Origin: Octopus vulgaris
Taxonomy: Eukaryota
DNA: 64,000 nucleotides
Assembly: GCA_951406725.2 (NCBI GenBank)
Contig: OX597814.1
Span: 112,778,001-112,842,000 of the forward strand
Direction: 5' to 3'
A model generated the notes under the pieces. The model was not told the origin of the DNA and ran no database searches. It was given only the letters and a program-made list of their open reading frames with translations. Of this stretch, positions 1 through 64,000 are shown piece after piece. How positions within the stretch are numbered: the first letter of the stretch is position 1; each line of letters opens with the position of its first letter. The translations under genes were made by a program, and so were the position numbers.

Positions 1-409
1 TTTGCTGCTATTTCAAGTAGTTCAAGCAACCACACCACGTACGGGGTTCGCTCTTTGTTTTTGTCGTTGCTTAGTCCCAGGTCATTCCAGACTGAATAAA
101 CTTAAATTCTAATTCCAACCATTCTAACCGTGACAATGCTGTAAATTTCTTTCGGGCAGTGTCTATACGACAAACCCACCACCACTACCACCACCTTCTT
201 ATGTATCGTTTGTTCTTTAAAAGAGAGAGGTGTGATTTGAGGAAAATTTTTCTCTTATTTCTAGCATGTCGAGCGAATATGACGAGGCACAAAAGAGCGG
301 GGCCCTTATCGTCTCGTTTGTACGTCTTTAGTTTCAGTTGGGGGGTGGGTCACAGCGAGAAGAGGAACCGGACACAACCAGAGCACGATCGTCACATCGT
401 ACTCTGGTT

Positions 410-1004
410 GTCGAGCTGGCAGAAACGTTAGCACGCCGGGCGAAATGCTTAGCAGTATTTCGTCTGCCGCTACGTTCTGAGTTCAAATTCCGCTGAGGTC
501 GACTTTGCCTTTCATCCTTTCGGAGTCGATTAAATAAGTACCAGTTACGCACTGGGGTCGATGTAATCGACTTAATCCCTTTGTCTGTCCTTGTTTGTCC
601 GCTCTGTGTTTAGCCCCTTGTGGGTAGTAAAGAAATATGTATTTCGTCTGCCGCTACGTTCTGAGTTCAAATTCCGCCAAGGTGAACTTTGCCTTTCATC
701 CCTTCGGAATCGATTAAATAAGTACCAGTTGTGCACTGGGGTCGATGTAATCGACTTAATCCCTTTGTCTGTTCTTGTTTGTCCGCTCTGTGTTTAGCTC
801 CTTGTGGGTAGTAGAGAAATATGTATTTCGTCTGCCGCTACGTTCTAAGTTCAAATTCCGCCGAGGTCGACTTTGCCTTTCATCCTTTCGGGGTCGATCA
901 AATAAGTACCAGTTACGCACTGGGGTCGATATAATCGACTTAATCCGTTTGTCTGTCCTTGTTTATCTCCCCTGTGTGTAGCCCCTTGTGGGCAGTAAAG
1001 AAAT
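410..1004 (+). mobile_element. tRNA-derived SINE family A, head-to-tail trimer (184-bp period)
   Basis: A-box-like AGCTGGCAGAA and B-box GAGTTCAAATTCC. Body GCCTTTCATCCTTTCGGGGTCGATAAA..AGTACCAG resembles the Meta/Sauria-SINE domain. Unit restarts at about 456, 640 and 824. Confidence 0.9.
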
Positions 1005-1446
1005 ATGGGCACGATCGTCATATAGCCTGCACTGTACATGTCCTTAAAACGTACGAACAGTTTCCAATACGCACATGTGGTAAACTTTAAACGGAATCTT
1101 TCCAAAACTAATTCGGTGGCCATCATTTTGTTTGTTTTCTTTCTTTTCCTCTCCTCCTCCTTCCCATTCTCCTCCACCTCCTACTGCTTCATCTCTGTTT
1201 ACATTCTTTTGCTTTGACCGCCATGTTTGTTACCTTCGTTTCTTCTTCCCTTGAATCAACATTATCATAAGCGAACCGTTAATATCAAACGTTTGCCTTT
1301 TGTGCCTGAGATCTAAGAATCTAAGAAGTTAACCTGTCTTAAAAGAAGATTATGTGTGTATGATGTGTGTGTATATGAATGTTTGTGCATATAGCTATAC
1401 GCGTATATATGTGTAAGCACATTATATACATATGTATATTTATATG

Positions 1447-1515
<69 letters not shown>

Positions 1516-1668
1516 GTATATGTACATATGTATATATATATACTCATATACATATATTGACAGAGAAGGAGAGGGTGAGTGAAAGAGACAGAGAGAAAGA
1601 AAACAAGAGTGTTAATAGATATATGCGCATATCTGTGCATATATGCAAATAAACGGATATATATAGAC

Positions 1669-1826
<158 letters not shown>

Positions 1827-1893
1827 TGTATGTATGTATGTATGTATGTATATATGCATGTAGATGTATGTAGACGTATGTATATTTGAATGC

Positions 1894-1931
<38 letters not shown>

Positions 1932-2104
1932 GCATACATATACAGACAAATAGATAAACATAATAGACACACTAACATCTAATTGTTTTGAGCGTAAAAT
2001 AAATACAAACCGTCTGTGAAAATGCGTTTGTTGTGGGCGTACATGAATATGTGTTTCTCCTTTATTCTAAATACGCACATGCATTTGTATATATGTGTAT
2101 GCGC

Positions 2105-2137
<33 letters not shown>

Positions 2138-2829
2138 CAAATTGAGATAGCGGTTGTGAGTGCAACCCACCATGGGATAACATATATCCAATATACTGCT
2201 AGTGAAGTACCCAACAAAGTTAATACATAAATGTTAATGATTGCGATGCAATCAATTCATTTACTGTATTATATGGGCAAAGGTAAAATTATTTACCACA
2301 AATTACTAATACAAGATAAGAAAATGGAGAAATACATCTAAATCAAATATCAATTACCAGATAATACTCAATCACATACTTTATTAAACCACCACATAAG
2401 AGACTGTAGGATTAGATATAAAAAGCAGAACAAATCAGTGTACATAAAGGAATGTACATAAAAAAGTGTACATAAAAAAGTAATGTTGTATAATAAGTAG
2501 AATATATATAAAAGAGAATATAAATATAAGTAAATATAAATATAGTTCTATTTAATCCTTATATAAACGCAATTATATTGTAATTATCCTAAGATTATCC
2601 AATAAACTCATTTTCTATCTAATGACTGACCACACGTAAATATCTCCATCTTATAAACTCCATGTGTCATACATCATGAATCAGTTATGGGATCAGCGAC
2701 TTACGCGTAACTCTGATTAGTCTCAGCGCATAATCTTGGGGCTCCAATAAATAGGCTCTTCCTGACTCCTGACTACGTACACACTCTCATACACAAATAC
2801 ATACGAACACACACACGCACACGACACGT

Positions 2830-3160
2830 CATCATCATCATCGTATAACGTCCATTTTCCGTGCTACAACGGGTTGGACGGTTCGACCGGGGTCTGGGAA
2901 AACAGGAGGCTGCACCAGGCTCCAGGGCGATCTGGCAGTTTTTCTACAGCTGGATGCCCTTCCTAACGCCAACCACTCCGTGAGTGTAGTGGGTGCTTTT
3001 TACGCGCCACCGGTACAGGTGCCAGGGGAGGCTGGCAGCGGCCACGATCGGTTGGTGCTTTTTACGTGCCACCGGCACGGAAGCCAGTCAAGGCGGCGCT
3101 GGCATCGGCCACGTTCGGATGGTGCTTTTTACGTGCCACCGGCACAGTTATCACAACTAC
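2830..3160. mobile_element. Dispersed repeat family D (retroposon-like, (CAT)n end, internal subrepeats)
   Basis: CTGGATGCCCTTCCTAACGCCAACCACT and a repeated GGTGCTTTTTACGTGCCACCGGCAC unit; homologous copies at 47465-47780 and 59836-60270. Confidence 0.75.
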
Positions 3161-4267
3161 AATTTCCATTTGATATTTATATAATTATATATAGATATAT
3201 ATACATATATAGACACGAACACGCACACACACACACAAATATATATATATATATATACATACATATATATAGACACACGTACATGCATATATATATATAC
3301 ATGCATATATATATAGAGAGAGAGAGACATGCACACACACATACACACATATACACACACACACACTATACTCGCACAGATACATATATATTCCACAATA
3401 ACATACTTCAGGGTACCTCTCAGCATGACTGTGTGTTTGTGCCTGTAAGCAGAGTCGGGTTTTTCAGAAGTTCTTTGTACTGCCATATGCTCCCAGGTTC
3501 AATACCACAATACCGCTGCAAGGCAATCGGGGACCATTGTACTTTACAATATCTCCAGGTTGTTCCAAAACATTGTCAATGAAATAGAGCAGACGGAATT
3601 GTTTGGAATTATTCTTTAAAGAGATTAAGGAATAATAAAGCCATAAATCTGGTATAGATACACGCGATGAGTGATCTTCTACTCTAGCTTGTTCCGTTAA
3701 AAAGCAGGGATCAACGAAATAAGTGTCGCATAAACAGAAGACCCGAACAGCACAATGGCATCCATTGTGATGGCGGCCATTTGTGTTAGGAAGTGTTGAC
3801 ATAAACACCTTACTATAAGATCGCTGAAGTCGGCAGACTTTTCACTTCTCACATGAGATGTTATGTGTGTGGTAGGGAGGGAAGTCAAAGGTTAGTATAC
3901 AGTCTAAACTCAATAATGACAGAGGGTAGATTTATATATAATACCATATCTATATTTACTCGGCGTTTGTTTACTGTCTGTTGTAATAAGTCTTATAGCC
4001 TGAAGAATGAATTGTCACGTGCCTATTATGGACTGTGAGTGGATAGCTATACATACATAAACACATACATACACATACTATGTATGTACATATGTATATG
4101 TGTATGATGCAAATGTTTGTATACGTGTGTGTGTGTATGTGTGTGTATACACATGTGTATGAATGTATATGTGTTATTACGTTTATAAGCACATAGATGT
4201 ACATATATCCGCATATGGTGTATACACACACATATATACATACTTATATGTATCTATAAACATGTCC

Positions 4268-4320
<53 letters not shown>

Positions 4321-4407
4321 CATATGTAAGTATAAGCATACCTATTTATATATACATATATATATATATACATATATACATATATGTATCTATAAGCATA
4401 TTCATTT

Positions 4408-4502
<95 letters not shown>

Positions 4503-4512
4503 TATAGATATA

Positions 4513-4555
<43 letters not shown>

Positions 4556-4577
4556 ATATATATATATATATGCATAT

Positions 4578-4630
<53 letters not shown>

Positions 4631-4828
4631 TACATATACATACACAAACACAAAACCTACAAACATACATATAGTTGTTTATTAAACTTCGAAGTCACTG
4701 TCAACATTTTTCTTAAAATGTTTAATAGACATGTATCCTGCTAAGCGTATTGAGAATTCATCAGGACAATGTTAAATTGATTTGATATTTATCTAGACCT
4801 AAAAAGAAGCATATATACATATATATAC

Positions 4829-4878
<50 letters not shown>

Positions 4879-4992
4879 GCATGTATATATATATACGCAT
4901 ATACATATATATATACACACACATGTATATATATACATACATATATATAATATATATACATATATATATGCATGTATATATATATATATATA

Positions 4993-5438
4993 AGTATTAA
5001 GGGTGAAAAGTTGAATATTAATTTGGTTAATATCAATTTAAAACCAGTGGCCTAGCATATTGAAAAATCTGAAGATTCAGAAAAATTATATTACATTCAT
5101 ATAAGACGGATGACCACTAAGTGGACATCCATTATGCTAGAGGTAGACCCCATATGGTCTGACCACTAAGAAAAGATTGGTCTCAAGAGAATTCAGCAAA
5201 CGCCATAACGTAAACGAGCAAGACAAATGAAAAGATACAAAATATAAAGATTAGTCACATACCCGGTTTCATTGTTACCACTTACGTAATACATACGTAA
5301 ATGTCCGCAGTTCATCAGTGTGATCGGCATAGCAAAATATAATTTGCAGAACTATACACAATTCTCTGCAGGGAATTATTTTAGTGGTCTACCTCTAGCA
5401 TAATGAATCTCCGCTTAGTGGTCATCCCTCTTATATGT
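4993..5438 (-). mobile_element. Fold-back Penelope-like non-autonomous element with hammerhead
   Basis: Inverted arms of about 52 bp (5098-5149 and 5386-5438), unique tail 4993-5097 related to 13820-13910 and 27086-27210, flanked by (TA)n. Confidence 0.7.
5255..5323 (-). ncRNA. Type I hammerhead ribozyme motif
   Basis: Minus strand: UCACA-CUGAUGA-[stem II with UUACGUA/UACGUAA hairpin]-GAAA-CCGG-GUA-UGUGA. Stem I UCACA/UGUGA; base of stem II imperfect. Confidence 0.65.
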
Positions 5439-5439
5439 A

Positions 5440-5496
<57 letters not shown>

Positions 5497-5499
<3 letters not shown>

Positions 5500-6770
5500 C
5501 AAGTTTGAAGATTGCCACACAAGAATTGAAGAGATTCTCATGAATCTAGAAAACCACGTGAGCGTATTTCTTATGGGGGATTTGAACTTCCCCAATATCA
5601 AATGGCCCGAAGGCTTCATGCTCTCAGGAATGACTCATTGAAAAAACAAGCACAGGTGGAGTCCCTGCTCAACCTCACCAATGCCCTATTCATGGAGCAG
5701 GTTGTGCTCAGACCAACTAGGACGAATAACATTTTGAATCTCTGCTTCACGAACAATATGGACATCATTCATGATGTAAAAGTGACGCCGACATTAATTT
5801 CGGATCACAACATAATAGATCTGTCTATGTATGGACCAAAAGTAGCAAGAGATATACAGCCTAAAGGAAGCACCCAAAATCTCTCCAATCTGAATTTCCA
5901 CAAAGCAGACTGGAAATCGATCCAAAAAGAGATCCTCGGACAAGACTGGCCGAAACATATCTCCAAACCAGACGTTAGTATGAAACTTAGAATATTTCAT
6001 GTCTGCTATGCAAACCATATGCCAGAAATATGTTCCAGAGCTCAAGGCCAACACAAAAAGGAACGAGATTCCAAGGGAGAGGAAGATCCTCATGAGATGA
6101 TGGACGAAGGTTGCAAGTCGCTTCAACCAACACTCCAAAAGTAGTGAAAGTTCCCGCCTAAAAACAACACTGACGGAGATTGAAAAAAGCCTACAACAAT
6201 CCTATGTGAGGGAGAGAGCAGACAAAGAAGCCTGGGTTATAAAAAACATTAAGTCAAACCCAAAGGCCTTCTTTCATTATGCGAAAGAAACAGCTTCAGT
6301 ACACAGCAAAATAGGACCCCTCTTTCAGAAGGATGGCTCTCTTCAATTCGGTTCAGTGAGGTACTGAATGACCAGTTCAAAAGTGTCTTTACCACCCCGT
6401 TGGAACACAGACAAGTGAACGAACCAGTAGACTTCTTTGCCGCCTCACCTATAACCAGCGAGGTAGTTACGATGGAATACATCGACATTAGCGAAGAGGA
6501 TATACTACTAGCCATAGATGAGGTGGACGCAAACTCACCTGCTGGTCCTCCTCAATTCGTGTAAGCGTGCCCTGGCGAAACCACTACAGATTCTCTTCCA
6601 GGGCTTCCTTGCAAATGGCAGGCGGCCAAGAAAACTGAAGGAGGGAATAATATGCCCAATCCATTAAGGAGGAAGCAGAGCATATACCAAAAACTATAGG
6701 CCTATCTCTCTAACTTCACACATCGGCAAAGCCATGCGAAAGATAGTCAGATGGAAACTAACCGCATTCA
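5497..6770 (+). mobile_element. CR1/L2-group LINE ORF2 fragment (APE endonuclease to start of RT), disrupted
   Basis: Motifs FLMGDLNFPNIKW, PTRTNNILNLCFTN, LISDHNII, NPKAFFHYAK and NYRPISLTSHIGK, across frameshifts and stops. Confidence 0.9.
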
Positions 6771-6771
6771 G

Positions 6772-6925
6772 ACTGACACAGAATGCGACAAGGCTGGCCC
6801 TTTGAAATACAGGTACAACTCATTTTTGCCAGCTAAGTGGACTGAAGCAACATGAAATAAAGTGTCTTTCTGAAAGATACAACGCGCCGCCAGAAATCGA
6901 ACTGATGACTTTATCATGAGCTTGT
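6772..6925 (-). mobile_element. tRNA-derived SINE family C fragment truncating the LINE
   Basis: Reverse complement matches 30689-30993 and the 3' part of 34800-35177 (GTACCTGTATTTCAAAGGGCCAGCCTTGTC). Confidence 0.75.
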
Positions 6926-7039
6926 CGTGCGGATAACTAAAAACGCAGAGGCTTCAACCCCTGCTGACTCCTTGAATAGATTCATAACTGAACTTGAGGA
7001 TGCGATTTCGACAATTTTACATCCTTTCAAATATAATCC

Positions 7040-7572
7040 TTTCTATTATAGGCACAGGACCTGAAGTTTTTAGGGAAAGGATTAAGTCGATTACATTGAC
7101 CCCAGAATTTCACTAGTATTTAATTTAATGACCCCCAAGGCAAAGTCGACCTCGGCGGAATTTGAACTCTGAGCGTAACGGCAGACGAAATACCGCTGAG
7201 AATTTCAACCGGCGTGTTAACGATTCTTTTCTACTCAAGGCACAAGGACCGAAATTTTAGGGGAAGGAGATAAGTCGGTTACATCGACCCCAGTACGCAA
7301 CTGGTACTTAATTTATCGACCCCGAAAGGATGAAAGGCAAAGTCGACTTCGGCGGAATTTGAACTCAGAACGTAACGGCAGACGAAATACCGCAAAGCAT
7401 TTCGCCCGGCGTGCTAACGTTTCTTTATTGCCCACAAGGGGCTAAACGTAGAGAGGACAAACAAGGACAGACAAAGGGATCAAGTCGATTACATCGATCC
7501 CAGTACGTAACTGGTACTTATTTAATCGACCCCGAAAGGTTGAAAGGCAAAGTCGACCTTGGCGGAATTTGA
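7040..7572 (-). mobile_element. SINE family A multimer
   Basis: Three tandem reverse-complement units of family A. Confidence 0.85.
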
Positions 7573-7734
7573 TACAATTAATTATTAAGGAGGAAAAGTT
7601 ACAAAATTTATTTCTGTTCTTTGTCTTCGAAGTTATAATACTGTACCAAGGACTTTCTGTTTTTAATTCTACTGTGTGTGTGTGTACTACCAGTTTAAAC
7701 TACGTTCTGAGTAACCGCTAAGCTATGATTCTAT

Positions 7735-8238
7735 GAGTCGTTAGCGCGTCGGACAAAATGCTCAGCGGCACTTCCTCTGGTTATTTACGTTCTAAGCTCA
7801 AGTCCCACCGAGGTCAACTTAGTCTGACATCCTCTCGGAGTCAATAAAATGAAGTACCAGTTGAGCACTGGGGTCGATGTAACTGGCTTACCCCTTCCCC
7901 GAAGTTGATGGCCCTGTGCCAAAATTTATCATTATTAAGGCAGCGAGCTGGCAGAATCGTTAGCACGCCGGGTGAAGTGCTTTGTGGTATTTCGTCCGCC
8001 GCTGCGTTCTGAGTTCAAATTCCGCCGAGGTCGACTTTACCTTTCATCCTTTCGGGGTCGATTAAATAAGGACCATATTTCGCCCGTCGCTACGTTCTGA
8101 GTTCAAATTCCGCCGAGGCCGACTTTGCCTTTCATCCTTTCGGGGCTCGATAAAATAAGTACCAGTTACACACTGGGGTCGATGTAATCGACTCAACCCT
8201 TCCTCCAAAATTGCTGTCCTTGTGGAAAAATTTGAAAC

Positions 8239-8240
<2 letters not shown>
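7735..8240 (+). mobile_element. SINE family A cluster
   Basis: One diverged copy, then a copy with internal partial duplication ending in (TTA)n(CAT)n. Confidence 0.8.
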
Positions 8241-8328
<88 letters not shown>

Positions 8329-8349
8329 TATCATCATCATCATTATTAT

Positions 8350-8538
8350 TTAAGACGTCGCACAGTATCCAATATCATGATGTTGATTGAAGATATTGTT
8401 TCTACCAGAGGTTTATACTATCTGTCAAGTCACAGCAAGGACCTCAGACAGAGAGTACTTTACGCAATATGCGTGCGTTTCCAAGTAATGCCGATTTTTG
8501 CATGACACCTAGATTGTGGGCTATTTCTAAAGTCTCCG
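8350..8538 (-). mobile_element. R4/Dong-like non-LTR retrotransposon 3' end
   Basis: Minus strand reads ETLEIAHNLGVMQKSALLGNARILRKVLSV*, typical of the C-terminus of RLE-type R4/Dong proteins; 3' UTR abuts TAA repeats. Confidence 0.7.
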
Positions 8539-8730
8539 CGGCGAGCTGGCAGGATCGTTAGCACGAAATACCAAACAACATTGTGTCTATCTTCACGTTC
8601 CGAGTTAAAATTCTACCAAGGTTAGCTTTACTTTTCATCCATTAAATAAATACCAGTCAGGCCCTAGGGTCAATGTAATCGACTGGCTCCTTTCCAACAA
8701 AATGTCTGGCCTTGTGCCTGCAATAACAAA
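8538..8730 (+). mobile_element. SINE family A, diverged
   Basis: GCGGCGAGCTGGCAGGATCGTTAGCACG head and degenerate body. Confidence 0.7.
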
Positions 8731-9021
8731 CGATTATTATTGTTCACGTTGTTGCTGTTATTTTTGAAATATTCCGTCTTCTTCTTCAGTAATTAATTCA
8801 AATCAATTAATTGAAAGTAATTAGCTGAAATTATGACTTCGTGTTTATTGTTTTCATGGCATAAGTAGAGATTTGGTTTTAGTTTGTGAAGTATCTCTCA
8901 GGAGTTTACAGACGTAATGTGTCACACATACACACACTTAGGTACTACCATACGCTTACACATACACACTCACACACACGCACGCACATGCACACACACA
9001 CACACACTCATATATACACAG

Positions 9022-9254
9022 AAGGCGGTGAGCTGGCAGAAACGTTAGGACGCCGGGCGAAATGCGTAGCCGTATTTCGTCTGCCGTTACGTTCTGGGTT
9101 CAAATTCCGCCGAGGTCGACTTTGCCTTTCATCCTTTCGGGGTCGATAAATTAAGTACCAGTTACGCACTGGGGTCGATGTAATCGACTTAATCCGTTTG
9201 TCTGTCCTTATTTGCCCCCTCTGTGTTCAGCCCCTTGTTGGTAGTAAAGAAATA
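9022..9254 (+). mobile_element. SINE family A, full-length copy
   Basis: Complete head (GGCGGTGAGCTGGCAGAAACG) through tail (GTAGTAAAGAAATA). Confidence 0.9.
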
Positions 9255-9539
9255 CATATATACACAGATACAGAAAAACACTCATATATATTCAGACACA
9301 CATACATGCACAAACACAGATAAGTGTGCGCGTGTGTGTGTGAGTGTGTGTGTGTATATACATGCATATACCTACTTATATGTGTGTGTGTGTATACGTA
9401 TCCATGTACATGTATATATCTACACACATGCACATATATACACGCGCATACACTCACATATTCTCATATGCAATCACACTCATATATTCGAGCGCGCTCA
9501 CACACATACGAATATTCACATACGCAGAGACATGCACAC

Positions 9540-10420
9540 AGACACATGCGAACGCACAATCAAACATATACACACGCACATACAAACGCAGTCTCCAACG
9601 CATACACATAAACACACACGCACACACTGACGCAGTCACCAGCGCATACACATAGACCATATGCACGCACATAGGCACACACGCACACATAGACGCAGTC
9701 ACCAACGCGTACACACAGACACTCACGCACACACTGACGCAGTCTCCAACGCATACACATAGACACACACACACACGCACAGACTCAGTCACTAGCACAT
9801 ACACGAAGACACACACGCACACACAGACGCACTCAACAATGCATACATATAGACACACACGCACACGCAGAGACGTAGTCACCAACGCATACATATAGAC
9901 ACACACACGCAGTCACCAACACATACATATAGACACACACAGACGCAGTCACCAACGCATACATATAGACACACACACACACACACACGCAGTCACCAAC
10001 ACATACATATAGACACACACGCACACACAGACGCAGTCACCAACGCATACATATAGACACACACACGCAGTCACCAACACATACATATAGACACACACAG
10101 ACACACACAGACGCAGTCACCAACGCATACATATAGACACACACACACACACACACACACGCAGTCACCAACACATACATATAGACACACACGCACACAC
10201 AGACGCAGTCACCAACGCATACATATAGACACACACACGCAGTCACCAACACATACATATAGACACACACGCACACACAGACGCAGTCACCAGTGCATAC
10301 ACGTAGACACACACAAGCACACACAGACGCAGTCACCAGTGCATACACGTAGACACACACACACGCACACACAGACGCAGTCACTAACGCATACACACAG
10401 ACACACACGCACACAGACTC
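9540..10420. repeat. CA-rich minisatellite, ~34-44 bp unit
   Basis: About 20 copies of ACGCAGTCACCAACRCATACATATAGAC(AC)n with a variable AC spacer. Confidence 0.9.
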
Positions 10421-10554
10421 AAAATGACAGCCACAACACCCACATTAAATCTACACAGTTTGAAATATCAATCTACCTTTATAGAGCAGCACAGAGGTTT
10501 CTACAAAGACGCACCACGAAGCACCAAGTTGTTTAACAAACCTTGTTTGGATTG

Positions 10555-10585
<31 letters not shown>

Positions 10586-10878
10586 CGTCATCTTGTTTAA
10601 TTGGAAAACAGCATGGACATAGCAAATATAAGGACATAGAAATCTGCAGTGTTTTGCGGTGTGAGACCACTAGATAGCATGCTTCGAGCATGGCATGCAG
10701 GCGGAAATGAAGTCGTGCCTTCAGTGTTTGCCAGTCTCGTCGTTTTATTTCATTACACATCTGCCAGTCACGACGGAGGAAACTTGTAGTGGTGTTTACA
10801 GCCGCCGAACTTAGGAAATCAAAGAGACCAAAGATTCTTGACCAAAGATTAAACCTACAGCATGTGTGTAAATGTGTC

Positions 10879-10921
<43 letters not shown>

Positions 10922-10941
10922 CTCAGAAATACACACATATA

Positions 10942-11009
<68 letters not shown>

Positions 11010-11209
11010 TGCACATAAACATATATAAATATATAAGTGTATATTTATATGTACATACATCTATATGTATATATACATGTGCGTATATATATATATATGA
11101 ATCCATACATATATATATATATATATATATATAAATATACACACACACATATACGTATATGTATGCGTCTATGTGTGTGTATTTATATGTGCATGTATAT
11201 ATATACATG

Positions 11210-11276
<67 letters not shown>

Positions 11277-11749
11277 ATATATGTATGTATATATATATAT
11301 ATGCATATGTATGTATGTGTGTGTATGTTTGTGTTTGTCGTGTGCGTGTGTGTATTCTTTTACAGGAACACGGAGCACCAGGAACCAATAGGCGTGTGTT
11401 AATTATAAAACCTATTTAATTGACGAAATATCAGTTTAGTCCTCGTCTTTTTAACCGCACATTATTTTACAAGGCATGAAGCGACTCTGTATCGTGCAAA
11501 TATCATCAAGTTTATCGTGAACTTTCTTCGTGTTTTAAAAGCAACTGATGTCATGCCGCAACGAACTAAACAAAACTTTAGTAATTCTTATAAACGCTAT
11601 TGTTGAAAGGAGAAGTCGTCTCTACAAGAAAACGATAACATTTACTCAGTCAAAATATTAGAATACTTAAGGTTAGAATATATTTTAAATTGTACTTTGC
11701 CTGCTTCAAAATAACAGAGCGTGCTTTAAGACAAAACTTTCGCTGTTAA

Positions 11750-12136
11750 TCTCTCTATATATAAAGTTGAAGTTGTCTGTGTGTGGCTTGGTAGCCTTCA
11801 ACTAACACTATCTCCTCCGAGACCCTGCAGCGCAAGTTGACCAAAAATAAGAGTATGACAGAAGAAGGTTTGCTCTTCATTTCGTAGAAGATAAAATTCA
11901 AATCGCACCATGTTAAGACCAAAAATTATTTACATCAAAAAGGTGCTTTTTTTCTATGAAAATCCCTATTTTTACGGTTTTTTGACTGCTGTGTCGCCAT
12001 TTTTCGGTGTATTTCAACCAGAAAAATGTTCACTTAAAGAGAATAACAAGCTACATAATGCAAAATTTTTATTTTTCAAAAATTCCAATTCTAAAGGGTC
12101 GAAACAGACCCGAGCAACGCCGGGCGATACTGCTAG
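11750..12136 (+). mobile_element. Non-autonomous Helitron
   Basis: 5' TC(TCTCTATATATAAAG), 3' hairpin CCCGAGCAACGCCGGG followed by CTAG, inserted between A and T; same 3' end as 38529-38920. Confidence 0.8.
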
Positions 12137-12614
12137 TTCTTGTATATTGTAGTCATGTGTGGAAATATCTCATCTTCGAAGAATAAGAAAATCCCAGTGT
12201 CACCTCCTCGATTTCTACTAATTATAAGCTGAACGAAATTAGTTAGGATTTTTCTTACCCTCTTCCCGTCCCTTTTTTTCTATTTCGATGAAGGCTATTG
12301 TGCGAAACGTCATATTGCCTTCATTTACTACCATCTACAGAGTAATTACATTGACTTTGTGCTCTGGATTATTGTTTTATGACTTTGGCCCTGTTTTTCC
12401 TATTGACTTACCTAGATATTAGTTAATTTACATTTTGGATAACCACATCATTCTGTTTTTCACGAGAATTAGCTTTATTTCTTGTTTAGCTTACGTTAGA
12501 TAATTAAAAACTGAATTCTTCATAAAACAGATTATCCTATATAAGCTGAGATAATTATAAAACTTTGAGTAGCTAATCAGAGAAAATCGGGATTAGTTTA
12601 CTATGAAAGTTGTA

Positions 12615-12800
12615 TTGTGTCTGTGGAGAGTCATTTTCTATTTGTGCCTTATAATTTTACACACTTTCCGGTAAAATTTCCACTTATTTCTTATTTTTAT
12701 TTTCCTAAAATTTTCGTTGCGTTTTGCAATTTTTCAATAGTCTTACTATGATATGTTACATTATAAGGCACAAATAGAAAATAATTCTCCCCAGACACAA
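12615..12800. mobile_element. MITE-like inverted-repeat element
   Basis: About 40-bp inverted arms: TGTGTCTGTGGAGAGTCATTTTCTATTTGTGCCTTATAAT and ATTATAAGGCACAAATAGAAAATAATTCTCCCCAGACACA. Confidence 0.65.
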
Positions 12801-12923
12801 CAGAATATGCTTCAAAACACGAACTCATATAAAGAATCTTGCAAACCAAATCCAAAAACGAAATATTTACTATAAAACTTTTTCTCTAATACGAATTTAG
12901 AACCATTATTAGTATATCGAGTA

Positions 12924-13320
12924 AGGCGGTGAGAAGGCAGAATCGTTAGCACGCCGGGCGAAATGCTTACCGGTATTTCGTCTGCCGCTGCGTTCTGAGT
13001 TCAAATTCCGCCGAGGTCGACTTTGCCTTTCATCCTTTTGGGGTCGATTAAATAAGTACCAGTCACGCACTGGAGTTGATATAACCGACTTAATCCGTTT
13101 GTCTGTTCTTGTTTGTCCTCTCTGTGTTTAGCCCCTTGTGGGTAGTAAAGAAATAGGTATTTTGTCTGTCTTTGCGTTCTGATTTCGAATTCCACCGAAG
13201 TCGACTTTGCTTTTCATCCTTTCGGAGTCGATAAATTAAGTACCATCTGCGAACTGGGGTCGATCTAATTGACTGGCCCCTCCCCCAAAATTTCGGGCCT
13301 TGTGCCAAGAGTAGAAAAGA
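12924..13320 (+). mobile_element. SINE family A dimer
   Basis: Full copy followed by a 5'-truncated unit joined at GAAATA-GG-TATTTT. Confidence 0.85.
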
Positions 13321-13468
13321 AGGCACTCGCCTAAGGTACCACGCTGTGGGGTGAACACGGAACCATGTACTTGGGAAGCAAGCTTCTTACCACAGTCACG
13401 CCTCTTTCATGAATTGTTTTCTTCCGCCCACCAACAGTCCTTGACTTTTATCATAATTCTCTCCACTC

Positions 13469-13499
<31 letters not shown>

Positions 13500-13519
13500 A
13501 TCTCTCTCTCTCTCTCTAC

Positions 13520-13557
<38 letters not shown>

Positions 13558-13740
13558 CTATCTATCACTTTTTCTGTCTATTCATCTCTGTACCAGTCTA
13601 TCTGTGTAGATGTATATGTCGCTGAGTAAGTAGTGGCACACACACACACACACACATGTACACAGACACACATATACACGCACACACACACATACATACA
13701 TACATACATACATACATACATACATGCATGCATATATACA

Positions 13741-13819
<79 letters not shown>

Positions 13820-13946
13820 AAATTTAAAATGAGGGTGAGAAATTTGATATTTAATTAACATCAATTTCACACCATTGGTCTAGCATATAAAAATCTGAAG
13901 GTCTAGCATAATTTAGCGCGCCAAAACGAAGACATTTGAATAGTAA

Positions 13947-14012
<66 letters not shown>

Positions 14013-14498
14013 GACCATTTGTGACTATTTCTTGACGTCGTTCGAGGTCGATAAAAAAGTATCAGTTGAACGCTGGGGTCGATATAATCGATGAGCCCTC
14101 TCCCCAAAATTTCAGGCCGACCTGGGGTTAAACAACAATAGCAACAAGTTACAAACAAGCCTAATTTGTATATATTTTAATGTTTAAGTTTGTTTTGTCA
14201 GAATTGGCTTGGGACATTGCACAACAACAACAATAACAATAACAGCAACAATGGTTTGCAACAACAAAGATAACAACAATAAACCAAATTTTTAAAGAAA
14301 TTTCCAGCATTTTTTGAAGGAATAAAAGAAACAAAAAGAATTTCTTGTCGATTCTCAAGAAATATAAACAGTTCGTTTCGTGAGAATTTCAAGGATTTGC
14401 TGGACATGTCTGTTTGTTTAAGATGTTCGCTTCTTCGAAACTGCAGCGGCACGTATTCGATCCCACAGGCCTGCACTTTGGGTAAGTGTCATCTATTG

Positions 14499-14765
14499 CA
14501 GTAGTTCCCAAACTTTTTCAGGCTGCCACCCCCTTGGCACCCAGGCCACATTCCTAGCTTCCCCTAACCCTCCCGTCACAGATATACACTTTCTGCAATA
14601 AATTTCACAAATAAAACTTAAACCTAATTAACTTCTTAATATTTTTTTACATCTTTCACCCCATTTTGGCCATCCCATTATCATCCTACCTTTCTTCGAC
14701 ACCCCTATCCCTGGATCTTTCCACTGCCCCCAAGGGGACAGTACTGCCCACTTTGGGAACCATTG
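14499..14765. mobile_element. hAT-type MITE inserted in a family B SINE head
   Basis: TIRs CAGTAGTTCCCAAA and TTTGGGAACCATTG; 8-bp TSD-like ATCTATTG/GTCTATTG; flanks continue a SINE B head. Confidence 0.75.
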
Positions 14766-15187
14766 GTCTATTGTAACATAGGTCTGACTACAGACGGACG
14801 GGTTGAATTTGCTTGACAGAGACTGTGCATAAGCCTCAAATTTCCTTCTGTCTGACGAAGAGCAATTGTTCGAAATGTCATTTCCACTCCTAGTTTTGCA
14901 TCTAAAACTTTCATTGAACGTCAATCCAATATGTACGCTGTGGACGTCTAATTGGCTTTTGTTGCTTCTATATCTTCTTTTTATTTTGTGTGTGTATGTG
15001 TGTGTGTGTGTGTAGCATGTAATGTAAACGTTGATGGAACATTGGTCGTTGAAACCGACGAAGGACCCATCAGCATGAAACAGTTTTACAGGTAGGTAGG
15101 TAGGTAGGTAGGTAGGTAGGTAGGTAGGTAGGTACGTAGGTACGTAGGTAGGTAGATAAGTTGATAGATAGACAGACAGACACAGAC

Positions 15188-15263
<76 letters not shown>

Positions 15264-15921
15264 TGACACACAGATAGATAGAGAGTAAGTGAGTGAGTGA
15301 GTGAGAGAGTGAGTGAGTGAGTGAGTGAGTGAGTGAGTGAATGAGTGAGTGAGAGAGAGGTAAAGAAATGTACTTTATATAAAAGTATATATAAAAATAT
15401 ATGCTTTTATATAAGTATATAAAAGTATATATTTATATAAATATAAATAGATACATATACATGTGTTATATGCGTATATGTGCAAACGTATGTGTGTGTG
15501 TGTGTATATATGTGTAATGTGACTATAAATATATTTCAATATATATGTGTGTGAGTGCGTGTGTATGTGTGTGTGTAATGTGACTATATTTATTTCAACA
15601 TGTGCGTGTATGTGTAAACCTGTACATATGCATGCACACATGTAAAAGTATATGGGTTATTTAGAAATCTAATATATATGCAAACACACTTAAGGCAGGC
15701 ATGTCACGTTACATACGCAAATATAGACGCATATTGTCTCGTAACAAAACAGAAACAAGCAGCAAAGCTGAAACAAGCACACACACACACACACAGACAC
15801 GCATACGTACATACACACACATATATATTGATACATATATAGATATGTATATGTGTGTGTATATATATATATATATGTATATATACATACATATATATAT
15901 ATATGTATATATATATATACG

Positions 15922-15953
<32 letters not shown>

Positions 15954-15956
15954 TGC

Positions 15957-16040
<84 letters not shown>

Positions 16041-16099
16041 AATATATACATACGCACATATATATATGTGTGTATATATATATTTAAATATTCATGCGT

Positions 16100-16130
<31 letters not shown>

Positions 16131-18151
16131 CACACATCTGTTTGTCAGCGTGTTCATCTCCATGGGTGTTTTGTGTATGTATCTGCATTTGTGGACATGA
16201 TTCGCGTATGTGACTGTAAGGGTAGTGGGTGTATATATGTAAATATTTATGATGTAAATATTTAGCAGTATGCATACACACACACACCTACACCTATAAG
16301 TACATACATACATGCGTACGTACACACTTGTATACCGTACGTACAATACCAAAGCTGCAAGCTTGCATAAAGACCCACACCGAAATATGGACTGAGATAT
16401 ATTAACATGAGTGTAAACTAACCAGATGTGTATGTACTTATAAACACGCACACTCATACGTACGTACGTACGTACGTACATACATACATACATACATACA
16501 TACATACATACATACATACATGTTGCTGTGTATAGATGTATGTTTCATTGTGTACGTATCTGTCTTCCCACCTCTCGTATCTCTCACCACCAAATCCGGC
16601 AGCATAAAAGAAAAGCACCATAACGTCACGCACAGATCACATTGAGAGACTCAGATATATATATTTTGATCAATCCAATCCAATCCCAACTTCCATTGCA
16701 ATGTTTTAACGACAGCTCTGTTATAAATATGGTTGTTGTTGTCGTTATTGAACCGGTGGCGGTGGCGGTGGTGGCAGTGGCTGTGGTGGTGGTGGTGGTG
16801 GTGGTGGTGGCGGCGATAGTAGTTACTGCTGAGGTTTTCTGTCTTGTAACGCTGCTGTTGTTGTTGTTAAGCAACAAGACGGGTAAGGGTGATTAGGTGA
16901 TGGTCTAGGGCTTAGGGGTGGCAGACACCAGACCTTGGAAAAAAAAAAGCTTTGGTCGTCTTGTTGTAGTCGAGGGCTCTTCGTTGATGCCCGACACCAC
17001 TGGGAGGTGGCCCTCGAAGTCGCTGGAAATGGAGATCTCCATTGTAACGCTAGTGAGGAATGGATGTGATAGTGTTGATATTTGCGTGTTGTCTGGTGTT
17101 ACTGTGATCGTAGCACTACTTGTAGCGGTTCTAGAGCTAAGGGTTTTATCAGTATCAAGGCTAATGAGGAAGTGGTTTTGGGTGTACAATATCTCTACAT
17201 TAATTCTGTGATCGAATACATGACTACAATGGTTTCAAATATTTTCGCTTTTATTTTAATAACTAATTTATGGTCACAAGACCAAATATTAATTTAGTTG
17301 GTTGCACGAACGCAAATGAATGATTACTGCTTTATTTTATTGATATTTGAAGAATAAAAGACAAATTTAACATCGATATTATTTGAACTCAAGGATCATG
17401 TGTAAATACTGCAAAGCAGTCGAAGTGAGCGCTCTTATATCTTTGTTGATTTATCGCCTTAACAGTAATAGCAATACATACATTAATACAGATATCTATA
17501 CATCTAAGAAAGCTGCTTATTAATTAGTCGTCAGTGAGTAAATTTTTCTACAACAATCAATTTTAAAGTTCACACTAACTAGACAATTCTTATAAATTCT
17601 AATTTTAATACTTCTTTTTATCAAAATGTGGTTTTCAAGATTCTTTTATTATCGTAGACTTCAATGACATTGTGATCTTACAATGCGGGATAGCGTTTTT
17701 TAATGTGTCTGATTATACAGCTGGAGGATATGCTGGAGTTTTCTTAAGTCAACTACATCAGGAATTTTATTGTTACTGAACAATGAAGTAATTGTGAGAT
17801 TCCATGGCAACCACTCACTTAAAATTGATGCGAAAGTTTATTTTTTTATATCAAATTAAACGACTGCTGTTGGCACCTGAGTTACGAGAGCAGTCCGAGC
17901 GAACGGCGATTAGCGTCAAAAAATTGCAAACTGTCAAAATTTAAAGTATTAAATAGGTTTTAAATTACAGTCTACCATATTTTCCATATGAAAGTATTAT
18001 TGGTCCCCATACTTTAAGCAGATTACAATCTTCCATACTTTAAATATTTTACATCCCTACATTAAACGTATGAGGATCTCTTATACTTTAAGTATATGAC
18101 AGTCCTCCCAACACTATTTTGCATAGTTTGTTTTTTTTTTGGTTTTTTTTT

Positions 18152-18310
18152 TGGAGTGACTGTTTGGTAAGTAGCTTGCTTACCAACCACATGGTGCCGG
18201 GTTCAGTCCCACTGCGTGGCACCTTGGGCAAGTGTCTTCTACTATAGCGTCGGGCCAACCAAAGCTTGTGAGTGGATTTGGTAGACGGAAACTGGAAGAA
18301 GCCCGTCGTA
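18152..18310 (+). mobile_element. SINE family B head (tRNA plus CORE-like region)
   Basis: GGAGTGACTGTTTGGTAAG..GGTTCAGTCCC..CACCTTGGGCAAGTG..GAAGCCCGTCGTATA, then a microsatellite. Confidence 0.85.
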
Positions 18311-18328
18311 TATGTATGTATGTATATA

Positions 18329-18364
<36 letters not shown>

Positions 18365-18719
18365 TGTATGTATGTATGTATGTATGTGTGTGTGTATATT
18401 TGGAATGTATCACTAAGCTGTTCTTGCTTTGGTCTCAGCCTGAAACTTGCAGGTATCTTCCTCTAATGACATCAGTGATTACAACAGAACCTTTGCTTGG
18501 TACGAGACTTTCTCCAAGATACTCAAAACTGCCCATAACACGAGAGTCCACATGCTATTACGAAAAGTGCTGATACTATAGTGATACAGAAGAATCTTCT
18601 CTTTCAATGACATACAAATGATAAACAAAGACAAAAAAAAACTAATGTGGGAAAAATATACAGTGAAATTAAATTAATTTAAATTAAAATTACTTTAAAT
18701 TAAATTATGTTTATCACTA

Positions 18720-18950
18720 CCCAAATGGTACACAAAATATATCAGAGTTTCCTTACATTTCAATCTTCCATACTTTTCATATATTTTAAGTATAGAATTA
18801 CAGTCTTCCTCGCTTTAAATATATTACAGTCTCTCATACTTTTCGTATATTATAGTCTTCTATACTTTAAATATAAAATGGCAGTCGTCTTCGCTTTAAA
18901 TATATTACAGTCTCCCATACATTATATATTACAGTCTCTCCTACATTAAA
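18720..18950. repeat. Diverged ~27-31 bp AT-rich tandem repeat
   Basis: Recurrent TATTACAGTCTYCCATACTTTAAATA; a related array lies at 17940-18110. Confidence 0.6.
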
Positions 18951-19088
18951 TATATTGTATCTTTCTTCAAATATGATACAATCCGCCTTAGTTTTTTTTT
19001 CTACATTTACAGTGTTCCATCTTAGATATTGTTCCTTATTATTATTGGACCCATCAATAATAAAGGACAAACGTAGCCTGACATATGA

Positions 19089-19093
19089 AATGA

Positions 19094-19125
<32 letters not shown>

Positions 19126-19511
19126 ATGATGATGATGATAATGTGGAGGAGGAGGAGGAGGAGGAGGAGGAGCACGAGGAGAAAGACGACGACGACAAGA
19201 ATGACAATGATGATGATGGTGGTGATGGTGGTGATGATGGTGGTGGTGGCGGCGGTGGTGGTGGTTGTGGCGGTGCTGGTGACGGTGAGAGTAATGGTGA
19301 CGGTGATAGTGGTAACGATGTCGGAGTAAATGATGATTCCTGTGGTGGTGGTGGTGGTGGTGGTGGTGGTGGCGTTGGTGGGGCTGATGGTAGTGATTGT
19401 GATAGTAGTGGTGGTCGTGGTAGTAGTGGTGGTGATGATGATGGTGGTGGTTGTGATGGTAGTGGTGGTGGTGGAGGTGGTGGTGGTGGAGGTGGTGGTG
19501 GTGGTGGTAGC

Positions 19512-19542
<31 letters not shown>

Positions 19543-19780
19543 ATGATGGTGTTGGTGGTGGTGGTGGTAGTAGTGATGGTGATGATGATGTTAATGGTTG
19601 TGATGGTAGTGGTGGTAGTGGTGGTGGTGTGGATAGTGGTTGTAGTGGTGGTGGTGGTGGTGGTTGTGGTTGTGGTTGTGGTGGTGATTTGTGGTGGTGG
19701 TGGTGGTGATGAGAGTGGTGATTTGTGGTGGTGGTGGTGGTGATGGTGGCGGTGGTGAGAGTGGTGATTTGTGGTGGTGT
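19089..19780. repeat. Compound trinucleotide low-complexity tract (GGT/GAT/GAG/AGT)
   Basis: Seen directly in the sequence. Confidence 0.9.
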
Positions 19781-20570
19781 TCGTTTCTTAGATTTAAAGG
19801 AGAATTGCGCCAAACTTCTTTTTTAGTTTATTTTTCACGGTTGATTACATCGTTAACTGTACAAAATTAATAGAGAGACCACGACAACCACAACAACAAC
19901 AACAGCATCAGCAGCAGCTACAGCAACAACAGAAACGATAGCAACAATAACAACAACGCCCCCAACAGTGACAATTGCAACAACAATAAGATTTTAACAC
20001 GTCATATTGATAATCCGGTGTGAATAAAAAGAACAAGATTATGTATGAATGCACGCACTCTCATACACACACGGATGCACACACACACATACACACGCAT
20101 ACACACATACGCACGCATAACCAGCACCCCCTCGAACGCATGAATAGATACACCTTATATATATATATGTATATATATATATGTATATATATTTATGTAT
20201 ATATATATACATAAATATATATATATATACATAAATATATATACATATATAAATGTATATATATATATGTGTGTGTGTATGTGTGTTTATGTATATATGT
20301 GTGAGTGTATATATGTATTTGTGTGTGTATGTGTGTGTGTGTGTAGATATAGATATAGATATATAAGTATATATATATATATATATTTGTGTGTGGGCGC
20401 AACTATACAAATATATATATACGTATATACTCTGTGTGTGTGCGTGTATATATATATACATATATATACATATATATGTGTGTGTGTATATATATGTATA
20501 TACATATGTATATATATATATACATATATGCATGTATGTATACATGTATATGCATACTTATATACGTATG

Positions 20571-20644
<74 letters not shown>

Positions 20645-20781
20645 TATGTATGTATATGTATGTATATATATATGTGCATGTATATATGTATATATATGTA
20701 TATGTGTGGTATATATATATATATATTCATATATACATAAATATATTTATATATACACATCTACAAATATTATTTATATTC

Positions 20782-20819
<38 letters not shown>

Positions 20820-21694
20820 TTATATATACATATATATACTAGCGTGTATTAGATGTATACATATTCATATCTATTTATAACATACACACACATACATACA
20901 TATTTACGTATTGCTATCTCAACGTTTCGATCAGCACGCGCGCATACACTACACACACACACACACACGCAAACACATATGTGTATGCATTAACGCAATG
21001 ATGGCGGCTAACAATTGTTCCTTTTTCTCTATGGCTACGACCAAAGGGAAATTACAGTCAGTGTTTTTCTAAAATGAATTTATGCCGTGCATAATCAAGT
21101 GTCTGTGAAAACACACTGCCTTATAATTGGTTATCAATTCACCAAATTGTCTCCCCTGTTTTGTTTTCCGGTTCGTCAGACAGGTTGCAGCACAATAACA
21201 TCTATATATCACCCGACTCCATCAATTGATACGGCACAACCTGGCCCTAAATAACATTTCGTTCGCCTCATTTGGCAATTTCTCTCTCCGTTTCCTTCCA
21301 TCTTGTTCTCTTCCATCTTATTATAGCATCTTTCAAGTTAATCTTGGCTTCAGTTTTTCAGCAGCAGATCTTCTTTTCAATCATTCATTGAAACAATCAA
21401 AATTCATTATCTCTTTCTCCCCGCTTTATCCGCTTCGTCCATCTTCCTTTCCTCTCGCTCTATCCTATTCTCTCTATCGCTCTCTCAGCTTCATCCTCTC
21501 TCCTACTCTCTGTTATTTCTCTCTCTATCTCTCTATCTCTTACAGCAATCTATCTCGGTTCGCGTTTTTTAATCATTTTCTCCGCTTCACTCACATCATC
21601 TGTGTATAATGCGAGAACGGAGTCGGAAAAATTCATATTCATCATCACGCTTGTGGTAACTTTATTATTATTAGTATCGTTCATCATCATCACT

Positions 21695-21746
<52 letters not shown>

Positions 21747-21927
21747 CAATCATCATCGTCGGCGGCGGCGTCGTAGTCGTCGTTATCGTCGTCGTCGTCG
21801 TTATTGTCATCACCATCCTCTTCATTTTCATCACCATCATCATCATCATCATCAATAACTACAATATGCAACATTATCATTGTTGTTGTTGTTCTTATTA
21901 TCATTATTATTATTATTATTATTATTA

Positions 21928-22476
21928 ATATTGAGTGAGTGAGAGAGCAGTGCATGCCATCAAAGTGACACTGGGGTAAAATATATGAAGCCCAGTATAC
22001 CCATCATGAATACCTGTCTGATAAGGGTACACCAGGCATATGCATAACAACCATATGTGCGCGACATGGTGATCTCATATCAAGATAAACAGCGCATAAA
22101 CTTGCAGGTGGAGCCCAGTTAGAATTTTCTTCTGGTCGAGTAGCTCATCCCGCTCAAAGGGTCCCTGAATAAGGATTGTTGAACGAAACACCCATAAGAA
22201 TTCCTTTCAACACGCGACTATGATGCTCCCCCACTACTTCTGTTCGTGATCAGAGATGCACATATCGTCAGCCACTAAGGGACATGCTCAACTGGTTAAG
22301 GTCAAACAACTGACAAGCAAATCTGTGGTATTGAGCAGAATATTTGCTGTGGCCCATCTTTTATACCAAGACAAAACAGTGTACATGATAACACTTCCAA
22401 TCAGTTAAGGTGAGAAGCCATGAGAGCCACCGTCTAGTACTGCATCAGGACAAATTATGGTACTGCATCAGGGGAA
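21928..22476. mobile_element. Unclassified insertion between (TTA)n tracts
   Basis: A 550-bp complex sequence bracketed by (TTA)n, with a duplicated GTACTGCATCAGG end motif. Confidence 0.45.
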
Positions 22477-22492
22477 TTATCATTATTATCAA

Positions 22493-22550
<58 letters not shown>

Positions 22551-22569
22551 GTTGTTGTTGTTGTTGTTG

Positions 22570-22631
<62 letters not shown>

Positions 22632-22653
22632 GTTGTTGTTGTTGTTGTTGTTG

Positions 22654-22710
<57 letters not shown>

Positions 22711-22711
<1 letters not shown>

Positions 22712-23375
22712 GGCAGTGAGCGGGCAGTATCGCTACCGCGCCGGAAAAGTGCTTGTCGGCATTTCTTCCGATTTAACGTTCTGAGTTCAAATACCACCGA
22801 GGACGACTTTCAGCCTTCATCCTTTCGTAATCGATAAAATAAATACTAGCTGACTCCTGGGGTCGATGCAATCGACTTACCCCACTCCCCAGAAATTGCT
22901 GGCCTTGTACCATAATTCGAAACCATTATTATTTTTATTGTGAAGGCAGCGAGCTGGCAGAATCGTTACCACACCAAGCGAAAAACTTAGCGCTATTACG
23001 TCTGTCTTTGTGTTCTGAGTACAAAATCCGCCGAGGCCGACTTTGCCTTTCATCTTTTCGGGGTCGATAAAATAAGTACCATTTAAACACTGGGTCGATG
23101 TAATCGGCTTAACCTTCACCCCGAAATTGTTGGCCTTGTGCCAAAGATTTGAAATCATTATTATTATTATTATTGCGTGTTAAGGCGACGAGCTGGAAGA
23201 ATCGTTAGTAGGCCGGACAAAATGCTTAGCCGCATTTCGTCCGTCATTAAGTTCTGATTTCAAATTCCGCCGGGGCCTACATTGCATTTCATCCTTTCGG
23301 GTTGATAAAATAAGTACCAGTTAAATTACTTAACACCTCCCCCCAAAAATGCTGGCCTTGTGCCAAAATTTGAAA
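22711..23375 (+). mobile_element. Three consecutive SINE family A copies
   Basis: Heads at about 22711, 22943 and 23182, separated by short (TTA)n. Confidence 0.85.
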
Positions 23376-23377
23376 TA

Positions 23378-24168
23378 ATTTTTTTTTCCTTCTTTCTTCA
23401 AATTTTCTTCCATTTCTTGCCGAGTGTTTTTCGTATACCTGGGGCAGAGAAGCTCATTGTATGCATTCCCAGATTAAACACGCAAATTTACAGGTAAAAT
23501 ATGTATTTTAAAAAAGATTCATGAACGGATGTTTTCACAGCGATTTTTTGCACTTCCTGTATGGATGGTAAGCCTGGTATCATTTTCAAATAGGTTTCGT
23601 ACCTTTTTTTTTTTATCATTCCTAGAAATCCTACAATCACTGGTACTGTAGTCGCCTTGAGATGTCACATTTTTTCAATTTCTATTAGCAAGTCTTTATA
23701 TTTACTGATCTTGTCAAATTCTTTCGCCGCTATATTGTGATCGCAAGGAATACTCATGTCAATTAATAAACACGCCTTTTTTGTCTGATCTTTTATGTTA
23801 ATATCTGGTTTATTAGCTTTTATAGTTTTGTCAGTATGTACGGGGAAGTCCCATAGAATCGATACATTTTCTCCCTCAGTCACAGCTTCAGGATGGTGTT
23901 TATACCATTTGTCAGCGGTTTTGATTTTACAATGCCGACATATTGTCCAATGTAAATACTGGCCGACTCTGTCATGTCTTGCTTTATATTCTACAGGTGC
24001 TACAACTCTACACCCTGAGATTAGGTGGTCTATAGTCTCAATCTCATCGTTACAGAATCGGCATTTTGGGTCAGCTCCATTTTTTATCACATTGGCTTAG
24101 TAGTTCCGGGTTAATAAGCTTTGGTCTTGAGCAGCTAATATGAAACCTTCACTCTCTGCTTTTAGCCC
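23378..24168 (-). mobile_element. R4/Dong-like non-LTR retrotransposon, 5'-truncated (zinc knuckle plus restriction-like endonuclease)
   Basis: GLKAESEGFILAAQDQSLLTRNY, CRFC..ETIDHLISGC (CCHC), RHDRV, KPDI..LLIDMSIP, KISKYKDL; in-frame stops; joined directly to (TAA)n at 24169. Confidence 0.9.
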
Positions 24169-24240
<72 letters not shown>

Positions 24241-24242
<2 letters not shown>

Positions 24243-24660
24243 GGTTGTGACCTGGCAGAAACGTTAGCACGCCGGGCGAAATACTTAGCGGTATTTCGTC
24301 TGTCTTTACGTTCTGAGTTCAAATTCCGCCGCGGTCGACTTTACCTTTCATCCTTTCGGGGTCGATAAATTAAGTACCAGTGAAACACAGGGGTTGATGT
24401 AATCGACTCATCTCCTCCCCCTGCATTTCAGGCCTTGTGCCTATAATAGAAAGGATTATTATGCGGCGAGCTGGCAGAATCGTTAGCACGCCGGACAAAA
24501 ATGCGGCATTTAGTTATTCTTTATGTTCTGAGTTCAAATTCCACCGAGGTCGACTTTGCCTTTCATTCTTTCGGGATCGATAAAATAAGTACCAGTGAAG
24601 CACTGGGTTCGATGTAATGGACCTCAAACTTGATAGCCTTGTGTCAAAATTTGAAACCAT
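24241..24660 (+). mobile_element. Two SINE family A copies
   Basis: Heads at about 24241 and 24463. Confidence 0.85.
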
Positions 24661-24677
24661 TGTTTGTGGCGGGAGTA

Positions 24678-24758
<81 letters not shown>

Positions 24759-25550
24759 TCGTTGTCGTCACTGTGGTCACAGCAGCCAGCTAATCAACAG
24801 TGTTTTTTTTTATGTCGAACCTGTCTATCTGTCTTCTCTGTGACTCTCTCTCTCTCCCTCTCTCCATTCTCTCTTCTTTTCCCCTTCTCTCTCCCTCTTT
24901 CCATTCTCTCTTCTCTTCCTCCCTCTCTCTCTCTCTCGTCTCTCTGTCGGCTGGTTGGCTGATTGGCCGGTGGGCCAACTGAGTCGATTTCCCATAGGAG
25001 CAATTGTCGAAATAAGGAAAAAAAAATAGGGGGGTACCCATTCTAGAAAATGACATAAATGTGCCGAAAGATTGAAGGGATTGGCGGGGGAGGGCGGGCA
25101 TATGGGGAGGAGAGTAGACGAAGAGAAGAAGATGATGAACAAAAAGAAAAATAACATCTTGGTTAATAACATATGTCTTATTTATTAGCAACCATTTTGA
25201 TATTCCGCTAACGCTGACCCCTTCACTCACTTGCCCCCAATGCGCCCTTCCTTTCTCACTAACACTACAGTACTACGTAATTTGTTTTCGTGGTTATATT
25301 TATTTGCGTGTTTGCTTTTGTTTGTTTTTTCTGTTTTGTTGTTGCTTGTTAGGAGGAAAACTGTTTGGGTGTGACACGAGTTTGTTTTCTTTCGTTAATA
25401 ACAATTCCAAAATTTGTTGCCGCCATTTTCGATGCTTCCAGTTGATATTCTGTATATTTAGATGCATCCACTCTGCCTGTGGTTTATGGCGAAAGAAAGA
25501 AACGGTGGAGAAGGGAGCAGCGGAGAAATATTAGATAGAGTAGTAATAGT

Positions 25551-25641
<91 letters not shown>

Positions 25642-25674
25642 GGTGGTGGTGGTGGTGGTGGTGGTGGTGGTGGT

Positions 25675-25713
<39 letters not shown>

Positions 25714-25741
25714 ATACGAGTAGTAGTAGAAGTAGTAGTAC

Positions 25742-25805
<64 letters not shown>

Positions 25806-26689
25806 TGGGTGTAACAAAGAGGGGGAAAGGGGTGGGAAACAGGGAAAGAGAAAGTAAAAGTAGAAAATAGAAGAGGAGAGAGTTAACGAGAAAGAGAGGG
25901 AGAGAGAGAGAGAGAGACACGGTATTCATGACCTTCTGGAATAAGAGGTGTTTAATGATGAGTGAGATGAATGCGGCTGATCTTTAGTTTGAACCAGCTT
26001 CCCCTCAGCTCAGACCATAGTATCCTATGTATGCATAAGTATTTATCAATGGAGGAGCGTTTACATGGCAGCTGATCTTTATAGGAATACGAGCCAAATT
26101 TACTTCAAATTATGCTCTTCTCTTGTATGTGTGAACGAATGAGCGAGACCTCTATAAGCTAACTAAACCTCAAATAACGCCCGTTCATCTTAAAAACGAA
26201 AGCTCATTAGATTATGTTATCATTGATAAATAATGCAATAACTAAGCGTTCCAGATTTAATGAGACCTATGCCGATATTGTTCCGGGTTCAATCTCACTG
26301 CGTGGCACCTTGGGTAAGTGACTGAACCCGGAACCATGCGGTTGGTAAGCAAGCTACTTACCACACAGCCACTCCTGCGCCTATACATTGCTTGTTAAAA
26401 TGAACAAGATTTGTTGATAGCCTGTTAAAATTGACTAAATTCCGGGGTTTTATCTGTTAATTTACCCTTTATATCAACGGTAACTTCTTCAACTCTCTCG
26501 ACATCATTACTCTGCTAAACAAACTATTTTGTGTTTTTAAAGAGTTCTATCTTTTCCAGGCACAAAATTTCAATAACAATCTGAAGTAATTCCTTCTCAA
26601 ATATTCAGTCAGAGTACTTATAAGATTACTAAGCAATTTTTCACTAAAAACATAGCTTGTTCCTTGTTTTTTTTTCTTTTTTTTTCTTT

Positions 26690-26912
26690 TATTTGTTTCA
26701 GTTATTTGACTGCGGCCATGCTGGAGCACCGCCTTTAGTCGAGCAAATCGACCCCAGGACTTCTTCTTTGTAAGCCTAGTACTTATTCTATCGGTCTCTC
26801 TTGCCGAACCGCTAAGTGACGGAGACGTAAACACTCGACCATCGGTTTCCAAGCGATGTTGGGGGGACAAACACAGACACACAAGCATATGCACACACAC
26901 ACACACGTATAA

Positions 26913-26976
<64 letters not shown>

Positions 26977-27241
26977 AATATAAGAGAGTGGTCACTATAT
27001 TGATCACTCTAGCACCAGTTAATCCAAAAGGTTTCAAAAGGTGCTAGAGTGATCAATATAGTGACCACTCTCTTATATTTATTTTGTGAAAATATTATAA
27101 TATGTTATAAAATATTATAATAATCCAGGTTTCTCGTAGCACTAGGCCACTTGGTGTGGAATAAATATACTATTAAATTAGTATCTAATTCTCTCACCCT
27201 TATTAATTATTTATATATATATATACATATATATATGTATA

Positions 27242-27326
<85 letters not shown>

Positions 27327-27440
27327 CGGCCAGAGGCTATAGTAGAAGACACTTGCCCAAGATGCCACACGGTGGGACTGAACCCGGTACCATGTGGTTG
27401 GTAAGTAAGCTACTTACCACACACCAACTCCTACGCCTTG
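26690..27440 (-). mobile_element. Bipartite SINE family B with nested palindromic insertion
   Basis: Partial head 27325-27440 and tail 26690-26885; the internal microsatellite contains element 26971-27210. Confidence 0.75.
26971..27210. mobile_element. Minimal fold-back element in (TA)n
   Basis: Perfect 46-bp inverted arms (26971-27016 and 27040-27085), 23-bp spacer, tail homologous to 4993-5075. Confidence 0.8.
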
Positions 27441-28234
27441 TGTACATATTTTCTTCTGAACTTTTGTACTTTTAGTAAAAAATGTATTCCGACTTCTGGT
27501 TTGTTTAATATTGTTTCAGTTCTTAAACTCTCTCATATCTCCTTTATATTTGTCATACTAACATAACGACGCTTCTCCACAAAATTCCTCAAATGAGTAA
27601 AAGCGCCTGAAATGTAGTAACACATTAGTCAACTTTTCACTAAAATTAATCATTTGTTCATTTTTCGTGGAATTTTCTTGTCTTCAACAAGCTTCCGTCT
27701 TTTACATGAAGCTATGAGAAAGATTTGCCAATAATTAAAATGCAAAAAAAAAAAGCAGCATTTGAAGCGGCTTTAAAAAGAATATGATAAATTGCTGTCT
27801 CTCTTTCCTTGAGCTATCTTTCACCGATTATGAATTATTGCATACAAAGGCATGCTTTAAATGGAAACTAGGTTAAGATAGCAATATAAACCATTCTTTC
27901 TCATTGGTTGGTAATTCGGAAAAATTCAAAACTCCAAATATTTGATTGAGAGAATGTATGAGAAATGAGAAATAAAGAACAGGAGTCAAAGCTAAAGATG
28001 ATGTTCTAAAATGTTGTTTAAAAGATATGTTTATGAAATAATAGCCTTACGAATGCCAGACGAAACATCATAAAGGGCGACATACGAACTGAGTGCCTCG
28101 GGTTACGGTTCGCAGATCCAAATGTCTGATCAACACACTACAATAAGCAAGTAATCGACCCCCTCCTTTTTTTTTTTTTTAATTTGCTATCCCCAACCAT
28201 TATCAACAATAACCATTATTAATACTTATTTTGC

Positions 28235-28748
28235 CCGTTACTTATTTTATCGACCCCCGAAAGGATGAAAGACAATGTCGACCTCGGCGGAATTTGAACG
28301 CAGAACGTAGCGACTGGCGAAATACCTATTTCTTTACTACCCACAAGGGGCTAAACACAGAGAGGACAAACAAGGACAGACAAAAGGATTAAATCGATTA
28401 CATCGACCCCAGTGCGTAACTGGTACTTATCTAATCGACCCCTAAAGGATGAAATGCAAAGTCGACCACAGCGGAATTTGAACTCAGAACGTAGCGACGG
28501 GCGAAACACCTATTTCTATTTCTTTACTACCCACAAGGGGCTAAACACAGAGAGGACAAACAAGGACAGACAAACGGATTAAGTCGATTACATCGACCCC
28601 AGTGCGTAACTGGTACTTATTTAATCGACCCCGAAAGGATGAAAGGCAAAGTCGACCTCGGTGGAATTTGAACTCAGAACGAAACGACAGACTAAATACG
28701 GCTACGCATTTCGCCCGGCGTGCTAACGTTTCTGCCAGCTCGCCGCCT
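28235..28748 (-). mobile_element. SINE family A trimer
   Basis: Reverse complement of the 410-1004 type array; a + strand copy follows at 28777-28992. Confidence 0.9.
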
Positions 28749-29097
28749 CATTAACCATTATTAATGATAATCATCAAGACAGTGAGCTAATGCAATCGTT
28801 AGCACACCGGACAAAATGCTTAGGGACATTTCGTCTGTCAATACGTTCTGAGTTCAAATCCCACCGAGACTGAATTTACCTTATATCATATTTTGGGGTC
28901 GATAAAATAACTACCAGTTGATCACTGGGGTAGATGTATTCGACCTTCCCTCTCCCCCGAAACTGCTGGCCTTGTGCCAAAATGTGAAACCATTATTAAC
29001 AATAACCATTACTAACTATATCCGATTCTATGTACAAAAGGCAAGAGATTGCTCGATAACTATTACGAAGCATAACGAATATCACACAAGGTTATTG

Positions 29098-29356
29098 CCA
29101 GACTTAACCAACACCAGATTTAACTATTGGCAGACATAACTAACACCAGACATACTCAATACCAGGTATAACCAATTAATAGATATAACCGTTAGAAGAC
29201 ATTACCAGTTAACCGATATAACTAATAGCAGACATAACCAATACCAGGCATAACTAATACCAGATGTAACCAATAGTAGACGTAACCAATAGCAGTCATA
29301 ACTAATACCAGACATAACCAATAACAGACATAACCAGTGCCAGACATAACTAATAC
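29098..29356. repeat. ~17-bp minisatellite (CCAGACATAACYAATA-like)
   Basis: About 15 degenerate tandem units. Confidence 0.8.
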
Positions 29357-30466
29357 CTCCACAACGAACCAAACACCTCCAATAAGCGTAAATGTAGAAT
29401 CAATATTTTTTTCTTTTCATATTTCGAAAACATTTTTAAACTTCACTTCCGGTTTCTTATTTTCTTTCTCCCTATTAATTATGCTGTAATCATTTTTCTT
29501 GTCTTTTTCTCCATTTATTGCAATGGCTTTTGTCACTTATTTTTTATCTAACATTCATTTATATTCCTTCATTTCATTCCACCTTCCTTCTGTCCAAATA
29601 CTATCTGTTTTCTCTTATTCATTATTTCTCTCACATTATCGCCATCTTCGTTTTTACAATTCTTCTTCTTCTTATTATTATTATTATTATCATTATTATT
29701 TGGCGGTGGGGTTGTCGTCTGCTTATTTTTTTATTGTCTTGTTCTTCTTTCCTATTCCTAAGCAGTTTCTCATGCCCAGTTGACATCAACCACCTCGGGC
29801 GAAGATAGATATGGCAGTGAATGATAGCCGAGCAGATGGTTACCACTCGTTCTCTTCTTCTTGTTCTCGTTATTGTTGCTCCTGTTATTTCTGCTGCTGC
29901 TGCTGCTGCCGGTGGTTTCGTTGTTTGCTGTGGGTTTTCTTATCAATATATTTTCTTATTATAACGGTTATGGTTAGTAAGATAAATACAAGCAAAAAAA
30001 ATTAAATAATCTTATTTTTCTTGTTTATCATTAGTTGTTTTTTGTTTGTGTGTTTTGTTGTTGTGGTGGTTGTTTTAATCTCTCTGTCTCTCTCTTCCCC
30101 CTCTCTCTCTTCTTCCTCTTCTTTTTCTTCACAAGAGAAAAGAAAAATAGAGGAGAGAGAAAGAACGAGAGAGTGTGATAGTATGAGAGAGAAGTACAGA
30201 AGTAAAGAGACGGGAAGAGGAGGTGGGGAGAGAGAGAATTATGTATAAGGAGGGAGTGGGAGTGAGAAGATACTTGTGTAAGGGAGGGAGGGTGGATCGG
30301 TAATGTAGAAAGAGAGAGAAAGGGAGGAAGGAAGAGAGAATGTGGCGTGAGAAAGAGAGGAAGAAAAGAAGTAAGAGCGAGTATATATTTGAGAGAGGGG
30401 AGAATGAAGCTGGGAGAGAGAGGGGAAAAGAAAGAGGAGAAGAAGAAAGAGTATGAGAGAGAGGGG

Positions 30467-30517
<51 letters not shown>

Positions 30518-30688
30518 CGGAAGAAGAGAGGGCAAATTAGAGACAAAGAAAAGAAGGAAGGGAGAAAATACAGGTCAGACGTCTGAAGAACTGGTAGTGA
30601 GAGATAAATATATAAGGGAGAAAGAGAGGGTTTGTGAAAGAGGCAGACAGCTAGAGAGAGAGGGAAGAGTGAGAAATATATTGTGTGT

Positions 30689-30993
30689 GAGCGCATGGTA
30701 TAGGGGAAAGGGTATTCGGCTCGCAATAGAAAGGTCGTGAGTTCGATTCCCGGCGACGCGTTGCGTCCTTGAACAAAACACTTTATTTCACGTTGTTCCA
30801 GTCCACTCATCTGGCAAAAAAGAAACGTACCGGTATTTTAAAGGGTCCTGCCTTGTCACATTCTGTGTCACGCCGAATCCTCATGAGAGCTACGTTAAGG
30901 GTACGCATGTCTGCGGAGTGCTCAGCCACTTGCTCGAAGAGGCTGTTCGGTTGCTCGTTTCATCTGAAACACGCATCGTCGAAAACGACGGAG
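30689..30993 (+). mobile_element. tRNA(Arg)-like SINE family C
   Basis: tRNA-like head with TCG anticodon-like loop and GTTCGATTCC B box; 3' half shared with 34800-35177. Confidence 0.8.
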
Positions 30994-31428
30994 ACCCAGG
31001 CTGACCATTAAACTATAACAACGTGCTTTTATTGTTATCTCCCGATGAAACTGTAAACATATATCTTTTAAATTTAGTTTCATTTTAAATTTTAAATCAT
31101 TCAATTTTCATACAAGACAAAACTTCCATTAATTTATCAACGACCACCTTTGGTGATAATTTAATTAAATTCACAATTTAACTAACTGCATTTTTTCCTT
31201 GGTATCCATTGAAAGCTATAGTCGAGAGCAAATAGAACTTCCTTTCTCGTTTCAACAATATATATCTCAGGTAATATATATCTCGGGTAATGTCAATCAA
31301 GGATCTGATGTTCGGTTTAAAACCAGATATCACCATATTTAGCTCCACCAAATGGATTGACAGAGTTTTCTAAATACACCTTTATCTAACTAAACTCTAC
31401 AATCTTTTATATCGAATGGGTAGTTTTG

Positions 31429-31497
<69 letters not shown>

Positions 31498-31522
31498 TAA
31501 CAGTAGAGTACAGGTGTCAATC

Positions 31523-31603
31523 CATTACAGCCGTTTCTAATGACTCCTTTAAGTGATTAATAAAAACAATACATCGTTGTAAATAAACCATTTTCGTCAG
31601 ATG
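31523..31603 (-). ncRNA. Type I hammerhead motif in a (TA)n-embedded insert (31495-31748)
   Basis: CAU-CUGACGA-AAAUGG...UCAUUA-GAAA-CGGCU-GUA-AUG. Confidence 0.55.
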
Positions 31604-31752
31604 CATTCATGTACTTCAAAATAAAGGAGATTTAAAATGATTTAACATAGTTTAAAATCTCCGGAGCAAAACATTTACAGCGATTCTGCTACTATTTCAG
31701 TTGACCTAACGAGGTTCCTCAATTTAAGTACCTAATTTAACTGAATCTTATA

Positions 31753-31831
<79 letters not shown>

Positions 31832-32124
31832 TTCTGTCATCATACTGCGGCCATGTTGGGCATCGCCTTCAAGAAGTTTTAGTCAAATGAATCGAACCCA
31901 GGACTTTCATTTTTAGCCGGGTAATTATTCTATCGGTCGCTTTTGCCGAACAGGAAAAAAGTCACAGGGATGTAAACACATCGACACCGGTTGTCAGGCG
32001 ATGGAGTGGGGATAAACACAGAAATAAAATCCCACACGCATACAAATACACACACACACACATACGCACACATCCATACGTATATATATATATATACGTT
32101 TCTCTCCTTATTTTTTCTGTGTCC

Positions 32125-32160
32125 CTTTCTGTAGAAGAGCGTAGGCTCGAAACGTAAAAG
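32125..32160 (+). ncRNA. Minimal hammerhead-like motif with CUGUAGA variant core
   Basis: CUUU-CUGUAGA-A-GAGC-GUAG-GCUC-GAAA-C-GUA-AAAG, within a ~135-bp repeat (32100-32235) also present at 59620-59760. Confidence 0.55.
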
Positions 32161-32238
32161 ACTTTTTCTATTCCTGAGCGTTATACTAATACATCTTTTT
32201 GTTTTGTACACCACCTGTCTTCGTCTTTTGTTAGACGC

Positions 32239-32275
<37 letters not shown>

Positions 32276-32299
32276 ATGAATATGTATGTATATATATGT

Positions 32300-32366
<67 letters not shown>

Positions 32367-32411
32367 TATAAATAAGGGCAAAAGAACAAAGATTCCTATG
32401 CCAATATGTTG

Positions 32412-32490
<79 letters not shown>

Positions 32491-32515
32491 TACATACACA
32501 CACACACACACATAC

Positions 32516-33640
32516 ATTAGGTTTTTTTACATTTTAATTTTTTAAAAGGTTTAATAAAAAATAACTAATTAATCAATAATGTATTCACCCTTGTTGTTCA
32601 ACAAGATTTTCAATACCTCGTTTGTAGAAATCACCCGATTTCAACTCGAAAAATTGATCCGACCAAGCTCTCAATTTTGCATCAGTATTGAACGAAACTC
32701 CGCGCATAGCATTTGAAAGAGATCGAAAGAGGTGAAAATCCGTTGGTATTAAATCAGGAGAGTACGGCGGGTGTGGCAGCACTTCCCAGCCATACGTTTG
32801 AATGACTTCCTTGGTCATATCGGTGATATGAGGGCGGGCGTTGTCGTGCAGCAGAAGAACTCCATGCTGACGATTAGGTCTTTTCTCTTGAATAGTCGTG
32901 TTGAGTCGTACCATCTGTTGAACATAGTTCCGCGTTGATCCTTTGGTTCCATTCAAGCAATTCGTAATGGATAATCCCTTCCTAGTCCCACCATACACAC
33001 AACATCATTTTACGCGGATGAAGATCTTGTTTCACGCGCGGTGTCGCTTGTTTACCGGGGCTAAGCCATTCCTTACGCTGCTTTATATTGATGTACAGGT
33101 ACCATTTTTCGTCGCCAGTAACGATTCGATAAAGAAATCGTTGCTTGTGTCCATGAGTTGAGCAGTGACGAGCAAACAAACCAGCGGAGATTGTGGCTCG
33201 TTGATTTTTGTTGTCGTAACTTAAAGCATGCGGAACACCCATGCTCCATACTTCTGAACCTTTCCCATCGAGTGAAGATGCTTCTCTATAGCAGTGTGGG
33301 AGCATTCCATTTTCTCTGCCAGTTCCCTTGTCGTTTGACGAGAATTTTCGTGCAAAAGTTGGTTTAATCGCTCTTCATGGAATTCAACTGGACGGCCAGA
33401 ATGAGGTGGGTCCTTGATTCAAAATTTCCATTTTTGAACTTGGTATACCAATCACGAGCGGTTCCTTCAGCTATGGCACCCTCTCCATACACAGCACAAA
33501 TGTCGCGAGCAGCGAGAAAGACAAAATAGATTCCAAAATGATTCAAAAATTGAATTCTCGAAAACAATAGATTCCAAAATTTAAAAACACAATAAATTCC
33601 AAAATAAAAAAAAAACGTGGGAGATTAGTTGCCAACCCAA
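32516..33640 (-). mobile_element. Mariner (D,D34D) transposon, decayed
   Basis: IVTGDEKW, HPRKMMLCVWWD, LLHDNARPH, HPPYSPDLIPTDFHLF over frameshifts; one clear TIR TTAGTTGCCAACCCAA-TA, the other degraded. Confidence 0.92.
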
Positions 33641-33659
33641 TATATATATTCTTGTATTA

Positions 33660-33884
33660 TTTTGCTTGTTTTAGTCATTTAACTGCGACCATGCTGGAGC
33701 ACAGCTGTAAAGGATTTTTTAGTCGAATAAATCGACCCCCAGGACATATTCTTTGTAGCCTAGTACTTATTCTATCGGTCTCTTTTTGCCGAACCGCAAA
33801 TGTTACGGGGAGGTGAACACAACAACATTGATTGCCAAGCGATAGAAGGGGGATAAACACAGACACACAAACACACACACATAT

Positions 33885-33965
<81 letters not shown>

Positions 33966-34130
33966 TACGACGGGCTTCTTTCAGTTTCCGTGTACCAAAT
34001 CCTTTCCCAAGGCTTTGGTCGGCTCGACGCTGTGGTAGAAGTCCCTTGCCCAAGGTGCCACGCAGTGGGACTGAACCTGTACCCATGTGGTTGGTAAGCA
34101 AACTATTTACCACACAGCCACTCCTTGCCT
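33660..34130 (-). mobile_element. Complete bipartite SINE family B with internal (GATA)n
   Basis: Head 33965-34130, microsatellite 33870-33965, tail 33660-33870. Confidence 0.85.
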
Positions 34131-34207
34131 TTTGATATTCCGTTGCTACATGTTCTTTTACTCTCAAACGAAAAAATTAAAATATTTCTAATTATAAAGA
34201 AACAGTT

Positions 34208-34410
34208 AAGGCAACGAGCTGGCAGGATGGTCAGCTCGCCGAACAAAACGCTTAGCGTTCGTCTTTACGTTCTGAGTTCAAATTTCGCTGAGGTCGACTT
34301 TGTCTTCCATCCTTTCGGATTTCTTTAATATAAGTACCAGCTGAATATTGAGGATCGATGCAATCGTCTTAACCACTTGAAATTGCTGGTTCTGTGCCAA
34401 AATTTGAAAT
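34208..34410 (+). mobile_element. SINE family A, diverged
   Basis: Family A head, B box and body. Confidence 0.75.
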
Positions 34411-34465
34411 CATTTACAAAGAAATAGTTGTTTTGCTGGTGATAACGGTTGATACCGTTATCATC

Positions 34466-34526
<61 letters not shown>

Positions 34527-34636
34527 TGTATATAGTTAATCCAAACATGAAAACACAAAGAGAAAACACAACAACGCGAGGACGTGGAACAAGTATAGTG
34601 TTGAATGGTCGCTCAGGAAAGAAGGAAAGAAGGAGG

Positions 34637-34671
34637 GTTTAACGTTTCGAGCGGAGCTCTTCGTCAGAAAC
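34637..34671 (-). ncRNA. Minimal type I hammerhead in a Penelope pLTR-like insert (34535-34738)
   Basis: GUUU-CUGACGA-A-GAGC-UCC-GCUC-GAAA-C-GUU-AAAC; palindromic helix III. Confidence 0.7.
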
Positions 34672-34799
34672 ATAGGAAAAGGAAAGATCCAAAGAAGGGA
34701 AGACAGAGGAAAAAAATCGCCAACGGTACACACGTGGTATATAAATGTATAAATACATACACACATATATACATATATACATCATATATTTGTGTGAGT

Positions 34800-35177
34800 G
34801 GAGGCGCAATGGCCCAGTGGTTAGGGCGGTAGACGCGCGGTCATAGGATCGCGGTTTCGATTGCCAGACCGGGCGTCGTGAGTGTTTATTGAGCGAAAAT
34901 ACCTAAATCTCCACGAGGCTCCGGCAAGGGTTGGTGACAAACCCAGCTGTACTCTTTCACCACAACTTTCTCTCACTCTTTCTTCCTGTTTCTGTTGTAC
35001 CTGTATTTCAAAGGACCAGCCCTATCACACTCTGTGCCACGCTGAACCTCCCCGAGAACTACGTTAAGGGTACACGTGTCTGTGGAATGCTCAGCTATCT
35101 GCACGTTAATTTCACGAGCAGGCTGTTCCGTTGATTGGATCAACTGGAACCCTCGTTGTTGTAACCGACGGAGTGCT
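34800..35177 (+). mobile_element. tRNA-derived SINE family C, full length
   Basis: GGAGGCGCAATGGCCCAGTGGTTAGGG A box, GGTTTCGATT B box, 3' end GTAACCGACGGAGTGC. Confidence 0.85.
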
Positions 35178-35217
35178 GTAAAAAATATACACACACATAC
35201 ATATACATATATATATA

Positions 35218-35271
<54 letters not shown>

Positions 35272-35304
35272 CATACATATATATACATACATATATATGT
35301 ATAA

Positions 35305-35982
35305 TTCAGGAGCGTGTTAAGGAAGGTGGGGCTATAATGCCAGAAACCGGTCCACGTGAGTCCAAATACTAGAATGTATTTTGAGAGTTCGTCTTAGCTC
35401 GTTTATCCGCAAACTGTTGTTTTCTGTAGTTATCATCAGGTTTTTTCGGCAATGTAAATAAGAGTTTTGACTGTTATCTCTAGCAGGTAGACATACTTAG
35501 TATGTCTTTTGATTAATTTTAATCCCTCAGCTATTTAATGTTTTTCTGAACCTGCAATTGCCTATATTATTGATTCTGTTATTATTATCATTTTTAATTG
35601 TTACACTAGATAATAACAGAGTCAATAATATCTTCGCAAATATTTTCTCCTGAATTTTTTGCTCTGTATTGAAATTATTTTCACACTGGTGGCTGCCATG
35701 ATTCGACGCAAAACGAATCAGCTGCTGCACAGACTTCAGCGTGACGGTTTGGGGCATTCCATCATGGAAACGCATGCTGAGGAGGGGTGAGGCAATAATG
35801 CCAATCCAGAAATCGGTCCAAGTGAGTTTGAATGTATGTTGAGAGATTGTCTTTGCTCGTTCGCTCGCAGAGGGTTGATTTCTGTAGTTATCATCGGTTA
35901 TTTTGGCGATTTCAGTAAGAGCTTTGACTGTTATTTTCAGCAGGGAGACATACTTCTTATGTGCTTTGATTAATTTTATATT
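35305..35982 (+). mobile_element. Direct-repeat element with a hammerhead in each repeat (retrozyme/pLTR-like)
   Basis: Diverged ~210-bp direct repeats (35305-35523 and 35770-35980), with motifs at 35312-35357 (degenerate core) and 35771-35824 (CUGAGGA..GAAAUCGGUC). Confidence 0.6.
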
Positions 35983-36295
35983 ATATGTGTGTGTGTGTAT
36001 GTGTGTATATATATATATATATACACTAATGGACGAAACGCCTGTGACCCCGAGATACCTGCTGATGATACGGAAGGATCTTGATCTTCAGAATTGCAAT
36101 GGATTTAGAAGAGCCAGCAAAACCTCTGAGTAGCTTCTGCAGTTTCTACCTAGGGCAAATGATCTCTTATGGTTATTTCACTTGTGTGTGTGTGTATGCG
36201 TGTGTATGTGTGTGTGTGCGTGTATGTGTATGTGTGTGTGTGTATGAGAGAGAATATACGCATATACGCACGTATATATATGGCTGTGTGGTAAA

Positions 36296-36457
36296 AATAG
36301 GCGCAGGAGTGGCTATGTGGCTAGAAGCTTACTTCCCAACCTCATGGTTCTGGGTTCAGTCTCACTGCGTGGCACCTTGGGCAAGTGTCTTCTACTGTAG
36401 CCGACCAAAGCTTTGTGAGTGGATTTGGTAGAGGGAAACTGAAAGAAGCCCGTCGTG

Positions 36458-36460
<3 letters not shown>
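36296..36460 (+). mobile_element. SINE family B head
   Basis: GGCGCAGGAGTGGCTATGTGG..CACCTTGGGCAAGTG..GAAGCCCGTCG; a same-strand tail lies at 38990-39170. Confidence 0.85.
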
Positions 36461-36526
<66 letters not shown>

Positions 36527-36530
<4 letters not shown>

Positions 36531-37750
36531 GTTACATTTACTCAATAGTCAAGATAAAACTCTGAGTTTCAGATGCCGAAGTGGAAATCCACAACACCAT
36601 CTCTTCGGTTATCTGGCCATCTGAAAAACGCTATGAAAAAATACCGTTTTAGGCACAAGAACAAAAGAAAAGCGACAAAATTATCTAATCATATTTGGTC
36701 TTTAAAAGATAAAGGTGTCGATTATAACATCCATTGGAAGATTTTGGCCAAATGTAAGCCCTATACCAACGGCAGCGGAAGGTGCGGTCTATGCGACATG
36801 GAGAGATGGCTTATCTGGAAAAGCAGCTTAGACCCTACTACATGTCTAAACTCAAGGACAGAACTTTTCGGATCATGCCCATGTGTGACTAAATTTTTGT
36901 TACGTTTTTGGCCCCTAAAGAAAACAGATAGAACTTGCTTTCTATGTTATGTCCCAAAAAGTTTTTTATCTCATTATACCTTTTATTATTTCATATATTT
37001 TTATATTTTCACATATAATAATTTTTTCTGTACTTTTATATCCTGCATTTTTTCCTGTGCCTATATAGACGTGTATATAGATTCATTTATACACGTGTGT
37101 GAATATGTATGAGTGGGCAGTTTTAGATGTGTGCGTGTGTGCGTACATAAGAATGCACATATATATATAGACGTTTTTACTTAGTTTTTTTTTTTAAATT
37201 TGGGGGGGGGGCATATGTATATTCATTTTTTGTATATGCGTGTGTATGTATGCGTATATAAATATGTGCGGGTATGTACATATATGGGCGTGTGTATGTA
37301 TGAGTGCATAGGGGCATGTCCGTATATGAACGTGGTTTTTATGCTTTGTATACTTCCTTATGTTTTTTTCTGTTATCTTTAACCATGGTTTTTCTTGTGT
37401 TTGTGCGTATATAGACTTATGTATGAACTTTTACGGTACGCATGTGTGTGTGTATGAGGTTGTATATATATGCGTATATATTTGGCGAAAAATGCGAGTG
37501 AAGATGTGTACGTTTTCATAGTGACGTATAAGTACGCACGTGGGTTTCCCTTTATATAACGGTATTTTTTCATAGCGTTTTTTAGATGGCCAGATAACCG
37601 AAGAGATGGTGTTTTGGATTTCCACATCGGCATCTGAAACTCAGAGTTTTATCTTGACTATTGAGTAAATGTAACATATTATTTTATAGATAAATTTCCT
37701 CTATTTACATAATATTGAGGTCTCTTTCTTTTGTTATCTTAACGTTTTTA

Positions 37751-37755
<5 letters not shown>
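36527..37755 (+). mobile_element. Penelope-like element 3' fragment (GIY-YIG C-terminus) with inverted arms
   Basis: FRHKNKRKATKLSNHIWSLKD..WKILAKCKPY..CGLCDMER..LNSRTELFGSC..KFLL; ~122-bp inverted arms at 36527-36648 and 37558-37679; (TA)n on both sides. Confidence 0.85.
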
Positions 37756-37847
<92 letters not shown>

Positions 37848-37848
37848 G

Positions 37849-38358
37849 TTTATTTATATTATATAGAGGGCATTATTACACATAAATGCCGCACCCTAGG
37901 AGGGACTCTTAAAGTCAAAACTACCAAAATAAACATATTGTACCGAATGCAAGTCTCGAAGCAAGTCATTTAAAAACAGAATTTAGCTGCAGATCACCAG
38001 TGATTTCGTAATCAACGCAGTGGTTGCGTCCTTTACTCATCGGTGCCAGTATGATTCAAGATTTATAATGAATGAACAAAATCAACATACCAGGCGAACA
38101 ACCATCGTATCCAACGCAGCATATAGAACTGTTCACCTGTTTTTAAATGACTTGCTTCGAGACTAGCATTCGGTATAATATGTTTATTTTGGTAGCTTTG
38201 ACTTTAAGAGTCCCTCCTAGCGTGCGGCATTTATGTGTAATAATGCCCTCTATATAATATAAATAAATATATTCAAGTGGAAAAAATTTTTCTCTTATGA
38301 GGTTTTTCACGCTAACTACTTGATAATTTCTTATGAAGGTTTTATCCTATTTTTAAAT

Positions 38359-38360
<2 letters not shown>
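37849..38360. mobile_element. Fold-back Penelope-like element with hammerhead in spacer
   Basis: ~131-bp inverted arms (37849-37979 and 38137-38267); minus-strand motif 37988-38047 GCA-CCGAUGA-GUAA..UUAC-GAAA-UCACUGGUG-AUC-UGC. Confidence 0.75.
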
Positions 38361-38394
<34 letters not shown>

Positions 38395-38397
<3 letters not shown>

Positions 38398-38520
38398 CAC
38401 TGTAATCACTGTGACGGACCAGGCTATCAGATGTTGCTACACATCGCTGGTCACAATGCGCTACGCACTGTTTTAGCCTTCAAATGATGCCACCCCGCTG
38501 GCTAAGCAAGCAGGCCAATA
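38395..38520. mobile_element. Short interspersed repeat fragment, probably a SINE end
   Basis: Complex sequence inside (TA)n; its end resembles the isolated TCACGTGATCAC at about 63861. Confidence 0.4.
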
Positions 38521-38528
38521 TGTATATA

Positions 38529-38920
38529 TCTTTATATATAAAAGAGAGGTTGTGTGCTGTCTGTCTCCTACGATTTAGATTCCTAACTACTCCCACATTT
38601 TGCGATGCAGTTTAACCAAAACCGGGTATCTTATAGTCGTGATTTATATCGAGCCCTTCTGGGTATTAGCGCGCGTCTACGATGAGTCTACGATTTTAAA
38701 AAAATTTACCATCAATTTTTCCCATTTTTAATGCATTTTTGGTATATATAATGGAAGTAACTCTCTAAAAATTTATTATTAAATCTCAGAACGTAAAAAG
38801 CTACAGTAACACCCCTTTGTGGTTAGCCATATTGAGATGGCTATTATACTTTACAACTCTAAAAATGCTTATATAGTTATTTCCCTTACAAACCCGAGCA
38901 ACGCCGGGCGATACTGCTAG
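38529..38920 (+). mobile_element. Non-autonomous Helitron
   Basis: 5' TCTTTATATATAAAAG, 3' CCCGAGCAACGCCGGGCGATACTGCTAG, A|T target. Confidence 0.8.
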
Positions 38921-38989
38921 TATATATATATATATACAAGTATGTATGTATTATGTGTGTGTGTGCGTTTGTATGTATTTATGTTAGTT

Positions 38990-39170
38990 TGTTTGTCCTC
39001 CCACCATCACTTGACAACCGACGTTGGTGTGTTTACGTCCTCGTAACTTAGCGGTTCGGCAAAAGAGACCGATAGAATAACTACTAGGCTTACAAAGAAT
39101 AAGTCGACTAAAAGGCGGTGCTCCAGCATGGCCGCAGTCAAATGACTGAAACAAGTAAAAGAATAAAAGA
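38990..39170 (+). mobile_element. SINE family B tail
   Basis: CTTGACAACCGA..GGCGGTGCTCCAGCATGGCCGCAGTCAAATGACTGAAAC. Other tails at 31830-32030, 40022-40225, 57110-57305 and 59225-59400. Confidence 0.85.
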
Positions 39171-39710
39171 ATATACATATATATCTGTGCATACGTACAG
39201 GTACATATCATATGTATATATATATTACGTACATATATGTATATATATATGCATATGTTTTATTTATTAATATATTATTTGACAGAACGCACGCACCCCT
39301 TTCTAGGTAAGATTGTTCTTGATATATATATATAAATGTATATACGTCATATGCGTGCATATATATGCATAATATACATACACACATATATCTTCTCTTG
39401 ATTTCTATTACCATATCGGTGGATTCAGATGAATTAGGATCTGGATTAAAGGATCAAATCAGCTTTAACCAACCATATGGTTTCCTCCACTGATGGCTGC
39501 TTCATTCCGACCACACCATCTCTTTAGGCCATCCATCCTAACGCCATCCATCTACACCCTCCTTTTACCCATCTATCACCGCCAAGGTCATCCAGTATCT
39601 GGGATGGGATCACTCCGATTCCCTTTCTTTCCTTTAATTTCTTTGATAACCCCGATTCTTACAGCCCACCCCATGCTCCTTGCTCTCTCTTTATCTCTCC
39701 CTCTCTCTCA

Positions 39711-39756
<46 letters not shown>

Positions 39757-39865
39757 ATTTATATACGTAAGAGAGTTGTGCATATATACATACATATACA
39801 TACAAATCTATATATGTGTATGTATGTATGTATGTAGTATGTTTATGCATGTACATACATACATA

Positions 39866-39906
<41 letters not shown>

Positions 39907-39923
39907 GAATATGTATATATATG

Positions 39924-39958
<35 letters not shown>

Positions 39959-39971
39959 ATATTTATGCACG

Positions 39972-40022
<51 letters not shown>

Positions 40023-40259
40023 TCTTTTACTTGTTTCAGTCATTTGACTGTGGCTATGCTGGAGCACCGCTTTTAGTTGAACAAATCGGACCCAGGTCTT
40101 ATTCTTTGTAAGCCTAGTACTTATTCTATCGGTTCTCTTTTGCCGAACCGCTAAGTTACGGGGACGTAAACACACCAACATTGGTTGTCAATCGATGGTG
40201 AAGGGACAAAGACAGACACACAAACACACACACATATATATATACATATATATATATAT

Positions 40260-40320
<61 letters not shown>

Positions 40321-40324
<4 letters not shown>

Positions 40325-40997
40325 AAAAAAGCAACAAGAATGGATTAAAATCTCGGTACGATCGTTTCGTACGAGGACATCTTTAATAAGCTACAAAAAA
40401 TGCAGTGAATACAGATGGCTCGTACTCGAACTTATCTGCGATTCTTGTAAATTTCAATAACAATCTGTTCCTCTACACGATATGACAGTCACTTTGCTTT
40501 TACTCAGACTTTCCTTTACATGATAGGGCAGTCACTTTGCCTCTTACTCGGATTATCAGAAATTTTGCATGACTGTATCCGAAAATTTCTTCACACAACT
40601 TGATCAAATATTCAATATGAGCTATATGTAGACATGCATAAATTCTATAGGTTTAAAACCTTTCATCGGATCTCCATGAATCGAACTTTCTTCAATGCAG
40701 CTAATCTTACAACCTCTTTTGTATCTACCCCTTTTGATGTTTGGGAATTCTCTGATGTTTTTTCGGCTGAGGAGTACGAGCCATCTGTATTCACTGCATT
40801 TTTTGTAGCTTATTAAAGATGTCCTCGTACGAAACGATCGTACCGAGATTTTAATCCATTCTTGTTGCTTTTTTCCTATTTGTAATCACCCCACTTGTCG
40901 TATGGTTAACACCATATAGATTTCCGGTGCATCCTAGTTAAGGACCATATTCATGTGAATTCTTTAGAATTCACTAGAATCTCAATTACTTAACCGA

Positions 40998-40998
<1 letters not shown>
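40321..40998 (+). mobile_element. Young fold-back Penelope-like element
   Basis: Apparently perfect 107-bp inverted arms (40321-40427 and 40772-40878), tail 40879-40998, (TA)n flanks. Confidence 0.85.
40761..40848 (+). ncRNA. Type I hammerhead ribozyme, intact core
   Basis: UUUCGG-CUGAGGA-GUACGAG...CUCGUAC-GAAA-CGAUC-GUA-CCGAGA; 7-bp stem II, palindromic helix III ACGAUCGU, predicted cleavage after 40842. Confidence 0.85.
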
Positions 40999-41032
<34 letters not shown>

Positions 41033-41095
41033 TATGTGTGTGTGTGTGTGTGAGTGCATGTATATCTATATATGTATGTGTGTGCATATCCGTAG

Positions 41096-41135
<40 letters not shown>

Positions 41136-41244
41136 AGAGTGTGGGGAGTGTGGGATTTTTAATTTTATTCTGTCACATTTTATTCTCTCTCTTTCTCGGT
41201 CTATCCCGCCCTCTCTCTCATCCTCTCTCTCATCCTCTCTCTCT

Positions 41245-41295
<51 letters not shown>

Positions 41296-42353
41296 ATCCC
41301 TCTTTCGGTTCTCGCACTATTCTTTTTGTTCTTCATTTCACTCTACTTTCACTTTCCTACATTCCTTACCCTTCCTCATTTCACTCCTGTCCCACCGCAA
41401 AAAGTCAACTCTCATCCGATCACTCACTCACTCATTCGTTTGAGTTCCCTTATCCTTTTTTTATCCTCCCCCCCTCCTCCTTCTCCTCTTCCACCACCTC
41501 TTTCTAATTCCCTTTTTACACTGTCTTTTCACGGCCCTTAATTAATTCCCAGATTTAACATTTTGTTCAATAAGGTCTAACCTTAAATACTACCACCCAC
41601 CACCACACCACCACCACTACCACCCACTCTTCCACCATCACCAGTACCACCACCACCGCCGCTGTCACGACTAACAGCATTACCACCATCACCACCGCCA
41701 ACTCCACCACCATCCCCTCTACAACTGCACCACCACCACTTCTACAACTACCACTTCCACAACCACCAACTCCACAACCACCACGTCTACCACCACCACC
41801 TACGACCACTATCGCCACCCCAGGGCCACCACGCCCACCCTACCAACAACGCCACTCTCCTCACCACAGGGCCATCTCCTCCACACCATCTGACCCGAGT
41901 CCCTTCCTCGCTGCCATCACATTCGAACCCCCCACCTCTGCATCCGCCTCAAACTATCATGATATATCACTTCTTCACACCTCACTCTCTCTCTCTCTCT
42001 CTCTTCCGCTCTCTCACTATCTCTCCCACCTTCTGTTTTCTCCTTTTCTATATATATATATATATATCTCCCTCTCTCTCTCTTTCTCTCCCCTCACTCT
42101 CTCTTTCTCTTTCTCTCTCTCTCCATTTCTCTCTCTCTCTCTCTCTCTCACTTCCTCTCCTTCTCTTTCCAAAATCTCATATTTTCTTTTGGCGTTATTT
42201 CTTTCTTCCATCACACCTCAAACCCTACAAAATTAAACCCTGCAAAAATAAACATGTATGTATAGATAGATGCAAACAGACTCCTGCATGATTATGTACA
42301 CAGGTTCATAGACATATACACGCATGCGCAGATGTACATACATATATATACAC

Positions 42354-43220
42354 AGGCGCAAGAGTGGCTGTGTGGCAAGAAGCTTGCTTCCCAACCACAT
42401 CGTTCCGGGTTCAGTACCACTGCGTGACACCTTCGGCAAGTGTCTTCTAGTATAGCCTTGGGCTGACCAAAAGCTTGTGAGTGAATTTCGTAGACGGAAA
42501 CTGAAAGAAGCCTGTCGTATATATATATAATGGATATTCCATCTTCTGTCTTTCATTTGTTATATATATGTATATATATCCGGTCTCCGGTCAGCCATGA
42601 CCTTTCTTTTTTGGCCTGACTGCCGAGCGCCAACACCTCTTATTTCTATCTCCTATGTTCCTGCCTTAAAGCTTTTACTTTATACACGCCAGCTCAATTT
42701 TATTCGTCCTCTGTCGAAAGACACTTGTGGTTATATTTTTGTTGTTTGTATTTGTAATTGTACTTGTAATTGTGTATTCTCCGCTTTTTATCTTTGTTGC
42801 GTGACAGATTTGCTAGGTTTCTTACAAAAAGATCTAATGCTCTTAGCTTAGACGTTTTTGAGGGCAACCAGATCGAACAGTCAAGTGTAACTGCCCGAAA
42901 CTGTAAGGGCATCTGGTAACTTGACTGACGAAAGAAGGCAACGAATGACTCGTCCTTTTTTCATGTATATTTTTGAGTGTGTGTGTGCGTGCGTGTGTGT
43001 GTGTGTGTCTATGTGTCTGTGTTTGTCCCCTTCTATCGCTTGACAACCGATGTTGGTGTGTTTACGACCCCGTAACTTAGCGGTTCGGTAAAAAAAACCA
43101 ATAAAATAAGTGCTAGGCTTACAAAACAATAAGTCCCAGGGTCTATTTGTTCGACTAAAGGCGGTGCTCTAGCATGGCCGCAGTCAAAATGACTGAAACA
43201 AGCAAAAGAATAAAAGAATA
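42354..43220 (+). mobile_element. Bipartite SINE family B with nested insert
   Basis: Head 42354-42520 and tail 43015-43220; insert 42530-42975 has a degenerate hammerhead GA-GGGCA..UGCCC-GAAA-CU-GUA (42851-42910). Confidence 0.8.
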
Positions 43221-43605
43221 AAAGATGATAATAAATACACAATAATTGAACACATACAATACACGCATAGAAACACACCTCTGTACACACTACATAAATA
43301 CACAAATATTTCCGCGCACACACGCAAAACCTACACAGACATAAACACATATACATACTTATCTAAACATATCTATATAGGTATTAATGAAAATATACAT
43401 ATAATCATATTTTAAGTCCTGTTTTTTATTCTGTTTAGGTGAAACAGAATGCTCGAAATGAGGAGCAGATAGACAGCCGACAACTGATGAAGGGTCGTTC
43501 TTTATGTTACTTGTCCTGTTTTCCATTTGTTTCTCTCCTTGTTTGCGTATTCAACTCATTTGTTTTCGTATTTCATGTTGTTTACTGTTTGTGACGTCCT
43601 GTACC

Positions 43606-43670
<65 letters not shown>

Positions 43671-43672
43671 GG

Positions 43673-43723
43673 AGCTTCTACAGGACTAGAACTGTTTCAT
43701 TCAAAAGAAATCATCAGGAAGCT
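43673..43723 (-). ncRNA. Type I hammerhead ribozyme, intact core
   Basis: AGCUUC-CUGAUGA-UUUC-UUUU-GAAU-GAAA-CAG-UUCUAGUC-CU-GUA-GAAGCU; 6-bp stem I, closed helix III, U-U pair at the base of stem II. Confidence 0.85.
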
Positions 43724-43922
43724 AGTTGACAAGAGTTGTTTTGGCATTTATACATTTAGGCAGGTTTAAAGGGGTGGTGGTGGGGTACTTTTTAGGGGTA
43801 GGCATGGCACAAAACTATCATTATTAGGGGAGTGGTCAAAGGAGTCGGTGGTAAAGTAGATAAAAGAATAAATAAAAGAATAAAAGAATAAATAGAAAAA
43901 TAGAGTTTTAGGTAAATAAGGA

Positions 43923-44292
43923 GACCGTCACGTTATATTCCGTTAGTGTACTGGTTTTGTTTTGCGCCAAAAACACAGCACACGGTGCAGAAATATTTAT
44001 AGGCAAAGCATTCAAACGCTAAGGTTTGAAATAAGATGCTTTTCTACATCCTTACGTTTCGTGTTGATTTGTCATTTATAGCTAAATAATGCTTTTTGCC
44101 TGCGAACCACCTCTGTTACTACTGTTGATATCATCAATTTTAAATTTTATCCACAGATGATATTAACAATAGTGACATCTTATTTCAAACCTTAGGATAC
44201 GAATATTTTGCTTATAAATATTTCTGCACCGTATGCTGTGTTTTTTGGTGTAAAACAAAACCTGTACACTAACAGAATATAATGTGACGGTC
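43923..44292. repeat. Diverged ~115-bp inverted repeat pair
   Basis: Arms at 43923-44038 and 44177-44292, followed by a degenerate + strand hammerhead at 44311-44368 (UUGAAGA-GGCU..AGUC-GAAA). Confidence 0.75.
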
Positions 44293-44641
44293 TTGAATTT
44301 TTATAGGTGGTCTACATTGAAGAGGCTCAACGACGGATTTTCCAAAAGTCGAAACTCGGCTATGCAGATGTCCTAAACGGCATAATCTTTCATAGTTGTG
44401 CTTTTGAATGTATTAATTCTTTCCGTTTCTTCGCCTACTGTTATTTCTCTGTTATCCTGGTGCTGTGTGGTTGTTTAATTAATACTTTGGCTCTTATTTC
44501 TAGCAGGCTGAATCTTTTCTGTATCCTTACGCTTCGTGCTGATTTATATATGCGTGAATCAAAACAGTTTGATCCATACATGTAACTCCCAATAAATGTG
44601 TTGAGTGCCCTTCTTTCGTTTGATCATTTACTCGTATATAC

Positions 44642-44677
<36 letters not shown>

Positions 44678-44689
44678 ATGTATGCATGC

Positions 44690-44749
<60 letters not shown>

Positions 44750-44754
<5 letters not shown>

Positions 44755-45090
44755 CCAAGTGTCTTCTACTATAGCCTCGGGCCATCCAAGTCCTTATGAG
44801 GGAATTTAGTTGATGGCAACTGAGAGAACCCCGTCGTATATATATATATGTATATATATATATGTGTGTGTGTTGTGTGTAAGTCTTTGTGCCTGTCTTT
44901 GTCCACCATCGCTTGACAACCGATGTTGGTGTGTTTATGTCCCCGTAACTTAACGGTTCGGCAAAAGAGAACTAATAGAATAAGTACTAAGCTTACAAAG
45001 AATAATTCCTGAGGTGGATTTCTTCGACTAAAAGACCCTTTAAGGCGGTGCTCCAGCATGGTCGCAGTCAAATGACTGAAACAAGCAAAA
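44750..45090 (+). mobile_element. Bipartite SINE family B, 5'-truncated
   Basis: Head remnant, short (TA)/(TG) spacer, tail. Confidence 0.8.
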
Positions 45091-45124
45091 TAGATCGATG
45101 CCGGGGCCGCCGGACTCCTCTGCC

Positions 45125-45220
<96 letters not shown>

Positions 45221-45669
45221 CATGGATGGATGGATGGATGGATGGATAGACAGACAGACAGACAAACGAATAAACAGACAGACGAATAGATATTGATAGA
45301 GAGACAGACAGACAGATAAACGGGCAGAAAGGCAGACAGACAAACATATAGACAGACAGACAGATCGTGATAAATACATTGTAATGTTTATTTGAACGTA
45401 TTTTATATAATGTAGATACATCTTATATAAGCCGCATTACATTAGACAGAGTGGATAGAGTGGTTAGGTTGAGGACTACTGTTAGTTTAAAATCAACTAC
45501 ATACTTCACATTAAATGACCATAAAGACACACACAGTGGATATTCAGTATAAAACCACCCAGATACTCACACTTTCTTCCGTGTAAGGTCTTTACATTTC
45601 TTAGTACCCCACACAGACACGTAGTACATACACCCAGGCACCTGTATACATATGCATACACCTTTTATC

Positions 45670-45960
45670 TTTTACATGTTTCAATCATTAGACTACGGCC
45701 ATGCTGGGCATCGCCTTCGGGAATATTAGTCAAACAAATCATCACCTGTACTTCTTTAAGTCTGGTACATCTACGTATGTATGTATATTATATATATATA
45801 TTTACATATATCAACATACATATATATATATATATGTGTGTGTGTCTGTGTGTGTGTGTGTGTGTATAGAGAGAGAGAGAGATCGGTATAAATATATATA
45901 TGTATACATATATATGTATACATATATATGTATACATATATATATATATATGTACATATG

Positions 45961-45998
<38 letters not shown>

Positions 45999-46083
45999 AT
46001 ATATATGTATGTGTGTATATATATACATATATACACATATATTTGCACATATATATATGTACATATATATTTATATATATTTA

Positions 46084-46149
<66 letters not shown>

Positions 46150-46295
46150 CGAAGGGATTCTTTGAGATTCCATCTTCCACTCACAAGGCTCTGGTCAGCT
46201 TAAAGCTATTGATGAAGACACGCCCAAGATCCCACAAAGTGGGAATGAACCCGGGACTATATGGTTGAGAAGCAAATTTCTTACTACACAGCCAC
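45670..46295 (-). mobile_element. Bipartite SINE family B, diverged, with expanded microsatellite
   Basis: Head 46150-46295 and tail remnant 45670-45770. Confidence 0.65.
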
Positions 46296-46464
46296 CCATA
46301 AACCCACATATACAAGCTCACGCTCACTCACACACACACACACACACACATACATTCACAAAGAAACAAATTAAATATACAATAAAACCACCAAATATAT
46401 GCTGTGTCGTATGGATTCTAATTCAAATTTGGATTCATTGAATTATAATGCATAATCACATATA

Positions 46465-47359
46465 TTGGGTCATCCCATAAATAATGCGGTTTTTTAATAC
46501 TTTAATTTTTCAAAATTAAGATAAGCAAAGTTCTTTTTTGATCTAAAATATACTCGCCTTCGTTTTCTACAATGCCCTTCCATCTAGCTGGTAGACTTGC
46601 AAGACCCCCCTTCCAAAATTCACTTGTTCATAACAGAATACTCCTCCAGTATTGTTCTGACCTCGTCTACAGAATTCAATTTTTTCCGTTCAAATGATTT
46701 TGAAGGCTGCAGAATAAATGATAATCAGATGGGGCAATGTCCGGCGAATATGGTGGGTGGGGCATCGTTTCCTATTCAAACTGCTCTGGCCATTGGAATG
46801 TCATCATCGCTGTATGTAGCCGAGCATTATCCTGATGGAAGAACACCTTTCGTTTTGAAACCAAAGTTGGTCGTTTTCCTTCTAGCGCTGACTTCAATGT
46901 CTGGTTGAATGACCAAATACAAGCTTCTCTGCTGGTTCCTCAACAGTTACGATGGGATTTTGTTCCACCAGGGTTTGTAGCTCTACAGATCGCCTAGGAC
47001 AAGTCTCGTCTTCTAGGCTGTAGTTTCCGGCTTGGAATTTCTGGAACCACCCTTGACACTGGATTACGCTTATTGTCTGATCCCCATATACTGCATTAAT
47101 ATTTCTCGCACTTACCATTGTTCCCTTTATTGAACTCACAAAGCAAACTATGCCAAATGTGTTGTTTTGTCACTTCCATTATAGCTTTGAAAAAAACTTA
47201 AAATCGAACTACATTCTTCAAAATTTGTACTAAGAATAAGGACAAAGTAAAATTACTACCGGCTTTTATAGCAAGTTGATGCAGGTACTTTATCCCATCC
47301 CCTACCGACTTTTATTTCATGCAATTGAAAAAAGCCGCATTATTTATGGGCTGACCCAA
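46465..47359 (-). mobile_element. Mariner transposon, internally deleted, both TIRs present
   Basis: TIRs TTGGGTCATCCCATAAATAATGCGG and CCGCATTATTTATGGGCTGACCCAA with TA duplications; HTH remnant (WFQKFQAGNYSLED), FHQDNAR, PHPPYSPDIAPSDYHLF. Confidence 0.92.
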
Positions 47360-47464
47360 TACATAAGCATATACACGTACACACACGTATATACGCAGAG
47401 AAAAACAGATGGGCGCGCGCGCGCATTTCTATATTCTATTCACTTACTAAGTTTTACAAACTTC

Positions 47465-47780
47465 ATCATCATCATCATAATTTAAAGTCCCCTTTCCATG
47501 CTGGCATGGGCGGGACAGTTTCACAAGAGCCGACCAGGTAGAAGCCTGACCAGATTTCTGTGACTGTTTTGGCAGGATTTTTACAGCTGGATGCCCTTCC
47601 AAACACCAACCACTCAGCAGAGTGGACTTAGAGCTTTTTACGTTGCACAAGAACAGGTGAGGTCAGTGTTGGCAAGGTTTCTACTGCTGGATGCCCTTCC
47701 GAACGCCAACCACTTTACAGTGTGGATTGGGTGTTTTTAAGTGGCACCTGCACTGACAGAGTCACCAAGTACTTGCAAGA
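47465..47780. mobile_element. Repeat family D copy
   Basis: (CAT)n start and two CTGGATGCCCTTCC motifs. Confidence 0.7.
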
Positions 47781-48221
47781 CAAAGAGAAAAACTATTTTG
47801 AAAAGGGAGGGAACACTGGATGAGGCATTTCATCTGTGCATTAAACCTGGCGTTTATTAAGCTTCTTCATGCGTACGACTCATCAGGCGAACAGAAGAAT
47901 GCTTTATAAAACATAGAATGGCTGTTATTTTATCAAACACAACGTGGCGGTGTGGTAAGAAGTTTACTTACGGATAACGTGCATCAGGGTTCAATCCCAC
48001 TGCGTAGCACCTTAGGCAAGTATCATATACAATAGCCTGGGCAGACGAAAGCTCGCAGTGGGCCCGAACCCGGAACCATATGGTTGAGAAGCAAGGTTCT
48101 TTCTACACAACCACGCCCGCGCATATATACAAATATATATTTATATATACCTACATATTGGTGTCTTGTTGTACCACTCATCTGTTTTTATATGTTTTAT
48201 ATGTATACCTACATATATGTA

Positions 48222-48290
<69 letters not shown>

Positions 48291-48716
48291 ATATAGGTAT
48301 ATATACATATATATATGAGTGCGCATAGTGTATGGTGTTTGTGTGTGTGCATGCATATATACATATGCATAATATTAAGATATGCACACAGACCCTGGAA
48401 AGCAGGAATTTTAAAAAACACACACACACACATATTTGTTTAGATGCACACATTATACAAAAGATATATATGTCTACATTCAATTAAAATTTTAATCGAT
48501 TTTGTCTATTACATTTCAAAAGTATATCTGGTCCCTCCAACTTTACATCGCAGTAAGGTGCGAACACACGCACAAGTGCTTGCACACATGCAGATACGCT
48601 CACAAACAACTCTTACCCAGGGATGCACACGTGTTCACATACACACATTCTTACATACACATACATACATACATACATACATACATACATACACACATAC
48701 ACACATACATACATAC

Positions 48717-48747
<31 letters not shown>

Positions 48748-49033
48748 CATACACACACACACATATATGTATTATAATTCTCACAGGTATGTACATATAT
48801 TCCTACTGAAACGGTATGTGCTTGTTTTCAGAATAATAAACCCCCACTGAAATAGTAAACACTCGACTGAGTCTGATTTCCTTCCAATCATCCTCAGTAG
48901 CACTTCCCTGCGCTCTTTCCAGTATGTATATATATATATGCTTATATACTTATATATATATATATGAATATATGCATGCATATATATATGTTTAAATATA
49001 TGTACATATATATGTGTGTGCATGTGTGTATGC

Positions 49034-49084
<51 letters not shown>

Positions 49085-49099
49085 TATATACAAACCTGA

Positions 49100-49142
<43 letters not shown>

Positions 49143-50097
49143 CAATATAAAGAGTTGCTTACATTCATTCATGCTTCCATGTATCCGTGTATTTATAGGC
49201 GTTTGTGTATCTTTGTGTGTGTTTTGTGAGTCTGTGTCTGTGTGATATATGCATGTGTGCTTTTTATGTATAGGTGTGCATAGATATATCCCAATACACA
49301 AACGTACACGCACACGTGTACGCACATATATACATATATAAACACACACACACACATATATATATATATACATACATACATATATATATATACACACATA
49401 TATATATCTGTATTTATATATATATATACGTATATATATATATATGTATATACATATATATATATATGTATATACATATATATGTATATATGTATATGTA
49501 TATACATATGTATATACATATATATATATGTATATACATATATATGTTTATATATATGTATATATATATATATATGTATATGTATATATGCATATGTATA
49601 TATATATGTATATATATAAGAATATATATGTATATATATATGCATATATATGCTTATAAATATATGTATATATATATATATACATATGTATATATATGTG
49701 TATATATATATACATATATATACATATATACCTATATATATATATATGTATATATATATATGTGTGTATATATATATTTATATATATATATATGTGTGTG
49801 TATATATATATATATATGTGTGTATATATATATATATACGGATTGATGGATGGACATATATAAAAAGGTATGAAGACTGACACTCGTAAGTATGCATATA
49901 TGCATGTCTGAATGTACGTTTGTATGTACCTGTATATACATTTTATGTACATGCAAATATATATTAAAGGATATAGAGATGCATATTTATAGCTATAGAC
50001 ACATCCACATGCATTTATATATACATATATGCTTGCATATACATGCATATAACGTATATGGAGGTATGTATGGAGGTAGATATATACAGATCGTTGG

Positions 50098-50161
<64 letters not shown>

Positions 50162-50344
50162 ACACGTAGATATTTATATATATATATATATATATATAGT
50201 AAGTATATATGCATATAAATATATGTGTGCGATTATATGTATGTATGTATATATATATATATGAGGTTAGTAGAGTTAGAGGTTGCAATAACCGTCTAAG
50301 GGATAAAAGTATTGTTGATCAATATTTCTCCATTTTCTGTTTAC

Positions 50345-50402
<58 letters not shown>

Positions 50403-51018
50403 TATATAATTGCGTATGCATTCCACCTTGTCCTATATAAACCATTTCAATCAATCGATAGACGTAAAGGTTTGTTGTATTGTTTTTCTACAAACTTTGT
50501 CTATAAACCTATTTCTCCTTGAGTCCCTTACTTTTGAGACCCAGTTATTAAAACTAATATTAACAGTGTCCCTTAAGGATCACCGTTTACTTTTCTTTAC
50601 TTATTTTCTTTCTTTTATCCACTTATATATTCATTTTTTGTTTGTTTTGTATTTATCACCTCTGTATGTTTTGATCATTTGTAGAATATTGTGCAAGTGT
50701 ATATAAATATATAAATAAGTGTGTGTGTGTGTATGTGTGTTTGTGTGTATAAGGAGAGAGAGGGAGTGTACATATTCATATACGTATATATGTGCGTATT
50801 TTTACATACATATGTATATGCGACTAGTCATATATACGTATGTATGTGTGTGCGCGCGCGTGTCTATGTGTGTGTTTGTATGATGTGCTTATATGTCTAT
50901 TTAAATGCATATGAAAATATATACATAAATCTCCTTCCCTACATCCCTCTTTTCTCCCTCTCTCTCTCTCCCTCTGTATATATATCCTTATGTGTTTGTG
51001 TGTGTGTGTGTGCATGTG

Positions 51019-51105
<87 letters not shown>

Positions 51106-51113
51106 GTATATAC

Positions 51114-51145
<32 letters not shown>

Positions 51146-51263
51146 GTCTGTGTGTGTGCATGTGTATATATACATGCATATATATATATATGCAGACTTA
51201 TTTTTATATATACTTACAGATACATACACATATGTGCGTGCATATGCAAGCGTGTGTATGTGA

Positions 51264-51294
<31 letters not shown>

Positions 51295-51362
51295 TGCATA
51301 TATATGTATTTGGCTATGTATGTGTGTGTGTGCGTGTGTGTGTGTGTGTGTGTCTGTCTGTC

Positions 51363-51427
<65 letters not shown>

Positions 51428-51930
51428 GAGCCGATGTTTATTCTTCGCCCATCTCGTGTCTAATGGCTGCCTATTGAGTGAATGCGAATCAAAAGAGAAA
51501 TTAAATTTGGAGAGATAAAGAATTCTTCGATGCCAACCATACTATCAAAATATGACACACATCAATAAAAATTATTTTCCCAGAGACTGCCACATATGGA
51601 AAGTGATTTTCAATAATCCTTTATTTCGTTCAGTTTTTGTTATTTTCATTTTTATTTCTTTGTTATTCTGAGGTTATTCTTGAGTTTTTTATTTGTTTGA
51701 TTTTTTTCGTTTTTCTTTATTTTTCTTCAGTTTAATTTATATCAGTCAGTCGTCAGGTTTTAAGTGGTTCATCTGTGTTTCTAGATTCCCGTGTGTATGT
51801 GTTTTGAATGAATACATGCATATACAGGTATATACACAGATGCTCACAGAGATGTATACACGTAAAAACGCATGAGAGCGTATATCCATAAAGAGAGTGA
51901 CACGGACACACATTCGTCATTACACGTGTG

Positions 51931-51964
<34 letters not shown>

Positions 51965-52065
51965 ATATACATGCTCATTTGTATTAATACATATCTCAAC
52001 ACACATGTGTATATCCATATGTATATATGTCTACACACATATATGCAGGTATATGTATTTATACA

Positions 52066-52118
<53 letters not shown>

Positions 52119-52222
52119 TATACATGTATACATGCATATATATATACATATATACATGCATATATATTTATACACACACATATATATATATAATCATATA
52201 TATACCTATATATATATATTTA

Positions 52223-52265
<43 letters not shown>

Positions 52266-52365
52266 ATATATACATATATACATATATACATATATATACA
52301 TGCATATATACTTATATATATATACATATATAAATATGCATATATATATATATATATACATATAT

Positions 52366-52416
<51 letters not shown>

Positions 52417-52462
52417 TACATATATATATATACATACACATATATAAGTATAAACATATATA

Positions 52463-52499
<37 letters not shown>

Positions 52500-52726
52500 T
52501 TATAAGTATATATATGTGTATATACTTTATATATATATATACACTCACACACACCACACACACATAATTTTAATGCACGAAATGAATTTTATTCGCATAC
52601 ATTTATACATATGCTTATTGTATGTTTTTTGCATATGCGTTTGCATATATATGTGTGTATGTGTATACGTATATACATTTATCCATTGAAGATAGATTTA
52701 AATATATATGAATATACATATATAAG

Positions 52727-52812
<86 letters not shown>

Positions 52813-53077
52813 TTTTTAGGTAGACATACAATACATACATGCATTTATACATGTACGCACATATATAGAATATATCTATATATATGATATATATATGAGT
52901 ACGTATGTATGTTTGTTTGTATGCATGAATGTATGTATATGTATATGTGTGTGTGCCTGCGTGTGTGTGTGTACATATGCATACATGCATATATGTCGGG
53001 TGAGTCCATTTGCGTTAAGTTTTACTTTTGTCATTATATATGACATAATGCCTGGATAAATAGAGAGAGTGAGAGAA

Positions 53078-53108
<31 letters not shown>

Positions 53109-53267
53109 AAGAAAGAGAAAGAAAGAAAGAAAGAAAGAGAGTGAGAAAGAAAGAGAGAGAGAGAAAGAGATGTTTGTATGCGTACGCGCGTATGTTTGTG
53201 TGTACTGTTGTTGATACATAAATCTACTATTGTGCTGTATTATTACTCATTATACATGCTTGTTTGC

Positions 53268-53322
<55 letters not shown>

Positions 53323-54400
53323 TGTGTGTGTGTGTAAATATATAGCATATAAAAAAGAAATGAAAGCGTTCGGAAATTTCAAGTAATAAATCTATTATTT
53401 ACTTCGTCTGATGGACAGTTTTATTGTAAAACCTTGAGAGATAAACTTTATTTATTCCAATTTATATTCCATAAATGTTGATTTTACACTCAATGGATTT
53501 CTTACAGTATCCAGCGTTTGCTGCCCATCAGGCAATCTGAGGTTCCAGTATACACGGATTCAAATTTACGTTTTATCCGATCGTGGTTGAGAAAAATTAT
53601 TGCTACTTAACCAGGACTTTTGGGTCCCACCTCCAGGATGCATTCTGAGCTGAGAAATGAACCTGAAATGACAACAGAGCACTTGGGGGTGCACATTAGA
53701 AGTTTGGGTAAGTACGTACTATCTCGAGTCCTGGGATTCATAGGGGCGATTACTCGGTTTCCATGTGTCAGCTTACTTGTGAGATCTCTCATCAGCGATA
53801 CTGGTAACATGGAATCCGGTATAATTTATTGCAAGGTCGGATCGTTGACAGCTAAACCGGCAACCACATGAAGCATGCATAGAGAGGATGGTTGCTAGAA
53901 ACCCAGCAAGACTAAAAACAAGCCCTACCAAAAGGACGGACGAACCTAGTGTAGGTTCAACGGCTATCTAGTAATAGTACGGGCCCGCAGAAATTCCAGG
54001 TTGATGTTGCTGGCGTGCTGGAAGACCACTGGGAGTGACGCTATCCTTAGACTTTGTTAAAGCATTTCTAGAATTCACTTCAAACCCAATCTATGTCTGC
54101 TGCGATAATCTACGGTGATTTGGTCAGTGAATCGATGGCAAAATGAGCTGCAACGGATAATCCCCCTGGACAGGACGCCAGTGCGTCACAGGGTAACTCT
54201 TTTACAGCTGAGTAGATTGGAGCGATGCAAAATGAAGTTTTACTCAAGAACACAAAGCAACCGCCCTCTCATGCAATCGTGAATGAAACAACCCTAAACA
54301 CTAGACCACGTGACTTGTGTTTTTGAGGGAGCAGGTTCGTGATATTTCTTAGAAATAAGATATTTAAACCACGTACAATATTAATATTTTAAACAGATTT

Positions 54401-54750
54401 AAGGCGGCGAGCTGGCAGAAACGTCAGCACGCTGGGCGAAATGCTTAGCGGCATTTCATCTGTCTTTACGTTCTGAGTTCAAATTCCGCCGAGGTCGATT
54501 TTGCCTTTCATCCTTTCGGGGTCGATAAATTAAGTAACAGTTGCGTACTGGGGTCGATCTAATTGACTAGCCTCATTCCCAAAAGTTTCGAGCCTTGTGT
54601 CTAGAGAAAAGTTCTAATTCCACCGAAGTTGATTTTGCCGTTTATCCTTTTGGGGTCGATAAAATAAGTACCAGTTGAGTACTGGGTTTAATGTAATCGA
54701 CTTACCCTCGCCCCCTGAAATTGCTGGCTTTGTGTCGAAATTTGGAATTA
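54401..54750 (+). mobile_element. SINE family A dimer
   Basis: Full head and body followed by a truncated second unit. Confidence 0.85.
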
Positions 54751-54924
54751 ATATGTTAAACAGATTTTTCAAAAGAATCTTTGTTAGAGTTATAATATGA
54801 ATTGAACATTGTGTTATCTGTTAGCAGAAACATAATTGATGATACAGTTCTATATTTAAGAGACGGGGAATTATGTCTATTATTTACATTTGACGGATAT
54901 TTGTCCTCATCTTGTTTGTTGTTA

Positions 54925-54968
54925 ACACAACGTTTCGGCTGATATACCCTCCAGCCTTCAGCAGGTGT
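54925..54968 (-). ncRNA. Minimal hammerhead motif with core substitution (CUGCUGA)
   Basis: ACAC-CUGCUGA-A-GGCUG...CAGCC-GAAA-C-GUU-GUGU. Confidence 0.6.
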
Positions 54969-55094
54969 CTTGGGGAAATTTCAAACCTGAGTTCTCATTC
55001 CTATGGTATTTTTCGATGTTGTTGTTGTTGTTGCTGTTGTTGTTGTTGTTGCTGCTGCTGCTGCTGCTGTTGTTGTTGTTGTTGTTGTTGTTGT

Positions 55095-56100
55095 TTTCAT
55101 TTTCATTTTCATTTTATTTAGTTTCAGCTCACGAGCTGTGGCCATGCTGGGGCACCGCCATTCGGTGTTGCTACGTGATTTTACTTCACAAATGCTTTTT
55201 AGCAATTGACACTTGGTGCATGAGAGAGTTTGATACAGCTGCCCTCATCTGCACCTCTTGCCGTGAAGTTGGTTCATCTGGGACACCTGACAGGAAGAGG
55301 TCCAGCTTTATTTTAAAGACATCTGCATCCACCCCGTGCAGGTCTCTCAGGTCCTTCGGGAGGATATTGAAGAGCCCAGGCTATCACAGTATCTTGTCCT
55401 ATTTCTTGATGGCAAATTTGGAGTCCTTGGCACTATGCAGTGGCGCCCAGTTCTAGTATTTGTGTAACTCTCGATGCCAAAGTTTGGGACAAGTCCTTCC
55501 AGGATCTTCCAGATGTATATTATGGCATATCTTTCTCGCCTACGCTCTAAGGAATAGAGTCTTAATCTCTTGAGTCTTTCCCAATAGCTTATATGCTGCA
55601 CAGAGGCTATCTTCTTCGTGTAGCTTCGTTGGATCGCCTCAAGTTCTGTGATTAATTTGACACTGATTGGTAACCATAGCTGAGAGCAATAGTCAAAGTG
55701 GCTTAGGACAAGTGTCCTCCAGAGGACCATCATGATTCCCTGGTCTCTTGTTCTAAAAGCTCTAAGAATCCATCCGGTCAGCCGCCTACATTTCATTGCC
55801 AATTTAGCAACATGCACATGAAAGGTTGCATCATTACTCATGTAAATACCCAGGTCTCGCACTGATTGTGCCTCTGGGATTGCAATCCCTCCAGGTCCAA
55901 TGTATTTATTGAGTATTGCATTTTGTTTTGCATGCTGATAGCATAAAGCTTGAAACTTTTCAGCATTGAACTGCATGCTTTTCTTTTCAGCCCACTTGTA
56001 TATTTTGTCCAGCTCACATTGCAGGTGCATGTCTTCAGGATTCTGTATTACCTGTGAAACTTTTGTATCATCTGCATAACTTGTGATCGTGGCTCTCTGA
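55095..56100 (-). mobile_element. CR1/L2-group LINE 3' end (RT C-terminus, 3' UTR, (AAAATG)n tail)
   Basis: SYADDTKV at about 56058-56081, LQCELDKIYKW..MQFNAEK, RDLGI, FDYCSQLW, YSLERRRER, LFNILPKDLR..KLDLFLSGVPDEP. Confidence 0.92.
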
Positions 56101-56228
56101 TCATCATCATCGTCGTCGTCGTCGTCGTCATCGTCGTCGCCATTATTATTTTAAAGACATCTGCATCCACCCCATGCAGGTCTCTCAGGTCCTTCGGGAG
56201 GATATTGAAGAGCCCAGGCTATCATCGA

Positions 56229-56306
<78 letters not shown>

Positions 56307-56331
56307 GATCAAGATTATGATTATGATTATG

Positions 56332-56373
<42 letters not shown>

Positions 56374-56586
56374 TTTATTATTGCGGCTGAAGAGAGCTTT
56401 AAACCATTTTTATATCAATAATACACTGCTGTAATAACAAATTGTTTATAAAGCTTGAAACACGTGTACCGTGATATCCTTTGTGTTTTGCTTTTAATTT
56501 ATATTTGATATATTCTCTCACCTCTGCCACTATCTGGCATATACAGGTGCTTACACTTATCAAAATTCACTCTAAATTTACAGTAC

Positions 56587-56618
<32 letters not shown>

Positions 56619-56667
56619 GCACACACGCACATGTGTGTGTGTGTGTGTGTGGATGGATGGATGTATA

Positions 56668-56739
<72 letters not shown>

Positions 56740-58264
56740 CTGTGTAATAACCTTATGGTGTGCTTTCTAAAGCTTCTCTCTGGGTATCAGATGCCTAATG
56801 TTATCATATTGTAGGACTTCTGTTATTGCATATACATGTGGAAATCTGCGTATATCCGTAGAGTATAAACAGTGCTTTGGCTCAGGTCACCTAAGGATGC
56901 TCATGCGTACAGCTGTTGTTGAATCATATTAATACAATATTGCGTATATATATATATGTATACATTCAAAAATTAACACCTGATTATGAGGCGTTGAAAC
57001 AGTTGTAGTGAGTTGCAATAAAACCTGTTCAATCCATCTTTCTCATACTACAATTTGTGTGTGTGTATGTGTGTGTGCATATTGTATGTGCATATGTATG
57101 TGCGTGTGCTTTTGTGTTTGCCCACTACCACTGCTTAACAACCGGTATTGGTTTGTTGATGCCGCAGTAATTTAGCAGTTCAGCAAAGAGCAAATATAAG
57201 TACCATATTTTTTTTTAATAAATTCTCGGATACGATTTGTTCAACTAAAACATTTAAGGCAGTGCTCCAGCATGGCGGCAGTCTAAAGACTGAAACGAAT
57301 GAAAAATAAAAGATAATGCATGACTCTTTCTCAGTAAGAAAGATCGCGGAAGACTTGGTGGAAGTCAAAATTTTACAATCGTAATGCATCGCCCGGGGAG
57401 TTCCTGATAAACAATAACAGCAATAATGTATTAAACAGTAACATATATAAGTCAAGAGTCTAAACTCTAGACGAGCACTAAGAGGTAGTTAGTCCCTGAT
57501 GATATTCTTCCATGAGTTTCCAGAAACGCTGGACAAGTCAACCTCGAAATTGACATCGAAAAGAAATATACTTTATAGCATTTCTAGCCGTAAACTTGTA
57601 AATTGTTGTAACATTCACATGGCACACAGATTCCCTTCGATTCGAGGCCATTAAGATACATTTCGAAGGTTATTTTTTCAACTCTATAGCATGAGTGAAC
57701 TACGAAATACCTGTCGTACAAGAGAGACAATGGAAGCTTTTAAACATTTAAGACATGAGACAAACTGTTATGTCATATATTTCTGTATTATCATTTGTGG
57801 AAGATATTAAGCCCGTGATCGGCAGCTGCTACAAAATGTTATCTAACAATGATCTTCTGTGGCCTCATGTTTGACAGAAACAATGTATGATGTCATCATT
57901 GAAAAGGACCGCTCTGAAACTAACGCACATACATACATACATAAATACATACATGTGTGTGTTTATATATACATATATATCTATACATATAAACATATAT
58001 ATGTATACATACAAGCATGCATATATGTATATATATTTAGGTACACATGTATATACATACACATATACACATGCATATATATGTGTGTGTGTGTGTGTGT
58101 GTGTATACATATACATATATATTGATGCACGTATTTATATGCATGCACATACATATATATACGCATGAATGTATGCATGTATGTATATATATATGCATAT
58201 ATATATTACCCTTTTTATTTGCATATATATATACATATGTATATATTTTTGTATGTAACCATGC

Positions 58265-58301
<37 letters not shown>

Positions 58302-58627
58302 TATGTATATATACACACATATATATATATACGTTTGTTCCATATATACAGAGATATAGATATATATATGTATATATATATATATGTTTACGTATATATA
58401 CAAACACTCAACCACAAACACACTCACATAAAACACACATAGGTACACACACACGCACACATGCAGACACACAAACACACACTCACATTCACACGCGCAT
58501 ACAGACACAGACACATTGTGATTTTCAGTATATACATTTGTGAAAGACTCGCTTCCTGCGTATGCAAACATAACAAAACATATGTCCAACATTAAATACC
58601 AAGATAGAAAATTATTTTTTAAAAATT

Positions 58628-59046
58628 GAGGCGGCGAGCTGGCAGAAACGTTAGCACGTCGGGTGAAATGATTAGCAGTATTTCGTCTGCCGTTACGTTC
58701 TGAGTTCAAATTCCGCCGAGTTCGACTTTGCCTTTCATCCTTTCGGAGTCGATAAATTAAGTACCAGTTACGCACTGGGGTCGATGTAATCGCCTTAATC
58801 CGTTTGTCTGTCCTTGATTGTCCTCTCTGTGTTTAGCCCCTTGTGGGTAGTAAAGAAATAGGCATTTCGTCTGCCGCTACGTTCTGAGTTCAAATTCCGC
58901 CGAGGTCGACTTTGCCTTTCATCCTTTCAGGATCGATAAATTAAGTACCAGTTACGCACTGGGGTCGATATAATCGACTTAATCCGTTTGTCTATCCTTG
59001 TTTGTCCTCTCTGTGTTTAGCCCCTTGTCGGTAGTAAAGAAATAAG
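58628..59046 (+). mobile_element. SINE family A dimer
   Basis: Junction GAAATA-GG-CATTTC. Confidence 0.9.
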
Positions 59047-59556
59047 AAAATTATTTTAAAAATCTTTTTGAGTTTGTTTATCCATTGAAAATCATGATTC
59101 AAAACGTTTAATCCTTCAAAATGTGTGAGAAAGTCATTCATGAAGAAATACATCGAAACCTAGAATTTCTTGAAGGATATCAGGAATATAGATTTGTAAT
59201 ATTTATTGTATTTATTTATCTTTTATCTTTTGCCTGTTTCAGTCATCAGACTGCAGCCATGCTGGGACAACACTTTAAAGGTTTTTGCTCGAAGGAATCG
59301 ATCCCAGTACCTTTTTCTAAGCGGATCAGGTAGTCACGGATAATTACGATATGTAATTACACCAACACTGGTTGTCACGCGGTGGCCGGGAACAAACACA
59401 CATACACGCGCGTGCACACACACACACACACTTGATCATGTTCAGCTATAAACTTTAAACCTTCTCCTATCAAGAAATATGCAGAATGTGTTTGTGTCTC
59501 TTTCTGATTATTTTAAAACTAAATTTGAAAAAGCTACTCATTCTTTTTGAATAACC

Positions 59557-59620
<64 letters not shown>

Positions 59621-59707
59621 ATGGTTTACGAAAAAAACAAAAGACGAAGACAGGTGGTGTACAAAACAACCAGATGTATTAGTATAACGCTCAGGAATAG
59701 AAAAAGT

Positions 59708-59743
59708 CTTTTACGTTTCGAGCTTACGCTCTTCTACAGAAAG
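59708..59743 (-). ncRNA. Minimal hammerhead-like motif with CUGUAGA variant core
   Basis: Second copy of the 32125-32160 motif. Confidence 0.55.
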
Positions 59744-59775
59744 GGACACAGAAAAAAACACACACACACACACAC

Positions 59776-59829
<54 letters not shown>

Positions 59830-59835
59830 TATATA

Positions 59836-60270
59836 TCATCATCATCATCATCACCATCATCATCGTTTAATGTCCGCTTTCCATGCTAGCATGGGTTGGA
59901 CGATTTGACTGAGGACTGGCAACCAGATGGCTGCACCAGGCTCCAAACTTGATCTGGCAGAGTTTCTACAGCTGGATGCCCTTCCTAACGCCAATCACTC
60001 CGAGAGTGTAGAGGGTGCTTTTACGTGCCACCAGCACGAGGGCCAGTCAGGCGGTACTGGCAACAGCTACGCCCAAATGGTGTTTTTTTTTTTTACGTGC
60101 TACTTGCATACCGGCACAAGTGCCAGTAAGGCGATGCTGGAAACGATCACGCTCGAAAGGTGCTTTTTTTACGTGCCACCGGCACGGAGGCCATTTAGAC
60201 GCTCTGGCAACGATCACGCTCGGATGGTGCTCTTAGTGCTCCACTAGCACGGATGCCAGTCATCGAATTT
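59836..60270. mobile_element. Repeat family D copy
   Basis: Homologous to 2830-3160, with four subrepeats. Confidence 0.75.
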
Positions 60271-60325
60271 GATTTTTATATAATTATATACAGGGTTGTT
60301 ATTCAAAAAAATGAGCAGATTTCAA

Positions 60326-60429
<104 letters not shown>

Positions 60430-61107
60430 GTTAAAGGCAGTGTACTGGCAGAATCATTTAGTAGATCGTCGGAGAAAAATGCTTCGCATGATTCGTGCTG
60501 TTTCTTTACGTTTTGAGATCAAATGTTCAAATACTACCAACGTCTGGTTTTTAGAGTCGATAAACTAAAGTACTAATGAAATACGATGGAGGAAGCGATG
60601 TAACCGACTTGTCTCCTTCCTCCAACTAGCTGGCCTTGACCCCTGCAATGGAGCAGGGTCCCGTTCAAGTTGGTGGAGGCGGGGCGGGGGTAGAATATTG
60701 TGATCTCGGTTTGTGATCCTGGTCAGTTATACAACGTAGAAAAACGAGTAAAAGGGTCTTGTGAATCATAAGGCTCAAGAAAAACGCAGAGAGAAACAGA
60801 GACAGAGGCGGGGTGGAGAAATGCAAGTTCTCCCCGAGGAGAGACTACAGTTGAAGGCGTAAGCAAAGAATAAGAAATGTGAGTTGTGTTTCTGAGAGTT
60901 AAAGAAATAACGGCAGCGATTAATAAGAGATTAACTTACACAACATAAATAAATCATTCACCATTTTCTGGAACGTCTTTGTATGTTTGTTTGTTTGTTT
61001 GTTTGTTTGTATGTATGTATGTATGTATGTATGTATGTATGTATACGTGTGTGTGTTTATACATGCAATACAAACATCATTGACTAGTTTCTGTATCGTT
61101 TATGCGT

Positions 61108-61187
<80 letters not shown>

Positions 61188-61321
61188 GTGTGTGTGATGT
61201 ATAAATATTTATGTAGATACCTGTATTACATACATATATACTTATAATACACACACACACACACACTCACACACATATACATATATATATATATGTATAT
61301 GTGTGTATATATATGCATGTA

Positions 61322-61357
<36 letters not shown>

Positions 61358-61424
61358 TTATGTATGTATATGTATATATATATATGTATGTATATGTATA
61401 TATATATGAATATGTATATATATG

Positions 61425-61472
<48 letters not shown>

Positions 61473-61884
61473 TGCACACACAGGAGTGTGTGTATATGTG
61501 TGTGTGCGCCCGCGCGCGCATTTATGTAAACATGTCAGCGATGTGAAGGGATGGCGTTTTCTACGAATGACGCTGATGTTGATTTTACTGTCGTCATTGT
61601 TGTTGCTGCTGTTGTTGCTGTTGTTATTGTTGTTCGTGATGTTATTGTTGCTCCTGCTGTTGATCTTTTAACCCTAGGTCAGCTCTGGTCAAGTTGACCT
61701 ATGGTTATAGAGTATTCCAACCGCGACCACATAATGTGATTTGCATGGCAACACCCAACATGTACGCATTTGAAGACAGTTTCTGAATAGAAATCTGACT
61801 GATATTTCTAGCAGATCCAGTGACCACCTATAGAGTTCTCTCGTTGGGTCATGTGTTACTTTTGTTGTTGTTACTGTTGTTTTT

Positions 61885-62410
61885 GTCGTTCTTCTTCTTC
61901 GTCACATTCTTCTCCTTCTTTTCCTTCTTCTTTTCCTCCTCCTTCTCCTCCTTTCTTTCTTCCTTCTCCTTCTCCTTCTTCTCCCCCTCCTGTTTCTTTT
62001 TCTTCTTTTTCTTCTTCTTCGTTTTCTTCCTCTTTTTCTTCTCCTTCTCCTTCTCTTTGTCTTCACCTTCTTCTCCTTCTTCTTCTTGTCTTCTTCCTCC
62101 TTCTCTTCCTTTTCCTTCTTCTCCTCCTCCTGCTTCTCCTTCTCCTCCTCCGCCTTCTTCTTCTCCTCCTCCTTCTTCTTCTTCTCCCTCCTCTTCTTCT
62201 TCTTCTTCTTCACATGCTTCCCTTTCTTCTCTTTCTTCTCCTTCTCCTGCTCCTCCTCCTTCTTCTTCTACTTCTTCTTCTTCTGCTTCTCTTTCTTCTC
62301 CTGCTTCTCCTTCTCCTTCTTCTTTTCCTCCTGCTTCTCCTCCTCCTCCTCCTTCTTCTTCTTCTTCCTCCTCCTCTTCGTCCTCCTCTTTCTTCTTCTT
62401 CTTCTTCTTT
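61885..62410. repeat. Polypyrimidine (CTT/CCT)n low-complexity tract
   Basis: Seen directly in the sequence. Confidence 0.9.
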
Positions 62411-62552
62411 CGTCCTAGTTCAAGTCCAGTCGAACAGATCCATGAGTAATGATATTCCAGCCATGACCATCCTGTCAGTTTGTATATCTGTTGCGTGATC
62501 TTCAGCGGAATTCGGTCACATTCGTTCGTGCTCAATATTCCAGTGTAAAATC

Positions 62553-63305
62553 GTGAGGCTTCATGGCCTAGGAGTTAGGGTGTTGCACTCATGATCGAGA
62601 GATTATGGTTTCAATCCCTGGACCGAGTGGTACGTTGTACTCTTAAATAAAACATTTCATCTAAGGCGGCGAGCTGGCAGAATTGTTAGCACATGGGGCA
62701 AAAGTGCTTAGTAACATTTCGTCCGTCTTTACGTTCTGAGTTCAAATATCTCTGAGGTCGACTTTGTTTTTCATCCCTTTCAAGGTCGATGAAATAAGTA
62801 CCAGTTGAGTATTGGGGCCGATCTAATCGTCTTATCCCGTCCTCCGAACTTGCCAAAATTTGGAACCAATATTCCTATTTAAATTCCTTTATAATTTAGG
62901 CGCAAAAGCCAATAATTTTGAGAGGAGGGGAACTCGTTTACATCGATCCAAGTGATCAACTGATACTTATTTTATCGACCCCGATAGGATGACAGGTAAA
63001 AATTGACTTCAGCGGCATTTGAACTCAGAACATATAGAGCCGGAAGAAATGCCGCTAAGCATTTTGTCCGATTTTACAAGCAGTCTGTCTTAATAAGTCT
63101 TTCGAATTGGTCAAAAGGCCAGCAATTAGGGCGATCCAAGTCGATTGCATCGGTCTTAGTACTTGATTCGCACTTAATTTATCGACCTTGAAACGATGGA
63201 AAGCAAAGTCGACCTCAGCGGAATTTGAACTCAGAACTTAAAGAGCCGGCTGAAATATCGCTAAGGATTTTGTCTGAGGAACTAACGAGTCTGCCAAGCT
63301 CGCCA
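62553..63305. mobile_element. Cluster of diverged SINEs (tRNA-like head, family A on both strands)
   Basis: Head 62553-62660; family A + at 62663-62870; family A - at 62895-63070 and 63110-63305. Confidence 0.7.
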
Positions 63306-63753
63306 TCTTAGTATTTCTATATCAGATCAATATCCAAGAAAAGCAAGAGGATATACAAGAGACGGATCCGGCTGGAACCTTTCCACCTTCGTCCAATATC
63401 TCACCCACTCAGCCCCTCTCTTACATCTCCACAACACACGGGATTATTGTAATTTGGAAGAAAAACAATCTTATTTATTTGACATGGTGGAATTTTTTTT
63501 TCTCGCCGAAACAAATGTTATATATTTTGGGGAAGCTTAGGAAGACAGATTATTTCCTTAACTGCTTTTTTGTTCTCCGTTTAGCTTCTCCTAAAACGTT
63601 TTGCATATATTTTTTTTACCATTTTTTGCCTTTGCGTTGTTTTCGTAATACTTCTGTCAAATATCATTGTTTTCATATCAGAGAGAGAGAGAGAGGGAGA
63701 GAAAGAGAGAGAGCGGGAGGGAGGGAGACAGACAGACAGATATATAAATATAT

Positions 63754-63786
<33 letters not shown>

Positions 63787-63793
63787 CATATGC

Positions 63794-63850
<57 letters not shown>

Positions 63851-63876
63851 TATGTATATATCACGTGATCACTTGA

Positions 63877-63912
<36 letters not shown>

Positions 63913-64000
63913 CATACATAGATACACATATACATATATACATTTTCTTTCGCATACATAATTTATCTTTGTTATATTCTCACATCATAAGGACAGGGGC

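Follow-up and report, generated by a model that had tools for sequence, protein, structure and literature searches.

Structure of the insertion

The segment at 40320-40998 of the window, by which we mean the whole 64,000-nt stretch of Octopus vulgaris DNA analysed here, consists of a forward copy of a repeat end, a shorter inverted copy in front of it and a tail behind it, all set in TA-rich repeats (Table 1). The inverted repeat (40320-40427 against 40772-40879) is exact over 108 bp and its arms are separated by a non-palindromic spacer of 344 nt; an earlier sequence-only reading of 40321-40998 had described a perfect fold-back of 107 bp, and the extra pair sits in the TA flank. The inverted copy contains stem II, the GAAA, stem III, the cut site and the 3' strand of stem I of a hammerhead motif and, as that reading had noted, lacks the CUGA. 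All six frames of the copy at 40320-40998 are interrupted, and its position is wholly downstream of the stop of the element's ORF. The forward copy is a young family member, because it carries only four private changes in 570 nt, none of which occurs in the arms. The 3' region also contains internal duplications with periods of 43 nt and ~155 nt, about 72-87% alike (window 40468-40540; L002:1307-1506).

Table 1. Features of the insertion and its flanks, in positions of the window
Feature	Coordinates	Strand	Remarks
(TA)n target, left flank	40234..40322	.	most sister arms likewise adjoin (TA)n
Inverted 5'-truncated copy of the element end	40320..40427	-	begins at the tail-less end, site 1
Junction microhomology, 2-3 nt	40426..40428	.	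shared by arm and forward copy, as judged from the family bases before the forward start
Forward 5'-truncated copy	40426..40879	+	last ~453 nt of the non-coding 3' region/pLTR of a Hydra-type PLE, to site 1
Type I hammerhead motif of the pLTR	40761..40848	+	core 40767-73 and 40831-34; stem II 40774-40830; predicted cut after 40842
Palindromic stem III, 8 nt	40834..40841	+	predicted pairing between two RNA copies (dimer-type hammerhead)
Tail, ~118 nt	40880..40998	+	ends at site 2; full copies (L058, L059, L062) continue into the 5' UTR
(TA)n/(TG)n target, right flank	40998..41129	.	30/30 similarity-found loci end here, then TA-rich repeat

The element family and its protein

A similarity search of the octopus's own genome (2.8 Gb) with 40428-40998 as the query returned 1819 candidates, and the 40 scored ones were 97-100% identical. 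Thirty loci, the window copy included, were fetched on the basis of similarity and not of their flanks, and all have a common 3' end followed by TA-rich repeat. Longer copies carry a frame with GIY-YIG and RT upstream. In two of them (L058 and L059) an upstream pLTR with a hammerhead is followed by the tail of ~118 nt, by ~55 nt more of 5' UTR past site 2 and then by an intact ORF of 1072 aa, which motifs and homologues identify as an RT followed by a C-terminal GIY-YIG. The hammerhead-bearing pLTR lies upstream of the ORF in L058, L059 and L062 and at the 3' end in L032, L060, L061, L063 and L064.

The 1072-aa protein contains RWR at residue 37, DKT at 124, YRDD, a CxCX5C linker at 932-940, CxxC at 1029 and CxH at 1060; among homologues the N-terminal motif reads RWK, RWR or RWQ. 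Inspection of an alignment by eye showed no CCHH in the EN, the stretch from the GIY half to the YIG half being free of CxxC. The 27 homologues of the ORF are 633-769 aa long, and the extra length of the octopus protein is due to two asparagine-rich inserts (ORF L058:3457-6672; L059) that are missing in 8/9 aligned homologues, the remaining one (P0001) having a short insert. Scanning the ORF pieces and the full ORF against Pfam gave no families. A protein of Octopus sinensis annotated as an ankyrin-repeat protein (P0019) includes a piece 66% identical to the RT region, over 42% of the region searched, and its gene model likely took in a PLE copy.

Judged by these motifs, the element would belong to the Hydra clade of Penelope-like retrotransposons (PLEs), since it fits both the published definition and the published Hydra alignment rows. 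With the C-terminal EN+ PLEs of that clade, e.g. Hydra-1_Obim, it shares an RT followed by GIY-YIG, DKT, the CxCX5C linker, CxxC and CxH around the E and N of the EN, the absence of CCHH, a hammerhead in the 3' repeat, a (TA)n target and, less certainly, RW(K/R) (PMC8557442). It differs in size, with 1072 aa and more than 4 kb (owing to the N-rich inserts and a 3' region of ~1.3 kb) against elements under 3 kb and homologues of 633-769 aa, the 3-kb limit being a tendency and not a defining motif, and in its tail of ~118 nt against the usual 30-40 nt. The hammerhead sequence is unlike that of Hydra-1_Obim, which points to a different family (PMC8557442). A literature search confined to papers outside subscription found no published work on this PLE family, nor any on PLE inversions formed by two-sided priming.

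We conclude that 40320-40998 is very probably a Hydra-type Penelope-like retrotransposon inserted into (TA)n in 5'-truncated form, with a mirrored arm that likely arose as the element integrated. Published descriptions of PLEs (PMC8557442, in part) already include inverted copies with 5' truncation, tails on one side, (TA)n targets and hammerheads in the pLTR, and the locus is an ordinary one among over a hundred similar stumps. The sequence-only reading was right about the fold-back and the hammerhead and overlooked the PLE insertion to which both belong, with its standard inverted copy and tail.

Other classes of element were considered and excluded. PLEs of the Naiad/Chlamys type have an N-terminal EN and no canonical hammerhead, and here the EN lies at the C terminus and the element has a hammerhead. 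Non-LTR retrozymes are small non-coding tandem hammerhead units, and here there is a single unit, none of 150 site-2 loci is tandem and coding copies exist. A MITE or DNA transposon would have fixed terminal inverted repeats, and here a tail of ~118 nt lies outside the repeat and arm lengths range from 22 to 3845.

The hammerhead motif

The layout of the hammerhead at 40761-40848 is as had been claimed, complete and with an extended stem II, provided that 'intact' is read as motif-complete. Stem I is formed by 40761-66/40843-48, the core by CUGAGGA (40767-73) and GAAA (40831-34), stem II by 7 bp (40774-80/40824-30) with an extended loop and stem III by 40834-41, followed by GUA with the predicted cut after 40842. 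Rfam gave no matches at gathering over the whole window and, up to E 10 over 40300-41010, no hammerhead and one unrelated Lysine match at E 1.6. A pattern scan of both strands found the motif at 40761-40848 and one other hammerhead motif within the window. With the metazoan PLE hammerheads, as described in part in PMC4209133, the motif shares type I topology, a 7-bp helix II, the G10.1-C11.1 pair and a short palindromic helix III. Pairs of hammerhead motifs 100-700 bp apart on opposite strands were reported in the same paper in 2014 (PMC4209133).

In the predicted fold of the monomer, stems I and II pair at 0.85-0.93 and stem III at less than 0.01, and the active fold makes up ~0.5% of the ensemble, while the palindrome of stem III is predicted to form a self-duplex between two molecules at -12 kcal/mol. 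Among 260 stem III contexts, not fully de-duplicated and retrieved with anchors that favour conserved copies, CGATCG occurs in 170, CAATTG in 80 and CGATTG in 8, so that a subfamily (80/260) has preserved the palindrome through a double change. The motif is simply the ordinary pLTR ribozyme of the element, and on this prediction it would work only as a dimer or with the protein that the element encodes. A single metazoan PLE hammerhead motif gave no cleavage in vitro (PMC4209133), and an anole PLE hammerhead cleaved only with protein (PMC11167929), in the experiments covered by the sections consulted. That a transcript starting inside the fold-back would cleave after 40842, as had been expected, is doubtful, because the palindromic stem III points to a dimer-type ribozyme with only ~0.5% of the monomer in the active fold, and because the comparable PLE hammerheads in these papers are inactive singly or protein-dependent. 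In a presumed-RNA contig set, a 213-nt contig lies over the cut site and carries the family base at N7, not that of the window copy; contigs cannot show RNA ends.

Break position and census of sister insertions

The sequence-only reading placed the break of the inversion inside the catalytic core. This is possible, and with 2-3 nt of microhomology the position is ambiguous and may lie outside the core. At its end the arm agrees with the family sequence directly before the forward start over 2 nt, or over 3 nt if the template had C at N7; the window copy has a private G there, C is found in 29/29 family copies, and C accounts for about 96-97% of the depth in two contig sets, one presumed DNA and one of unrecorded kind. 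The strand switch can lie anywhere between the base of stem II (40774) and N7 (40771), and it need not cut the core, because the bases that end the arm also occur in the family sequence before the forward copy.

Sister insertions were sampled regardless of arm length from the first 100 of 331 exact TA-flanked site-1 ends and 150 of 286 exact TA-flanked site-2 ends. After removal of 23 duplicates and 9 loci that were edge-cut or too short, these 250 loci yielded 218 distinct insertions, of which 119 have an inverted arm, 97 are solo and 2 are of other kinds. The figure of 119 is a lower bound, because some copies counted as solo show tiny arms; site-1 inverted arms of only 10-15 nt are seen in L306, L307, L315, L319, L321 and L341.

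Measured from site 1, arm breaks lie between -22 and -3845, with a median of -196; the positions come from BLAST ends and may be a few bases out. Sister arms break anywhere: of the 119, 84 hold a complete mirror ribozyme and 1 stops in stem I, 5 have their break at -112..-105 and 29 stop 3' of the core. A break in the core had been taken as meaningful, and this scatter among genomic copies, with most arms keeping the whole mirror ribozyme, speaks against it. In the bin at -114..-105 there are 9 arm ends where 3.5 would be expected (p 0.01, or 0.027 with the window copy left out), and among 30 bins those at -164..-155 (8) and -184..-175 (7) are equally high; forward ends near the core (5 against 3.0 expected, p 0.19) are not in excess. 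A pattern search made separately from the census gave 7 TA-flanked stubs in the core region, 4/7 of them at -105..-109 and 3/7 already sampled. We rejected a hotspot at the core, since two other bins are as high and forward ends are not in excess, and what is left is a weak trend that may reflect a mild preference of arm ends for the core region. A hotspot at the cut site was likewise rejected, with 1/29 loci starting there among the first 100 of 229 matches listed; 4 of 26 near-symmetric junctions lie beside the cut site.

The two 3' ends are fixed, and an inversion combines one of each. Of 62 inversions picked by their site-1 end, 51 have a partner ending at site 2 and 1 has a partner ending at site 1, the other 10 being cut off or of other kinds; of 79 picked by their site-2 end, 71 have an arm that starts from site 1 and 1 has an arm that starts from site 2, the other 7 being cut off or of other kinds. 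Junction overlap of at least 1 nt was found in 82/119 inversions, a count from BLAST ends that is likely inflated.

Formation of mirrored insertions

How PLEs form inverted pLTRs and tails has been described as an open question (PMC8557442, in part). The published PLE units, as documented in Fig. 2 of PMC8557442 and for Adineta Pen2a_Av in the available sections of PMC3846280, share with ours a head-to-head inverted partial 5' copy with a tail at one end, junctions with microhomology and N-rich ORF inserts. The octopus data differ from these units in that 218 insertions were counted, that the pairing of tail-less with tailed ends is near-strict and that no TSD can be read in the (TA)n.

In the formation that we favour, each of the two cut target strands would serve as primer for a cDNA, begun on one strand at the tail-less start site and on the other at the tailed one, and the two truncated cDNAs would then likely be fused head to head by 2-3 nt of microhomology. 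The almost invariable combination of a tail-less with a tailed end fits such priming on both strands at two RT start sites. In vitro, a PLE protein was found to cut and extend both strands and to start RT at two sites bounding the tail (PMC11167929), and the mechanism described for Poseidon_Ac in the consulted sections of that paper shares with the octopus element two tail-bounding RT start sites, AT-rich targets and the cutting and extension of both strands, although Poseidon_Ac belongs to another clade and its hammerhead overlaps the ORF start, whereas here it ends ~205 nt upstream. Those sections contain no account of inverted copies. The start site in vitro was the same on both strands (PMC11167929), and because it did not differ between them, two-sided priming leaves the pairing of one site-1 with one site-2 end unexplained.

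The lengths of the two halves bear on an alternative. Of the 119 inversions, 63 have an arm that exceeds the forward copy by more than 15 nt, 30 have a shorter arm and 26 have halves within 15 nt of each other, the last figure being five-fold the permutation mean (5.1, maximum 15). These 26 near-equal junctions, some at palindromes, count against two-sided priming in that they also suit self-priming, or synthesis by fold-back, in which one template is copied as a hairpin, the origin put forward for Adineta Penelopes (PMC3846280, in part). For our insertions we consider such an origin of the arm unlikely, if still a serious contender. It would accommodate the correlation of arm and forward lengths (Spearman 0.48; 0.39 off the diagonal), the joining of L173 and L275 at palindromes and the finding that in L125, L129 and L179 the arm is of its partner's subfamily. 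Fold-back on the forward cDNA, however, cannot give 63/119 of the arms, because those arms exceed the forward copy by more than 15 nt; moreover, arms stop at site 1 without the tail being copied through (71/79), the window locus lies well away from the diagonal (arm -108, forward -453), and one RNA copied twice to its 5' end would account for the diagonal equally well.

This last version of two-sided priming, in which one PLE complex copies a single RNA twice, from two start sites and on two target strands, so that the junctions record RNA 5' ends, is offered tentatively and with more doubt than confidence. The excess of equal halves would follow from it, because both cDNAs could run off the 5' end of one RNA. 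If it were true, the equal-length excess, the weak excess of ends at the front of the core and the four near-symmetric junctions next to the cut site would be a record of transcription start and of hammerhead cleavage in vivo. Comparison of arms with partners left a shared template unsupported, with the arm nearer to its own partner than to any other copy in only 7/52 pairs (27 ties, 18 further; three segments were mis-extracted).

The family has the merit of a countable rule, one tail-less and one tailed end per two-part insertion, and of copies with an intact ORF, so that the rule is open to testing in vitro. The sequence TTTCCGGT occurs after both start sites (at about +42 and +28), each time behind a small hairpin (window 40921-40928; L059 past site 2), and is a possible start signal; the predicted folds of the hairpins behind the two start sites differ, with no clear twin.

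Fold-back RNA, age and assembly

It had been suggested that a read-through RNA would pair the arms and sequester the ribozyme. The thermodynamic half of this proposal holds in prediction, where the arms of the 40321-40880 RNA pair with a mean probability of 0.995 in a duplex of -191.7 kcal/mol and stem II falls to a probability of 0; its functional half finds no such support. Silencing by the fold-back in read-through RNA would be a by-product and not a selected lock. That read-through RNA serves as a functional cis-antisense lock on an active ribozyme, with the break in the core keeping the mirror copy inactive, is highly improbable, even granting the predicted pairing and the weak excess of arm ends near the core: only 5/119 inversions combine a whole forward hammerhead with an arm over the cut site but not the whole core, 84/119 arms keep the full mirror ribozyme, microhomology makes the core break itself ambiguous, the monomer is predicted to be almost inactive so that there would be little to lock, and no host exon is evident among the long ORFs of the window.

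The identity of the arms had also been read as a sign of recent insertion. It is uninformative, and we ruled out its use as a clock, since exact (100%) matches to the 107-nt arm occur at 39 other places in the genome, 21/52 pairs of arm and partner are identical over 80 nt and the private changes at this locus all lie outside the arms. The family as a whole is young, other copies being 97-99% identical.

An assembly or long-read fold-back artefact can be practically dismissed: no piece among those listed from three contig sets bridges the junction, and such structures do trouble assemblies (PMC8557442, in part), but short contigs break in high-copy repeats, TA flanks lie on both sides of a non-palindromic 344-nt spacer, and 119 separate inversions share the site-1/site-2 asymmetry, element-specific ends that artefacts would not be expected to have.

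Neighbouring and related elements

Further traces of such elements were seen nearby. The second hammerhead motif of the window, at 56384-56586, has a palindromic stem III and belongs to another high-copy family (1679 candidates); it is situated between (ATT)n and (TA)n, the copy begins at the front edge of the ribozyme, and four scored loci have an opposite-strand partial copy nearby. It is probably another PLE end. On the forward strand at 36558-37109, an open frame of 184 aa resembles the C-terminal endonuclease part of another Hydra-type PLE. Elsewhere in the genome, L036:1-5320 represents another PLE family, 41% identical in the endonuclease region and with an inverted repeat of its own of ~1450 bp, which adjoins a copy of the family found at 40320-40998.
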